A DNA stretch of 64,000 nt from assembly GCA_976551045.1 (NCBI GenBank), contig CDPCPM010000019.1, forward strand, positions 4,960,001-5,024,000. The letters run 5' to 3'. Positions 1 to 64,000 of this stretch are shown here, one piece after another. A model generated the notes under the pieces. That model saw only the letters and a list, made by a program, of their open reading frames with translations, was not told the origin of the DNA and ran no database searches. Source of the stretch: Glaucostegus cemiculus (lineage: Eukaryota). A program made the translations under genes and the position numbers. Position 1 is the first letter of the stretch. Each line of letters opens with the position of its first letter.

Positions 1-1029
1 TCTGACTATGTTACACCACTGGACTTTCATGTCAGAGACATTTAGAAACATTCAAAATTTTTGGTGGCATTGCCAGCCTGTTAAGTTGAGGCATGGCTTT
101 GCTGGCCATCAGAGATCTTTTTGTGGACCCCCAACTATATTTTGTGGGTCAGGCTTGTCATATTTCCCCTCCTTCACCCACATGATGGCTTTACAATACA
201 AACAGCTATGTTATGGGTCAGGGCCTCATGAATGAGGTTCAGAATGGCCTTATCTAGTAACTTCCTACTGGGAAATCCATACTGGCTTTGTGCACTTTTA
301 GCAAGTATTTACAGGACCAGCAACTTACTGCTGACTGAAAATTTCAGAATCATTGCAGGGCTAGAAGTAACAGCTAATATAATGGTAGTACCTACTGTTT
401 AAAGAATCCAATATAAAATAAAACTATATTAGTTTTGAATTTTAGTTCGTCCTTGCCCACTTATAGTTCCTTTAGCATGTTCCTTAAGATGTATTGGTTT
501 TCATGATAAACTCAGCAAGTTGAATTTATGTAATCAAGGAAAGTGCAGACTTTGAGGAAAAGGAATGGCCAGGCTATTTGAATTAGCTAATGAGAAATAC
601 AACTGCAGAAAATTCTAATAATTTTGGCAAACAATTTTCAGGCCTGATATAAAAAAAAGAGTGGAATTTTGTCTCGTATGCCTTACAGTTAGTGTGGTTT
701 TGTGGGCCTCTTTTTGACTGCTTTTTTGGGCCTGTAGATTAATTTCCAAGAATTGTCATTTCCCTGCAAATAGCCTAAACTTTTTAATCCCTTATTTTTG
801 CTTGATTACTGGCGCCATAAAGGGTCACAAGACTCGACTTTATTCCTCATGGGATAGGATGAAAGGAGAGGCCAGTATTTTCCTGTTTGTATATTGTAGA
901 ACATTTGTAATAAAAGTATACATTTTAAATAATTTAATCTGCACCTTTCATTTTATGAAGACTTGGCACACCTTTCAGCACTGAGGCTTAAAAATGTGTT
1001 TTCTTTTAACGTAAACATTTAAGAGGCAA

Positions 1030-1350
1030 ATTTAAGGTGAGGCAGGAAAGATTTAAGGTGCAAGAGGAAAGATTTTAAGGTGAGAGTGAAATGGTTTGAA
1101 AGGGACCTGATGGGAAACTTTTATACATAAAGGGTGGTTGGTATATGGAAAGATATACCCGAGGAAGCTATAGAGACGGATACAATTACAACACTTAAAT
1201 GACATTTAAATAGGTACATTGATAGGAACGGTTTAGAGGGATATGGACCAAACACAGGAAAATGAGACTAAATCAAGGAGACAAATTAGTCGGCATGGAC
1301 GAGATGGGCCAAAGAGCCTGTTTCTGTGCTGCATAACTCCATGACTCTAA
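1030..1350 (+). mobile_element. Degenerate CR1 LINE 3' fragment
   Basis: Resembles the 3' end/UTR of the other CR1 copies here (tttaaggtgag...gggtggttggtatatggaa...gggccaaagagcctgtttctgtgctg...atgactcta). Confidence 0.75.
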
Positions 1351-3239
1351 TTCCAAGAACAAAGTAAGGAAATGCAGATGCCCAAAATCTGAATTTAAAC
1401 AGAAAATACTGTTTCAAGCAAATAGGGAAGATGTAGCTTAATCTGGTTTGTTATCTGTTTTTAAAAAATTCCTCTACCCCTTTCCAGAAATTTGTATCAT
1501 GTTTAAGGCTACTATTTGCATTTTACAACATAACTGCATTAGTTATGAAATCATTTATGCAAATATAGCTAAATTTGATTAATTAGTTTTAAGTAAAGTT
1601 TAAAATAAAATAAAGGCAAAGCATCAGTTTGGTAAGATAATACACAATGAAATTTATTGTTTAAATCACACTTTGAAAAATCTAGTTATAACATTTGAGA
1701 GTAAATTTTTTCCTTAATACATTGGAAATATTTCAAAGCATTGCCAAAAAAAAGGCTCCAGATGCTGTTTGCTGTCTCATAAATTTAGACACATGGTATC
1801 ATTGGCTAACTATAAGTCACCCAAACAGAAAGAAAGAGCATTCTTAGGTCATGAGCTACAGACCCTGTGAATGCAGCTATCCTTCTGCCATGCTCAGCAA
1901 AGTGTAAGAAGGGGAGCAGTCTCAGGAGAACGTTGGCAGCTTATGCTGGTATTTATCGGAAACCTTTTGGCTATTGCTAATAGATAAGAATAGGGTGAAT
2001 TATGGCCTCAGCTTACAACATCAATCTATGCTGGATAATTATCTGGCCACATAATGATAAATATAGAGAGGGCCACGACTAACTACCATTTTACAAAATG
2101 AAGACAGGAAAAAGGCACTAGTTTCATTTTTTTCAAATTAATGTCACATTGATATTTTACATAATAGTTTTTCTTTGAACATCTTTTTGTGTCACTAGAT
2201 TCTAAGGCTCACATACAAAATAAGTGAATGACAGTTTTGAAAGGAAGCAGCCAGGCTAAGTAATTTTCTTTCCATGCATGGAAAGGACATTTGTGCAACA
2301 CAGATATTCATCTTGAAGTAGACAAGCAACCTAATTAAATAAGAATGAAAAAAAAGACGACAGTGATGCATCAACAGAAATGGATTGACATTAGTAGCTA
2401 AGGTTTTAATACTGGTTTTAATACACACAGATCATCTGGGTTTGTTTCATTAGTAAATATACCAACATTCCACAGGTTTCAGAAGCAATGTTTGTCAGAA
2501 TTTCATATTTAATGCCCAGAAATTCATTTTTTAGATAATTGTGTAAAAATGTATAATAGGAAACATAGGATTAAAATGTCTACTGTAGTACTATATGTGG
2601 CAACATTAGGCAAAAAGCAAGCATCAAACTATTTGTGGCGTTAAGATAATGTAGAGATTATAATTGGCTACTCAACATTGCTTTAAAATTTGTTTCTCCC
2701 TCACAGTTCGCTAATCATCTGTGTTGAACTATAAGCAATAATTTGTCTCCTCTAATTCCCAGAAATGTAAAACAAACTTAGGATATAATTTGGAATGCAA
2801 TCAATCATCCCTTAGAACAGCAACATATTTCTATTAATTCTGTAATAAACTGTATTAAGCATAATCAGAAACTATCTGGAACAAGAGAATGGATATTCTT
2901 ACTAAGATAAGACAAATAATTGGAACCAGCAAATGTTGTGCATTCAAAGTTTCCCAGCAGCTTGGTATTTCAAGGAATTGCAGTACTATAAAAAACAACT
3001 GAATGCATATTACATGGGCTCATCATCTGATTTATTTATTTATTGGACATGGACAATACCTGTCTTATGAAAGGTGGCCATGTAGTAAATCACCTCCTTG
3101 AACAGTTGCAGACTTTCTGATGAAGATTGGTTTTTTTTTGATATAGGTTCCAGGATTTAGAGAGGGTTAAAATGGAAGGAACAGTGATACAACTCCAACC
3201 ATTGGCATGTTTTCTATTTGAAACCCATTAACTTCAGGT

Positions 3240-3760
3240 CTTCCTAGAGCTGAATCAAAACTGTAATTAGAATTGTCTCGACAAACTCCAAACTCAGCAC
3301 CGTAAGCAGATTATTGGTCACATTGTTAGCTCTGCTGATGGCACCTTTCAGCACTTTGCTGATGATTGAAAGTAAACTGATTGAATGGCAATTAGCTGAA
3401 TTGGATTTCCCATGCTTTTTGTTAACAAGATATATCTGGGCAATTTTCTATATTGTGCTCTAGATACCAGTGTTGTATCTTAAAAATACAAAGTAGTGGA
3501 AGATACTCAGCAGGAAGGGTCTTTGACATGAAACGCTAGCTCAGTTTCTCTTCCTATAAATGCAGCCTTACCTGCTGAGCATTTCCAGCATTTTCTGCTT
3601 TTATTTTAGATTTTCAGCATCTGTTGTTTTTTTTTAATTTTCACCAGTGTTGTAACTGGTTGTCCAGAGGTTTGGATAGTTTTGGAGCTCAAGTCATCAA
3701 TACTGTATGGAAGGATAATATCTTCTTCCATAATCTTTGCTGTATCTAATCCTCTCAGCT
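3240..3760 (-). mobile_element. Ancient degenerate LINE RT fragment (CR1/L2 group), interrupted by a fold-back element
   Basis: The reverse complement resembles the WKIAQVCPVHKK...NPANYRPISLLSIISKV region of non-LTR RTs but is heavily decayed. It continues on both sides of 3478-3642. Confidence 0.5.
3478..3642. mobile_element. Fold-back short repeat with 12-bp target site duplication
   Basis: Arms ggaagatactcagcagg / cctgctgagcatttcc. Flanked by direct repeat ACCAGTGTTGTA at 3466-3477 and 3643-3654. Confidence 0.75.
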
Positions 3761-6009
3761 ATTTTTTAAATCAGAATGAATTGAAGTTTGAACACTAACT
3801 TCTATGATGTTGGGGTCCGAGGAGGAAACCAAGCTTGTACATCTGGTTGAACAAGCTTGGATGTGGCACATACATTGCTGGGGCCCACCATCATTGAAGA
3901 TGGAGACATTCTTGGAACCTCTTGCTCTTGTTAGCTGTTTAGCTGTCTACTATCATTCAGATCTTTAATCTGATTTGTTGGTTGTGGAAGTACCTAGCTT
4001 GGTTTATTGCTTGTTGCTTTTGTGGTTAGTGTGCATATAATCCAGTATTGCAGCTTTTTGAGGTTGACACCTCATATTTAGGCTTGATTGGTGCTATTTT
4101 GTGCTCCGCCTTAAATCAAAGCTAACCCCTTCGGTCATCACTTGAAAATCCATATATTTTAGTAGCTATTATCCTACTGTAATGATTAAAATCCTCCATT
4201 GTATTCAAAGTTAAAAGAACAACAACAATTAATATTAGGATACATCAATATAAACTTATGAGAAGTAATTTAATTTCCAAAGATGTTTTAATATATAAAG
4301 CCAGTGATAGAGATAAAGGATATGTTCATAACACTAGATAAAGAGAAGCAGAAGAAGGTCTGTGTTATTACAAATGTGTGCCAAATGGCCCAAAATTATG
4401 TATTGAACTGGTTGGTCTAACAGGGAATGAATTATTTTATGGTTGCTATATAAAACTAATAAGAACAAAAATAATAAAGGCAATTAGAAAGCAGAAATTT
4501 TAAAAGCACTTAATCAAAAAAAATTCTTTAAGATAAAAAGGAAATCAATACCTAAGTTTGGGTAGCTTAGTATTTGAGCACAATGGTTTAAGGCATATGT
4601 GTTTGAAATTAGTAATCTGCAGAAGTGGACAAATTACACTAGTTGCATAATTTTGATTTGGTTTCAAAAAGAAAATAGATGTAAATATCTGTTATTGTTA
4701 AAAACCAACTACAAAACTTGCATACTGAAGCAAAAAAAAGCTATTTCACTAATATCCTTGGGGCAGATCTGTGATGAACTTTACCCAATCGGGATAAAAT
4801 ACTTGTACAGCTTTGTCAGTGGGATACAGGAGTATCCTGGCTGCTTTGGACGTGACTTATTACAGACTTATCATTTTTGCAACTGTGAGGCACCTAAGAC
4901 TTTCATATGACTCTAAAATAGTTATAGCTATTAAAAATATGAAACACAATTTTTTAATTTTGTAAATGTAGTCCTTGCATAGTAAAATGTGGTAGTTCAG
5001 ATGAGTGAATGGCAATAGGACTGCAACAGGTAGCTATAAAGCCCATGGGAAAGAAAGGGAAAGTCTTCAGGATCAAACTTCCATCACTGCTCCAAAAAGA
5101 CATGAAATCAAAGTACAAGAACATGAAAGTTCCACCAGAGAAAAAGAAATGTGACATCTAAATGCATTTGAATCTTAAATAATTTGACTAAGTTCCTGCC
5201 TTGATTCCACATTAACGATCCTGGCAAGGAAAGAGGTTAAAAAGGTTTCCATATATCATTATGGAATTTCCATGAACAAAGTTTAGAATTATGCAAAATT
5301 CTTTTCAATTCTTATCTGCTACAGAAAATATTTTGTAATGCGTTCACAGTAAAGATCCACTCAAACAATTATCTGTTAAAAACAGTTTGTGACTGTCCCA
5401 GCAGGATGAAACATCAGGATGAAACTACCCAATGAAACAATGGAAACTACCAATTACAGATAGACTGCCATTCTAAAGAATATGTAGGTAAGTGTCAGAC
5501 AAGAAAGATGTAAACAGAGGCTTCTGTGCAACAGAAATTTCTTTACCCAATATCTGTAGCAGCAGAGATAAGCTTCTATCTCAAGGACCGAACATTGGGA
5601 CAGCTTTATCACAGGGATACAGGGCTATCCTGGCTGCTTTGGATGCAATTTAAATGTCCACGTACCACAAAATCTGAGAATTGTACCGAAATTACCAGTC
5701 GGCATGATACGGGGTTCCTTATTCTTTAAGGAAATGAACCAAGATTACTGATGTGGCAATCATCCTCCTTTAACTTTGATGTTGCAAATGCAAAACTTCC
5801 TTCCCTTATGGCATTACCCAGTCACAGCAAGATAGCTACGATTGCCTAGAATGCTGCTGGAAGAAAGCTAGAGACACAAGAATCATGATTCAGCAAAGAA
5901 ATTCAGCATAGGGTGGTTGATAATAGGTCAATCTTTGCACTTGGTTGTGCCTGAAACAATTGGGGAAGAGAAGGGTGAGTCTATGACATCACAATGGTAA
6001 GGAAAGTTA

Positions 6010-6330
6010 GTAGGGTAGGCAGAGTCTTTTCCTCAGAGTAGAAAGGTCAAGTACCAGAGGGCATAAGTTTAAAATGAGAGGGAGAAAGTTTGCAGGAGAT
6101 CTGCGAGTTTTGAGGTTTTTTTTACACAGAGTGGTAGGTGCCTGGAATGATTACTAGAGGATGTTGACAAAAGCAGATACGATAGCAAGGTTTAAAAGAC
6201 CTTAAAATCCCAAATCTCTGTGATTTACATTAATTGAACAGACACATGAACAGGCAGGAAACAAAGAATACAGACCATGTGCAGGTTAGTTCAGATCGGC
6301 ATCATGATCGGTATAGACATGGTAGACCTG
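6010..6330 (+). mobile_element. Degenerate CR1 3' fragment
   Basis: accagagggcataagtttaaa...tttttacacagagtggtaggtgcctggaatg matches the ORF2 C-terminal region of other CR1 copies in the window. Confidence 0.75.
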
Positions 6331-7888
6331 GAATCTATTTGAATGCAATCATTTATATGTCATCTATTCAATACTGATCAAAGGAAAGTATTAATAGAAA
6401 GAGCTGCCGCCACCAAATTTAGAGTTTGCTGGTGAAATCCCAAATCTCTGTGATTTACATTAATTTTAGTCCCATCAATGTATATTCAGGTCTTGTTGGT
6501 GATTTCCCCCTCAAATGAGCTGTTCAAATCTAAGCAAATTCAAAAATAATCCACGAGACCCTAATTATTTCATATTAATTGAAATGTAATAAGTAAAGTT
6601 CAAGCTCCAATGAGCTGAGGTTGGATTGTCAAGTTTGCACATTATGATGCAACATTATAGACCTGGATAAGAATTATTTTGTACAGGCAAACTAAATAAA
6701 ACAAATAATTATGTACATTTCTCAAATTTTGCTTTGTAATGTTCAGCATTTAAAACTTAGAACAAAATAATTAGAACACAATAATTAACAAATGACAAAG
6801 GTCACCCTTTATTGGTAGTTGAAAATAAATATTCAGAAATTTTTGAAGTCCAGCAATATACTATATAAAGGCAGAACCCTAAACCTGCTTTAATAATTTC
6901 AGAAAAATCTTTAGTTTGAGAAATGTTACTTTTGAAAGCATTACAACCCTATTTTTTTTCCATTTTATGCATGAAAGGGTCAGAACAAACAGTCCTCATT
7001 CTGCTGCCCATTTCTGAGAACAGACATCTTTGTTTAAGCTTTGACTTGACTTAAATGAAGGAATTAATATTGACAAAACATCAACTAAGCTAATGATTGT
7101 TAGTTAAGGCAATAAACATGTCACATTACAGTCAGCACAGTAAAGAGGTAATTAGCTCTGGAAAAGCACTGCTGATTGGAGCTGTTGAGATCTTTTGCTC
7201 TTAACCTTTGAGCCCATTATCTGGAACGGGACATACAGCAGCTATGCTAATCTGAATTCACAGTTGGCAGCTTGGTTGTTGACGATGGTGTGTGTTCATC
7301 AGTATTCAGTTAGTATTCGTTTAGATCACAAGTGTGAAATTTAACCAACTGCATTAATTAAAACTTAACACACATGCAAACACAAATTGTATCACAACAA
7401 TGAAGCCAGTTACCAAATTAAGATTAGTTGCTGGTCAGACTATGAACTCCAAATCACCTCTGCATGACAGGATTGCAACATCAGGTTTACACAAAAAAAC
7501 AATTTACACATTTTTAGAATGGAAGATTCATTCGGATCAAATAGAAACTAGCTGCATTAAACTGTAAAATTATTGTATGAAAAATTATTTTTGCGACGAC
7601 TCTACTTGGGCTTTGCGTCAACATGTGTAATTTCAAGTGATCTTCACAGAGTGCAAATATAAAGGGTTAGTAGTTGTTATAGCGCATTAGTGATATCATT
7701 CTTTTGAATGAAATTCAATCTTTGTTTTGATTTGACTCTAAGTAGCGTATGAATCAGCAAGTGCCACTGAATCACAATTAAAGGTCGCATTTTAAGAGAC
7801 CTCAATCTTCCAGTATCTCTGGCCATTCTTTGTTGAATATACTCAAGAAGAAAACAGAAACATTTTGGGATGCAAGGAAAATAAAGGA

Positions 7889-8299
7889 AAATGGACTTGC
7901 TGGTCTGCTGCAGAGAATAAGAATATGAAAGACACTCAGCAGTCCACGGAGATGAAGTTGTGATGGAAGATCAGCCATGATATTAAATGGCAGAGCATAT
8001 TCAAAGATTCTAATAACCCCTTTCTGCAGCTCTAGTTCAACATTCTTACTTAACCTTCTCAAAATTTATTATTGAAGGTAACCTGGCATTATTGAATTTC
8101 TTGTGTCATAACATTAACTCTTCTAATCTGTTCGCTCCTCTCTGTTCTTAGTATTGTCTCCGTTTTATCTCTTCTTCTGTTATTCTGAAAACTTGCTATT
8201 TTTCCTTTATTTTCCCCAAGGTAAACATTATTTTGATATGCTTTCCTGCTGAGTGTCTTTTGTATTCTTATTCTCTGCAGCAGACCAGCAAGTCCATTT
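7889..8299. repeat. 54-bp inverted repeat with 303-bp spacer
   Basis: 7889-7942 is the reverse complement of 8246-8299 with 2 mismatches. Confidence 0.9.
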
Positions 8300-10444
8300 A
8301 TTTTTTTGCCCAGCAGATCAGCCTCTCACAGCAAGATGGAAAAACAGATCCTTCACATGGAGCACACTTATCAATTGTCCTTGCTGTGACAGACACTTAA
8401 GTGCTAAACACTGCCTTAGAAATGAACAACTATGACATAAACCAACATTATTGATTATACAAATATTGCAGAAATGACTTCAAAGATGCCACCCTATGTT
8501 GAGTAACATGGGCAACACACATTCAAAATACTTCAGGTTTTGTGTTTTCAGCTTATGATATCTTATAATTAAATGTTATCATCTTATTACTGTGACTGGT
8601 TATGATAGGTGGCTAACCATTTTTTATTAAATTTCTGATGACATTTGGCTGCCTATTTATATTTGACTCATTTTGTTCCCTCGTCTTCTTATCCAATGAC
8701 CCACAAGTTAAAAAAATCTTGTTTTATTAATTTGAAAGATATTCAGCAAGAATATGTGGTTAATGCACACACATTACTTATCAGGGCTGTCCATTTTATT
8801 CATTGCATACCGGGAAGTACATGAATTGGATCAAGTAATAAAAAGTTTTTAAAAATTTATTCAACACATAAATGTTCACTAATTATTAAATTCCCTGGCA
8901 GGGCTCAGCTGAACATTTGCCTTCAAAAAATCCCAATAACTGCCCTTTGCAATATAGATATTAAAAAATGTTATATTCCACATTTAAATGTATTTTGGGA
9001 GTTTGAAGAATAAATTGTGATTGGCAGCACCTTTGCTAATAACAAAAATATTATGGCACTAAGTTGAACAACAATCTGGCATGTGGCAAGTTTCTGAGTT
9101 TAGGCACTGCTGGCAGTAACCTTTAGACACCATTTACAAAGGATGGTTTCATTATGTCCTTACAGGATGTGAGGCTCTCACTTTCAATTACTCTGTACGA
9201 AGATTGTGTACATTTTAAAGGATTCACCTCCAAAGAGCAAAATAAATTGTTTCTTCTGCTGTGTTACAGCTGCTAAAACATGTGTTGGGCTTTTAATAGC
9301 TCTCTGCTCTAATGAGCCAATCTTTGTATGACTTGAGTATTTCCTCTGCAGGATGATCCGGGGTTGACTAAAGATAAACAATAATGGCAACAACAAACTT
9401 CTATTACAGGCAAAGACATCTATCATAAGGTGATTATGAAAATGCACAAACCCCCACTGATATCTCACTTGATGGCCTCAGTGGTTCAAAATTTCATCTA
9501 AAATTCAAAAGGAGATTTTCAGGTTGCTTTAAGCAACATAATGTGGATCTAAGGAACAGGCAGAAGTAGACCACTTGCCTCTTTGTGCCTACTCTGCCAT
9601 TATAAATCACAATTGATCTTATACTTTTATCCTACTTTCCTACACTAACCATGTTCCTCAATTCTTTTAATATCTAAATATATGTTATCCAAGTTATCTT
9701 CCAAGATATCATCTTAATTATTCTTCAAAACAATATGTTCCAAGGCTTAATTATGTCACTCAAAATACTTGCAGCAAAAAAAAGCAGAGACTGTACTATG
9801 TTTGGGGAGTTGAATGCCTATTTCTGGCAGTAGCTTGATACTAACACTGACTGGCCATGTTCTGAAAACACGGCTTGCATACGGGGCGTTGCAGCAGGTA
9901 TGAGAGTACCAGTAGAGGTGAAAAAAAATAGCTATAATTCCCAAAGTGCCTGCTACAGATGCATATGTTTTCGACAGTATTAATGGGAGTGCTCACCACA
10001 CAGTGGTTGGTTAGGAGTTATTATACATATAACTTAGAACCAATAATATATTGCCAGATAACTTGATATGTTTTGATACAGTTCCCTATAATGTCAACTT
10101 AGAGCAATTTTAACAAAAAAGGACCAGATAATCCTGTTTTAGCATTGTTAATGGATAACTATTGGTCAAAACTCAGTATTCAGAGTTTTAACTAGCCACT
10201 TTGCTCAGTTTAATATTGTATTTCAAAGTCATCACAAAACACTTTCAACAGTCAGCACATATACACCTCGTGGATGGATGATATATTCAAATTCTGGAAT
10301 AGAATATGAACCTATTCCTTTCCGATTCACAGGCAAGAATGTTCCTACCTCTCACCGAGATACTTGCAAGAACAAAGATCACACTGCCATGTGCTGGCTG
10401 ATCACAACAGCAGAAATAGTTGATATGAGACCAAAAGTATTGTG

Positions 10445-10664
10445 CAACAAACAATCTGCTGGAGGAATTCAGCAGGTCGAGCAGCATCCGTGGGAGCAAA
10501 GGAATTGATGACACTTCTGGTCGAAACCCTGCATTTGGGTTTCGACCCAAAGTTTTGACAATTCCTTTCCTCCCTCAGATGCTGCTCAACATGCTGACTT
10601 CCTCCAGGAGATTGTTTGTTTCTCTAGATTCCAGCATCTGTAGTATCTTGTAACTGCAAAAATA
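10445..10664. mobile_element. Fold-back short repeat, best-preserved copy
   Basis: acaaacaatctgctggaggaa...gcagcatc...ggtcgaaaccc is mirrored by gggtttcgacc...gatgctgc...ttcctccaggagattgtttgt. TATTGTG occurs at both flanks. Confidence 0.8.
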
Positions 10665-13600
10665 TATTGTGTTGATTTCTGCATGATCTCTAGACATGTA
10701 TTAGTAAGGCATACTGGAGTTTTGCAGTATTTGTAAGATTTTGTGACATGATAAGATGAATACAAATCCAGTTATAGTTACTTTAGGCTTGCTTGGGCTG
10801 AATGTATGTATTGCTTGGTATATATGATTTCTCAATGCATACTCTTGATTTCTCTCTTTGCTACTTCATAATATCCTCAGTTATTGGAACAGATATCCTT
10901 CAGTTGATCTGGTTTAAGATTTCTGTTAATACTATTTAGTGCTCATATCCGTTTCCCTGCTTTCCTACCCTCTGTGATACTTTGAGATCAGAAATATTGC
11001 AAAGTGAAAGGTCATATCTGCTTGATCCATACATTGCACTGGATGGCTAACTAAAAACTTTTATGCAATGCCAAGTCTAGAGATTTCAAGAAACATTGTT
11101 AAGCTGTCAATATTGATGTAACAATTCACATCAGAAATGAAGCAGCAAAGGTGAAAATGTTTTTAAACATATTCATCTGGAGTTCCAGTGACACAGTACT
11201 GACTGCAATTTTGAAAGTAAGGTAGATTATTCTCTCTCGGGATTTCATGTGATTCTAAAATCTGGGAAGCTCCTCTTGTCCCTCTCGAGTTAAGTGGGTT
11301 CTGTCATTTTGCTCTGCACAGGCACAGATGGCAGATGGACAAAACAACAAACTGCATCCAGTTCTCTGAAGGATGACCAACAAGATCACTTACCAAGCTT
11401 TAAAGATTAGTGGATTAGTTTTTGAAAAGCAAAATGAAGTGAAAGTACACTTAAAAATGAATTCAATTATTCCAAAGGACAATTTTACAGCAATTTAATT
11501 TTTATTGCAATTAATATTAATCTATAATATTTTCCAATGATTTGCAGAAGCCATTTTCTGAGTTTATGTTTAATTTTGGAAGTTGATTCATTAAACAATT
11601 TTTTCATGCAGATCTACAACTGTCAAGCACATTATTACAACTTCAACGTCTGACGTCTAGAGCCATTCTGCAAGGAACATCAAATATTAAACACTCACAG
11701 GATTAAATACTTGAAGGGAAAAAAATTAACTGCTGTCTAAAATTTAACTAAACAGCTTTTTAACATAGGGCAGCTTTTTAAGTGGTTCAATTTTAGATGG
11801 ATGTTATTTTTCAACAAAAAGGTTTGTGACCCACATTGTAGATGTCATCTGGTGCATCAGTAATGAGAAGCTCAGTGGGTGGCATCATTTTATAATTAAA
11901 TAGCTCATGAACCATTTGTAAGGTCAACAAAGATTAATGTTGTGAGTCAATGAGGTCAGCATGTGCATTTCTATAGAATTTTGTCAGTATCAATTGGAGT
12001 GCAAAGGAAAGCTTTGAATTTCATAGCAATAAACTATTACAAGCACAATAGAAGCTCATGGTCATGGCTTGTAATTATACAAGTAATATCAATGTTGTGG
12101 TGATTACATTTAACAGTTGAGTTTTATTGGTTGTGTACTTCTCTTGTACCTCGACTAGAATTTATGGAGCTTATTTAAATTAATGCTAATGAGAATACAA
12201 CTCAAGATAGCTATGTCCGATGCTACAAGGGAGATTAAGAGGTTATTTATTTTCCTTGCCAAGAAAACTGCATTATTCTGACAGTATTTTGTCTGACAAG
12301 AATTATAAATTTTCAAGCACATTCTTTAAAAACTATGAACTAAAATGACTTTGTGGTTATAATTCGCAAATATCGAGTTCTAATTTGAAAATGAACATAC
12401 TGATTTAAGTGCAGAAGTTCTCTTATTTGAAGCTAGCGATAATAAGCTGCTTAAATTATTTTAATTAAACAACATTCTTCAAAACTTTATTGGTGCTTAG
12501 GGACCTCTTCGTCCTGCTCAAAAACTGCTGGCACTCACTTTGTTGAAATCACTGGGATTATTATCTACAGGGGCAGGTTTGGAGAACTATCTGGAACAAA
12601 GAAGCCACACAATTAGGCTCTAGTGCCTTAACTTGTAACAAAATAGCCAAACTAAGATGCTCAGCAACAGCAAAGACCCTACAATATTACTATTTTAAAG
12701 GCTCAACCATGAATATAATTTGTTTTCCTTGCATTCAAAAAATGGTCCATTGTCATATGTCAAATTCACCATTTATTGTCCATCCTTAGTTGCCCTTGAA
12801 ATGTGATGAAGGACAATTTGTTATAAAAATAAATGCTGTGGCAGATGTGGTAAAGGAATTCCCAGAGTATGGTATTATCAGGTTTTTGAATCAGTGGCAA
12901 AGAAGGAGAAGGAGACAGTGGGGGAGATTGCTATGGTGATACTATTGACTGTCAAGGGGAGTGGATTACTCCTTTGGAGATGGAGATAGCATAGAAATAT
13001 GGGTCAGGTCTCTTTGCTTTACCAAGAATGCCATTATCAAGTTAAATGGTGAAGAATAGGAAACTGATATGACATAAAAACTCCAATTGTGAGAAATTTG
13101 GTGATGATAATGAACTGTTTTTCTTCTGAAAGTGAATGGAATCCCTCTGTGCCTGTAACCCAAGACAAGGGCTCTAAAATCTGTATCCGAGAATCTTGAC
13201 GTCATATTTACTGCACTTCAAGCCATTACATTGCAGATCTTTTGCAGCATTTGCCTACCATCTCCTGTCAAATGACACCTCTCCTTTATGAGGTAATGCT
13301 TGCCTTTAAGTAATGTCTGTCATTCTTGATTTTCTTCTCATGAAAATAAGTTATGAAAATAAGTTTTGTAGTCTACTTTTATGTACAAGTTATCAACTGT
13401 CACTGCTGGAGAAAAGTCTACCATCAGCATTAACACAGGTAGTAAACATAGAGAATAAGTACAACTTGCTCCACTGTGCACCAAATCAAATTACCAATTT
13501 AACAGTTTTATATACTAAATTAGTGTTGAACTGCACCAAATTAAGGTGCTTTTTGCATCCTGAATCTAATTACTTGGCTGAAGTTTTTGCAGTCATTTGA

Positions 13601-15289
13601 TTTGGATTTGTTAGAGACAGTTGGCATGATAATTCTTAAAAAAAAACCTGTGCTGGTTGTTGAACCAGGAACCAAGTTAAGTTATAGGCAGTATATTAAC
13701 CCACAGTACCATTCATTTACCATTCTAGAGTTGGATAATTATAATTGGTAAGGATCAACTTACATGAGATGGTTAAGTTTTAAATTACATTATTAATGCT
13801 TAATTTAAATTACTTCATATTAAAGCTCTTAGAATCAGTAATAAATAAAAAAAATCCAAAATTTCTTAATTGATAATGATCAGTTAAGAAATATTGGCAA
13901 AATTCATTGAAAATATTGGAAACAATTAAAAAAACTTTCAATTGGAGATTTAAGCATTTCAGTATTTCAGTTTTGGCAGCTTTCTTTTGGAGTAGGGGTG
14001 AAGTCAGAGAGAAAGTCCCAGCTTTTCACTATATTTTGTATATTCATTCACTTTTTTTTCAATACTTTCCTATCCAATAAAAACTTTTACTGGTCACTTT
14101 GGTTTTATTACATGATTTTGACATTTTCTACATGCTTCAGCCTATTTGGTTAGTCTGTTACAAACACACAATTTGTTGACCATAGCTACTAAAAGGCACG
14201 GTGGAGAATTTGACCTTTAGGGATGTATATAGTGGCTTCGTTTTTTTTCTCTGAAACTGAAATAACACCCAACCATTCTTATAAGACAGAACACAATATA
14301 ATACCTTGCATTTTAAAATGAGGGAAAAGAAACCCAAAGCTTTTAAATACAAGTCAGGCTTCAAACTTTAAAGGGATGAGAAGTTTATGAATAATTCCAA
14401 ATACCTTAGAGAGAAAAGGAGATGGCGAGATTCGGGCAGAGAAGAGGGATGCAGGCATATTTTTCACTGGATGTGGACAGAACCAGGAAGGACAGTATTT
14501 ATTGTTCCTTCCTAATTGTCCTTAAAAAGACTGGTGGTGAGAGTCAACTTAAATTATTCTAACCTATGCAGTGATAGTGCTCCCATAGTGCTCCTAGTTA
14601 CGTTGATCCAGTATTTTTGAGGGCACAGCAGATGGGTTTGGGGGTGATAGAATGGGATCAGGGGCCATGCCTGAAATGCAAGGTTGGAAGTGCATTTGAC
14701 ACTGAACCACCGGTATTATTATTACTGAGGAAATGAATTACAAATAGTGACACCTCTTCCACAGGCAGAATGGAATGGAAAATGGGCCAACTTCTGAGTT
14801 AAGCAATTAAAGGGGGCTAACAAGCATGAAGATTAGAGTGGCATTAGGCAGGGGACATGGCAGGCTCAGTGGCAAATGAATCATGAAGGTGAAATGAGTG
14901 GATAGGGTGGCTGTGAGGAAGGAAAATCGCCACTACCAGGCTGAATGCAACATTTTGGGCCCTGACAACATCCTGGCCAGAGATGTGCTGTAGAATTGGC
15001 TAAGTCTCACCCTAACTGAATCAGCAAAGCTACACTGTTGGCATGGTAACACTGCATGGCTTCTCCAAGGGCCCCTCTTAACCCTTTACCCTATCATTGA
15101 GGAGGACAGCTGCAGCAGGTGCATGGGAACACAACCACATGCAAATTCAAGTCCAAGTCGAATGGTATCCTGAACTGGAGACTGATAATCCTGGAACAAA
15201 CTACATTGTAGAGATCACTTCAACTCAAGGCAAAGGAAAACATTCAGTCCTTTAATGGTTCTATGATGGTTCTCAGAGCAATCTATGCA

Positions 15290-15765
15290 ATCCAATTCTC
15301 CCAGATATTTTCCTCTAACCTATTCTCTCACACATGCCCATTAAACACACAACCCCCTCTGCCCCCCACCCCCCCCCAATTCTCCATCATTGTCCTACAG
15401 TTGGGGTAATTTACTGTAGTCAATCAACCTAACAACTAGCATTCTGGCCGCTGTCTGTAAGGAGTTTGTAAGTTCTCCCCATGTCTGTGTGGGTTTCCTC
15501 CTGGTGATCCAGTTTCCTCCCACATTCCAAAGACGTACAGGTTAGGAAGTCGTGGGCATGTTATGTTGGCGCTGGAAGCTTGGCGACACTTGCAGGCTGC
15601 CCCCAGAACACTCTACGCAGAAGATATATTTCACTCTGTGTTTCAATGTACATGTGACTAATAAAGATATCTTATCATACCTTAATATGAAAGAAAACCA
15701 AAGCATTTGGGAGAAACCTCTGTAGTCACAGGGAAACCATGCAAACCCCACAAAGACAGCACCAC
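15290..15765 (-). mobile_element. Older V-SINE-like element split by a younger opposite-strand SINE
   Basis: Reverse complement of the V-core (gtagtcacagggaaaccatgcaaaccccacaaagacagcacc) at about 15720-15763, with the rest of the element left of 15440. Confidence 0.55.
15441..15684 (+). mobile_element. V-SINE-like element (HE1/DANA-type core), 5' truncated
   Basis: ggagtttgtaagttctccccatgtctgtgtgggtttcctcc...tttcctcccacattccaaagac is the V-SINE core; ends in catgtgactaataaa. Confidence 0.75.
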
Positions 15766-15814
15766 TGAATCTGTTTAAAATCTGCATTATCTGTAGCACC
15801 TGTGTTGTAATAAC

Positions 15815-15982
15815 AACAGAAAATGCTGGAAACACTTAGCAAATCAGGCAGCACCTGTGGAAAGAGAAATAGTTAATATTTCATTTCTGGGACTGCTTCT
15901 CTTTTCATGGATGCTACTTGACCTGCTAAGTGTTTCTAGAATCTTCTGTTTTTATTTCAGATTTTCAGCATCTGCATTTTTT
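15815..15982. mobile_element. Fold-back short repeat
   Basis: aacagaaaatgctggaaacacttagcaaatcaggcagca is mirrored by tgctacttgacctgctaagtgtttctagaatcttctgtt. Confidence 0.7.
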
Positions 15983-16519
15983 TTTACTCATTGTGGTACT
16001 ATGGTTGTTCAACTTCCAGCTCACCACCACTTCTTCTTGTAGTTAAATAAGGGCCTTAAATGCCGACTCTGTCAGTGATGGTCACATATTGGGAATAAAA
16101 ATATCTATCTTTTCAATTTTAAATCAAATCACTGCTTTTCCTCAGTTCACCAAAGATAAAATACCACTGCAAGTGTAAGTTAGAGCAGGATCACCATTTG
16201 TGTCATGTTGCTACACCCATTAAGGTGCATTGGAATTCCTAGGCCAGGGAACAGGTTTTCATATGCAAGGAAGAGAAAAACTAGAGGTTATCAAATAAGT
16301 TTTAAACCAAGAAATCGCACAGGGCATTCAGAAGAAACTTCTTCAGCAAGAAAATGATGAAAATGTAGAACTCACTATCATACGAAGTTAGAAAAGTATA
16401 AGGGAGAAGGCAGAAGAAGATTTTACTGATTGAGTTGGATGAAGAAAGTTGAGGCGGCTCAAATGAGGTGTATGTTATATGCTCCAACTATTTTATGCAT
16501 CTTAAAATATACAAAATAC

Positions 16520-18905
16520 AAGTCCCTGGAAGTGGCTACACAGGCTGATAGGATGGTAAAGAAGGCATATGGCATGCTTGCCTTCATTAGTCGAGGCATT
16601 GAGTTCAAGAGTCAAGAAGTTATGCTGCAGCTTTATAAAACTTTAGTTAAGGCTGCATCTGGAGTATTGCATTCAGTTCTGGTCGCCCCATTATAGGAAG
16701 GACGTTGAGGCTTTGGAGAGGGTGCAGAGGAGGTTTACCAAGATACTGCCTGGATTAGAGGGCATGTGCTATGAGAATAAGTAGGACAAACTTGGGTTGT
16801 TTTCTCTGGAGCAGCAGACGCTGATGGGAGATCTGACAGAGATTAATATGATTATGAGAGGCATAGATAGAGTAGACTGGAGGCGGTGGAAGTGGGAGAA
16901 GTTCTCAATGAATACTTCTCTTTGGTATTCACTAAGGAGAGGGGTCTTGATGTGGTAGAGAGTGTTGGTAAGGGTAATCTTCTTGAGTATGTAGATATCA
17001 AGAGAGAGCATGTGTCAAAGTTGTTAAATAATATCAAGACGGATAAGTCTTCGGGGCCTGACGGAATTTTCCCCAGGCTGCTTCGAGACGAGGGAATAGA
17101 TTGTTGAATCACTGGTAAGGATCTTTGAGTCTTCGTTGTCTACGGGGATAGTACTAGAGGATTGGAGGGTGGTGAATGTTGTCCTCTTGTTCAAAAAAGG
17201 TAGTAGGGATAGTCCAGGGAATTACAGACTGGTGAGTCTCACGTCTGTGGTGGTTAAACTGTTAGAAAGGATTCTAAGGGATAAGATCTATGAACATCTA
17301 GAGAATCACGAACTGATTAGGGAGAGCCAGCATGGCTTTGTGAAGGGAAGATCTTGCCTCACAAGCCTGATAGAATTCTTTGAGGAGGTGATGAGGAAGA
17401 TTGATGAGGGCAGTGCGGTGGATACGGTCTACATGGATTTTAGTAAGGTGTTTGATAAGGTTCCTCATGGTAGGCTTCTTCAGAAGGTCAGAGGTCAAGG
17501 GATTCAGGGAAGATTGGCTGTTTGGATTAGGAATTGGCTTGCCTGTAGAAAGCAGAAGGTTGTGGTGGAGGGAGTACCCTCAGATTGGAGGGCTGTGACT
17601 AGTGGTGTCCCACAGGGATCTGTACTGGGACCTCTACTTTTTGTTATATTTATAGATGACTTAGATGAGGGGGTGGAAGGCTGGGTTAGTAAGTTTGCTG
17701 ATGACACGAAGATCGGCGATGTAGTGGATAGTGTGGAGGGATGTCGGGGTTTACAGAGGGATATTGATAGGATGCAGAGCTGGGCGGACAAGTGGCAGAT
17801 GGAGTTCAATCTGGAGAAGTGTGAGGTGGTACACTTTGGAAGGACAAACTCCAGGGCAGAGTAAGAGGTAAATGGCAAGGTATTTGGCAATGTAGAGGAG
17901 CAGAGGGATCTGGGGGTCATATCCACAGTTCACTGAAAGTTGCCTCACAGGTGGATAGGGCAGTTAAGAAGGTCTATGGGATGTTAGCTTTCATAAATCG
18001 TGGGATTGAGTTTAAGAGCCACAAAGTGATGATGCAGCTTTACAAAACTTTGGTTAGACCACACTTAGAGTACTGTGTTCAGTTCTGGTCACCGCATTAT
18101 AGGAAGGATGTGGAGACATTAGAGAGGGTGCAGAGGAGATTTACCAGGATGCTGCCTGGATTAGAGAGTATGGAATATGAGGAGAGGCTTCAGGTGCTAG
18201 GGCTTTACTCATTGGAGAGGAGGAGGATGAGGGGAGAATTGATAGAGGTATATAAAATATTGAGAGGAATAGATAGACAGCCAGCTCCTCTTTCCCAGGG
18301 CAACGATGCTCAAGACAAGAGGGCATAGCTTTAATGTTATAGGTGGGAAGTTCAGGGGAGATGTCAGAGGGAGGTTTTTCACCCAGAGAGTGGTTGGTGC
18401 ATGGAATGCGCTGCCTGGGGTGATGGTGGAGGCAGATACGTTGGACAGCTTCAAGAGATTGTTGGATAGATATATGGAGGAATGTGGGATAGAGGGATAT
18501 GTGGGAGGAAAGGGTTGGATAGTGAGGTGTGGTTTGATGGACAGCACAACATGGTGGGCCGAAAGGCCTGTATTGTGCTGTACTGTTCTATGCTTCTATG
18601 ACAACATTATCTTTTCCCCACGGTTGAAATGTCTAATACGAGAGGGCATGCATTTAAGGTGAAGGGGGGGAGTTCAAAGGAGATAAGGAGATATGTGGGG
18701 CAAGTTTTTTTTTTACACAGAGAGTGGTGGGTACTTGGAATGTGCTGCCTGGGGTGGTGGTAGAGGCAAGAAGCTCTTTAGATAGGCACATAAATATGAG
18801 GGAAATGGTAGGATACAGACATTGCATAGGCAGAAGGGATGAGTTTAGTTGGGCATTTTATGACTAATGTAATTGGTTTGGTGCAACACTGTGCTGTACT
18901 ATATT
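16520..18905 (+). mobile_element. Older CR1 3' fragment split by a nested CR1 (pieces 16520-16877 and 18600-18905)
   Basis: Encodes DRMVKKAYGMLAFISRGIEFKSQEVMLQLYKTLV. Breaks at gatagagtagac and resumes at aacattatcttttcccca, the expected next CR1 sequence. Confidence 0.85.
16878..18599 (+). mobile_element. Young 5'-truncated CR1 LINE (RT, C-terminus, 3' UTR)
   Basis: ORF pieces with [53 protein letters not shown]; ends in a TTCTATG-type tail; has stops and frameshifts. Confidence 0.95.
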
Positions 18906-21074
18906 CTAACCTACCCTAATATATGACACTATGTATTAATCTCTCCCCTGGAGAGAAAACTGCATTATTTATCCTATTGCTTGTACTTCTCATAAGAGAT
19001 CATTACAAATGTCACTTTCATAAAGGGTTATTATATTATTTCATCATCAGAAAGAAAATGAAAATACCTGTGAATTTATTGCTGCCAAATCTACTGCCAT
19101 CATATAATTAAATAGATATGAATCTATTGCATGATATGCTAATACATCAGGTGTATCATCTGAAACTGAAGACTAGTAGGTTATGTGAAGTCATCAATAA
19201 AATATGTGCAACCCTTGTTCACTTTTGCATGCATTTAAAGGAGCTTGTTTTGCCATAGGTTGCACTTACATGCAGTTACTTAAATTCACTTCCTCCTTTT
19301 TAATACAGGAAATTAGGTCAGTGTGTCTTCCTGGAGAAGAGCAACTACATATCATTGGTAAGTAAGATTTAATTTTTTTTGTGTAACTATAGCACTATAC
19401 CCCAACCTGAATGTAAAGCTAATGGATGTTTTAAAAGCACAAACAGTCATAAGTGAAAGTGGCTTGCAATCATGAGCAAATGTGTTATAATGCACCAATG
19501 CATAATATATTGCATAGAATTCAAAAGTCACCATAAAGCTTGATAACTGTCACTTTATGTTTTTAGAAGATTGTTTCCGGTATCAGGTAAGTAGCATGTT
19601 TTAAATGTGCTAGAGTGATTTCCCGTTTCAAATCAGCCACTATATATAAAAAGCATTACAAGTTATGCTGAGACTGCCATATGCTATTTTAATCAAAATT
19701 TCTAAATGCAGGCAAATGGAAAAGACAATGAAGTGATTCCTGTTTTGGCTCTAACACTTCAGGTTCCTTGATGAGGAGCCATTCTATAAAGTGAATCATG
19801 TTCAGAATTTGGGTAAAATATTGCCTATGAAACTAGACTATTCTAAACATGCATGAATATAGCATACAAATTTAGGTGTGCTCATCTTCCATTGCTGCTG
19901 CTCTGCCATGATAAACAGTTTCTCAAAGCAAATATCACATTGGGATTTAGCAACAAGTAGGTTTTCAGAAAGGCTGGGAAATTTCAGCAAGTTCACTAAG
20001 AGTCCAATCAAGTACTTGGCAGCAGTAAGCATAATTTCAGACTATATTACCTTGATTGTGGAATCTCAGTCTTAGAATTAAAAACAGGCCAGTCACAATC
20101 ATTTCTTAACAAAATACAGTAGTAGAAATGTGGAATTCAGTCTGTAAAAAGACTATGGATGTTCCAACTCAAGACTGAAATTAGCCTAGATAAGCAATTG
20201 CAGTTAATATCCTGTTGGGATGAAGCAGGTTGCTCAATACAGGTACGTACTTGGAATTAGTTACGAACCATTGAATTAGTTATGAATCATTAGACTTCTG
20301 CTTATGAACTGTTCTTGGTCACATCAGCTACCTTCAGACTTGAGGTATGCTGTGTCACTGTTTTTTATCTTTGTACTTTAATTACTGGAGATTCAGATGT
20401 GCTACAATCTTTCTAAAATAAATTTAATTAAATAACAAAACTAGATAGAAACTTCTGAGCCAACAGTACAAAGGTAAATTCACAGGTTAAATGAAAAAGA
20501 TGGATAAATTGAGTTGGATTTCCTTTTGTGATATATGTGGCTGTAAGTGCATATGTGCTTCTGTTTAACAAGTAACCACAAAATTATCTACGTGCTGGAT
20601 CAAAAAGTTACCACTGAAAAACTGGAGAATGCAATCCTTCTTTGGCAATGCCACAAGGAAACAAAGACAGAAAGTGCTGAAAACAATCAGCAGGTTAGGC
20701 AGCATCTATAGAGAGAGAGAAACAGATTTAATATTTCCAGTCAAAGATCCTTAGAACTGAGAGAGAGACAATAAGTTGTTTTTAAGTAGCAGGGAGAGTT
20801 TTGGAGGGATGGATAGGACAAAGGGAATATCAAAGTAGAAAGCAGGGTTGCAATAGGGATAAGCTGTAAATAATGTCATCCAGTGATGGATTAAGAGAAG
20901 CAGAGAGAGAATCTGAACAAGGCAACATCAAAACTGTAAAATGAGGACAGTTAGAGAGTGAGAACACATAGGAATATAGAAGTCACAAAATGAAAGCCAT
21001 GGTACATTTCTGACAGGTCAGGCTGTGCTAATGGAGAGAATAAGAACTGAGCCCTGTGGGAGAGATACACTACA

Positions 21075-22292
21075 CCATAATGCCATCTCCCTGGCCTTAA
21101 ACTCATCTTTGGAACATGGACAGTACAGGCACCTATGTTAGACTATTGTTTATTGACTATAACTTCAATACTATAGTTCCAAGCAAACTCATCACCAAAC
21201 TCTGAGACCTGGGACTAAACGCCTCCCTCAGCAACTGACTTTCTGACCAACAAACCGCAATCTGTGAGGATAGGCAGAAACACATCCGGCACGATTATTC
21301 TCAACCCTGGTGCCCCAAAAGGCTGCATCCTCAGCCCTCTACTCTACTCCCTATATACTCGTGACTGGGTGGTGAGATTCTGCTCTAACTCCACCTACAA
21401 GTTTGCAGATGATACCACTGTAGTAGGCCGTACCTCAAATAACGATGAGTTGGAGTACAGGAAGGAAAGAGAGAGCTTAGTGACATGGTGTCATGACAAC
21501 AACCTTTTCCTCAATGTCAACAAAAGAGCTGGTCATTGACTTCAGGAAAGGGTGCAATGCAAATGCACCTGTCGATATCAATGGTGCTGAGGTTGAGAGG
21601 GTTGAGAGCTTCAAGTTCCTAGGAGTAAACGTCACCAATAGCCTGTACTGGTCCAGCTACATAGATGCCACAGCCAAGAAAGCTCACCAGCTCTCTACTG
21701 CCTCAGGAGACTAAAGAAATTTGGCATGTTCCCTTTGACACTCACCAACTTTTATCGATCCACTATAGAAAGCACCCCATCTGGATACATCACAGCTTGG
21801 TATGGCAACTGTTCTGCGTGGGACCACAAGAAACTGCAGAGAGATGTGGACACAGTCCAGCACATCACGGAAACCAGCCTCCCCTCCATCGACTCTGTAT
21901 CTACCCCTCGCTGCCTTGGTGAAGCAGCCAGCATAATCAAAGTCCTCACCCACCCACCCACCCAGGTCATTCCTTCTTCTCCTCTCTCTCATCAGGCTGA
22001 AGATACAGGACCCTGAGGCTCAAGGACAGCTTCTATTCCACTGTTATAAGACTACTGAACGGTTCCCTTATACTCTTGACCTCATAATCTACCTTGTTAT
22101 GACCTTGCACATTGTCTACCTGCACTGCACTTCCTCTGTAGACGTTTCACACTCTACTCCATATTCTGTTAATCTTTTTACCCTGTACTACCTCTATGCA
22201 CTGTGTAATGAATTGATCTGTATGAACGATTATGCCAGACAAGTTTTTCACTGTACTTTGGTCAAGTGATGATAATAAACCAATACCAATAC
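21075..22292 (+). mobile_element. 5'-truncated Rex1/Babar-type LINE
   Basis: GAPKGCILSPLLYSLYT, KFADDTTVVG, WCHDNNLFLNV, KELVIDFRK, VERVESFKFLGV, FYRSTIES..ITAWYGNC; 3' UTR ends aataaaccaataccaatac. Confidence 0.9.
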
Positions 22293-22339
22293 ATGCACTC
22301 TACCATGATGCTGACCTCTAGATATTATTATGGTATTCT

Positions 22340-23880
22340 TAGAAAACTTCGAAACTTGTACATGATCTAAAATTCTAAAATAATGATAAACAGTGAGGAG
22401 GATAGTGCTGCCTTCAGAACGATAGAAACTGGATGATAGGATGGGTGGGCACATGGCAGGTGAAATTTAATTCCCAAAAATTGTAAAAACAACAGTATAA
22501 AGAAAATACAATTCTAAAAGTAAACTTAGTGACCTGGGATTATTTGAGCACAAGGATTTGAAGATAGATTGAGAAAATAATTAAAAAATAGTATACAAGA
22601 TCCTGCATTTGATTACTGAAGGTCAACAAAACAAAGGGCTTTTGAATCCATGCCTCATTGGTTTGGTACCTAATATTGCACTAGATGTGGTCACCACACT
22701 TCAGGAAGGATGTGAAGGCCGTGAAAAAGATTTAGTAGAATGATCCTGGGGATATTGGACTTCAGTTACATGGACAAACTGGAAAAGTTGGGGTTCTTCA
22801 CTTTAAGGAAGAGAAGGTTGAGAGGTGATCTTATAGACTCAATGAAAATCACCAAGGGTCCAGACAAAGCTGATAAACTACTCACACGGGCAAGAAGGTT
22901 GAGAACCAGAGAATGCAGATTCAAAGTAATTTGCATAAAAACCAGGGATGACATGAAAATAAAAGGTGACTATTAATTTTTTGGAATTAATTTTCTGAAA
23001 GGATGGTGACTGTAGATTCAATTGTTCCTTTCAGATGGCAATTAGATGGATACTTGGGAAAGAAAATATTGCAAGGCCATAGGGAAAGAGTGGGACTGAC
23101 CAAGTTGCTCATGCAGAGAGTTGTACTTGCTTGGGTGGCCCAATGTCCTCATTATATGTCAGAATGACTTCATGATTCTGTACACCAATAATTGATTTGA
23201 AAATCTCAGAATTTAAAGACTATAGAAAACTCAGAAGTATAGCGAATTCGGATGAGGATTGTTATAGACATTGTATGAATATAGACAAATTGGTGGAATG
23301 GCATACAACTGGGCAGATGAAATTCAATGCAAAAAAATACAAGAAGAACTAGGAGTGGTAATATAAACTTCTAGATGTGGTACACAAATAAATGAATGGC
23401 AGGCTGAGAAATTACTTAAAAAGGGCAATTGGAATCTTGGACTAGAGACATGGAGTCTAGGAACAAGTTATGATAAAACTTTATAAAACACTAGATAGGC
23501 CATAAGTGAAGTTTCACATTCAGTTCTGGGCACCACCCTTGAGGAAAATATGAATGCCTTAGAGAGGGTATGCTATGGATTAACTGTAATAATTCTGTGA
23601 CAGACTTTAGTTACGTGTGTAGGCTACAAAACTTGCAGTTGTCCTCTTGGGAAGAGAGGTGGGTTGCAAGAGGAATTGATAGAGGTATTTCAAATTGGTA
23701 CAGAGTAGACAGAGTTCCTATTGGTGGGAGGATAATGTTCTAAAACACATAAAGCTGGCAAAAAATCCAAAGGTGATGTTTGAAAAAAACTGTTTAGTTT
23801 AGGTCTAGAGTGCACTGCCGAAGAACATAGTGGAAATAAATGTAATTGTAGCATTCAAAGATGAACTGGAGAAGGACTTC
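22340..23880 (+). mobile_element. Two successive highly degenerate CR1 3' fragments (about 22340-23180 and 23210-23880)
   Basis: SYMDKLEKLGFFTLRKRRLRGDLI remnant; the ggcagatgaaattcaatgc-like and cagttctgggcacc-like segments occur once in each. Confidence 0.7.
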
Positions 23881-23884
23881 TGGG

Positions 23885-26190
23885 GTCATAGAGTCATACA
23901 GCACAGAAAAAGTCCTTTCAGTCCACAATGTGTATGCTGACCATCAATTACCCATCTATACTAATCCCACTTACCAGCACTTGGTCTGTAGCTTACTATG
24001 TCTTGGCAATTCAAGTCCTCATCTAGATTTCTTAGATGTTCTGAAAGTACCCAATTCCATCATCCACTCAGGCAGCTTGTTTCAGATTTCAACCACCCCC
24101 TGGCTGTAAAAATTCTTCATCAAATCCCCTCTAAACTTTTTGCCCCTTACTCCAAATCATTTCCTTTAGCTTTTGACACCTATGCTGTAGGGAAAATAGT
24201 TTTCTACTGCCTCACCTGTTGAGGCCCTTCATATTTCTGTAACTTCAATCAGGTTCCTTCTCAGCCTCTGCTTCAAGGAAAACACACTTAATCTAAGGAA
24301 AACTCTAAGGTGTTCTACACATATGTGAAGAACAGGAGGATGACTAGGGTGAGGGTAGGACTGCCCAGGGATAAGTGGGAAAAATGTATCTGGAGGTAGG
24401 GAAGGTCCTGAATGAATATTCTGCTTCAGTGTTCACCAGAGAGAAGGACTTAGATGAATATGAGGTTAGTGTAGAACAGGTAAATGTGTTGGAGCATGTT
24501 GAGGTTAAGAAAGAGGCAGTGTTGGAGCTACTAAAAAGCATTAGGATAGATAGGTCCCCGGGGTCAGATAGGATATTCCCCAGGGTACTATGGGAAGTGA
24601 GGGAAGAGATTACTGGAGCATTAACAATGATCTTTGAGTTCTCCCTGGCCACAGGAATGGTACTGGAGGATTGGAGGATGGAAAATGTTGTTCACATATG
24701 GTCAAAGGGATAATCCTGGGAATTATAAACCAGTTAGTCTTACATCAGTGGTGCGCAAACTATTGGAGAGGATTCTTAGGGACAGGATTTATGAGCATTT
24801 GGAGAAGCATAGTCTTATAAGGGATAGTCAACATGGCTTTGTGATGGGCAGGCCTCACGAGCCTAATAGAGCCTTTGTGATGCCTCACGAGCCTAATAGA
24901 GGTTTTAGAGGAAGTGGCAAGACAAATTGATGAAGGCAGTGTGGTGGATGTGGTAAATATGGAGTTTGACAAGGTTGCCCATAGTAGGCTCATCCAGAAA
25001 GTCACAAAGTAGGGGATCCATGGAAATTTGGCTGTGTGGATTCAGAATTGGCTTGCCCACAGAAGGCAGAGGGTGGCTGTAGAAGGGAACTATTCGACCT
25101 AGAGGTCAGTGACCAGTGGTGTTCTACAGGGATCTGTTCTGGGACCCCTACTCTTTGTGATTTTTATAAATAACTTGGATGAAGAAGTGGAAGGGTGGGT
25201 TGGTAAGTTTACAGATGATATGAAGGTTGCTGGTGTAGTAGATAGTGCAGAAGGTTAGGTTCTTGTAGATTGCAGGATGCAGAGTTGGGTGGGGAAGTGG
25301 CAGTTGGAGTTCAATCCAGAGAAGTGTGAAGTGATGCCCTTTGGAAAATCAAACTTGAAGGCAGAGTACATGGTTAATGGCAGGATTCTTAGCAGTGTGG
25401 CGGAACAGTGAGATCTTGGGGTCCAAGTACACAGATCCCTCAAAGCTGCCACACAATTTGATAGAGTGGTTAAGAAGGCGTATGGTGTGCTGGCCTACAT
25501 TAGCTGGGGGATTGAGTTCAAGAGCCAAGAGATAATGTTGCAGCTCTATAAGGCTCTGGTTAGACCATATTTGCAATATTGTGTTCCATTCTGGTCACCA
25601 CCTTATAGGAAGGATGTGGAAGCTTTGGAGAGGGTGCAGAAGAGATTCACGAGGATACTGCCAGGATTAGAGAACATGTCTTATGAGGAGAGGTTGAGCG
25701 AGTTAGGGCTTTTCTCTTTGAAGCGATGGAGGATGAGAGGCAACCATAGAGGCATATAAAATTATGAGAGGCAGAGACGGAGCGAACAGCCAGTATCTTT
25801 TCCCTAGGTTGGCAATGGCCAATACTAGAGGTCAGCAATTTAAGGTGCATGGAGGAAAGTTCAGGGGAGATGTCAGAGGTAGTTTTTTTTACATACAGAG
25901 AGTGGTGGGGTGCCTAGAATGCACTGCCGGGGGTGGTGGTGGGGGCCAATACGATAGGGTCATTTAAGAGACTCTTTGATAGACACAGGATGAAAGAAAA
26001 ATAGAGGGTTATGGGAGGTGAAATAGAGAGGGGTAGAGATTGAATGTGGATAAGGTTTATATAAATTAGCACAACATCATGGATTGAAGGGACTGTACTG
26101 TGCTGTACTGTTCTATGTTCTATCCAGTCTCTCGTCTTGAGAGAAAGGCTCCATTCCAGGCAACACCCTGGTGAACCTCCTTGTACCCTT
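23885..26190 (-). mobile_element. Minus-strand CR1 3' fragment split by a nested plus-strand CR1 (pieces 23885-24295 and 26123-26190)
   Basis: Starts with the reverse-complement tail gtcatagagtcatacagcacag; breaks at aatcta and resumes at tccagtctctc...ccaggcaacaccctggtgaacctcc. Confidence 0.8.
24296..26122 (+). mobile_element. 5'-truncated CR1 LINE
   Basis: LNEYSASVFT, NYKPVSLTSVV, KKAYGVLAYI, LERVQKRFTR; tail tgctgtactgttctatgttcta; multiple stops. Confidence 0.95.
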
Positions 26191-27599
26191 GAAAAGAAAT
26201 AAAAATGAAGGGCACAGGGAGAGGGCAAGGGAGGAGGACAAACTGGATTTATCTTGTATAGAAATGGCATACACTCTCTGGGCCAAAAGCTCCCTCTCTC
26301 TGCTGATTCTATAAATCTAATGGCTTCTATGAAAAAGTAGGAATGGTTTTGTCCCTGAAGCATTATTCAGAAATGCATAATTATGAACATCACTTATTCA
26401 TCAAGAATAAATTAACTCAATCCAGAGCAAAAATGGGAAGGGAAAAAAGTTTACTCCATGCACTGTTGTTCTAAAATTATAAATATGATCCTTTATAGTT
26501 GGTTTACTTTTCCTTTACATGTGCAGCACAGAAAAGAACATCTTCCTAATAGTTCACCTTAATATTTTTACTTATATTAATGCATTTGAACACAGTAAAA
26601 GGTCAAATAACCAAGGCATTACTTGGATAGGTAATCAAAGGATTGGTGAAGGAGGCAGGAATAAGAGTGCCTTGAAATACAAGGGGCATTGAGGAGGCAA
26701 ATTCCATAGATTAGGGCCTTGTCACTTTCACACTGAGGTAAGTCAAAAGAGTGGTACTTTGAATGATCCACAACAGTGAAATAAAATAACAGAGCTTCTA
26801 TAAGAGAAGTCAAAGAACAATAGTTTCCTTTCGGAGATCTACTGCTTTTATGCATTGCTTTTGGGTGTTTCAGACCAGTTATTACACATTGTTAAGGATA
26901 TATGTCATAACTGAAATGGATAGGCTAATTGGCAGCTAAAGTTAATTTTCAGTCATTATCACGATTCTATAAAGTAAGTTTCAGGAATTTATGAATAGAA
27001 TAAAATTGCTATAGCAAGTTATACAGATTCTAATGACAACCAGTTTTGAAGATGTTATCATAAATGGAGTTGCTTTCCATAGCACAGTAGCTCCAACATA
27101 CTGATAGTCAACTATTTAGATTACGATAATTGAAAATAATATCCACTGCTCTCCTCTATACTCTTCGTAATTATTCATGAATGATTTGGATAAAAAGCAT
27201 TATCAGCAATATATGAAATCAATTTCTGTTTGGAATGCAAAATAATAGCTGATGGTGTCATGTGAAAATTCTGCAGATTAATCCCAAATTAAGTTAGAGA
27301 AGTCATCGTTATAATCCAGAGAAATCCAACATTAAGTCACATCTGAGAGTAAAAAGGACAGTTGTTTCAATTTCCAAATAAGTAATTAAACTTTGAGTTA
27401 AATGTGCAAGCTTTCAAACTGGCATCCACTCCCTACGCTAAATGGTGACTTGTTTATTAACACCTGGGCAACATATTGCATATGCAGTATGTTACATTAT
27501 GTCAAGCTTATTTTGTAAATATACACAAGAGAAAAATATCATAACAACTAAAATGTCTTCGGGTTATTCTCATACTAGTATGCATGCAATAGATGGGCT

Positions 27600-28290
27600 A
27601 CTCTGGGCAGGAGGTACAGAAGCCTGTAGTCCCACAGCACCAGGTTCAAGAACAACTACTTCCCTTCAACCATTCGGTTCTTCAACCAACCAGCAAAACT
27701 CTAATCACTGCTACAGTTTAGCAACACTATGACCACTCTATTCATTTTGCACTAAAATGGACTGTTTTTTTGTTCTAGTTGTCTTTTTCATGTAAAAATT
27801 GTGTATAAGTTATGATTAATTCATGTTATTCTTGTGAATGTTGCTTATAGTATGCTATGTGCCTGTGATGCTGCTGCAAGTAGGTTTTTCATTGCACCAG
27901 TGTATACATGTGCACATATGACAATAAACTTGACTTTAAAGATACACTTCTCATTACCTTGGTCAAGTGGCCAACATAATCAAAGATCCCACCCACCCCA
28001 GAAGTTCTCTCTTCTATCCCCTCCCATCTGGCAGATGATACAAAAGCCTGAAAACACATACCAACAGGGAAAAGGACAGATTCTATCCCACTGTTATAAC
28101 ACTATTGAATGGTTCCCAAGTACAATACGATGGACTCTTGACCTCACAATCTACCTTGGTATGACCTTGAACCTAATTGTTTTACCCTGTACTACCTCAA
28201 TGCACTATTGTAATGTTTGAACGGTATGTAAGACAATATTTTCACTGTACCTTTGTACATGTGACAATAATAAACCAATTTACCAATTTC
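27600..28290 (+). mobile_element. Two adjacent Rex1/Babar-type 3' end fragments
   Basis: 27945-28287 matches 21900-22292 (gactcttgacctcacaatctacc...gtgacaataataaaccaat). 27600-27935 is a related tail (gggcaggaggtacagaagcctg...atgacaataaacttgactt). Confidence 0.75.
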
Positions 28291-28916
28291 ATGTTTGACT
28301 GTATGTTGTGCCTCTCAAAATGGAGAGTTCCATGCTATAGACAGTTTTAATGTTATATAACATAGTAAGGGCATGATCTCGATCCAACATTCAAAACAAA
28401 ATTTGTGCAGTGTTCAGGCATTGGTAAATCTGTTTGTCCAAACATCAGCTCTACCCAAATGGTCCTGTTCTCACTTCCAAGTTGAAGTCTGTAGGTTCAA
28501 GTCTTTGTTCAAGACTCATATATACCGCAAGACTTGGGAATTTTTCTTACAATGAAATATCGAAATAGAGTTGTATGCTTGTACATATGTACGTTCAAGA
28601 TCCCATGGCATTATTATTGGTGTCTCATTAATTCTCCCTAAACCTATCACCATTGATATCAAAACAATTATTATTCATCCCATAATTATTATTGGCTTGA
28701 AACTGCACTCAAAGTAACTGCTAAGTTTATTTGTATGGAGTTTACAGTATAGGGCTTCAATGCTTTTAAGGTGTGCCTTGCAGTAAGCTGAATCTCTAAA
28801 TGAATCAGCAATGCTGAATTAGATAGCTGAATAACAATTTTCATGGAACCTGAAATAGTGTTGTATCAACAACAAAGCAATAGTGCAACATTCTGATCCA
28901 CAAAAGCAGTTGTTTA

Positions 28917-29252
<336 letters not shown>

Positions 29253-32200
29253 CTAATAAACCATGTGCCATTTATCCCAAAGTCAAATATACAAGAACTG
29301 CTTTAAAGAACTAGTTCTAATACACTCTTCCATTTCAACAAATATTCTCTAACTTCTGATACCACATTTTCCAGTGATGCAATTTCAGATTACACACGAG
29401 TCTGGAGAGGGACAACCAACAGTAGAATTCTGAAAGTTCCCCTATCTACAGATGCTACATGACCTGTTGAATATTTCCTGCATATTCTTTTTATTTCAAA
29501 TTTCTTGTATCTGCATGTGTTAGACTGTCTCAGTCTCTCCACTGTCTCTGTTTTAGAACAGCATTCTCTGTTTTTATTTCAGATTTATATCATACGCAGT
29601 TTTTTGCTGACTTGGAAAATATATAATCATTCATTCATTTTCACTGATCTAATTGCTGGAACTCCTCACCCAATGACACTTTTAGTGAATCTTTACAAGA
29701 CAGCATGGTTCACAATGATGCTTACCACCATATTTACAAGGACAATTCAGGATGGGCAATAGTTGCTGGTGTCACTCACATCCCATAAATCAATTAAAGA
29801 AGCAAGGGTGAGGGTTTCAACCATAGTTGGTAGTTGGGGTGAGGCAAGGGCAAAATTGGGTGACATTCTGGAATTGGAAGCAGATAACTTTGGTGATGGA
29901 GAGGATACGATGGTTGTACTCTCAACAGTGGGTTTAATAGTGCAAGTCAAGACTAGTTTATTGTCATATGCACAAGTACGGTGAAGTAAAGGTATGATGA
30001 GAAACCTATGATGACAATTCATTAGTGCAAAAAAAACATATTAAATTTTTTACAACAGTGATCAGTGACAAGAATGAAATGAAGGTCCAGGGAGCAGAGT
30101 TCCTTTTTGCCTGCTTATCCTTTCTTTGGTGGCCGAGTTCTGTTCTCAAGAACCTATAATTCCCTGCTGTCTGAGTGTTCCAAAATGCTTAACAATGGTG
30201 GAGGGTGAAAAGTTGGCAACACCTAATAACTCGACCAAGCACAAGAAAAAAATGAGTGGAATTCTGAAAATTAGGCTGCTTAGAACACGCATGTCTTTGA
30301 ATTTTTAATACAAATTTTATAGAGATTCATCAATACTTCACTGCACAAATCCATGGTTCAGTTTTGGATCTCCCAGATTTAATTCTTTGTGGAGTACAGA
30401 GTTCATATAAGGGGGGTGTTGAGGAAGACTGCAGTCAAGGAGTGGAAGAATGACTACAAATATTCCCAATATCACAAGATGTTGGTGGGGTAGGTCATGG
30501 GATAAAATAGAGAAGGGAAAGTCATTCACAAGGCGGCTTCATTTTTCACCATTATGCAAAGGCCTATAGCAAATGTATATTTGCGAAAGCTCAGTGAAGG
30601 CATTGTTTATCCTTGTGACGTTACAACTGCCAAGCCGGTTTAATTTTGCCAACATTCATCACTAAATTTTGGGACCAGACAATATAATGTTGAATACTCC
30701 ATGTATCTATTACTGCACGCCTCAATACAGCCAGCATATATAAAGTCCAGCTTCACATAATTTCTACTTCTCCAGCGGTGATGAGTTCTTATCTACATGT
30801 CTTAATAACCTCCATATTCATGCTACAATCCCTGTTAAACATAACAATAAAACGAGTTACAGCAATTAAGAGCATACTGGTAATGATTAGTCTGCTCTTC
30901 AGGTATTATAAAGAAATAACACAACAAATGCTCACTTCTTTGTTTATGTATCTCAGTAAAAAAAAAAGCTTTATAACCAAACTGATATAACCAATTTTGG
31001 TTGGCGTAGAGCAATCCCAATTATAAACTGTCATCACAAATATGGTCTTGCTCACATCGGTGTAAAAATATTATTCATATTATGACTGTTAATTTCAATT
31101 TCAAAAGTCAGTCTCAATGAAAATAATATCCTAATTCTACATTAATCAAATCTGAATTCTACTGTGCTTGCTTGGTGAAATATAAATAGAGTGAAGTTAT
31201 GCAGACTAAAAGTATATTAACTTATCTAAGATACTGAGCTTAATTGAATGTTGTAGGAAGCCAATTGTATTTTAAAGTGCAATATTATTGAGCATGATCC
31301 ATTAACTCAGCAGCTCAAATGCCAGCACCCAAATGCATTTTTAGATATTAGTCAGATAGCATGTCATCATTTGCTATTACCGCAATATGAAATAGTTCAG
31401 ATTTCTGAATAGCAGCAAGCACCACCAATGCTTAAAAACTCCAAGGTCTTTAGGTTTTGCTCCTGAATTTAGTGTTTAATTCTAACACGGGGCTTGTGTT
31501 ATGTACATTCTTCAAATTGAATTTGACACCAGAGGCCAGAAGATATTGAAAGGTCAAAGACACACAGAATTTGCCAATCCAGACTCTATTATCCAAAGAT
31601 ACTTCTTGAAAAATGTAATAGACACATCATGCACTTAATTCATAATAATAAATGTAATACTTGCACTTGATAGTACTTAGTTATTTATTGTTTCATTGAT
31701 CAGTAAATAAACATTCAACTGCCCCAGCCTGTAAAACTATAGACCACTGTTAATATTCCATTTCTAAGGAGTGATTGTGTGCTGTATTACCTCGGTACTT
31801 TATACCGGTAACCAGATTATTGCACATATAGCAATTATGAAGGAAAATGGTCTCCGAGAATTAATAAGGCTAGACATTTTAAAAGGACAGTATTTTGACT
31901 GTGTGGGACAAGATCGACTTCAGGAAGTGGTGTGAAATGGTTGAAAGAGAAAGCTGATAACATTTCAAGTTGAAAAATTCTTACAAAGTGAAAATTGTAT
32001 CATTGAAGGAAGCTGTGCAAACTAAGCAGAGCAGAAACTGTAAATCAAAATGTAGAACATAAAACGTACTCAACAATTATTTTCTACTGCATCTCTGGAA
32101 TTAACTATTTAAAATATCAGCAAGTGAAGCTTAAGTATCTACTTAGCATAATTTAATTTAGAACCTTATCCCACACATAATGTAAATATTCAAGAGTACA

Positions 32201-35200
32201 TTTTGTGAAGCAAAAAAAATTACATGACATAACCAACCCCATTTTTTTGAAATACTGCCTTCTTGGTGACCTTGTTGTATAGACCTTCAACCCATTACTT
32301 CTCGTTAAAATGAATGTGGGCACTGCCAGTAGGGCCAAAAAAAAATACAAAAACCTACAACTTACAGAATGACTGAGCACAGCCGACCTCACTCTGATTG
32401 CTCTGTCAGCTGACCTCTGCAGAAGCAATGGTTAGGTGATCCTGTGCTACTTAGCTGACAAATGAATGATCCCAGCTCCTCATATTTTCTACCGCTGCAG
32501 CCTTTAGCCCAGGTACTTGGACAGTGAGCCGGCATGACATCTCAGATCAAGATGAATTGGTGCAAACTCCAAGCCAAGATTGTTTTATAGCATTTAATTT
32601 AGTTTCTTCCCCTGCTTGGATGAGCACAGTCTGGTTATGGATTTCTATTCTAATGTACTGGAGCAGGCCTGAAAGGAGCCAATGAAGCAGATGCTAGAGT
32701 GGAGATGCAGGAATACCAATCAATAGGCAAGGCCCTGACCTCAGCGCTCTCAACCCTAGCAATGGCTAGCATGTTCAGAAGGGAAAAAGTAAAGCCATGT
32801 GTATTCATTCATGTCATGTGAATGGAGAAATAACTGCATTGTATTTGTTTAATGATTTCAGCTTTCAAAAAAAACATATGTAAACATTTCTTACTTCAAG
32901 TTTGTAAATATGGTCTTGTCAAGACCTGTCATTCACAAAACGTTAAATCTCAAGTGAAGGATTATATTAATAGATAATTATTAATAGACTTTATAATCTG
33001 TTGTTTGACCCATTGAACAAGTTTAATAATTTTTTGTGCATTGCAGGTGCAAGATGCTAACTCAGCAAAAGGAATCAAGTACAATCTAGATTTTTACAGT
33101 ATTTTGGTAAATTATATTGTTTTTGTTTTACCATATACGACTTTAACTATTTGGGTTGCAATATTCAGCAAACAAAACATGGGAAAATAAAAATAATTGC
33201 TGCCACATCAATACACAAAACAGTCCATTCCTTCATTCACCAATCAATCAGATAGCGGTTTAAGGGCTCAAACACTGGACAAGTCACATGACATCCATCA
33301 ATACAAGTGAACATTTGTGTCACTGTATAATTTAATTCCAATAAGAAGGTATGATCACACAAATACTTAAAAAATATTGAAAATATCCAAATATGAGTTT
33401 ACAATTTTTAGTGTCTGGAGTGCAAAGTGATTTTTATTAAAGATCTACTAAAAGGTAAAATATCTACTTCCTTGATGTTACCAGTTTACCACTACAGGGA
33501 TTGCTTGAAAGACAATCTGAATTTTATTATGCATTTTCAAAGAATTCTTACAAGCTTGAACTCCTAATATAAAAGGAATTTACTTATGAATTTTAACAAT
33601 ACGATATTATCCAATTTTTCTATGGGAGACACATTCAAGACACAGTAACTCACACTGTTACATAAATGAACTAAGATCCTGCAAAAAATACTATTATTAC
33701 TTTTTAAATTTTTATAGCAATTAAAACTAAGCAATCCTTTTGTTTAGAAAAGATATATCTGAAAATTACACCAGAAAGTGCTGAAAGGTTATTAATTTGA
33801 AACATTAACTTGGTTTCTCTCTCTGAAGATGATGCCTAATGTGCTGAGGATTTCCAACATATTCTGTTTTTAATTATTTTATAAATCAGGCAGTACCCGT
33901 GGAGATAAAACACCAAGTTAACATCTTATGTCATCCACAGGTGTTGTCTGCACTTTTAATTTTTGTTTCTTATTGGCATAATCCACAATATTTTTCTTTT
34001 GCTTCCAAAAAAATAACCTTCTGCCTCCATTTATGAAAATTTCTATGTCTATCTGCAATTCAATTTCACATATCAAACATACTGTGGTCCAAATGCCCAT
34101 TATTTTTGATGGGGTGGTTAGGGCAAAATCATGCAATCCTGTCCAATCAGGTGTAATTTTAGCCTAAGGACTTCAACAGTTCAAGTACAGCATGTTATCA
34201 AGGATAATAAGGTATGTGCAACAAGTCACCCCTACATTCCTCTAGTAAGTAAGAGGGAAAGTAAGAGCCTCAGACATCAGCAGCATTATAACCATGCCCT
34301 GTCCCATCACAAACAACTAACACAGCTTTGAAAAGGAGAAACTTGACAATAAAAATAAGAGAATGTTGTTTAATTTTGGGATTAAAATGAAATCTACAAA
34401 CTACATGGGCTTTTCTTCGTGTTTCATCATGGTGCCTGACCAGATAATAAATTACATTCATGTAGTAACTCACATCTAGCAACTACAGCTATAATTGCAG
34501 TAATATTTTAAAATAGAAATAATATGCAAGAATATATAATAAATTATTATAGTTTGTTCCAATTATTAAAAATGTTTTATTTTCATTCTTGTGAGCCTAT
34601 CATTCATTCTATTTCCCATTTTTTTGTTAAACAGATGTTTGTCATTTAAAGACCACCTAATGCAGATGGAACTTTCATAAATTTAAATTGCTGCAACTAT
34701 TGTCATCCACTATCTCAATTACTGTGAAATTCATAAAAATAAAGGGCAATACCATCTGTAAAAGAAATGTTGAACTGATATTGAACAGATTATTGTTATA
34801 ACTATGATTTCTTTCTGTGAGCAATAACGCTCCATTTAATCATAGTACAGGTGACAGAAAGATCTATTTTCTTGACAAGACAGTTGATCACCCCATCACA
34901 GCAAGAAAATTAAAAATCTGAAATAACTATTTCAATGCTGAATTCATCACACATCAGAATCTATGTTTCTGAAAAACAGCTGTAAAAGTATTGGTGTATT
35001 TACGTAAAATATTCAGAATTATGTCTCCATTAGTTACAGTAGGTGAAATCAGAGAGGTGAAATAATAGCGGTTAGGCTACCAGCCACATGTTTTTTGTCT
35101 TTTCACTGCTAAAACTAAAACTGTATCTTGAATGGACAAAATAATTTTCTGACAAGTCAAATTAATACTTAGAAAAGGGGCTGGAAAAACATGTAGATCA

Positions 35201-36800
35201 GTATGATAAATTATATTTGACATGGATTTTGAAATCAAGATGTTTTGTATGACACAAACTGTCCAGTTTGGTCTTTAAATCACACTGGAGCATAACCCCA
35301 TCATACATTAATAGAGACGTTGACAATTAACACAATACAATCCTGAGGCATTACTTGGAGTATTAGAACATGCATACAAGGCTCAATGGTTACGGATACA
35401 TCCGTTCGACCTATGACAGATGATCGGGAGCAATGCATACACATACCTATTTAACCAGTAACTGGATTGCTCACCATGCTGTTCGGGTGATACTTCTAGA
35501 AACTGCTGACTAATCAGCAAGGGGTCATTCTCACAATAGTCAAAAGTGTAATTATTATTTAGAGAACTTGACCATTGTAGGAGAACTAGGAAACAAAGAT
35601 GGATTTCTTTGTTGTCACAATACCTTCAAGATGACTTTGTCAACCATCTAAGGTGCTCTCAGTTTCCTGTCATATGTATCAGGAAAGTCCACAGATCTCC
35701 ATCATGCCATGAACGAATATCCGCTCTCAGTTTAGTAAAATAACATTGGAGTGTGGGGTTCTTCCCAATTGGTTCCAGCTAACTTTCAACCAAAATCGTA
35801 TCCTGTGTGGTGTACCTAGCTAAGTGCTTGTCATTATATTGCTTGCTTAAACTCTGGCATTGTCTCTGAACTTCCAAAATACTTGGTGTAAATCCAAAAT
35901 ATAAATTTACTTGACTTATGAAACTCTCCTGACACCCACATATTTCTCAGCAAACTTGAATTAGCAACATAAACATTGTTTTGGGTTGTCATCTGCAGGA
36001 ATCAGGAGCTCACAATGATGGGGCACTTTTCATATTTGCAGAGTGTTTCAAGGTGACGTCAATGGATTGCAACTGAAGTGTAATATTTAGTCTGTGCGCA
36101 CGGCAGTCAAAAGAAAAATCAACTTCATTTATTCCTTTATACCACCAAGTTGTACAGAATACACACTGACTAGTATCCCAATAATGGTTTCTCTTGCTGC
36201 TCTATCAAGGCAATGAATACTGCAATTGAATATTCCCTCATATCTACTTGCCAATAATTTTAGAGCATTTACAGAGTTGACTCTTTGTTGGCAAATGCTT
36301 CATGGGTAACAGATACTGTTACCAGAGCCTTCATGTCTCTCAATAAACACCATTGGTATACTTACACAGTTGAGTCAAATGCCAATAGCCAATGATCATA
36401 GAGGATTCAATACTGCTAAATTTACTGTCCATTAAGATCTGTTCTTCTTCCCAAGAAGTATTATTGAGCGATAAGAAATAAAATTTTCATATTTCTTAAC
36501 AGGAGAGAAAACACACCTTCTAAATAGAAACATGGGATATCTGTAATATAATATGCACTTGTTACGAAGTACTTACTACCGGCAAATATCCCTTTAAGGT
36601 GGGACATTGTGTGTGTGTGCAACGTATTACGTCAACAGAAGATAAGACTAACGTGATGAGGTCATTACAAGAAAGGGAGAAAGAAAGAGAAAGAGAGACA
36701 GACAGACAGACAGACGGAGAGAGAGAGGAAGGAGGCACGGCAGCCACCCTAGTCAATCTTTGGACTGGATCCCAGAACGACACTCATTAATCTTGGGAAG

Positions 36801-36818
36801 ATCCCGGACGAACCCCCA
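36801..36818 (-). promoter_or_regulatory. tRNA-Pro primer binding site
   Basis: Minus strand TGGGGGTTCGTCCGGGAT matches the tRNA-Pro PBS TGGGGGCTCGTCCGGGAT at 17/18 positions, 4 nt after the LTR's terminal CA. Confidence 0.92.
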
Positions 36819-36822
36819 ATTT

Positions 36823-37646
36823 TGTTACGAAACCAGCAACAAAAGAAGCACACCAAGTCATACTTCAGTGTTAAAACTACTTTATTAATAACTACATCCG
36901 ATAATACGTAAAATAAGAACAAAAAGTTAGTATATTAGTACAAAACAAAATATTAGAATCTTAAACTGTAACCCCAAAAATTACTCGTCGTGTGTGTGTG
37001 GCAAATTCCTAAACTCCAAGTCCAGGAATTAGTTCTTAAAGTTCAGTTCAGTAAGCCGTAAGATGAAACACGAGTAGAGGCTTCTTCACAAGCACCGTCC
37101 ACCGAAGACAAAACATAGATATAGAGAGAGCTTAGAGAAGAATCACGAGTCTGAATGTTCCACTTAGAACTAGAACGACACTTCAGGGCTCACTCGGTAG
37201 TGACTTTCTCACCCCGAAAACTCCTGGATCGTGACTGTCCATGCAAATACCTGTGTTCTTCTACAGGTTAGCAGCAAAGCGAATGCCATCACTTTGTTCC
37301 ACAGTATCTGCCACTCTGAAGAGCATCCAAAGTGTGGTTGTTCACGCAAACACCTGTGTCCTTCTACAGGTTACCGACAAAGTGGACTCCACTGGACTAC
37401 TCCAGAAATCCATCCGTGGATTGTAGTGATAAACATAGTTACTGTCCTTCATCCATCGACAGAAACAAAACAGGCTGCTGTGCCTCCTTCCTCTCTCTCT
37501 CCGTCTGTCTGTCTGTCTCTTTCTTTCTCCCTTTCTTGTAATGACCTCATCACGTTAGTCTTATCTTCTGTTGACATAATACGTTGCACACACACACAAT
37601 GTCCCATTTTAAAGGGATATTTGCCGGTAGTAAGTACTTCGTAACA
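36823..37646 (-). repeat. Complete 824-bp LTR (Gypsy- or ERV-type)
   Basis: On the minus strand it runs TGTTACGA...TCGTAACA, has AATAAA at 36881-36886 near its 3' end, has 28-bp internal direct repeats, and is followed by a PBS. Confidence 0.88.
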
Positions 37647-38451
37647 CACTCAACTCCTTTAGATTATATTTTAAGAATCACCTTATGAAGTCTATCAATG
37701 ATCCATTATAGTCCATCACAAACTTGTATCTTCAGTACTGGTCTTGTAGTCTTTTGAGGGAGATCATGAAAATAATACCAATCTATATTGCACAATTCCC
37801 TTTTTGTGCCATAAGCTTATGTTCATTGTGACAAGATTGTGTCTGCCTAAACTTATTTCATTTAAAATCTGATCATTGTAAAGGAGAATTGAACCTGTAC
37901 AGACTGGACAAAATGTACCCATTTTTAAGGGGTGGCAGGTAACATTATGTGTAGTAATCTGTCCCAAGGTTAAGTACATCAGTTGTAATAAAAGACACAG
38001 GAGTTGTATTACATACGGTACCACATGTGTGTACACTCAATGTTTATTTACTAAAAATCTTAACTAGATTGCAATCAGTTCATATACCAGTTAGAGGTAT
38101 AAAAATGGATACCAATTCCACAAAGATGAAAATAAAACAATATGACTTTCCAAATACTTTAATTGAAATTGAATCTATGGCATTTGAGTTTCATCAATAC
38201 TGTCTGCATTGTAAAGAACTGGAAAGCAAGGCAGCTATTCAAACCGTGCTTGGTAGAACACTATCATCTTAACAACCGGATCTTCCTTAACTTACATTGG
38301 ACCACCTTAAGCCAAATAGTAGCTTCCGACAGTACAGATATCAAATATGGTAAGCAGAGTTGCATAACCTTTGCTCATTTTCTAGGTGATTTCCAGCACA
38401 TGCATCAAAAGGACTAAGCTGAAGACTGCAGCCATAGATGAACAAATACAT

Positions 38452-38697
38452 TGGGACTCTTGACCTCACAATCTACCTTGTTGTGACCTTGCACCTTATT
38501 GTCTACCTGCACTGCTCTTTCTCTGTAGCTGTGACATTTTACTCTGTACTGTTATTGTTTTTACCTGTACTAACCTCAATGCACTCTGTACTAACTCAGT
38601 GTAACTGCACAGTGTAATGAATTGACCTGTACGATTGGTGCGCAAGACAAGTTTTTCACTGTACCTCGGTACAAGTGACAATAATAATACCAATACC
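38452..38697 (+). mobile_element. Rex1/Babar 3' UTR fragment
   Basis: Closely matches 22073-22292 and has the same caatac tail. Confidence 0.85.
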
Positions 38698-39104
38698 ATG
38701 TAGAATCTTTCTCCCATTTATGAGATCGGGATATTTCTGGCAAGGATAACATTTACTGTCTGTATCTAATTTCGTCCTGAACTATGTGCCTGCAAGCCCA
38801 TTTTAGAGGGCTAAATTGGTAGGTCCAGGGTCACATACAGATTAGACCAGGTAAGGACGGCAGACTTCCCACCCTTAAGGACATCAGCCCACAAAAAAAA
38901 TTCTTCAAGTGATATCAAACTGGTGGATATAGTAAAATCTGTACTTTCTGCTATAATTTTATACATATATTGACAAAGTGGATTTGTATTGTGATGTAGA
39001 TTATTTTCTTTCAAAAATAACATTTCAATCAATAATTCAAATTATGAATGAATGCAACTTTCTAAGAGAGAAATTCAAGGATATAAAATACACATTTTAG
39101 TTAA

Positions 39105-40410
39105 GTCAGAGAATCATACAGCTGTGCAGCATGGAAAACAGACTCTTCAGCCCAACTCAGTTAGGCAACCCAAGCTGCCTAACTGAGATAGTCCCATCAC
39201 CTGCATTTGGCCCACATCCCTCTTTACTACCCATGTACATGTCCAAGTGTCTTCTAAATGTCGTGATTGTACTCGTCTCTACCACTTTCTCTGGCAGCTC
39301 ATTCCATTTACGAAAAATTTATATCCTTCACCTCTCACTTTAAACCTATGCCCTCTAGTTTTGGACTCCCCTACCCTGGGGTAAAGACTGTGGCTATTCA
39401 CCTTATTTAGGCCCCTCAATAAGGTCACCCCTTAGCCTTCTATGCTTCAGGGGAGAAAAGGCTAAGCTTATCCAGCCACTCCTTATAACCGAAACCCTCT
39501 AGTCCCAGTAACATCTTCGTAAGTCGTTTTTGTACCCTTTCCAGTTTAACAACATCCTTCCTATAGCAGGGTAACCAGAACTGTATGCAATACTCTAAAT
39601 ATGGCCTTACCAATGTCTTGTACAGCTGTAACATGACGTCCCAACTCCTGTAGTCAATATCCAGCTCAATGAAGGCAAGTATGTTAAATGCCTTCTTCAT
39701 CACCCTGTCTACCGGTGTCACCATTTTCAAGGAACTACGTACTTGCAGCCCTAGTTCTCCGTTCTACAACACACCCCAGGGCCCTACTATTTACTATGTT
39801 AGTCCTGCCCTGGTTTGTCTTACCAAAATGCAACACCTCACATTTATTTGAATTAAACTCCATCTGCCATTACTTGGCTCACTGGCCTAGTTGATCAAGA
39901 TCCCACTGTAATCTTAGATAACCTTCTTCAGTGTCCATTATACCACCAATTAGTGTCATTCACGAACTTACTAATGATGTCACCAATATTCTCATCTAAA
40001 TCATTAATATAAATGATGAACAACCGTGGACCCAGCACTAATACCTATGGCATACTGTTGGTCACAGGCCTCCGGTCTGAAAAACAAGCCTCTACCACCA
40101 CACTCTGTCTCTTACCATTAAGCTAATTTTGTATCCAGTTGGCTAGCTCACCCTAGATCCCATGTGATTTAACCTTCAGACCAGCTTACATTGCAGTACC
40201 TTGTCAAAGGCCTTGGCTAAAGTCCATGCAGATAATGTCTATTGCACTGCCTTATCTATATTCTTAGTCACCTCTTCAAAAAACTGTCATATTCATGAGA
40301 CATGAATTCCCACACACAGTGCCATGCTAACTATCCCTAGTCAGTCCCTGCCTTTCCAAATGCACATAGATCCTGTCTCTCAGAATCTCCTTTAATAACT
40401 TACCCACCGT
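39105..40410 (-). mobile_element. 5'-truncated CR1 LINE
   Basis: Minus-strand ORF DRVMKKAFNILAFI...LYKTLVRPYLEYCIQFW...LERVQKRLTKM; upstream RT sequence is recognisable to about 40410. Confidence 0.9.
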
Positions 40411-40834
40411 AGTTTCCATGAATGTACAATGATGTAAGCAAGGGTCATGCTTATTTATCATGCATTTTAACTAAAACAATAATGTTTCCTGTTATTGTAT
40501 AAATGGTTAAGCTCTCTCAAATAATTCTGAAGTAATAACAGTAATAGGACAGATATTAAACTATTTAGTGCTTCTTTTTTTATTAATGAAATATGATGCC
40601 CCATTACAGTATCCTGAACGCAAGGAGAAAGATTTAAAATCAGAGCAATTGTCCAGTTGACTAATAGTTGCTGTATAAACCAATAACAATGGTTTAAAGC
40701 TCATATTCTTGCATCAAATAAATCTAAATAAAACAAGAAGTGCAGAAAAATAGACAAAATAGAACAACTACTACTGCCTTTTCTATCACAAGGTTCATAA
40801 TTTTGCATGTGTATATATATTTTCTCCAAACTTT

Positions 40835-43386
40835 CCTGCAGCCTCACCACAAAATTCAACGTCAGAAGTTTCCAGAGGAACATCTAAACAAGTCTGATGC
40901 ATTTTGGAAACAAGTCCTGTGGACTGATGAAGTTAAAATAGAACCTTATGGCCACAATGAGCAAAGGGATGTTTGGAGAAAAAAGGGTGCAGAATTTCAT
41001 GATAAGAATTCACCAAGGAGAGGGGTCTTGATGAAGCGGTAGAGAGTGCTGGTAAGGGTAATGTTCTCGAGTATGTATCTATCAAGAGGGAGGAGGTGTT
41101 GAAGTTGTTAAATAATATCAAGACAGATAAGTCTCCGGGGCCTGACGGTATATTCCCCAGGCTGCTTTGAGAGGCAAGGAAGGAGACTGTTGATCCGCTG
41201 GTGAGGATCTTTGAGTCCTCGTTGTCCATGGGGATGGTGCCGGAGGATTGGCTGGTAGCGAATGTTGTTCCCTTGTTTAAGAAAGGTAGTAGGGATAGTC
41301 CGGGGAATTACAGACCAGTGAGTCTCACATCTGTGGTGGGTAAACTGTTAGAAAGGACTCTAAGGATAGGATCTATGAACACCTGAAGAGTCACGGACTG
41401 ATTAGGGACAGTCAGCATGGCTTTGTGAAGGGAAGATCTTGCCTCACGAGCCTGATAGAATTCTTTGAGGAGGTGACGAGGAAGACTGATGAGGGCAGTG
41501 CGGTGGATGTGGTCTACATGGATTTTAGTAAGGCATTCGATAAGGTTCCTCATGATAGGCTCCTTCAAAGGTCAGAGGGCAAGGCATCCTGGGGAGATTG
41601 GCTGTGTGGATCAGGAATTGGCTTGCCTGTAGAAAGCAGAGGGTTGTGGTGGAGGGAGTGCCCTCGGATTGGAGGGCTGTGACTAGTGGTGTCCTGCAGG
41701 GATCTGTTCTGGGACCTCTACTCTGTTATATTTATAGATGACTTACATGAAGAGGTGGAAGGATGGGTTGGTAAGTTTGCGGATGACACCAAGATCGGCG
41801 GTGTGGTGGGTGTGGAGGACTGTCGGAGCTTACAGAGGGATATTGATAGAATGCAGAGCTGGGCGGACAGGTGGCAGATGGAGTTTAATCCGGAGAAGTG
41901 TGAGGTGGTGCACTTTGGTAAGACAAACTCCAGGGCAGAGTACAAGGTAAATGGCAAGGTACTTGGCAGTGTAGAGGAGCAGAGGGATCTGGGGGTTCAT
42001 ATCCACACTTTACTCAAAGTTCCCTCGTAGGTGGATAGGACAGTTAAGAAGGCTTATGGGATGTTAGCTTTTATAAATCGTCGGATTGAGTTCAAGAGCC
42101 GAGAGGTGATGATGCTGCTTTATAAAACTCTAGTTAGACTGCACTTAGATTATAGTGTTCAGTTCTGGTCGCCGCATTATAGGAAGGATGTGGAGGTGCT
42201 GGAGAGAGTACAGAGGCGATTTATCAGGATGATGCCTGGATTAGAGGGTATGGAATATGAGGAGAGGCTTAAGGTGCTACGGCTTTACTCGTTGGAGAGG
42301 AGGATGAGAGGGGACTTGATAGAGGTGTATAAGATATTGAGAGGAATAGATAGAGTTGACAGCCAGCGCCTCTTTCCCAGAACACAGATGCTCAAGACGA
42401 GAGGGCATGGCTTTAAGATATTGGGTGGAAAGTTCAGGGGAGATATCAGAGGGAATTTTTTCACCCAGAGAGTGGTTGGCGCATGGAATGCGCTGCCTGG
42501 GGTCGTGGTGGAGGCAGATACATTGGACAGGTTCAAGAGATTGTTAGGCACGTGGAGGAATGTGGAGTAGAGGGATATGTGGGAGGAAAGAGTTAGATCG
42601 TGTGATATTTGAAGGATGGCACAACTTGGTGGGCCGAAGGGCCTGTTTTGTGCTGTATTGTTCTATCGTTTAATGGTTCTAATACCTCTCCAACTGTTAA
42701 GCATGGGGATGGATCAATCATGCTTTGGGCTTGTGTTACAGCCAGTGGCATGGGGAACATTTCACTGGTAGAGGGAAGAATGAATTCAATTAAATACCAG
42801 CAAATTCCGGAAGCAAACATCACACCATCTGTAAAAAAGCTGAAGATGAAAAGTGGATGGCTTCTACAACAGGATAACTATCCTAAACATACCTCAAAAT
42901 CCATAATGGACTACCTCAAGAGGCACAAGCTGAAGGTTTTGCCATGGCCCTCACAGTCCCCTGACCTAAACATCATCAAAAATCTGTGGATAGACGTCAA
43001 AAGAGCAGTGCATGCAAGATGGCCCAAGAATCTCACAGAACTAGAAGCCTTTTGCAAGGAAGAATGGGTGAAAATCAATCAAACAAGAACTGAAGCACTC
43101 TTTGCTGGCTACAGAAAGTGTTTACAAGCTGTGCTACTTGCCAAAGAGAGTGTTACTAAGTACTGACCATGCAGGGTGCTCAAACTTTTGCTTCAGGCCC
43201 TTTTCCTTTTTTGTTATTTTGAAACTGTAAAAGATGGAAATAAAAAAAGTAATCTTGCTTAAAATATTAAAGAAATGTGTCATCTTTAACTTTATGTCTT
43301 TTGGAAATCAGGTCATCTTTTACTCCTTAGCTATTCGCAGTAACAGAAATTTTGGCCAGGGGTGCCTAAACTTTTGCATGTCACTG
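40835..43386 (+). mobile_element. Tc1 (DD34E, IR/DR type) transposon remnant, 5' truncated and split by a CR1
   Basis: FWKQVLWTDEVKIE...VWRKKG before the insert; PTVKHGDGSIMLWAC...QQDNYPKH...WPSQSPDLNIIKNLW after it. Direct repeats gggtgc-aaacttttgc at about 43174 and 43360; terminus CACTG|TA. Confidence 0.93.
41010..42680 (+). mobile_element. Young 5'-truncated CR1 nested in the Tc1 transposase
   Basis: Same subfamily as 16878-18599; NYRPVSLTSVVGK, KFADD and FFTQRVVGAWNALP motifs; frameshifted. Confidence 0.95.
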
Positions 43387-43452
43387 TATATATCTATCTA
43401 TCTATCTATATTATATATGTATGTGTATAGATAGATAGATAGATATAGATAT
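43387..43452. repeat. TA/(TATC)n/(GATA)n microsatellite forming an inverted repeat
   Basis: 43389-43410 is the exact reverse complement of 43426-43447. Confidence 0.9.
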
Positions 43453-45029
43453 AAGTTCATTAAAAAAGTTAACAATACTATTTATTCCACAGTATCAGGA
43501 AATACTAGGATTCCAAAGAACCCTATTTAGCAATGCAAACCTTGATATGTAAGTTGCTAAGGTACTTAGCCAAAAGTTATGTATTTAACAAAAGTCTGAT
43601 CATATTCTTCACGCAAATATGAGGATAAGCGCAAACTACAATAATAAACCAACACAAAGACCAATGAATGCTGCTTGAATGCATATCTTCCAATTCCATC
43701 ACCATGTTAGGTGAGTTCACTACTCACAATAGAAAATATTTTAAGAAAACTATTCATAAAAATGGTCTTAATATTCCTGTAATAAAGATAAATCAGACTC
43801 TGGATGCAGCTCCAAATTTATCAATGTTGTCAAACATTATTGACCTTAACCATTTTCATTTTCCTTGGTGTTAGTTCTGCCCATTCAGGCACCATGAGGC
43901 AACTATACTTGAAACATTAATTTGGTTCAGTGTTTGCATTTCAAATGGGAAAAAAATCATTCACTTGCATAAACTCAATAATGTACAAATTATATCAATA
44001 TTTCAAAGCCATTCAGGGGAAGATGCTGTCTATTGATATGGAAGATTTACCATTTACATGTATTGTTTCCACAAAAAATTGGATAAATACAACCTAGCCA
44101 ATTGCTACCTTATTAACCTACTCGCAAAGGTGATAAAAGAAGTCATCAAGAGTGTTACCATGCAAGATCTGTTCATAGACACAGGATTCAGGTTCTGTCA
44201 ATGCCATCTTAGTATGGTGTCAAGAAATCCTAGCAAATGTGTTGTGTTCAAGGAGAAACTTTTCAGGGTTTTGAGTTACACCTCACACACAGGATAATTA
44301 TAATTGCCAGAAGCTGAACATCACTTCTGCAAAACACCTTCAGAGTTCCTCAGTGAATCGTCTTCACACCTAATCATTATCAGTTTCTTCACCAATAAAT
44401 GTACCTCAGGTCAAATAAATTTACCTAAGGCCAAATAAAGGAATATTGTTGATGATTCATTTGTTTTTGGCTCCATTCACAACTGTTAGCATAGTTTAGC
44501 ATGGACTTTCTAATGGTAAGAATTGTGAATGGAGCCGTGCAGAACGTGGGCAATGTTTTGGCTTGGGATAACCGTGAATAAACACCAGCTAAGGGCAACT
44601 CTAAACCAATTTGTACCATAATTCCTTCAGAAAAAAAGTCAAAATATAATGTATTTTAAAATAATTCTTTTTATTTATACTTTAAAACTTTGTTTCCACA
44701 TTAATCTTAAGTTCTGATCTTCTTACACTGAAAGATGTTTAAAAATATTAATCAAACATTGTATTTTTTACTTTCTGGTTTGCTGACCATAAGAGTGTCC
44801 CAGTATGATTGGCTGTTCAGCTAGCATGATGACATTCCTGTTTCTGGATATCACAGATTCCTTTAAGTTGATGCCAGAAGGCAGCTAACAGCTAAAGAGG
44901 GGTTTTGGTTCTCACTGGCTACTGTCTGAGACTAAACTAGATGTTTACCTGTACCATGTTGATGAATATTTCTGTCTACCAGTACAATATTGGCTGAATC
45001 TGGTCTGGCCTCAATTCATTTTATTGCGC

Positions 45030-45615
45030 TAACCCTCCATTATGCCTTTGCTACCTTCAAACAAAGCTACTTCAACACACTCTTCGCTGACTCTCCTTGT
45101 TCTAGTCCACCCTAAACCTGAGGTAAAATAAAAAAAAATGCGACTTATATCCTAACTCATACGGAATTCCATTCACTTATCATCCCTGTGCTTGATGACC
45201 AATATTGGCTACCAGTTAAGCAAAAAATCAGTTTTAAAACTTACATCCCCATAGTCTCACTCTCCCTTTGGAATTCTACCCTAGAGAGCTGTGGAGGCTC
45301 AGTCATTGACTGCATTCAAAAGTGAGATCTGGATATTAGAGGAATCAAGGGATATGGGGATACAGCAGGAACTTGGTGTGGAGTAGAGGATCAGTCATGA
45401 ACTTGATGAATAGCAGAGCAGGCTCGAGGGGCCTTGGGTTCTATAACCCTTCAAAATATACTTGATGCTTCAATTCTGGCCTTTTAAATGTTCTTTGAAT
45501 TTAATTGCTTCACCACTGGCAGCAGTGCCTTCAGCAACCAAGGCCCTGTGTTCTGGAATTCTCTCCTAAAACCTTTTTGCCTCTCTTTTCTTCTTTAAAG
45601 TGCTGCTTAAAATCA
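45030..45615 (+). mobile_element. Degenerate L2-type LINE 3' fragment containing a CR1 tail (about 45267-45435)
   Basis: atcatccctgtgcttgatgaccaatattggctaccagttaagcaaaaaatcagttttaaa resembles the L2 motif ITPVLxxLHWLPVxxRIxFK; the inner tggaattctaccctagagagctgtggaggctcagtca is CR1-like. Confidence 0.6.
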
Positions 45616-46474
45616 ATCTGCCTAATATTTCATGTGTTATCAAATGAAAAAAATGACATCAGGCCACTCCTGTGAAGCAGCACATGATGATTTTCTTCAT
45701 TTTGGCAGCTGTTGTTTGTATTTGGGTTCTATAGAGGTTGGAGGTGAACACCATCATGTCAAAGCTGACCACTAAAACCTAGAGCACCAATATTTTTAAT
45801 GAAAACTTAGACAGTAAATATGTAAATTTGCAGGGGAAATTATGAGCAGACCTACTGAAACCAGGATGCTATTTGAGATATTAGCAAACATCTGTTCCAG
45901 GCCACAAGTGATAATGGCCAGAGACCTACAAAGAGATCAACTGTGAGATGATCTGCGTCACATCATAAAAATAAATCCGGCAGAAACTTCTAAATTATGC
46001 ATATAGCATTAAATGCAGAAATCCAAAAATTGTGGGTGAATCCCTGCTGCTCTCGCACTGGGATAGTTTTCTTTGATTTGTGGAATCAGTAAACTGATAA
46101 GAGCTTCACTGTTTGCAAGCCATTTACTCAAAATGCTCAGAAAACATTAAAGCTTGTTGAGCAAGCTTTCTTAAAATGGTATTCTAACCCATAATTACTG
46201 TTTACAACCTCTCTTCAGCCAGTTTGTTGACACAGCAGTTGCTGGATGCTAAGGATCACAATGAACCATTATTGGCCACCAACTGAAATGGGAAGAGGGG
46301 AAATTTAAATTGCATAGATCACTAGATTCCCACAACCTAGATCTTTTAATATTCCAAGGAGCCATGCAGAATGTCTGTATTATACATAATGTTGCTTAAA
46401 TCAGAAGCCCAAGTATTTATAGCAACAGAGACAAGGAATCAATTACCTTGCTGACAGAGTGAAAAATAGAATGC

Positions 46475-46610
46475 AGTCACAGGAAATCTGAAACAAATGC
46501 AGAAAAAGCTGGAAGCACTCAGCAGGTCAGACAGCATCTGTGGAAATACATCTTTCCACAAATACTGCTTGACCTACTGAGAGCTTATAGCAATTTCTGT
46601 TTTTATTTCA
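46475..46610. mobile_element. Fold-back short repeat
   Basis: ctcagcaggtcagacagcatctgtggaaa is mirrored by tttccacaaatactgcttgacctactgag. Confidence 0.75.
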
Positions 46611-47564
46611 AGATACAAATTGAGCTTGATGTTGTTTCTTTTGTGTGCAATTGTAAGATGAAAAAAGGGCAGGTTAAAAAAAACTACAGAACAGACTAAA
46701 ACAATGAGCCTCTGCAAGAGTACAGATTGGATGCTGTAAAAGTAGAGATGAATTGCTGCATTGTATGGAATTGTTTATAGCAGCTTGTGTATCAAATGGA
46801 AGGATAACATAATCACATTTTTGGACCTACAAGCCCAAAAATGGGCAGTTTGAAAAAAGCAACAGCATATAAAGAATTTGAACACATCAATGCATTAGAA
46901 CACATAGTATGCCAGAGGGATGACCCAAAGATGGAACTGGCAGGTTAAACAGTAACTTTGTTTTTCATTTGCAGTATCTAGGTTCAGATCCAGTATACAT
47001 GAATTATGTCTGACTGCAAGAAGAATCCGCAACTGGATTATTTACTGGACAGGATGTTTGGCCTTCATGACACCATATCCCAGCAATATTGAGAGAAATA
47101 CCAGGGGGTTCCAGAGAAAATTAGCAGCAGGGGGAAGAGAAACAAAGCAAAATAAGGCAGCACTAAAGGAAATCATTTTAAATACAAAGAATGCCTATCT
47201 TAAGCCTTGAAAGATATGTACCAGGATTTTCCTGAGCAGAGCCCGCCACTCACACTCTTTGCCCATGTTAACCATTCCCCAGAAGGTCAGCTTCATTGGC
47301 CCAGATGGTCCAATCATTAATGGCAAAGTCCTGAGAAATGGCAGCGATTCAGACAATATAATAAAGTGATGTGAGTGGTCTGGAATAAACCTCACCAATG
47401 AAATGTCTGGAAGCTTTTATGAGCTGACCAAGCCCCTTCACTGGCTTTGCCTGCTATCAAAGCTGTGAAGATGTTTCTGAATGTGCCTGATATTTAGTTA
47501 AACTGCTAAAAATGATTTTTTTAAAAACAAACTAAAAACAACAAAAAGTACTTTTAAGTAGTTA

Positions 47565-48178
47565 GTAACATTTCATCAGTCAGGGCATTTGAGTATAGGA
47601 GTTGGGACATTATGTTGCAGCTGTACAAGTTGTTGGCGAAGCTGCACTTGGAGTACTGTGTACAGTTTTGGTCACCCTGTTATAGCAAAGATGTGGTTAA
47701 ACTGGAAAGAGTGCAGAAATGATTGATGAGGATGTTTCCAGGACTAGAGGACCTGAGTTACAGGGAGAGGTTGGCCAGTCTAGGTCTTTATTCCTTGGAG
47801 CGTAGGAGAATGTGATCTTATAGAGATTTATAAAATCATGGGGGGGCATAGATAAGGTGGATGGTAGCAGTCTTTCCCCCAAGATAGGGGAGTCCAAAAA
47901 TAGGGGGCATAGATTTAAGGTGAGAGGGGAAAGACTTGAGGGGCAACTTTTTCATGCAGAGGGGGGTGAGTAAATGGAACGAGCTGCCAGAGGAAGTGGT
48001 TGAGGCAGGTACAATAGTATCATATCAGAAGCACTTGGATAGGTATATGCAGGAGCGGGGCTTAGACGGATAGGGGGAAAACACTGGAAATTGGGACCAG
48101 ATGAGTGGGCACCGTGGTTGGCATGGACTCAGTTGGGCTGAAGGGCCTGTATCCATGCTGAATGATTCTATGACTCTA
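47565..48178 (+). mobile_element. CR1 3' fragment
   Basis: cacttggagtactgtgtacagttttggtcacc...ggaaagagtgcagaa...; tail atgattctatgactcta. Confidence 0.88.
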
Positions 48179-48274
48179 AAATACAAATTAAAAAGTGCAA
48201 CTTATTCTTCCTGCATCCTTCCAAATTCTCTCTCAGAGCACAGTGGCAGAGGAGATAGTTCTACTTTCTATCGC

Positions 48275-48585
48275 CTCACAGCTGCAGCAAACCCAGGTTT
48301 GACCCTGATGCTCAGAGATGTCTTCATGGAGTTTGTACATTCTTCCTGTGACCTTGTGAATTTCCCCTGTGTGTTCAGATTTCCTCCCACATCCCAAAGG
48401 CATGCTGGCTCATATGTTCATTAGCTAGTGTAAATTTCCCCTTGTGTAGCTGGGTGGTAGGAGAATCAAACAGAGTTAAGGGGCATATGAAACAGAATGG
48501 TTTACATGGAAATAAGTGGGAGAAAGGGATGATGGGATTGCTCTGAGAGCTGGCATGGACTCAACAGACTTCCTTCTATGTCATT
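48275..48585 (+). mobile_element. Degenerate V-SINE-like element
   Basis: cgcctcacagc...ccaggtttgaccctg...ggagtttgtacattcttcctgtgacc...tttcctcccacatcccaaag. Confidence 0.65.
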
Positions 48586-49979
48586 AGAAAATAGAAAACA
48601 TGAAGCCAAATGACTGGACTTACAGATCAAGTGCCAGGCCCAAACTGGTGCAGGACCTGAGAGTAGTTTCCCCAGAAAATGCCGGGGAATCTCAGCAAAG
48701 TCATGTTCCACAGAGAGACCAATAGGAGAGCATATTTGATGCTCAACCAAAAGCCTTGGGAATTGCTAATTTGTGTAGAGGTCCTGAAACTTACCAATAC
48801 TTGACTTGAGAAATACCTATGCTCAAACTCAGCAAAATCTGGACATTTCATAGCTGGCATATATATACTTGGCTTCCAGTTTGCCAATTTACTATGCTCT
48901 TATCATTGATTTTTTTTTAGGAAAGAGAGAAATATCAACAAAATCTATCCAAGGATAACATATTCATCAAAATTTTAAGGATGTAGGTAAGTGCTTGGAT
49001 ATAGTAATGCACTAGAGCAAAATGTACAGATCATTCACTGACATGTAGTTATTTTAGCTAACCAAACAGTTTCACATATTTTATGAATATAAACCCACAG
49101 ATGTTTTTAATCACCACCTTTCTACCATTATACATCATACTTTATTGAAGATAATCGAAGAAGGAAGGAAGTCTAAGAACCTTTAAACGAGAGAAGCAAT
49201 CCATTCTTGAAGTGTGCACATCATATTGCTATGTCCTTGGCTGCGAGGAACACTCACTCAGTCATGCCAATACTGCAGGAAAATTGCTCTCTTGCCTACA
49301 GGCAAGAATGGTTTAAGTGAGTATGATTTTTCCTTTAGGCTGATTCTGCATAACCAACTTGACACCCCAAGGCATAACAATCTATGTAAAATACACACTG
49401 CTATTGAGAAACCTGCCAAGCAGGACACGGTGATCAGGACAGTGTTCTCTGATAGGACACAGACACTAACTGTTTACAGCACATTAGCTTTGAAAGACAA
49501 TCATAGCATAAATTTTTGGTTGAATGCATAAATAATGAGAACGATTCACAATGAAACATTACTCACTATTTAACACTTCAATGGGGCAGATTTCTACCCC
49601 AAGGCCAGTGCATATGCCGGGTATTTTTCTCTTTTTTTTTAAAGTGTAAGTGTAGAGTAAGATTTTTAACAAGGGTGTAAGATACTAGTGTTAGATAGTA
49701 TTTAGAAGTTATTTTTAGTAGGGTTATATAAGCTTTAAGGGGTCGAGTGAGGGCTGCACTGCGCAGGCGCCACGCGGGCAGCTTAAAAGGCAACCAGCTG
49801 CTAGAGCGGGCAGCGTCGGAGCGGGCAGCGGAGTGAGGGGGGAGCAGAGTGTTCGGGCTTTGGCTCAAGGGGCTTCGGCTTGAAGGGGCGAGGCAGGGGA
49901 GTTACTGGTAAGTAAAGGTAAGGCTTACCTGTTGAAGTTACATAGTTGGACAAACCAGGTTTAAGGGGAACTAGTTAAG

Positions 49980-50942
49980 ATGGAGGGCATGGTGCAGTGC
50001 TGCAGCTGCTTGATGTGGGAGGACGTGGACCCCGTTGAGGTTCACGTTGACCACTTCTGCAGTAAGCGTGTGAGGCTGGAGGAACTTCGGCTCAAAATTG
50101 ATGAGCTGGAGTCACGGCTTCAAACACTGCAGAGCATCAGGGAGGGAGAGAGTTATGTAGATGCGGCACATCAGGAGACAGTCACCCCACTTAGAGCAGA
50201 TACTTCAGGGGGCCAGGTAGTAGATAGCTGGGTGACTGTCAGGGGAGGGAAAGGGAAGGGGAAAACGAATAGGCAGACAGTGCAGAGAACCCCGGAGGCT
50301 GTTCCCCTCAATAACAGGTTTTCAACTTTGGAAACTGTGGAGGGGGACAGCCTGCAGGGACCAAGCACTAGTACCCAGGTCACTGGCACTAGGACCAGTA
50401 CTACTGCTCAGATGGGGAAGAAGGCAAAGAGAAATGCAGTGGTGATAGGGGACTCGATAGTCAGGGAAACAGATAGGAGATTCTGTGGAAGTGAACATGA
50501 ATCCCGGATGGTATGTTGCCTCCCAGGTGCCAGGGTCCAGGATATTACTGATCGGGCTCACAGGATTCTCGAGCGGGAGGGAGAGCAGCCAGAAGTCATG
50601 GTTCATGTTGGTACCAATGACATAGGTAGAAAGAGGGATGAGGTCCTGCAAAGGGAGTTTATGGAGCTAGGCAGAAAGCTGAAGACCAGGACCTCAAGGG
50701 TAGTAATCTCAGGATTACTACCGGTGCCACGTGATAGGAAAGGTAGGAACAGGGCGAGGTGGCAATTAAATACGTGGCTGAGAAAGTGGTGCAGGGTAGA
50801 AGGTTTTAGATTTTTGGATAACTGGGACCTCTTCTGGGGAAGGTGGGACCTGTACAGAGAGGACGGGTTACACCCCAACCAGAGGGGGGTAGATATCCTT
50901 GCAGCACGGTATGCTTGGTTGGTTCATGAGAGTTTAAACTAG
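49980..50942 (+). CDS. CR1 ORF1p: zinc-finger/leucine-zipper region plus SGNH esterase domain, uninterrupted 320 aa
   Basis: CCSCLMWE..FCSKR, heptad LEELRLKIDELESRLQTL, VIGDSIV, VHVGTND, DGLHPN. Confidence 0.92.
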   Translation: MEGMVQCCSCLMWEDVDPVEVHVDHFCSKRVRLEELRLKIDELESRLQTLQSIREGESYVDAAHQETVTPLRADTSGGQVVDSWVTVRGGKGKGKTNRQTVQRTPEAVPLNNRFSTLETVEGDSLQGPSTSTQVTGTRTSTTAQMGKKAKRNAVVIGDSIVRETDRRFCGSEHESRMVCCLPGARVQDITDRAHRILEREGEQPEVMVHVGTNDIGRKRDEVLQREFMELGRKLKTRTSRVVISGLLPVPRDRKGRNRARWQLNTWLRKWCRVEGFRFLDNWDLFWGRWDLYREDGLHPNQRGVDILAARYAWLVHESLN

Positions 50943-53900
50943 TTGGTGAGGGGGATGGGAACCAGGAGGGCAGGTCAGAGGATGTAGGGGTTACAGAAAA
51001 GGCAGATCTAACAGACAGAGTGGCTCTGGGGAAGGAGAAGCAGAGTACAGGCCATAATAGTAAAAAGGTGGATAAACTAATCAGGCAAGACGAAGGAAAC
51101 CAGCTTAGATTAAAGGAGGAGGTATGCGGGAACAAGTCGACGTGTAGTGAAGATGGTAAGAAGGACGGGCGGGTGGAAGGTAAGGATAATTTAGAGATCA
51201 ATAGAAGTTCATCAATATCTGTAGTTGATGCTGTTCTAAAAGTACTGTATTTTAATGCATGTAGCATTAGGAATAAGGTCGATGACCTAGTGGCACAGCT
51301 ACAAGCTAAAAAATATGATATCATGGCAATCACCGAATCATGGCTTACTGACGGATGTGATTGGGAACTGAACATCCAAGGGTATACAGTGTATAGGAAG
51401 GATAGGAGGGTAGGCAGAGGGGGTGGTGTAGCCCTGATGGTCAGTAATAATATAAAATCGATAGAAAGGAAGTACATAAGGGTGGAAGAAGTGGAATCCT
51501 TATGGGTGGAGCTAAGAAATAGCAAGGGTAAAAGGATGCTAATTGCAGTTATATGTAGACCCCCTAACAGCAGCCGGGAGGAGGACTATAGGATACAGTT
51601 AGAAATAGAAAAGGCATGTCAAAAGGGCAATGTGAAGATAATTATGGGGGACTTCAACCTGAAGGTAGATTGGGAAAATCAGCGAGGAGGTGGATCGCAG
51701 GAAACTGAGTTTGTAGAATGTCTACAGGATGGCTTTTTGGAGCAACTTGTAGATGAACCCACCAGGGGATCAGCCATTTTGGATTGGGTACTGTGCAATG
51801 AACCAGAGCTGATTAGGGAGTTAAAAGTAATGGAACCATTAGGAACCAGTGATCACAATATGATTGAGTTTGGAGTCAAATTTGAAAAGGAGAGGCTCAT
51901 AACTGGTGCACATATATGGCAATGGAACAAGGGAAACTACAGCAGTATGAGAGAGGAACTGTCTCAAACCGATTGGAAGAGTAAGATAGCAGGTGGGACG
52001 GTGGAGCAGAAATGGATAGAGTTTTTACAAGAAATAAGGAAGGTGCAGGATAGGTATGTTCCAAGAAAAAAGAAAGTTCTGAATGGAAAAAAGGCACATA
52101 TGTGGGTAACGAGAGAGGTTAAGGCTAAGATAAGAGCAAAAGGGAGGGCCTACAAGGTAGCAAAAATAAGTGGGGAAACTGAGGATTGGGAAACACTTAA
52201 AAACCTGCAGAAAGAAGCTAAGAAGGTCATTAGGAAAGAAAAGATGAATTACGAAAGGAAATTGGCAGATAACATTCAAACAGATACTGAAAGTTTTTTT
52301 TAAATATATGAGGTGTAAAAGAGAGACAAGGGTTGATATAGGACCAATTGAAAATGGTGTGGGAGAGATTATAATAGAAGATACAGAGATGGCAGAGGAA
52401 CTAAATAAGTATTTTGCATCGGTCTTCACTGTGGAAGATACCAGCAATATACCAGATAGACAGGGGTTCCAGGGGATTGAACTGAGTACAGTTGAGATTA
52501 CTAGGGAGAAGATGCTAAGGAAGCTAAGTGGATTAAAGACAGATAAGCCACCCGGACCGGATGAGGTGCACCCTCGGTTTCTGAAGGAGGTGGCTTTACA
52601 GATTGTAGAGGCATTAGTGATTATTTTCCAGGAGTCAATGGACTCCGGCATGGTTCCGGAGGACTGGAGAGTAGCGAACGTAGTTCCACTCTATAAGAAA
52701 GGTGGGAGGCAGCATAAAGGTAATTACAGACCAATTAGTTTGACGTCAGTAGTGGGAAAGATACTGGGATCGATCCTCAAGGATGAGGTTACAGAATACC
52801 TGGTGTTTCAAGACAGGATAGGTCCAAGCCAGCATGGTTTCGTAAAGGGAAGATCTTGCCTGACCAACCTATTGGAGTTTTTTGAGGAAATCTCAGGTAG
52901 GGTGGATAAGGGAGAGGCAGTAGACGTTGTGTATTTAGACTTTCAAAAGGCCTTCGACAAGGTGCCGCATCAGAGGTTGATTAATAAGATGAGTACGCAT
53001 GGAATTACAGGAAGGATATTAAAATGGGTCGAGCATTGGCTGGTAGGCAGAAAGCAACGGGTAGGAATAAAAGGATCCTGTTCTGGATGGCAACCGGTTA
53101 CTAGTGGTGTCCCGCAAGGGTCGGTGTTGGGCCCGCTACTTTTCACTTTATATATTAATGATTTGGATGATGGAGTAAATGGTTTTGTAGCTAAGTTTGC
53201 GGATGACACCAAGATTGGCGGTGGAGCAGGGAGTATAGAAGACGCAGGAAGGCTGCAGAGAGACTTGGATAGGTTAGGTGAATGGGCAAAGAAATGGCAG
53301 ATGAAATTCAATGTTGACAAATGTGCTGTAGTACACTTTGGCAAAAGAAATGACCGGGCAGATTATTATCTAGATGGGGAGAAAATTGGAAGTACGGAAG
53401 TACAAAAGGGACTTGGGGGTACTCGTGCAGGACACCCTAAGAGTCAACCACCAGGTCGGATCGGCGATAAAGAAAGCGAATGCTATGTTGGTGTTCATTT
53501 CGCGAGGTATAATGTATAGAAGTAGGGAGGTGATGATGAGGCTCTATGGAGCACTGGTACGTTCTCATTTGGAATACTGTGTGCAGTTTTGGGCCCCACA
53601 CCTTAGAAGGGATGTGCTGATGTTGGAGAGGGTTCAGAGGAGGTTTACAAGGATGATTCCTGGTATGAAAGGGCTTACCTATGATGAGCGTTTATCGGCT
53701 CTTGGACTGTACTCATTGGAGTACAGAAGAATGAGGGAGGACCTCATAAAAGTGTTTAAGATGTTGAAAGGAATGGATAGAGTAGATGTGGATAGGCTGT
53801 TTCCCTTGGTGGGTGAGTCCAAGACTAGAGGGCACAGACTTAGAATCAGAGGGAATCAGTTTAAAACAGAGATGAGGAGAAACTACTTTAGTCAGAGGGT

Positions 53901-54035
53901 GGTGGAATTGTGGAATTCTCTGCCACATACAGCTGTAGAGGCTCAGTCAGTGGGGGCATTTAAAGGGGAGTTGGATACGTACCTAATTAATCAAGGTATC
54001 AAGGGATATGGGGATAAGGCTGGAAATTGGAGATA
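50930..54035 (+). pseudogene. CR1 ORF2 (APE endonuclease + reverse transcriptase) with two +1 frameshifts
   Basis: LYFNA, ITESW, GDFN and SDHN endonuclease motifs; [27 protein letters not shown]. Frame breaks at the T8 run 52294-52301 and the A4 run 53404-53407. Confidence 0.93.
50933..50939 (+). promoter_or_regulatory. Putative -1 ribosomal frameshift slippery heptamer T TTA AAC
   Basis: ORF1 ends AGT TTA AAC TAG. The -1 frame TTT AAA CTA... is open and continuous with the endonuclease domain. Confidence 0.65.
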
Positions 54036-54749
54036 TGTTATCTTTTCTCTTCTCATGGAGCAGACTCGAAGGGCTGAATGGCCTACTTCTGCTCCCTTGT
54101 CTTGTGATCTTGTGACTTGCCTGTATTCCTCAGTGGTAGCCCCAAAGTTCAGCACTAATGCAGGCTTAAGCTGGTGATAGCATCTTAAGCCCTGTTACCA
54201 ATGCTGTTGGCTACCCTACACTGGGGAGCTCTGGTATGAAGTTCTTAGCTGTCAGCTATAAAATCTGCTTGTCAAGCCTACACCAAAGGAGTCTCTTTAA
54301 AATGAATGGGAGAAATAGATGGCCTGGAAGAAGGCTATTAGATGATTTTATGTTTTAACTCAGGTGGTTTAAATGGTTTAAGTTTTTAATTTGTGTGTGT
54401 TTGGTCATTTAGTCATTGCCACTAGCATTGGTCTTTTCAGTTTTTTTAAATGACTTTAATTTTTAACATTTTTAAAACAGATTTTCAACATTTGTGAACA
54501 TCCAAAACATTCGTAATAATTAAGTAACAGTGACAGCTTTGACAGCCAGTGAGTTTGGGGAAGAGGCCTCTTAGCTGCTCTGCGAATGCAACCAACTGCA
54601 TTGCAGTGCAGAGAACACCCAAGGTCAGGATTGAACCTCGGTCTCTTAAACTGTGAGGCAGTAACACAAACTGCTGCACCACTCTGTCACTCCACTTGCC
54701 ATCATCAACTCAATGGCCCAATGGCATCCTTCCCTGCCATAAGAAAAAT

Positions 54750-56080
54750 CTGATCAACTAACTTGACTGAATATTTTGTGAGGTAACAGAGAAAGCTGGT
54801 AAAGTGATTTCAATAGATACCATCAATATCGATTTCCAGAAGATTCTTTAAGTTCCATGAAATGGGTCAGTCAACAATACTCAGGTATATGGAATTCATT
54901 GGTCACTAGCAGCATGAATAGGAAATTGGCATGAAGCAGAACATAGTGGGAAATGGTAGTCTTGGACAATGGTAGAGAGTAGTTTTCCCCAGGTATCAGT
55001 ACTGGGACTCAAATTCCTTTCAATATATATTAATGATTCTGACTTGGTAAAATTTCCAAATGACATAAATCTTGGAAGTGTGGTATACCATAAGGAAGAT
55101 AGATATATGCCGATAGGTGACTCCAGACCCACAGAATTGTGGTTGATTCCTAAATTTGTTGTTCACTCTTAAATTTCTTCTGAAATAGACTTGCTGTCCA
55201 CTCTTTTCAAGGGCATTTAGAGACCAGCCAGTGATGCCCACATTCTTGAATGAACGAATAAATAAAAGATTACAAGACACTTAGCCTAGCTGAAAGTACA
55301 GTGGCAGTCAGAATTTAAGAGGAGTATGGAAGGACAAACTTTGACAAAAAGATGACACATAGATTAAATGACATAAATTTAAATGGTATGCTGGAACAGA
55401 TGGACCTGGATGTACATGACCATATATTATAGGAACTGGAAGGGCATGTTGTGGGAGTGATTAGTAAAACTTATGAGATTCTGGGATTCAGGGATAGACA
55501 CAAGGAAGTTACACTGACATATATAAAATAACAGTTATATCATAGTGACAGCACTGCATCAAATTTTGGTCACTGCACTTTAGGAAGGATGCAAAGATCC
55601 TACAAAGACAGAGTACAGCAAAGATTTACTAATACATTACCAGTGATGAGGGATTTCAGCTGCAGCAGTAAAATGTAGAATCTGGGGATGTTCCTATTGG
55701 AACAAAGAAGAATGAGTATAGATTTGATTGAGGTGTACAGGGTTATATTGTTCAGTTAGGACACATAGATGGAAGCTGTTATTATAAGCAGATGATTCAA
55801 TCACCAGAGATACAGATGTAAAATTTTGAGTATAAGATACAAGGGAATGCGAGGAGTAGTCAGAATATGAATTTCAGTGCCAGTAAGAGTAATGAAACAG
55901 AGTCAGTGCCTTTAAAAGAGAATTGGTAAGTAGTTGCAAGAGAATTGGAAAGCACTTGCGAGAGAATAGTCTGTAGGACTATAGGGTAAGAAAAGGAGAA
56001 TGGGACTGACAGGAAGCCACCATAGAATCGACAGGCCGAACAGCTCCCTCCTGTGCAGTAACAATTTTGTGATTCTATGG
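54750..56080 (+). mobile_element. Very degenerate CR1 fragment(s)
   Basis: FPQVSVLGLKFLSIYINDSD remnant; ttttggtcactgcactttaggaaggatg; tail ttttgtgattctatg. Confidence 0.65.
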
Positions 56081-58292
56081 TCAAGGTATTTTATATGCTG
56101 TTTAGACCACCGAGGGAGCTTACAGATATTTAAATGTTATGGGAATGCGTGCTGTACTGAGAGAACAGTCCAATAAATTATTGACCAGAAGGGACCATGA
56201 GTATTAAGGGCTGTTCATTATGCTTTATAATAATTATTTAAGTAGGAGTAAACCACTCATCTTAAGTAGATAACGATTCCAGTGGCATAATATCTAACCC
56301 AGGAAAAAAACAATTATGCTAGTTTTTCCAATGGCCAAGATTTAATGTGCTGAAATTGGAAAACAGGGAAAAAATTACTTGTGCATAAATAGTTTTCAAG
56401 CAACCAAATATAAATAAATTTACAATTTAAAATATGGGACATGCTTTGTTATAATGGAAACACATTAAAAGATTGTTTTTGAATCAGCTGTAATCAAATA
56501 AAATTTTTTATAGTATTTTGCAACTAGTTTTTGGTAAAGCTTGTGTTTATATATCTAAAGAAACATCTAGTTCAGAAATTATGTAACTACTTGAAGTATA
56601 AATTGTGTTTCATGATGGTACTGATCTATATTTTCTCTATGCTTACAAAGATACTCAAACAATTTGATGCCTCATCTTTTACAGTGCAAGACACATCAAA
56701 ACATGACGGTAGTTGTTAATATTTTAAAACCTTACTGCTCTCTTGGACCCAAACTCCCACAGAGAATTAAGATCAATATTTTTTTCTTGTCATCTGTGTT
56801 TCTATTTCAAATCTGAAAAATTACACCGAATATTTACTATAAGAATTACCTTTATGTTTATTAATTCATTAAAATCCCTTATGAAGCTTTGCTTAAATCG
56901 CAGAACCTGGCATGTAGTTCACAAATATCATGGCGCTGAGATTCCTATCAGTGATAACAACCTTAATTCTTAGGTGCCAGTAAGAGTAGTGAAGCAGTGC
57001 CTTTAAAAGAGAATTGGTAAGCAGCACTTGCAAGAGAATTGGTTCCTTAATTTCATCTCCTCAGTTACTGGATAATAACGAGATTTAAATAAATACTATT
57101 TAATATGCATATTAATTATCTGGTCTTCAGTTACTAGTTTTATGTTGGTGTTTCATTTTCCTTCTAAAACTGCTGTCTTAGCAACAAGGTTGTTAGCATT
57201 TTTCAAACAGTACACAATATGCAATGTTTGCTCTTATTGCATCTGATCATGTGCTCTTTTCAAGAATTTTCATAAAGTTCTGTTTTCATTTATTAAATCT
57301 TATTTAAGTCAAAGATCCAAAAGTAACTCATTTTGGGCCAACAAGCAGAAAATTACTTAAATGCATTTACTTTTAATAATCTGACAACTATTTATGAATG
57401 CTAACTGCATAAAACCATATAACATTGTACCATGTACATTGCCGGTGCTTGTACCTTGTTCCAAGTCAGGCTTTATCAGCACCTCAGTTTTCAAGAATGA
57501 AATAGATTTTCTTTTAAATTTACAAGTTACTTAGCATACATAATGAAATGAAAAGGATTCTCACTAAACAACTTAATACTCACAGCATAAGTAACAAAAT
57601 AGAAAGGATTTTTACCAAATGTTCTACAATTAGATTTGTTAATCCATTATCAGAACTGTACAGAGCTTAAAATACTCAGCAGATCAGCACAGAATCACTA
57701 TTTGGGGACTCCAGAGAGTTAACTCCATGTGATAAAAGGCTCAACAAAGCAATTTTGACTGCACAGCCACAACGTGATGTGCACTGAATACTAGAAAAGG
57801 AGTGGGAACTGCTGTTCTTTCAACCCACACAATTTGCACATGGCTTATCAATAGCCTTAGTGCTGAATATAGAACTCAAGTCTATTTGGCTTTCAGTCAA
57901 TTAAGCTTTAAGCTGTCAGCAAACAAGACTTTTAAGTTAATTTTGAATCACTGAGAATCAAGTTGAAGGTTGTGAAAGGGCGCATGCACACACTGACATG
58001 AAAAAAGACAGTTTAATTGCCATGAACAGCCATTGTGTGTTGTGATAGGTCTATTGAATCTTTGCTAATCTATTTATCAAAAGTGTAACTGAATGGTTAG
58101 TTAAGTTCAACTATGCGTCAATCTTTAATTTTTTTTTACTAATAATGGAGATTAGAGAAGAAATATACTTCTAAAATTTACTGTTCAATTCTAAATCAGT
58201 TAAGTTGATAAATAACTTTCTACATAATATTTTCATTCTCAATATCTGTTAGATGTTAATTAAAATATTAAATAAAAATAAACAAGGCTTAT

Positions 58293-58500
58293 AACATAGA
58301 ACAAAGAACAGTACAGCACAGAACAGGCCCTTCGGCCCACAATGTGCCGACATAGCTATTGCCGCCTACCTACGGAATGCCCATATCCCCCTGTTTTCCT
58401 CTCATTCATGTGCCCATCCAAGCCCCTCTTAAAAGCCCCCAATGAATTTGCCTCCTCCACCCTATCAGGCAACACATTCTAGGCATCCACCACTCTCTCA
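58293..58500 (-). mobile_element. CR1 3' tail fragment
   Basis: acatagaacaaagaacagtacagcacagaacaggcccttcggccc is the reverse complement of the CR1 3' UTR. Confidence 0.85.
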
Positions 58501-58792
58501 GCAAAATTTTCCAACTATTTTAATGTATATTGTGACAATTGGAATAGGTTTAAGGACAGCTAGCATCTGTTCTTAGGCATTATAGTATTCCGTTTAAGGG
58601 TATGAGTAAAAATTATCCATAATGTTATGAGATTTTATTTCTACTGCACAGGATTGTAAGGAGTAGTTCAAGCAAATACACAAAATGTCATGTAATTCTG
58701 AGTAGCCAAAACAATATTACAGCCAAAACATTATTAAAATCACAAAGCCTGTACTTCCTGGTTACATATATGTAAATTAAATTTAAAATGTT

Positions 58793-60200
58793 CAGAACAT
58801 AGAACATACAGCACAGGATCAGGCCCTTTGGCTAATGATGTCTGTGCCAACCATAGGAATTTTAGCTAATTTCATCTGCCTTCATATGGTCTGTATCCTT
58901 CCATTTCCTGCCTGTTCATGTGCCTGTCTAAATACCTCTCAAATTTTACTTTCATATCTGCTTTCACCATTTCCACTGGCAGCACGTTACAGGCACCTAC
59001 CACTCTCTGTGTAAAAAAATATTGCCTTTTAAATCTCCTTTAAACTTTCCCCCTCTCACCTGAAAACTATGCACTCTGGTATTTGACATTTCCACCCTGG
59101 GAAAAAGACTCTATCTACACTATCTATGCCTCTCATAATTTTACATACTTCTATCAGAGGCTCTCAGCCTCCAACGCTCCAGAGAAAAACAATCCAAGTT
59201 TGTCCAACCTCTCCTTATGGCTAGTATTCTCCAGTCCAGGGAACATCCTGGTGAACTCCTTCTACACCCTCTCCAAAGCTTCCACATCCTTCATGTAAAG
59301 CGGCAACCAGAACTGCACCCAATATTCCAAATGTGGCCTAACCATAGTTTTATACAGCTACCACATGACTTCCTAACTTTTATATTCAACACTCGACCAA
59401 GAAAGGCAAGTATGCCATATGCCTTCTTTACCATCCTATATACTTGTGTTGCCACTTTCAGGGTGCTATGGGCATGCACCTCAAGATTCCTCGGTACACC
59501 AACACCACTAAGGGTCCTGCTGGATACTGGATACTTTCCTCTTACATTTGACCTCCCGCAGTGCAATACCTTGCATTTGTCCAGATTAGACTTCATCTGT
59601 CATTTCTCTGCCCACATGTCCAGTTGGTCTATATCCTGCTGAATCATTTGACAACCTTCCTCAAGATCCACAACTCTGCCTATTTTTGTATCATCTGCAT
59701 TTTATTAATCANNNNNNNNNNNNNNNNNNNNNNNNNNNNNNNNNNNNNNNNNNNNNNNNNNNNNNNNNNNNNNNNNNNNNNNNNNNNNNNNNNNNNNNNN
59801 NNNNNNNNNNNNNNNNNNNNNNNNNNNNNNNNNNNNNNNNNNNNNNNNNNNNNAAATAAAAACAACACAGGACCCAGATTTGATACGTGTATACTTGTGG
59901 AACACCACTGGTCACAGACCTTTAATCAGAATATGTCCCTTCCACCAGTACACTGTCTTGTATAGCCAAGCTAATTTTGAATCCAATCTACCAAGTCTCC
60001 ATGGATCCCATGTACCTTAATCTTCTGGATCAGTCTACCATGAGGGTCAAAAGCTTTACTAAAGTCCATGTATACAACACTCACTGCCCTACATTATCAA
60101 TCATCTTTGTCACCTCCACAAAAAACTCAATCAAGTTTGTAAGATATGACCTCCTCTGCACAAAGCCATGCTGACTGTCTCTAATAAGTCCATGCATTTT
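58793..60200 (-). mobile_element. 5'-truncated CR1 LINE spanning an assembly gap
   Basis: Minus-strand ORF NLDKCKVLHCGRSN...MVKKAYGILAF; 3' tail at about 58795. Confidence 0.9.
59712..59853. other. Assembly gap (142 N)
   Basis: Run of N in the sequence. Confidence 1.
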
Positions 60201-62249
60201 GAAAATTTGAATACTTAAAATTTGAACACTAATGTGAGTCTCTCCAGTTCCCCTAGTACCTCATTTCTCACAAAGTTCTTCCTCTTCAGCCTCTCCACTG
60301 GCATGACCACCTTCTGAAAATGTGGTGCCCAAAGCTGACATAGATAATAATTTATAATTTTTTAATCATAACTTCATTTTATTGTAACTTTGTGTAATAT
60401 ATTTAACCAAAGATCTCTTAACAAGCTTATCAACTTATTCTGCCACCTTCAAACATTTGTGTAGATGAACATCCAGGCTTCTCTTTTCTGCACTCCATTT
60501 AATTTATATTGCCTCCCTTCTTTTTCCCTTCCAAATGGAACACATCTACATTGAACCTCATCTTGCTGTTTCTGTGCAGTTCATTTCCCCAATTTTACTA
60601 TCATCTTCCTCAACGTTATCCTACATTTCTAAGCTTTGTGTTGTCATCAGACACTAACAATATGCCCCTATGTTCAAGTCTAGATCAATGAAGTACATAA
60701 GAACATTGTACTTCAAATACATCTCCTTGGAGAGCACCACCATATGCTTCTCTCCAATTTGATAAACAAGCTTCAGACAGCTGCATTTGCCATCACTGAG
60801 CTGATTTTATACTCTTAATTTAATCCCTCACCCTGGTTGGTGAAAGTCTATTGTGTGGCACATTATCAAAAGGTTAATTTCATAAAAATGCATTCCATTT
60901 GGTTCACAAAATCCTTCCTAACCTGACCTACCTCTAAAAGAAACTGAAGGCATTAAATACAACACAAAAATTAAACAGAACCAACCTCCAAAGTACTGTC
61001 CACCAATAAAATACTGGCCAAGAAGTCTGGTTCAACTGTATGTAATGGTCCAAATTTATACATTTGCCAACTCTGATTTGTTACCAAAGGACTGTCAGGT
61101 TTTATACACATCCCAAGAACAAGAGTCAGAGAGCTTCATGCAAAAGTCTGGGGTGAGTTATTCATCTTTACTTTTAGGAGGTACGGATTGACAATCAAAA
61201 TGAAAGGAAACTGAGGAGAAAATACATGAAAGTAAAAGACAGATATCTGTTGTAGTCCTGGATAGATGGAAAGGTTAAAATTGAACTTGTTTTTAGATTC
61301 TTTTTTTTCATTTTGTGGATGACAATGAATAATGAACAAGATAATTAAATGGCAAAGAACGTGGCATCTTCTATAATTAGCGTGGGTCCTTTTTGCACAG
61401 GTTGCTTTGGTGGTGCCAACAATAAACATAAAATCATGAAGTAAGGTTGCTGCTGGAAATATTGTTAAATCAGCAGTTAGGCTCAGAAATAGCATTCGCC
61501 TCTGGAATCAAAAGATCCTGGCTTCAGAACATTTAACCAGATAATGGATGAGTTGGGTCAAAAGGCCTTATTCCATGCCGTATTACTCCATGACTCTAAT
61601 TTAGTAGTTAACAGCATCCCTGATGGAGGAAATGTTGCATTGTTGGAGACGTTTTCACACAAGATGTTAACGCCAGGCTTGCTCAAGTGGTAGAAAAGGA
61701 CTCTACAGCATTACTTGAAGAGCACACCACCTACATAACATTACCAATATTGTTCCATACACTTTAATAAATTATCTTAAAACAGGCTTTGGAAGGAACT
61801 GGGTTCCTAACTTCCACAACCTCTGTAAAGATGTGTTTGCTGGTATCATCCTGAAAAGACACTGAAAAATTTTAGAATGTCCCTGGATCCTGAAAGTTAC
61901 CACGTAAATGCAGGTGCCTTGCTTGTTTCAATTTTCTGAATGATCATTCATCAAATTTGCTGCTCCATCTATATATCCAAATCTATCCATAGCCTTGTCC
62001 CTCTTTACCTGCTCTAGCCCTTTACCAAATCTACGTTCCTCCAAAAATGTATTCCTTTTCGGCAGAAAAAAACAAATAGTATGTGATTCATCTGTGCCTG
62101 ACAAGAGAAATGAGGAAATATTATATCCAAGGAAGGGGCTGATAAAGTTCCCATAAACAGCAGTAGGCCTGACCTTTGGGAGCATAAAACACAGCAAAGG
62201 AAGACAAAGGGATTGATAAAGAAAGCCTAGATGGAATACGAGAGTAGGC

Positions 62250-62555
62250 TGGGCACAGCACAGTGTTGTAGCAATTAGTGGTGCTGCCTTAACAGCTCCA
62301 GGGATCGAGGTTTGATTCTGACTTCAGGTGTCATCTGCATGTACAATTCCCCCATGACCATGTACTCAGGTTTCCTCCCACATCCCAAAGGATGAGCTAG
62401 TAAATGACCTCTTAGTGTAGATAAGAGGCAAAAGCATCAAAAGTGAGCTGACGAACAAGTTGTGGGGCTACAGGTAAATAAAAAGGGAATAGAACTGAAG
62501 AGATTGCTTCACCAGACTCCAGAATGGATCTGATAGGCCAAATGGCCTCCTAATA
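62250..62555 (+). mobile_element. Degenerate tRNA-derived V-SINE-like element
   Basis: ggcacag...gtagcaattagtggtgctgccttaacagctccagggatcgaggtttgattctgac (A/B-box-like head), then tttcctcccacatcccaaag. Confidence 0.65.
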
Positions 62556-64000
62556 GGTCATAAAAATTAAGCAAATTTTAGCTGATTGCAGTTCTGTGAC
62601 AAACTTTTAGACACATTGCTTCATTGCAGGTATTACAGAAATGCAAACTGTTGTTATGTGTGGTGCGTTTTGAAACTGTAATGGAAAGTGAACAGCACTA
62701 TATTAAATTCTTCATGAATTGATATTAATATTTGTGCTGCTAAAATTAACTATAGCTCCATAATAATACAAGATACAAGTACATTGATAAATTGTAACTT
62801 AAAGAAATCCTCAAAATCAAAACTAACTCTGTAGAGACAATCCAACTAAAATTCAACATGCATTTTCAAAGGAATTATTAAGAACATGTCCAATGAAATT
62901 CTAATGGAAACACATGCTTAATTATTAAAATTTTCCAATTATACCAACAGCAATCTTAAATAATTTATTGCTACTCAAGCAGATTTGCTGTGAAGAATAT
63001 AATGGGTCATAATATGCTGAAGCAATGCATCCAACGGCATCTGTTCTTCCCCTTGCACAAATTAGGTTAAAAAAAACTGCATGACAAGTTGTGGAAAGTG
63101 TGAGATGATAAAACTGAAGCAAAGGAAATCAACCATCTGGAATCTGAGAGAATAGGCTGAGCAATTAACCAATCAAATTGAAGTACTGTGGAAATAACAG
63201 TACAAGAACTGATAAAAAATTATAGCATTAAATCAGGATCAGAAAAGACAAGGGAAAAATAGCTGGGGAGAAGAGGTAAAAAGAAAACAAGTTTTAACCA
63301 TAAGCAAAACCTGAGGAAATCAGACTTACCACTCAATTTCAGTTCTAGAAATTATATATGGCTATAATTAACACACTTTAACCTGGTATTAAAGTGATTA
63401 AATTTTTGTGGACAGTTCAGTTTTGGCCTATGTTATGGAAATACAGTAACCTAACACTCAATGTATGTTAATAGTGAGCCACTCTGCAAGAAGCTGTTTT
63501 TCTGAATCTATTAATGGAGCAACACAACTTGGACAGGAACTATGGACAAGAGTTTACCTGTGCATGTGGTCCCTGACTGAATTTGCAGCATCATTTATAC
63601 ATAATTACAGTGGGCACCAATAAATTCACTGTTAATTTGACAGCAAACTATAGCCCAGTCACAATAGTATAAATTTTAAGCTAGTCAAAATACACAGGTA
63701 AAATGTGATTGCAATATTTTCAGCCATAATGCTTTCAGAAAATATTGTATGCACTGTAAAACCTGAAATATGCTCAGTGTTTTCTTATGATAATACCACT
63801 GCTGAGCGGAGGAAAGGGTGCTGAAATATTTTCCATCAATGTTATAAAAGAAATCTTAGCTACAATGCTGAAAATCGAAAGGACGTTCACCATTCTCAAT
63901 GTTTTTCCTTCACTATCTGTCATAAGAATGCTATTTCCATGTCAGAGCTTCTGATATGTTTTGTTTAACTTTTTTAAAATCTTACAGCAGGGCCCATAAT

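Follow-up and report, generated by a model that had tools for sequence, protein, structure and literature searches.

What kind of insertion carries an LTR and a PBS and is closed at its far side by an inverted copy of its own LTR start, and how could it have arisen? This question is raised by a unit of 1087 bp found at positions 36560-37646, on the minus strand, of a 64-kb window, i.e. the whole stretch of DNA analysed here; all coordinates given for it in an earlier note were verified. The complete LTR (36823-37646, minus strand) is 824 bp long, and its two ends are inverted repeats of each other over 9 bp, without mismatch (37638-37646 and 36823-36831). It is followed on the same strand by an AAAT spacer between LTR end and PBS (36819-36822), a tRNA-Pro PBS (36801-36818) and a presumed leader of 55 bp (36746-36800), which ends at an abrupt junction (36746/36745) located 77 nt beyond the LTR end. 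The remainder is an inverted arm of 186 bp (36560-36745, plus strand), an inverted copy of LTR nt 1-174 (37473-37646, minus strand) with the LTR sense on the plus strand. The order of the unit on the plus strand, 5′ to 3′, is thus LTR-sense U3 (186 nt), antisense leader, antisense PBS and antisense full LTR. The unit is flanked by two copies of a 4-bp target site duplication (TSD), CACT on the plus strand, one at the LTR start (37647-37650) and one at the inverted arm (36556-36559).

Aligned by blastn with LTR nt 1-174, the inverted arm was 91.4% identical across 186 columns (E 4e-74). The first base of the arm is that of the LTR terminus, there is no run-on into the flank, and the similarity ends abruptly at the junction, with 0 additional matching bases. 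Both outer ends of the unit read inward as TGTTACGAAG, in agreement with the earlier note, which had described both as U3 ends; the U3 identity of LTR nt 1-174 is presumed only because this segment lies far upstream of a TATA-like site (element nt 524) and of the AATAAA hexamer (element nt 761). The hexamer occurs once in the LTR (36881-36886, minus strand), 58 nt before the LTR end and in its T-rich 3′ part. A polypurine tract is absent from the unit: the inverted arm directly adjoins the TSD, and no internal LTR start was found. The presumed leader contains a single ATG, opening only 12 codons. Among the three inverted pairs with arms less than 3 kb apart that were listed by blastn in the window, this pair was the strongest. 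Folding of the unit, without a shuffle control at such a length, gave just the expected panhandle. The proposed anatomy of a full LTR, a tRNA-Pro PBS and an inverted U3 was therefore confirmed by coordinates, alignment and PBS match, and the two-U3-ended structure is a real, unusual structural variant of an LTR-retroelement insertion.

The PBS was compared with the MLV PBS-Pro sequence, as printed in PMC4587795, and 17 of 18 bases were found to be identical; the rough chance of such a match within 6 positions of the LTR end is 5e-9. The general LTR motif TGTTRNR...YNYAACA was matched at both LTR ends, and the AATAAA is followed by a GT/T-rich stretch, T making up 46-50% of LTR nt 701-824. Both ends also matched the terminal motifs of the rGmr1 and Sushi clades of Gypsy elements as given in Table 3 of Benachenhou et al. 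2013 (PMC3601003); these motifs are short and do not discriminate between the two clades. The 824-bp LTR lies inside the training-set length lists of both clades in that source, which also reports AATAAA near the LTR 3′ end for Sushi, as is the case here. The ends failed to match the Zam, Mag A, Mag C, CsRN1 and HML motifs. A tRNA-Pro PBS and a 4-bp TSD, both present in the unit, are typical of gammaretroviruses; the LTR matched the gammaretroviral 3′ motif, but not the 5′ motif TGWAGNMRR. The very short TGT...ACA ends and 4-nt TSD of class III ERVs were matched as well, with a Pro PBS in the unit and mostly tRNA-Lys PBSs in that class. No report of tRNA-Pro priming in the rGmr1 and Sushi clades of fish Gypsy elements was found in the open-access literature. 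Judged by these sequence signals, the parent was likely a fish-type Gypsy retroelement. Unlike rGmr1 and Sushi elements, the unit lacks a second LTR in direct orientation, a polypurine tract, gag and pol; without gag and pol, the clade of the parent cannot be fixed.

CACT was found on both sides of the unit, and duplications of 5 and 6 bp failed. The probability that two local 4-mers match at random is 0.0054. It had been deduced earlier that the unit, being flanked by CACT/CACT, was inserted whole. This deduction is invalid. Because of the perfect terminal repeats of the LTR, its start, read as reverse complement, agrees with its end in exactly the 9 terminal bases, and over these last 9 bp a normal U5 end cannot be told from the inverted U3 end. 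In a normal provirus, later replacement of the interior and the 3′ LTR by an inverted copy of nt 1-174 would leave the duplication as it is. The CACT duplication thus shows past integrase action at this site and is silent on what was inserted. An empty-site search within the window returned no other match for the left 1.5-kb flank and no paralogous empty site; in the right flank, matches to other repeats do not begin until 808 nt out.

The earlier estimate that the arms differ by about 4 substitutions and 12 bp of microsatellite was borne out by the alignment, which gave 4 transitions (37608, 37607, 37576 and 37479) and one length difference, of 12 bp, in an AG/AGAC microsatellite. Two of the four transitions are at CpG sites and the other two are adjacent and non-CpG. 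There are 7 CpG sites in the inverted arm and 5 in the LTR copy, so that 2/7 have changed. The 2 non-CpG transitions compare with 1.5-4.6 expected under assumed CpG:non-CpG rate ratios of 5-15, and the arm differences therefore fit ageing from identical copies; different templates for the two arms are not required to explain the divergence. The CpG observed/expected ratio is 0.70 in the unit and 0.22 in the window, which indicates that the unit is fairly young, younger than its surroundings.

The reading that we prefer, with a rough probability of 0.55, is that a tRNA-Pro-primed LTR retroelement once went astray during reverse transcription and that the single resulting product was integrated in the normal way and is now inert. 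The normal reverse-transcription cycle, with PBS-mediated transfer, is described in PMC6894440 and PMC7197481. In the aberrant case, the plus strand would start at the polypurine tract and copy the first ~180 nt of U3, at which point reverse transcriptase would switch from U3 to the plus-sense RNA leader, 55 nt beyond the PBS. On this template, the strand would be extended back through leader and PBS, and an ordinary PBS-mediated second strand transfer to another plus-strand strong-stop DNA would follow; once both strands were extended, the duplex would measure 1087 bp and have a U3 end on either side. The same product would result if the plus strand folded back on its own U3 right after the second transfer. 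Integrase may have seen the U3 end as U5-like over the 9-bp inverted repeat, giving concerted integration with a clean 4-bp duplication, and the arms would have diverged by ageing after integration.

Several observations bear on this reading. Both ends of the unit lie exactly at the LTR terminus, with neither polypurine tract nor flank, as if the template ended there. A random breakpoint so close to the LTR end has a probability of 1-2.6% for an assumed interior of 3-7 kb, an argument that presupposes a full-length parent. The junction sits where strand-transfer intermediates are located, and the capture at junctions of Ty1 intermediates that end at the PBS has been reported (PMC2939329). As for precedents, TSD-flanked complex LTR elements were ascribed to abnormal template switching (PMC1950507), and HIV proviruses with inversions and asymmetric LTRs to reverse-transcription misalignment (PMC9278108). 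On the leader side, 0 bases of microhomology were found at the junction. That integrase accepted two U3 ends in vivo is something we infer; no description of an integrated U3-U3 product was found in the portions of the literature examined. The earlier note had offered two options, and the one-off product of aberrant reverse transcription or recombination stands as the likeliest, while the MITE-like family is left without positive evidence. Most probably, the unit is unique and inert.

Against aberrant reverse transcription it must be said that, with a shared 9-bp end, the CACT duplication is equally compatible with a normal provirus rearranged after insertion, a course of events that we regard as the main rival, although clearly less likely; the arm divergence fits it equally well. 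It could have taken the form of a replication error with two switches, one leaving the leader at +55 to copy U3 backwards from nt 174 and the other returning at the end of the 3′ LTR by way of its 9-bp terminal repeat, where the shared bases would hide the return switch and keep the CACT duplication. In another version, the 3′ LTR was inverted in place and a deletion between leader and inverted U3 followed. Switch-and-return events creating inverted repeats are known in vertebrate genomes (PMC5453318), although those described there are short-range; a fish ERV with one inverted LTR, guppy PrERV-1, has also been reported (PMC5210030), its inverted LTR being tentatively ascribed there to recombination. 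The rearrangement, however, needs two events, and the second would have to hit exactly a 9-bp repeat that is presumably several kb off, even though the same 9 bp are also present a mere 70-78 nt upstream of the junction. It also leaves the closeness of the breakpoint to the PBS unexplained, whereas a single aberrant jump explains everything. An accident at the integration stage is much less probable. Two cDNAs might each have supplied a U3 end to one concerted integration, their free ends being resected and joined, or a truncated cDNA end might have been extended by host polymerase on the other viral strand. Aberrant HIV proviruses in which a truncated end is joined to further viral DNA in either orientation are on record (PMC5041404), but such events usually leave long host duplications, deletions or inversions and not a clean short TSD; here the duplication is exactly 4 bp and the flank is not copied. 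It is extremely unlikely that the unit is an assembly or library artefact, i.e. a fold-back chimera or a mis-join of two family members. LTR families are repetitive; on the other side, the arm differences are biological in pattern (4/4 transitions, 2 at CpG), unique flank resumes on the far side of a matching 4-bp duplication, and there is no gap within 22 kb, the sole N run of the window being at 59712-59853. The mutation pattern of the arms and the clean return to unique flank argue in particular against a fold-back artefact.

A further group of explanations holds that the unit belongs to a mobile family, which, taking all forms together, we regard as quite improbable. One form, to which most of this small probability is given, is a non-autonomous retro-parasite family without polypurine tract and without 3′ R. 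Its RNA would consist of R-U5-PBS-leader-antisense U3 and be co-packaged with a helper; the nascent plus strand of the helper would pair with the 186-nt antisense U3 and copy back to the PBS, and transfer to a second helper plus strand would regenerate the two-U3-end unit in each round. This cycle, a mechanism inferred in the present analysis, would explain the retention of promoter, poly(A) signal, U5 end and PBS, and a random window is likelier to meet a many-copy family than a unique event. Against it, just 55 nt of leader are left for a packaging signal, no poly(A) hexamer follows the LTR within the unit, the first being 427 nt into the flank, and no such family was found in the open-access literature. 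Only one locus was found in the 64-kb window, which counts only weakly against a family: 1000 copies spread over a genome of 3 Gb would place another one in 64 kb with a probability of just 0.02. The other form, a MITE-like DNA transposon of LTR origin moved by a Ginger-type transposase, is hardly credible. The inverted repeats of 174/186 bp, TGTNR ends and 4-bp TSD are inside the Ginger ranges, and Bao et al. suggested that Ginger1 TIRs may derive from two opposite-facing LTRs (PMC2836005). TGTNR, however, occurs also in Gypsy LTRs and gives no discrimination; the TSD (CACT/AGTG) does not match the CCGG or CCGT/ACGG of Ginger1, and the 6-bp target GAGTGC (minus strand) does not match the RTATAY preferred by Ginger2/Tdd, which is a preference only and hence a weak point. 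No Ginger or integrase frame was found among the 95 + 113 open frames scanned or in the unit, and the retroelement signals inside the unit, useless for a DNA transposon, are intact. The Ginger/MITE-like option of the earlier note was thus left with a target mismatch, no transposase and an interior of retroelement cis-sequences.

Other known structures were rejected on anatomy. DIRS elements have inverted repeats and no TSD, and Penelope elements and L1-type inversions have no PBS and imprecise ends; neither DIRS nor a Penelope or L1-type inversion fits the unit. Solo LTRs and TRIMs are, like the unit, short, non-coding, LTR-derived and TSD-flanked, and TRIMs retain a PBS. PBS and leader are missing from a solo LTR, and a TRIM contains a polypurine tract and is bounded by two direct LTRs. 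The unit is not a solo LTR, since the PBS and 241 more bases lie between LTR end and TSD; nor is it an intact provirus or TRIM, as two direct LTRs are absent, the sole second copy is partial and inverted, and there is no polypurine tract. An autointegration circle (PMC7197481) was rejected as well: in such products a genuine LTR end is linked to an internal position, whereas the junction here is internal-to-internal.

In composition the window is AT-rich and depleted in CpG. LINE fragments are abundant, with RT, endonuclease and GDSL-esterase domains, and a DDE_3 transposase remnant is present; the whole has the look of non-coding DNA from a vertebrate. We take the LINEs to be CR1-like, resembling those of cartilaginous fishes. 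The families matched by open frames of at least 80 aa were RT, endonuclease, GDSL-esterase, DDE_3 and ALKBH8_N. Gag, protease and integrase families were matched by none of the 95 open frames of at least 80 aa in the whole window, nor by any of the 113 frames of 45-79 aa in the 26.2-39.1 and 43.5-47.5 kb regions; among the latter, three matches to families were weak and under the cut-off. No host gene was detected near the unit in the open frames scanned, and no host function of the unit is evident. Within the unit, a junction-spanning frame (36560-36787, plus strand) gave 4 candidates in the protein libraries, none with E<=0.01, and an antisense frame of 146 aa (37204-37641, plus strand) gave 0 matches. 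These frames are probably non-coding, and the protein blanks are therefore uninformative on copy number. Neither Rfam matches at gathering score nor tRNA genes were found (0 each). A blastn search (word 7, E up to 10) revealed no second copy of the unit in the 64-kb window: the unit matched itself, its two arms matched each other, a direct repeat of 44 bp was seen inside it, and all other matches were of 10-22 bp and at chance level. A candidate older LTR ~300 nt upstream of the LTR start was discarded as a chance resemblance, 36 of 200 shuffles having scored as high.

In the open-access literature searched, no U3-U3 or PBS-bearing inverted-LTR structure was found described. A single published case of an inverted LTR was encountered there, guppy PrERV-1, which has an inverted 5′ LTR in a fish genome but is described as a full ERV (PMC5210030). 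Complex template-switch LTR insertions in Triticeae (Sabot and Schulman 2007, PMC1950507) share with the unit an abnormal LTR structure and one TSD, and were read there as single integration of an aberrant reverse transcript; they have three direct LTRs and normal U3/U5 ends, whereas in the unit the strand is reversed and both ends are U3. In aberrant HIV proviruses, truncated viral DNA is likewise joined to viral DNA of opposite orientation (PMC5041404), and HIV proviruses with internal inversions reported in PMC9278108 also resemble the unit. Host-mediated retroviral insertions usually lack a short TSD, in contrast to the 4-bp TSD found here. Ginger1 and Ginger2 (Bao et al. 2010) are reported to have TGTNR termini, TIRs of 40-270 bp and a 4-bp TSD (PMC2836005), as in the unit; the unit differs in lacking a transposase and in its target site, its retroelement interior and its one copy in the window.

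If the unit is a one-off product of aberrant reverse transcription, the insertion of DNA with two U3 ends would seem to be within the reach of a germline retro-integrase. The unit also shows that one LTR can be the source of terminal inverted repeats as long as those of Ginger elements and MITEs; this LTR-to-TIR step was proposed for the origin of Ginger elements and called unclear by Bao et al. (PMC2836005). If the retro-parasite cycle were true, the unit would be a non-autonomous retroelement with terminal inverted repeats, with antisense U3 in the place of the lost polypurine tract and 3′ LTR, and an extant case of the step proposed for Ginger; recurrence of the junction at other loci would point to a new replication strategy for non-autonomous retroelements. 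For annotation the unit is a trap, as finders that search for TIRs plus a TSD are expected to label it a DNA transposon.

Analysis of the 824-bp LTR (36823-37646, minus strand) of the capped unit revealed a 44-bp direct repeat in its interior, located at 37236-37279 and 37339-37382 (minus); the two copies are 84% identical and 103 nt apart, and resemble the enhancer repeats of a U3 region. The presumed leader, the 55 bp between the PBS and the inverted arm, was found to share 11 identical bp with the LTR interior (36774-36784 versus 37172-37182), which is probably a chance identity (E 0.22).

In the flank upstream of the LTR start, a likeness of about 37895-37945 (minus) to LTR nt 17-62 was rejected, as 36 of 200 shuffles reached a score at least that high. 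At 38454-38698, 0.8 kb past the LTR start, lies one copy of a dispersed repeat some 240 bp long; two further copies are present in the window at 22072-22288 and 28132-28279.

Other inverted structures were also found. A 411-bp unit at 7889-8299 has inverted ends of 54 bp (96% complementary) separated by a 303-bp spacer, with no obvious duplication at its flanks. Two near-palindromic hairpin repeats with short spacers, at 10446-10620 (84-bp arms) and 15806-15959 (68-bp arms), are possibly SINE or MITE pieces arranged head-to-head; the sequence at 3545-3634 is related to the latter. An imperfect palindrome of 59 bp, 87% self-complementary, lies at 43389-43447.

A LINE at about 41030-42550 apparently splits a Tc1-like transposase remnant (40728-43163, plus strand), which has a DDE_3 match at 42606-43163; the terminal repeats of the remnant were looked for in the window and not found. 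A near-complete LINE, which we take to be CR1-like, occupies 49965-54174 (plus strand); its GDSL-esterase ORF1, endonuclease and RT frame are spread across several reading frames. The sole assembly gap in the window consists of 142 N at 59712-59853.

What the first reader, a model, noticed from the sequence alone, without database searches (positions are those of the whole stretch)
50927..50995. CR1 ORF1/ORF2 junction looks like a programmed -1 ribosomal frameshift cassette
Seen: ORF1 ends ...AGT TTA AAC TAG (50931-50942), placing T-TTA-AAC in exact X-XXY-YYZ phase just before the stop. The -1 frame opens at 50930 (after TGA 50927-50929), reads TTT AAA CTA GTT GGT... and runs without a stop into the APE domain. 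Its first ATG is at 51323, after the first endonuclease motif (LYFNA), so ATG initiation cannot give a complete ORF2p. Four G-runs follow (50950-54, 50957-59, 50968-70, 50987-90). Established: UUUAAAC is the coronavirus 1a/1b slippery site, G-quadruplexes can stimulate -1 frameshifting, and mammalian L1 ORF2 is made by termination/reinitiation instead. Inference: this LINE makes a gag-pol-like esterase-APE-RT fusion by -1 slippage. I cannot confirm whether this is already documented for CR1.
Basis: partly seen in the sequence, partly recalled or inferred. Interest (0 to 1): 0.85.

Follow-up and report, generated by a model that had tools for sequence, protein, structure and literature searches.

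The report
CR1 LINE slippery frameshift junction
In a common animal jumping gene (CR1-type LINE), the first gene ends on a seven-letter "slippery" sequence kept from sharks to crocodiles, distant relatives swap it for other slippery sequences, and the second gene continues one base back, so the copying enzyme is likely made when ribosomes slip back one base.

Summary
Observation confirmed. T-TTA-AAC-TAG ends ORF1 in phase, and ORF2 (APE-RT) runs in the -1 frame. The heptamer-stop is the majority sequence in 12 of 12 CR1 families of this genome (135 of 157 loci exact). Modal linker lengths of 113-296 nt keep the -1 offset, even across a recombination. Six families have no in-frame ATG before the endonuclease; where an ATG occurs, its position varies. 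Published consensuses from sharks, crocodilians, coelacanth and frog carry the same junction. Distant esterase LINEs switch to other classic heptamers: 31 of 61 ORF1 proteins end in LN, GN or KN, and metagenome DNA shows G-GGA-AAC or T-TTT-TTA with ORF2 at -1. This points to programmed -1 frameshifting (about 0.8), giving an esterase-APE-RT fusion of about 1,300 residues. It is inferred, not measured. The four-run G-quadruplex is not supported. Only a two-tract G motif 10 nt downstream is conserved, with no stem-loop or long-range partner. This copy's ORF2 is broken. No CR1 frameshift was found in the searchable papers, but the original CR1 papers were not available. This scan reported the same site before on other DNA (6 notes); my word search for the heptamer switching returned none.

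The parts
49621..54119 (+). Full-length CR1-type LINE copy, about 97% identical to other copies; ORF2 broken by two frameshifts
   Evidence: blastn against other copies; 3' tail repeat; ORFs
49980..50942 (+). ORF1, 320 aa, Cys-rich N-terminus plus SGNH/GDSL esterase
   Evidence: Pfam PF13472 E 5e-15; PDB 4c1b ORF1 esterase E 1e-30
50933..50939 (+). Slippery heptamer T_TTA_AAC in phase with ORF1 (last two codons Leu-Asn)
   Evidence: sequence; majority in 12 of 12 families
50940..50942 (+). ORF1 stop directly after the heptamer (TAG or TAA in 126 of 135 loci)
50950..50963 (+). Conserved two-tract G motif (G4-5, N1-2, G3-4) starting 10 nt after the heptamer; candidate stimulator, mechanism unknown
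   Evidence: first G4+ run at +10 in 121 of 135 loci; column conservation; crocodilian and shark consensuses
50930..51235 (+). Open -1-frame linker (about 100 codons, no ATG) ahead of the APE domain; recombination breakpoint near 51156
51236..51895 (+). APE endonuclease domain of ORF2, -1 frame
   Evidence: Pfam PF03372 and PF14529
52698..53366 (+). Reverse transcriptase domain (behind a frameshift in this copy)
   Evidence: Pfam PF00078 E 1e-34
54100..54119 (+). 3' tail of 8-bp repeats (TCTTGTGA x2.6), no poly(A)

Best explanation
ORF1 of these CR1-type LINEs ends on an in-phase slippery heptamer followed directly by a stop, ORF2 continues in the -1 frame, and a fraction of ribosomes likely slip back one base there to make an esterase-linker-endonuclease-reverse transcriptase fusion of about 1,300 residues. 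Shown: the layout, its conservation, and the swap among slippery heptamers in distant relatives. Inferred: tandem slippage of tRNA-Leu and tRNA-Asn from U_UUA_AAC to UUU_AAA, with predicted junction ...HESLN-LVGEGD... in this family, while most ribosomes stop at UAG and release ORF1p, setting a gag/gag-pol-like ratio. Most speculative step: the pause comes from the adjacent stop codon plus the conserved G motif at +10 (a protein-binding site or a weak or intermolecular G-structure), not from a stem-loop or pseudoknot.
For: (1) The heptamer-stop is the majority in 12 of 12 families, with loci assigned without using the heptamer; 135 of 157 loci are exact. Pairwise identity of the last 60 ORF1 codons is 43-98%, median 61%. 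(2) Nucleotide-level constraint: the last Leu is TTA in every family while three other invariant Leu use 3-5 codons, and the base before is T under four different amino acids. (3) Offset: 109 of 132 heptamer loci with an APE hit are -1. Lengths 113, 116, 122, 134, 140, 269, 284, 290, 293 and 296 (each in 2 or more copies) are all 2 mod 3. The frame survived a recombination inside the linker. (4) No in-frame ATG before APE in families A, C, F, G116a, I122a, I122b; where present it sits at codon 6, 19, 29 or elsewhere. (5) The same junction is in published consensuses of alligator, crocodile, bullfrog, coelacanth, bowfin, elephant shark, sharks and rays (PMC13343379 supplement). ORF1 proteins of swallow, lizard, turtle, frogs and coelacanth end in LN. 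(6) Heptamer switching: 31 of 61 dereplicated ORF1 esterases end in LN, GN or KN, against 0-3 of 61 at 11 other offsets. The residue before LN is NNY-only 11 times and NNR-only 0 times; before GN/KN it is 0 and 6 (Fisher p 8e-5, not phylogenetically independent). DNA confirms G_GGA_AAC (L206, L207, L209) and T_TTT_TTA (L210, L213). L206, L210 and L213 reach the APE and have it in the -1 frame (Pfam for L206 and L213). U_UUA_AAC, G_GGA_AAC and A_AAA_AAC are listed among the most shift-prone heptamers (PMC5009743 passage).
Against: No frameshift was measured and no RNA or peptide data were seen. No conserved 3' stem-loop (z between -0.18 and +2.1 in 12 of 13 representatives, one at -2.5), no canonical G-quadruplex (0 of 13) and no shared long-range partner were found, so slippage could be low. 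Five families have a linker ATG, and the large young family B has it 5 nt after the stop, a good reinitiation position. Two of the three distant -1 loci also have a Met before APE. 23 of 132 loci are not -1; I read these as decay indels, checked only for family D (majority open at -1) and family H (one ambiguous base). L212 falls in the same APE clade but has a +1 offset and no heptamer. 30 of 61 ORF1 proteins do not end in LN/GN/KN. Synonymous sites among the families are not saturated (other codons are also invariant), and about half of the loci come from families A and B. One paper argues that LINE ORF1 needs to be a product separate from ORF2 (PMC3708506 passage).
Confidence: 0.8

Rival explanations
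1. ORF2p is made separately by termination-reinitiation after the ORF1 stop, at a linker AUG where one exists and AUG-independently elsewhere, as for mammalian L1 and SART1.
For: This is the route described for L1 and SART1 (PMC2881922, PMC11485995, PMC3708506 passages). Family B has an in-frame ATG 5 nt after the stop in 16 of 16 copies scored.
Against: No overlapping stop-start. ATG is absent in six families and at unrelated positions in the rest. UGGGA is absent from the last 180 nt of ORF1 in 3 of 12 families and scattered in the others. Reinitiation explains neither the fixed heptamer, nor an open frame back through the stop, nor the swap among slippery heptamers.
Confidence: 0.12
2. Both routes run: -1 slippage gives a fusion, and some families also reinitiate at a nearby AUG to give free ORF2p.
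For: Family B keeps both the heptamer (38 of 39 loci) and the ATG.
Against: The ATG coincides with the base before the G-tract and is absent from the sister family A, whose 5' part is 84% identical, so it may be incidental. Overlaps the best explanation.
Confidence: 0.15
3. The motif is a protein-level constraint (C-terminal Leu-Asn) or a DNA or splicing signal (internal promoter, splice acceptor) for a separate ORF2 transcript.
For: LN is invariant among vertebrate ORF1s. The same 10-mer occurs in the 5' UTR of two published spiny dogfish consensuses. Some families have an AG before the G-run.
Against: Codons are fixed beyond protein need. The AG is absent in families B and I. A DNA site would not be phase-locked to the stop or replaced by GGGAAAC or TTTTTTA. 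A separate transcript would still lack a start codon in six families.
Confidence: 0.05

Closest known systems
Coronavirus 1a/1b and retroviral gag-pol -1 frameshift signals (U_UUA_AAC, G_GGA_AAC, A_AAA_AAC; PMC5009743 passages)
   Same: In-phase X_XXY_YYZ heptamer, polymerase ORF in the -1 frame, structural protein first
   Different: No stem-loop or pseudoknot found 3'; the stop follows the heptamer directly; a G motif sits at +10; the host is a non-LTR element
Dictyostelium TRE5-A and TRE3-A (APE-type non-LTR elements)
   Same: A review states that both require a -1 frameshift for ORF2 (PMC5911963 figure legend)
   Different: Other clade and ORF1. I could not open the primary paper, so their slip site and the experimental basis were not seen
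Vertebrate esterase-type CR1 (ORF1 type IV; PMC4120745, PMC13343379 passages)
   Same: Esterase ORF1, APE-RT ORF2, short-repeat tail; same junction in published consensuses
   Different: Neither paper's main text holds the word frameshift; the junction is not described there as a recoding site
Mammalian L1 and silkworm SART1 ORF2 translation
   Same: Bicistronic LINE RNA whose ORF2 depends on ORF1 translation
   Different: Termination-reinitiation giving separate proteins; no fixed slippery heptamer
G-quadruplex-stimulated -1 frameshifting in reporter constructs (PMC3919603 passages)
   Same: G-tracts 3' of a slippery site
   Different: Needs four G3 tracts with short loops and a 6-8 nt spacer; here two tracts and 10 nt

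Membership tests
Canonical -1 PRF cassette (coronavirus/retrovirus type) | X_XXY_YYZ heptamer in phase with the upstream ORF | tested here: met
Canonical -1 PRF cassette (coronavirus/retrovirus type) | Downstream ORF in the -1 frame, open through the heptamer | tested here: met
   (L186, L187 intact)
Canonical -1 PRF cassette (coronavirus/retrovirus type) | Conservation beyond protein need | tested here: met
   synonymous sites not saturated
Canonical -1 PRF cassette (coronavirus/retrovirus type) | Stem-loop or pseudoknot 5-9 nt downstream | tested here: not met
   no conserved stable fold; pseudoknots were not modelled directly, but no stable first stem was found
Canonical -1 PRF cassette (coronavirus/retrovirus type) | Measured transframe product | not testable with these tools
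   needs a reporter, ribosome profiling or mass spectrometry
G-quadruplex-stimulated frameshift | Four G3 tracts with short loops, 6-8 nt after the slip site | tested here: not met
   0 of 13 canonical, 2 of 13 with loops up to 12 nt, spacer 10 nt
G-quadruplex-stimulated frameshift | High G-quadruplex propensity (two-tier or intermolecular forms) | tested here: inconclusive
   G4Hunter-type score 1.28-1.76, top 1-2% of the element, in 11 of 13; two-tier pattern in 8 of 13
Termination-reinitiation (SART1 / calicivirus type) | Overlapping or close conserved stop-start codons | tested here: not met
   only family B has a close ATG
Termination-reinitiation (SART1 / calicivirus type) | Conserved upstream UGGGA tether (motif recalled) | tested here: not met
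   absent in 3 of 12 families, variable position
Vertebrate esterase-type CR1 LINE | Esterase ORF1 | tested here: met
Vertebrate esterase-type CR1 LINE | APE plus RT in ORF2 | tested here: met
Vertebrate esterase-type CR1 LINE | Short-repeat 3' tail, no poly(A) | tested here: met
Vertebrate esterase-type CR1 LINE | RT groups with reference CR1 in a tree | not tested
   no named references in the tree; the label rests on architecture and on the junction match to consensuses named CR1

The most novel reading that the evidence does not exclude
Esterase-type CR1 LINEs, in vertebrates and in distant lineages of unnamed (probably invertebrate) hosts, express their reverse transcriptase as a gag-pol-like fusion by an ancient programmed -1 frameshift. 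The slip site has been exchanged among U_UUA_AAC, G_GGA_AAC, A_AAA_AAC and U_UUU_UUA. In vertebrates it is driven, without any RNA stem, by an adjacent stop codon plus a G-rich element at +10, a natural stimulator type not yet described.
Probability: 0.45. Interest if true: 0.88.

Novelty: new variant of a known kind. Interest (0 to 1): 0.76.

Why it matters
CR1 is the dominant retrotransposon group in most vertebrates (PMC13343379 abstract), and how LINEs translate ORF2 is an open question. If true, CR1 ORF2p is not a free protein but an esterase-APE-RT fusion, which would tie the membrane-binding esterase to the replication enzyme and change how CR1 ORF2 is annotated and how retrotransposition assays are built. 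It would give a high-copy natural -1 frameshift site in vertebrate genomes, with an unexplained stimulator. A 100-nt reporter tests it directly.

Tried and rejected
Downstream stem-loop: none in the window (z -0.05 to 0.74 for three downstream stretches) or across 13 representatives. Long-range partner of the G motif: best duplex sites lie at unrelated places in 14 copies, with no shuffle control. Splice acceptor before the G-run: AG not conserved. Upstream UGGGA tether: not conserved. In-frame ORF1-ORF2 fusions as an active fused subfamily: 13 loci picked for long frames mostly carry different length changes in the G-run before the heptamer, and L162 shares downstream defects with unfused L180. 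They look like single mutations or assembly errors and give no evidence either way. RNA: no RNA holder was listed, so no reads were laid. Viral contigs gave no relatives. Prokaryote genome contigs gave 5 loci with no usable junction. Of 42 metagenome loci most were too short, too distant or not LINEs; 9 had an APE hit (4 at -1 with a heptamer, one of them broken; 1 at -1 without; 1 at +1; the rest in frame) (recount: L206, L210, L213, L233, L220, L212, L234, L235, L236, L240 make 10). A target-site duplication was not evident by eye. No structure or complex prediction was run.
Full report
Observation. The window holds a full-length LINE copy at 49621-54119. ORF1 (49980-50942) is an SGNH esterase. 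It ends AGT TTA AAC TAG, and the -1 frame (50930-52303) runs through about 100 linker codons into an APE domain. The copy is dead: ORF2 is split over three frames. The ATG at 51323 is a minority allele; 21 of 30 family copies have their first Met 68-69 residues into the APE domain. The genome has 2.85 Gb, and the best named homologs are from rays and sharks, so the host is probably a cartilaginous fish (inference).

Conservation in this genome. Six searches gave 160 loci (best-scoring matches only, so a biased sample). I dropped 2 duplicates and 1 locus without an anchor. The ORF1 end was projected without its last four residues, and loci were assigned to 12 families without using the heptamer. 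TTTAAAC plus TAG or TAA is the majority in 12 of 12 families and exact in 135 of 157 loci (69 of the 157 are families A and B). In the old family H only 3 of 10 are exact, with scattered substitutions. Of 132 heptamer loci with an APE hit, 109 are in the -1 frame, 12 in frame 0 and 11 in +1. Of 14 linker lengths seen in two or more copies, 10 are 2 mod 3. Three of the others (112, 121, 123) are one base off a modal length, and the fourth (154) belongs to family D, whose majority read is open at -1. The chance rate of an in-phase heptamer is 5 in 2,296 codons. The last Leu is TTA throughout, while three other invariant Leu use 3-5 codons, and the base before it is T under Ser, Cys, Gly and Ala (built from heptamer-bearing copies; confirmed without that filter). 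Synonymous sites are not saturated, so this test is moderate. The window's family is a recombinant with the breakpoint in the linker, and the -1 offset was kept. L186 and L187 are intact copies (ORF2 1,033 codons).

Start codons. Among -1 copies no ATG precedes the APE in families A (22 of 24), C (2 of 2), F (2 of 2), G116a (9 of 10), I122a (5 of 5) and I122b (5 of 6). Families B, E and G116b have one at codons 6, 29 and 19; D and H have scattered ones; K is mixed. Family B's ATG lies 5 nt after the stop and keeps reinitiation open there.

Other vertebrates. 48 of 75 homologs that reach the C-terminus end in Leu-Asn. Named ones include swallow, lizard, turtle, two frogs, coelacanth and elephant shark. 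The consensus table in the supplement of PMC13343379 gave 20 hits for the two 10-mers. By my reading 17 are ORF1/ORF2 junctions (alligator, crocodile, bullfrog, coelacanth, bowfin, elephant shark, sharks, rays, one element named Crack) and 3 are not. That search is conditioned on the motif and sees only the first 400 letters of each cell, so it gives no misses. Several crocodilian and shark entries show the G motif at exactly +10; others show it shifted or not at all.

Heptamer switching. A profile search reached distant esterase ORF1s. Of 293 proteins, 170 have the catalytic motif 20-45 residues from the end, and 61 remain after dereplication at 60%. 31 of these 61 end in LN (22), GN (8) or KN (1), against 0-3 at 11 other offsets. 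The residue before LN is NNY-only 11 times and NNR-only never; before GN or KN it is NNR-only 6 times and NNY-only never (Fisher p 8e-5; rows are related, so this is not a count of independent events). This is what T_TTA_AAC and G_GGA_AAC require. One metagenome scan gave 42 loci. L206, L207 and L209 have G_GGA_AAC at or one codon before the stop, and L210 and L213 have T_TTT_TTA. L206, L210 and L213 reach the APE, in the -1 frame, open for over 800 codons (RT confirmed by Pfam for L206 and L213). L206 and L210 have a Met before the APE; L213 does not. Of the 10 loci with an APE hit, 4 are in frame (three of them near-identical), 1 is +1, 1 is -1 without a heptamer and 1 is -1 but broken. In an APE tree of 16 rows, 11 of 12 rows in the clade with the window carry a heptamer (L096 with one substitution); L212 is the exception. 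The hosts of these contigs are unnamed.

Stimulator. No stable conserved fold lies downstream, and the G motif has no shared long-range partner. A G-run of four or more starts 10 nt after the heptamer in 121 of 135 loci, followed by a second tract; the third positions of both Gly codons stay G. The stretch is in the top 1-2% of the element by a G4Hunter-type score in 11 of 13 representatives, but 0 of 13 have a canonical four-tract motif. In reporters the best spacer was 6-8 nt and long loops lowered frameshifting (PMC3919603 passages). The motif is real; its mechanism is open. A bound protein, as in protein-stimulated viral frameshifts with longer spacers (recalled; PRRSV is named in PMC5009743), is my preferred guess.

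Mechanism. Most ribosomes end at the stop and give ORF1p. A fraction likely slips one base on the heptamer and gives an esterase-linker-APE-RT fusion of about 1,300 residues; L161 shows such a frame. The layout and conservation are shown; slippage, its rate and the stimulator are inferred. Confidence 0.8. Rivals: reinitiation alone 0.12, a protein, DNA or splicing constraint 0.05; both routes together 0.15, overlapping the main reading.

Literature. Searches (listings seen) found no paper on a CR1 frameshift. Passages read: PMC5009743 (no occurrence of CR1 in the first 300,000 characters; natural G-quadruplex use stated as unknown in 2016; HeT-A needs a frameshift), PMC5911963 (TRE5-A and TRE3-A require -1), PMC5405496 (Paramecium LINEs: +1 or readthrough suggested), PMC2881922, PMC11485995 and PMC3708506 (reinitiation, 2A), PMC13343379, PMC4120745, PMC3905857 and PMC2734521 (the word frameshift absent from the main text). 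Three id look-ups for primary papers failed. The original chicken and turtle CR1 papers (recalled) and Repbase reports were not seen and may have noted the overlap. Only 400 letters per cell of the one supplement opened were visible.

Earlier notes of this scan. Six notes report the same site in other genomes. They gave me the TRE5-A lead and a pointer to a consensus library, and are not counted as support. A word search for the heptamer switching returned nothing.

Verdict. A real, deeply conserved recoding-type signal. It works like a gag-pol -1 site but fails the structural-stimulator test for the canonical class, so I file it as a new variant of a known kind. Interest 0.76.

Noticed in passing
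window 49621-51156 versus 51237-54102: The window's family is a recombinant. The 5' part is 84% identical to family B (L186), but its APE is 47% identical to B and 60% to family G116 and groups away from B in the tree; the breakpoint lies in the linker.
   Followed up: yes
L161:973-4863 (-): A copy with one extra G before the heptamer reads as a single 1,296-aa esterase-APE-RT frame, the shape of the predicted fusion. May be a mutation or an assembly error.
   Followed up: partly
P0038, P0123, P0140, P0190: Database proteins that run from ORF1 through FKL into the linker or APE, i.e. the -1 reading of the junction, in other species.
   Followed up: partly
L234-L236, L240: Distant LINE-like loci with ORF1 and the APE in the same frame, separated by one TGA or TAG: candidates for stop readthrough.
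   Followed up: no
L212, L220: Relatives with a +1 offset, or a -1 offset without a heptamer.
   Followed up: partly
P0220, P0229, P0258, P0272, P0278, P0290, P0152: A group of ORF1 proteins has Lys-Asn at a similar position about 10 residues before the end, compatible with an internal A_AAA_AAC site; DNA not seen.
   Followed up: no
PMC13343379 supplement, SquAca_CR1-3 and SquAca_CR1-18: The heptamer-stop 10-mer also occurs in the 5' UTR of two consensuses.
   Followed up: no
window about 50909-50932: Third codon positions in the last 10 codons of ORF1 are also rather conserved across families; a 5' contribution to the signal is possible.
   Followed up: partly
P0007, P0140: Shark-like CR1 ORF1 proteins are labelled as Pseudomonas and Proteus proteins in databases, probably contamination.
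   Followed up: no
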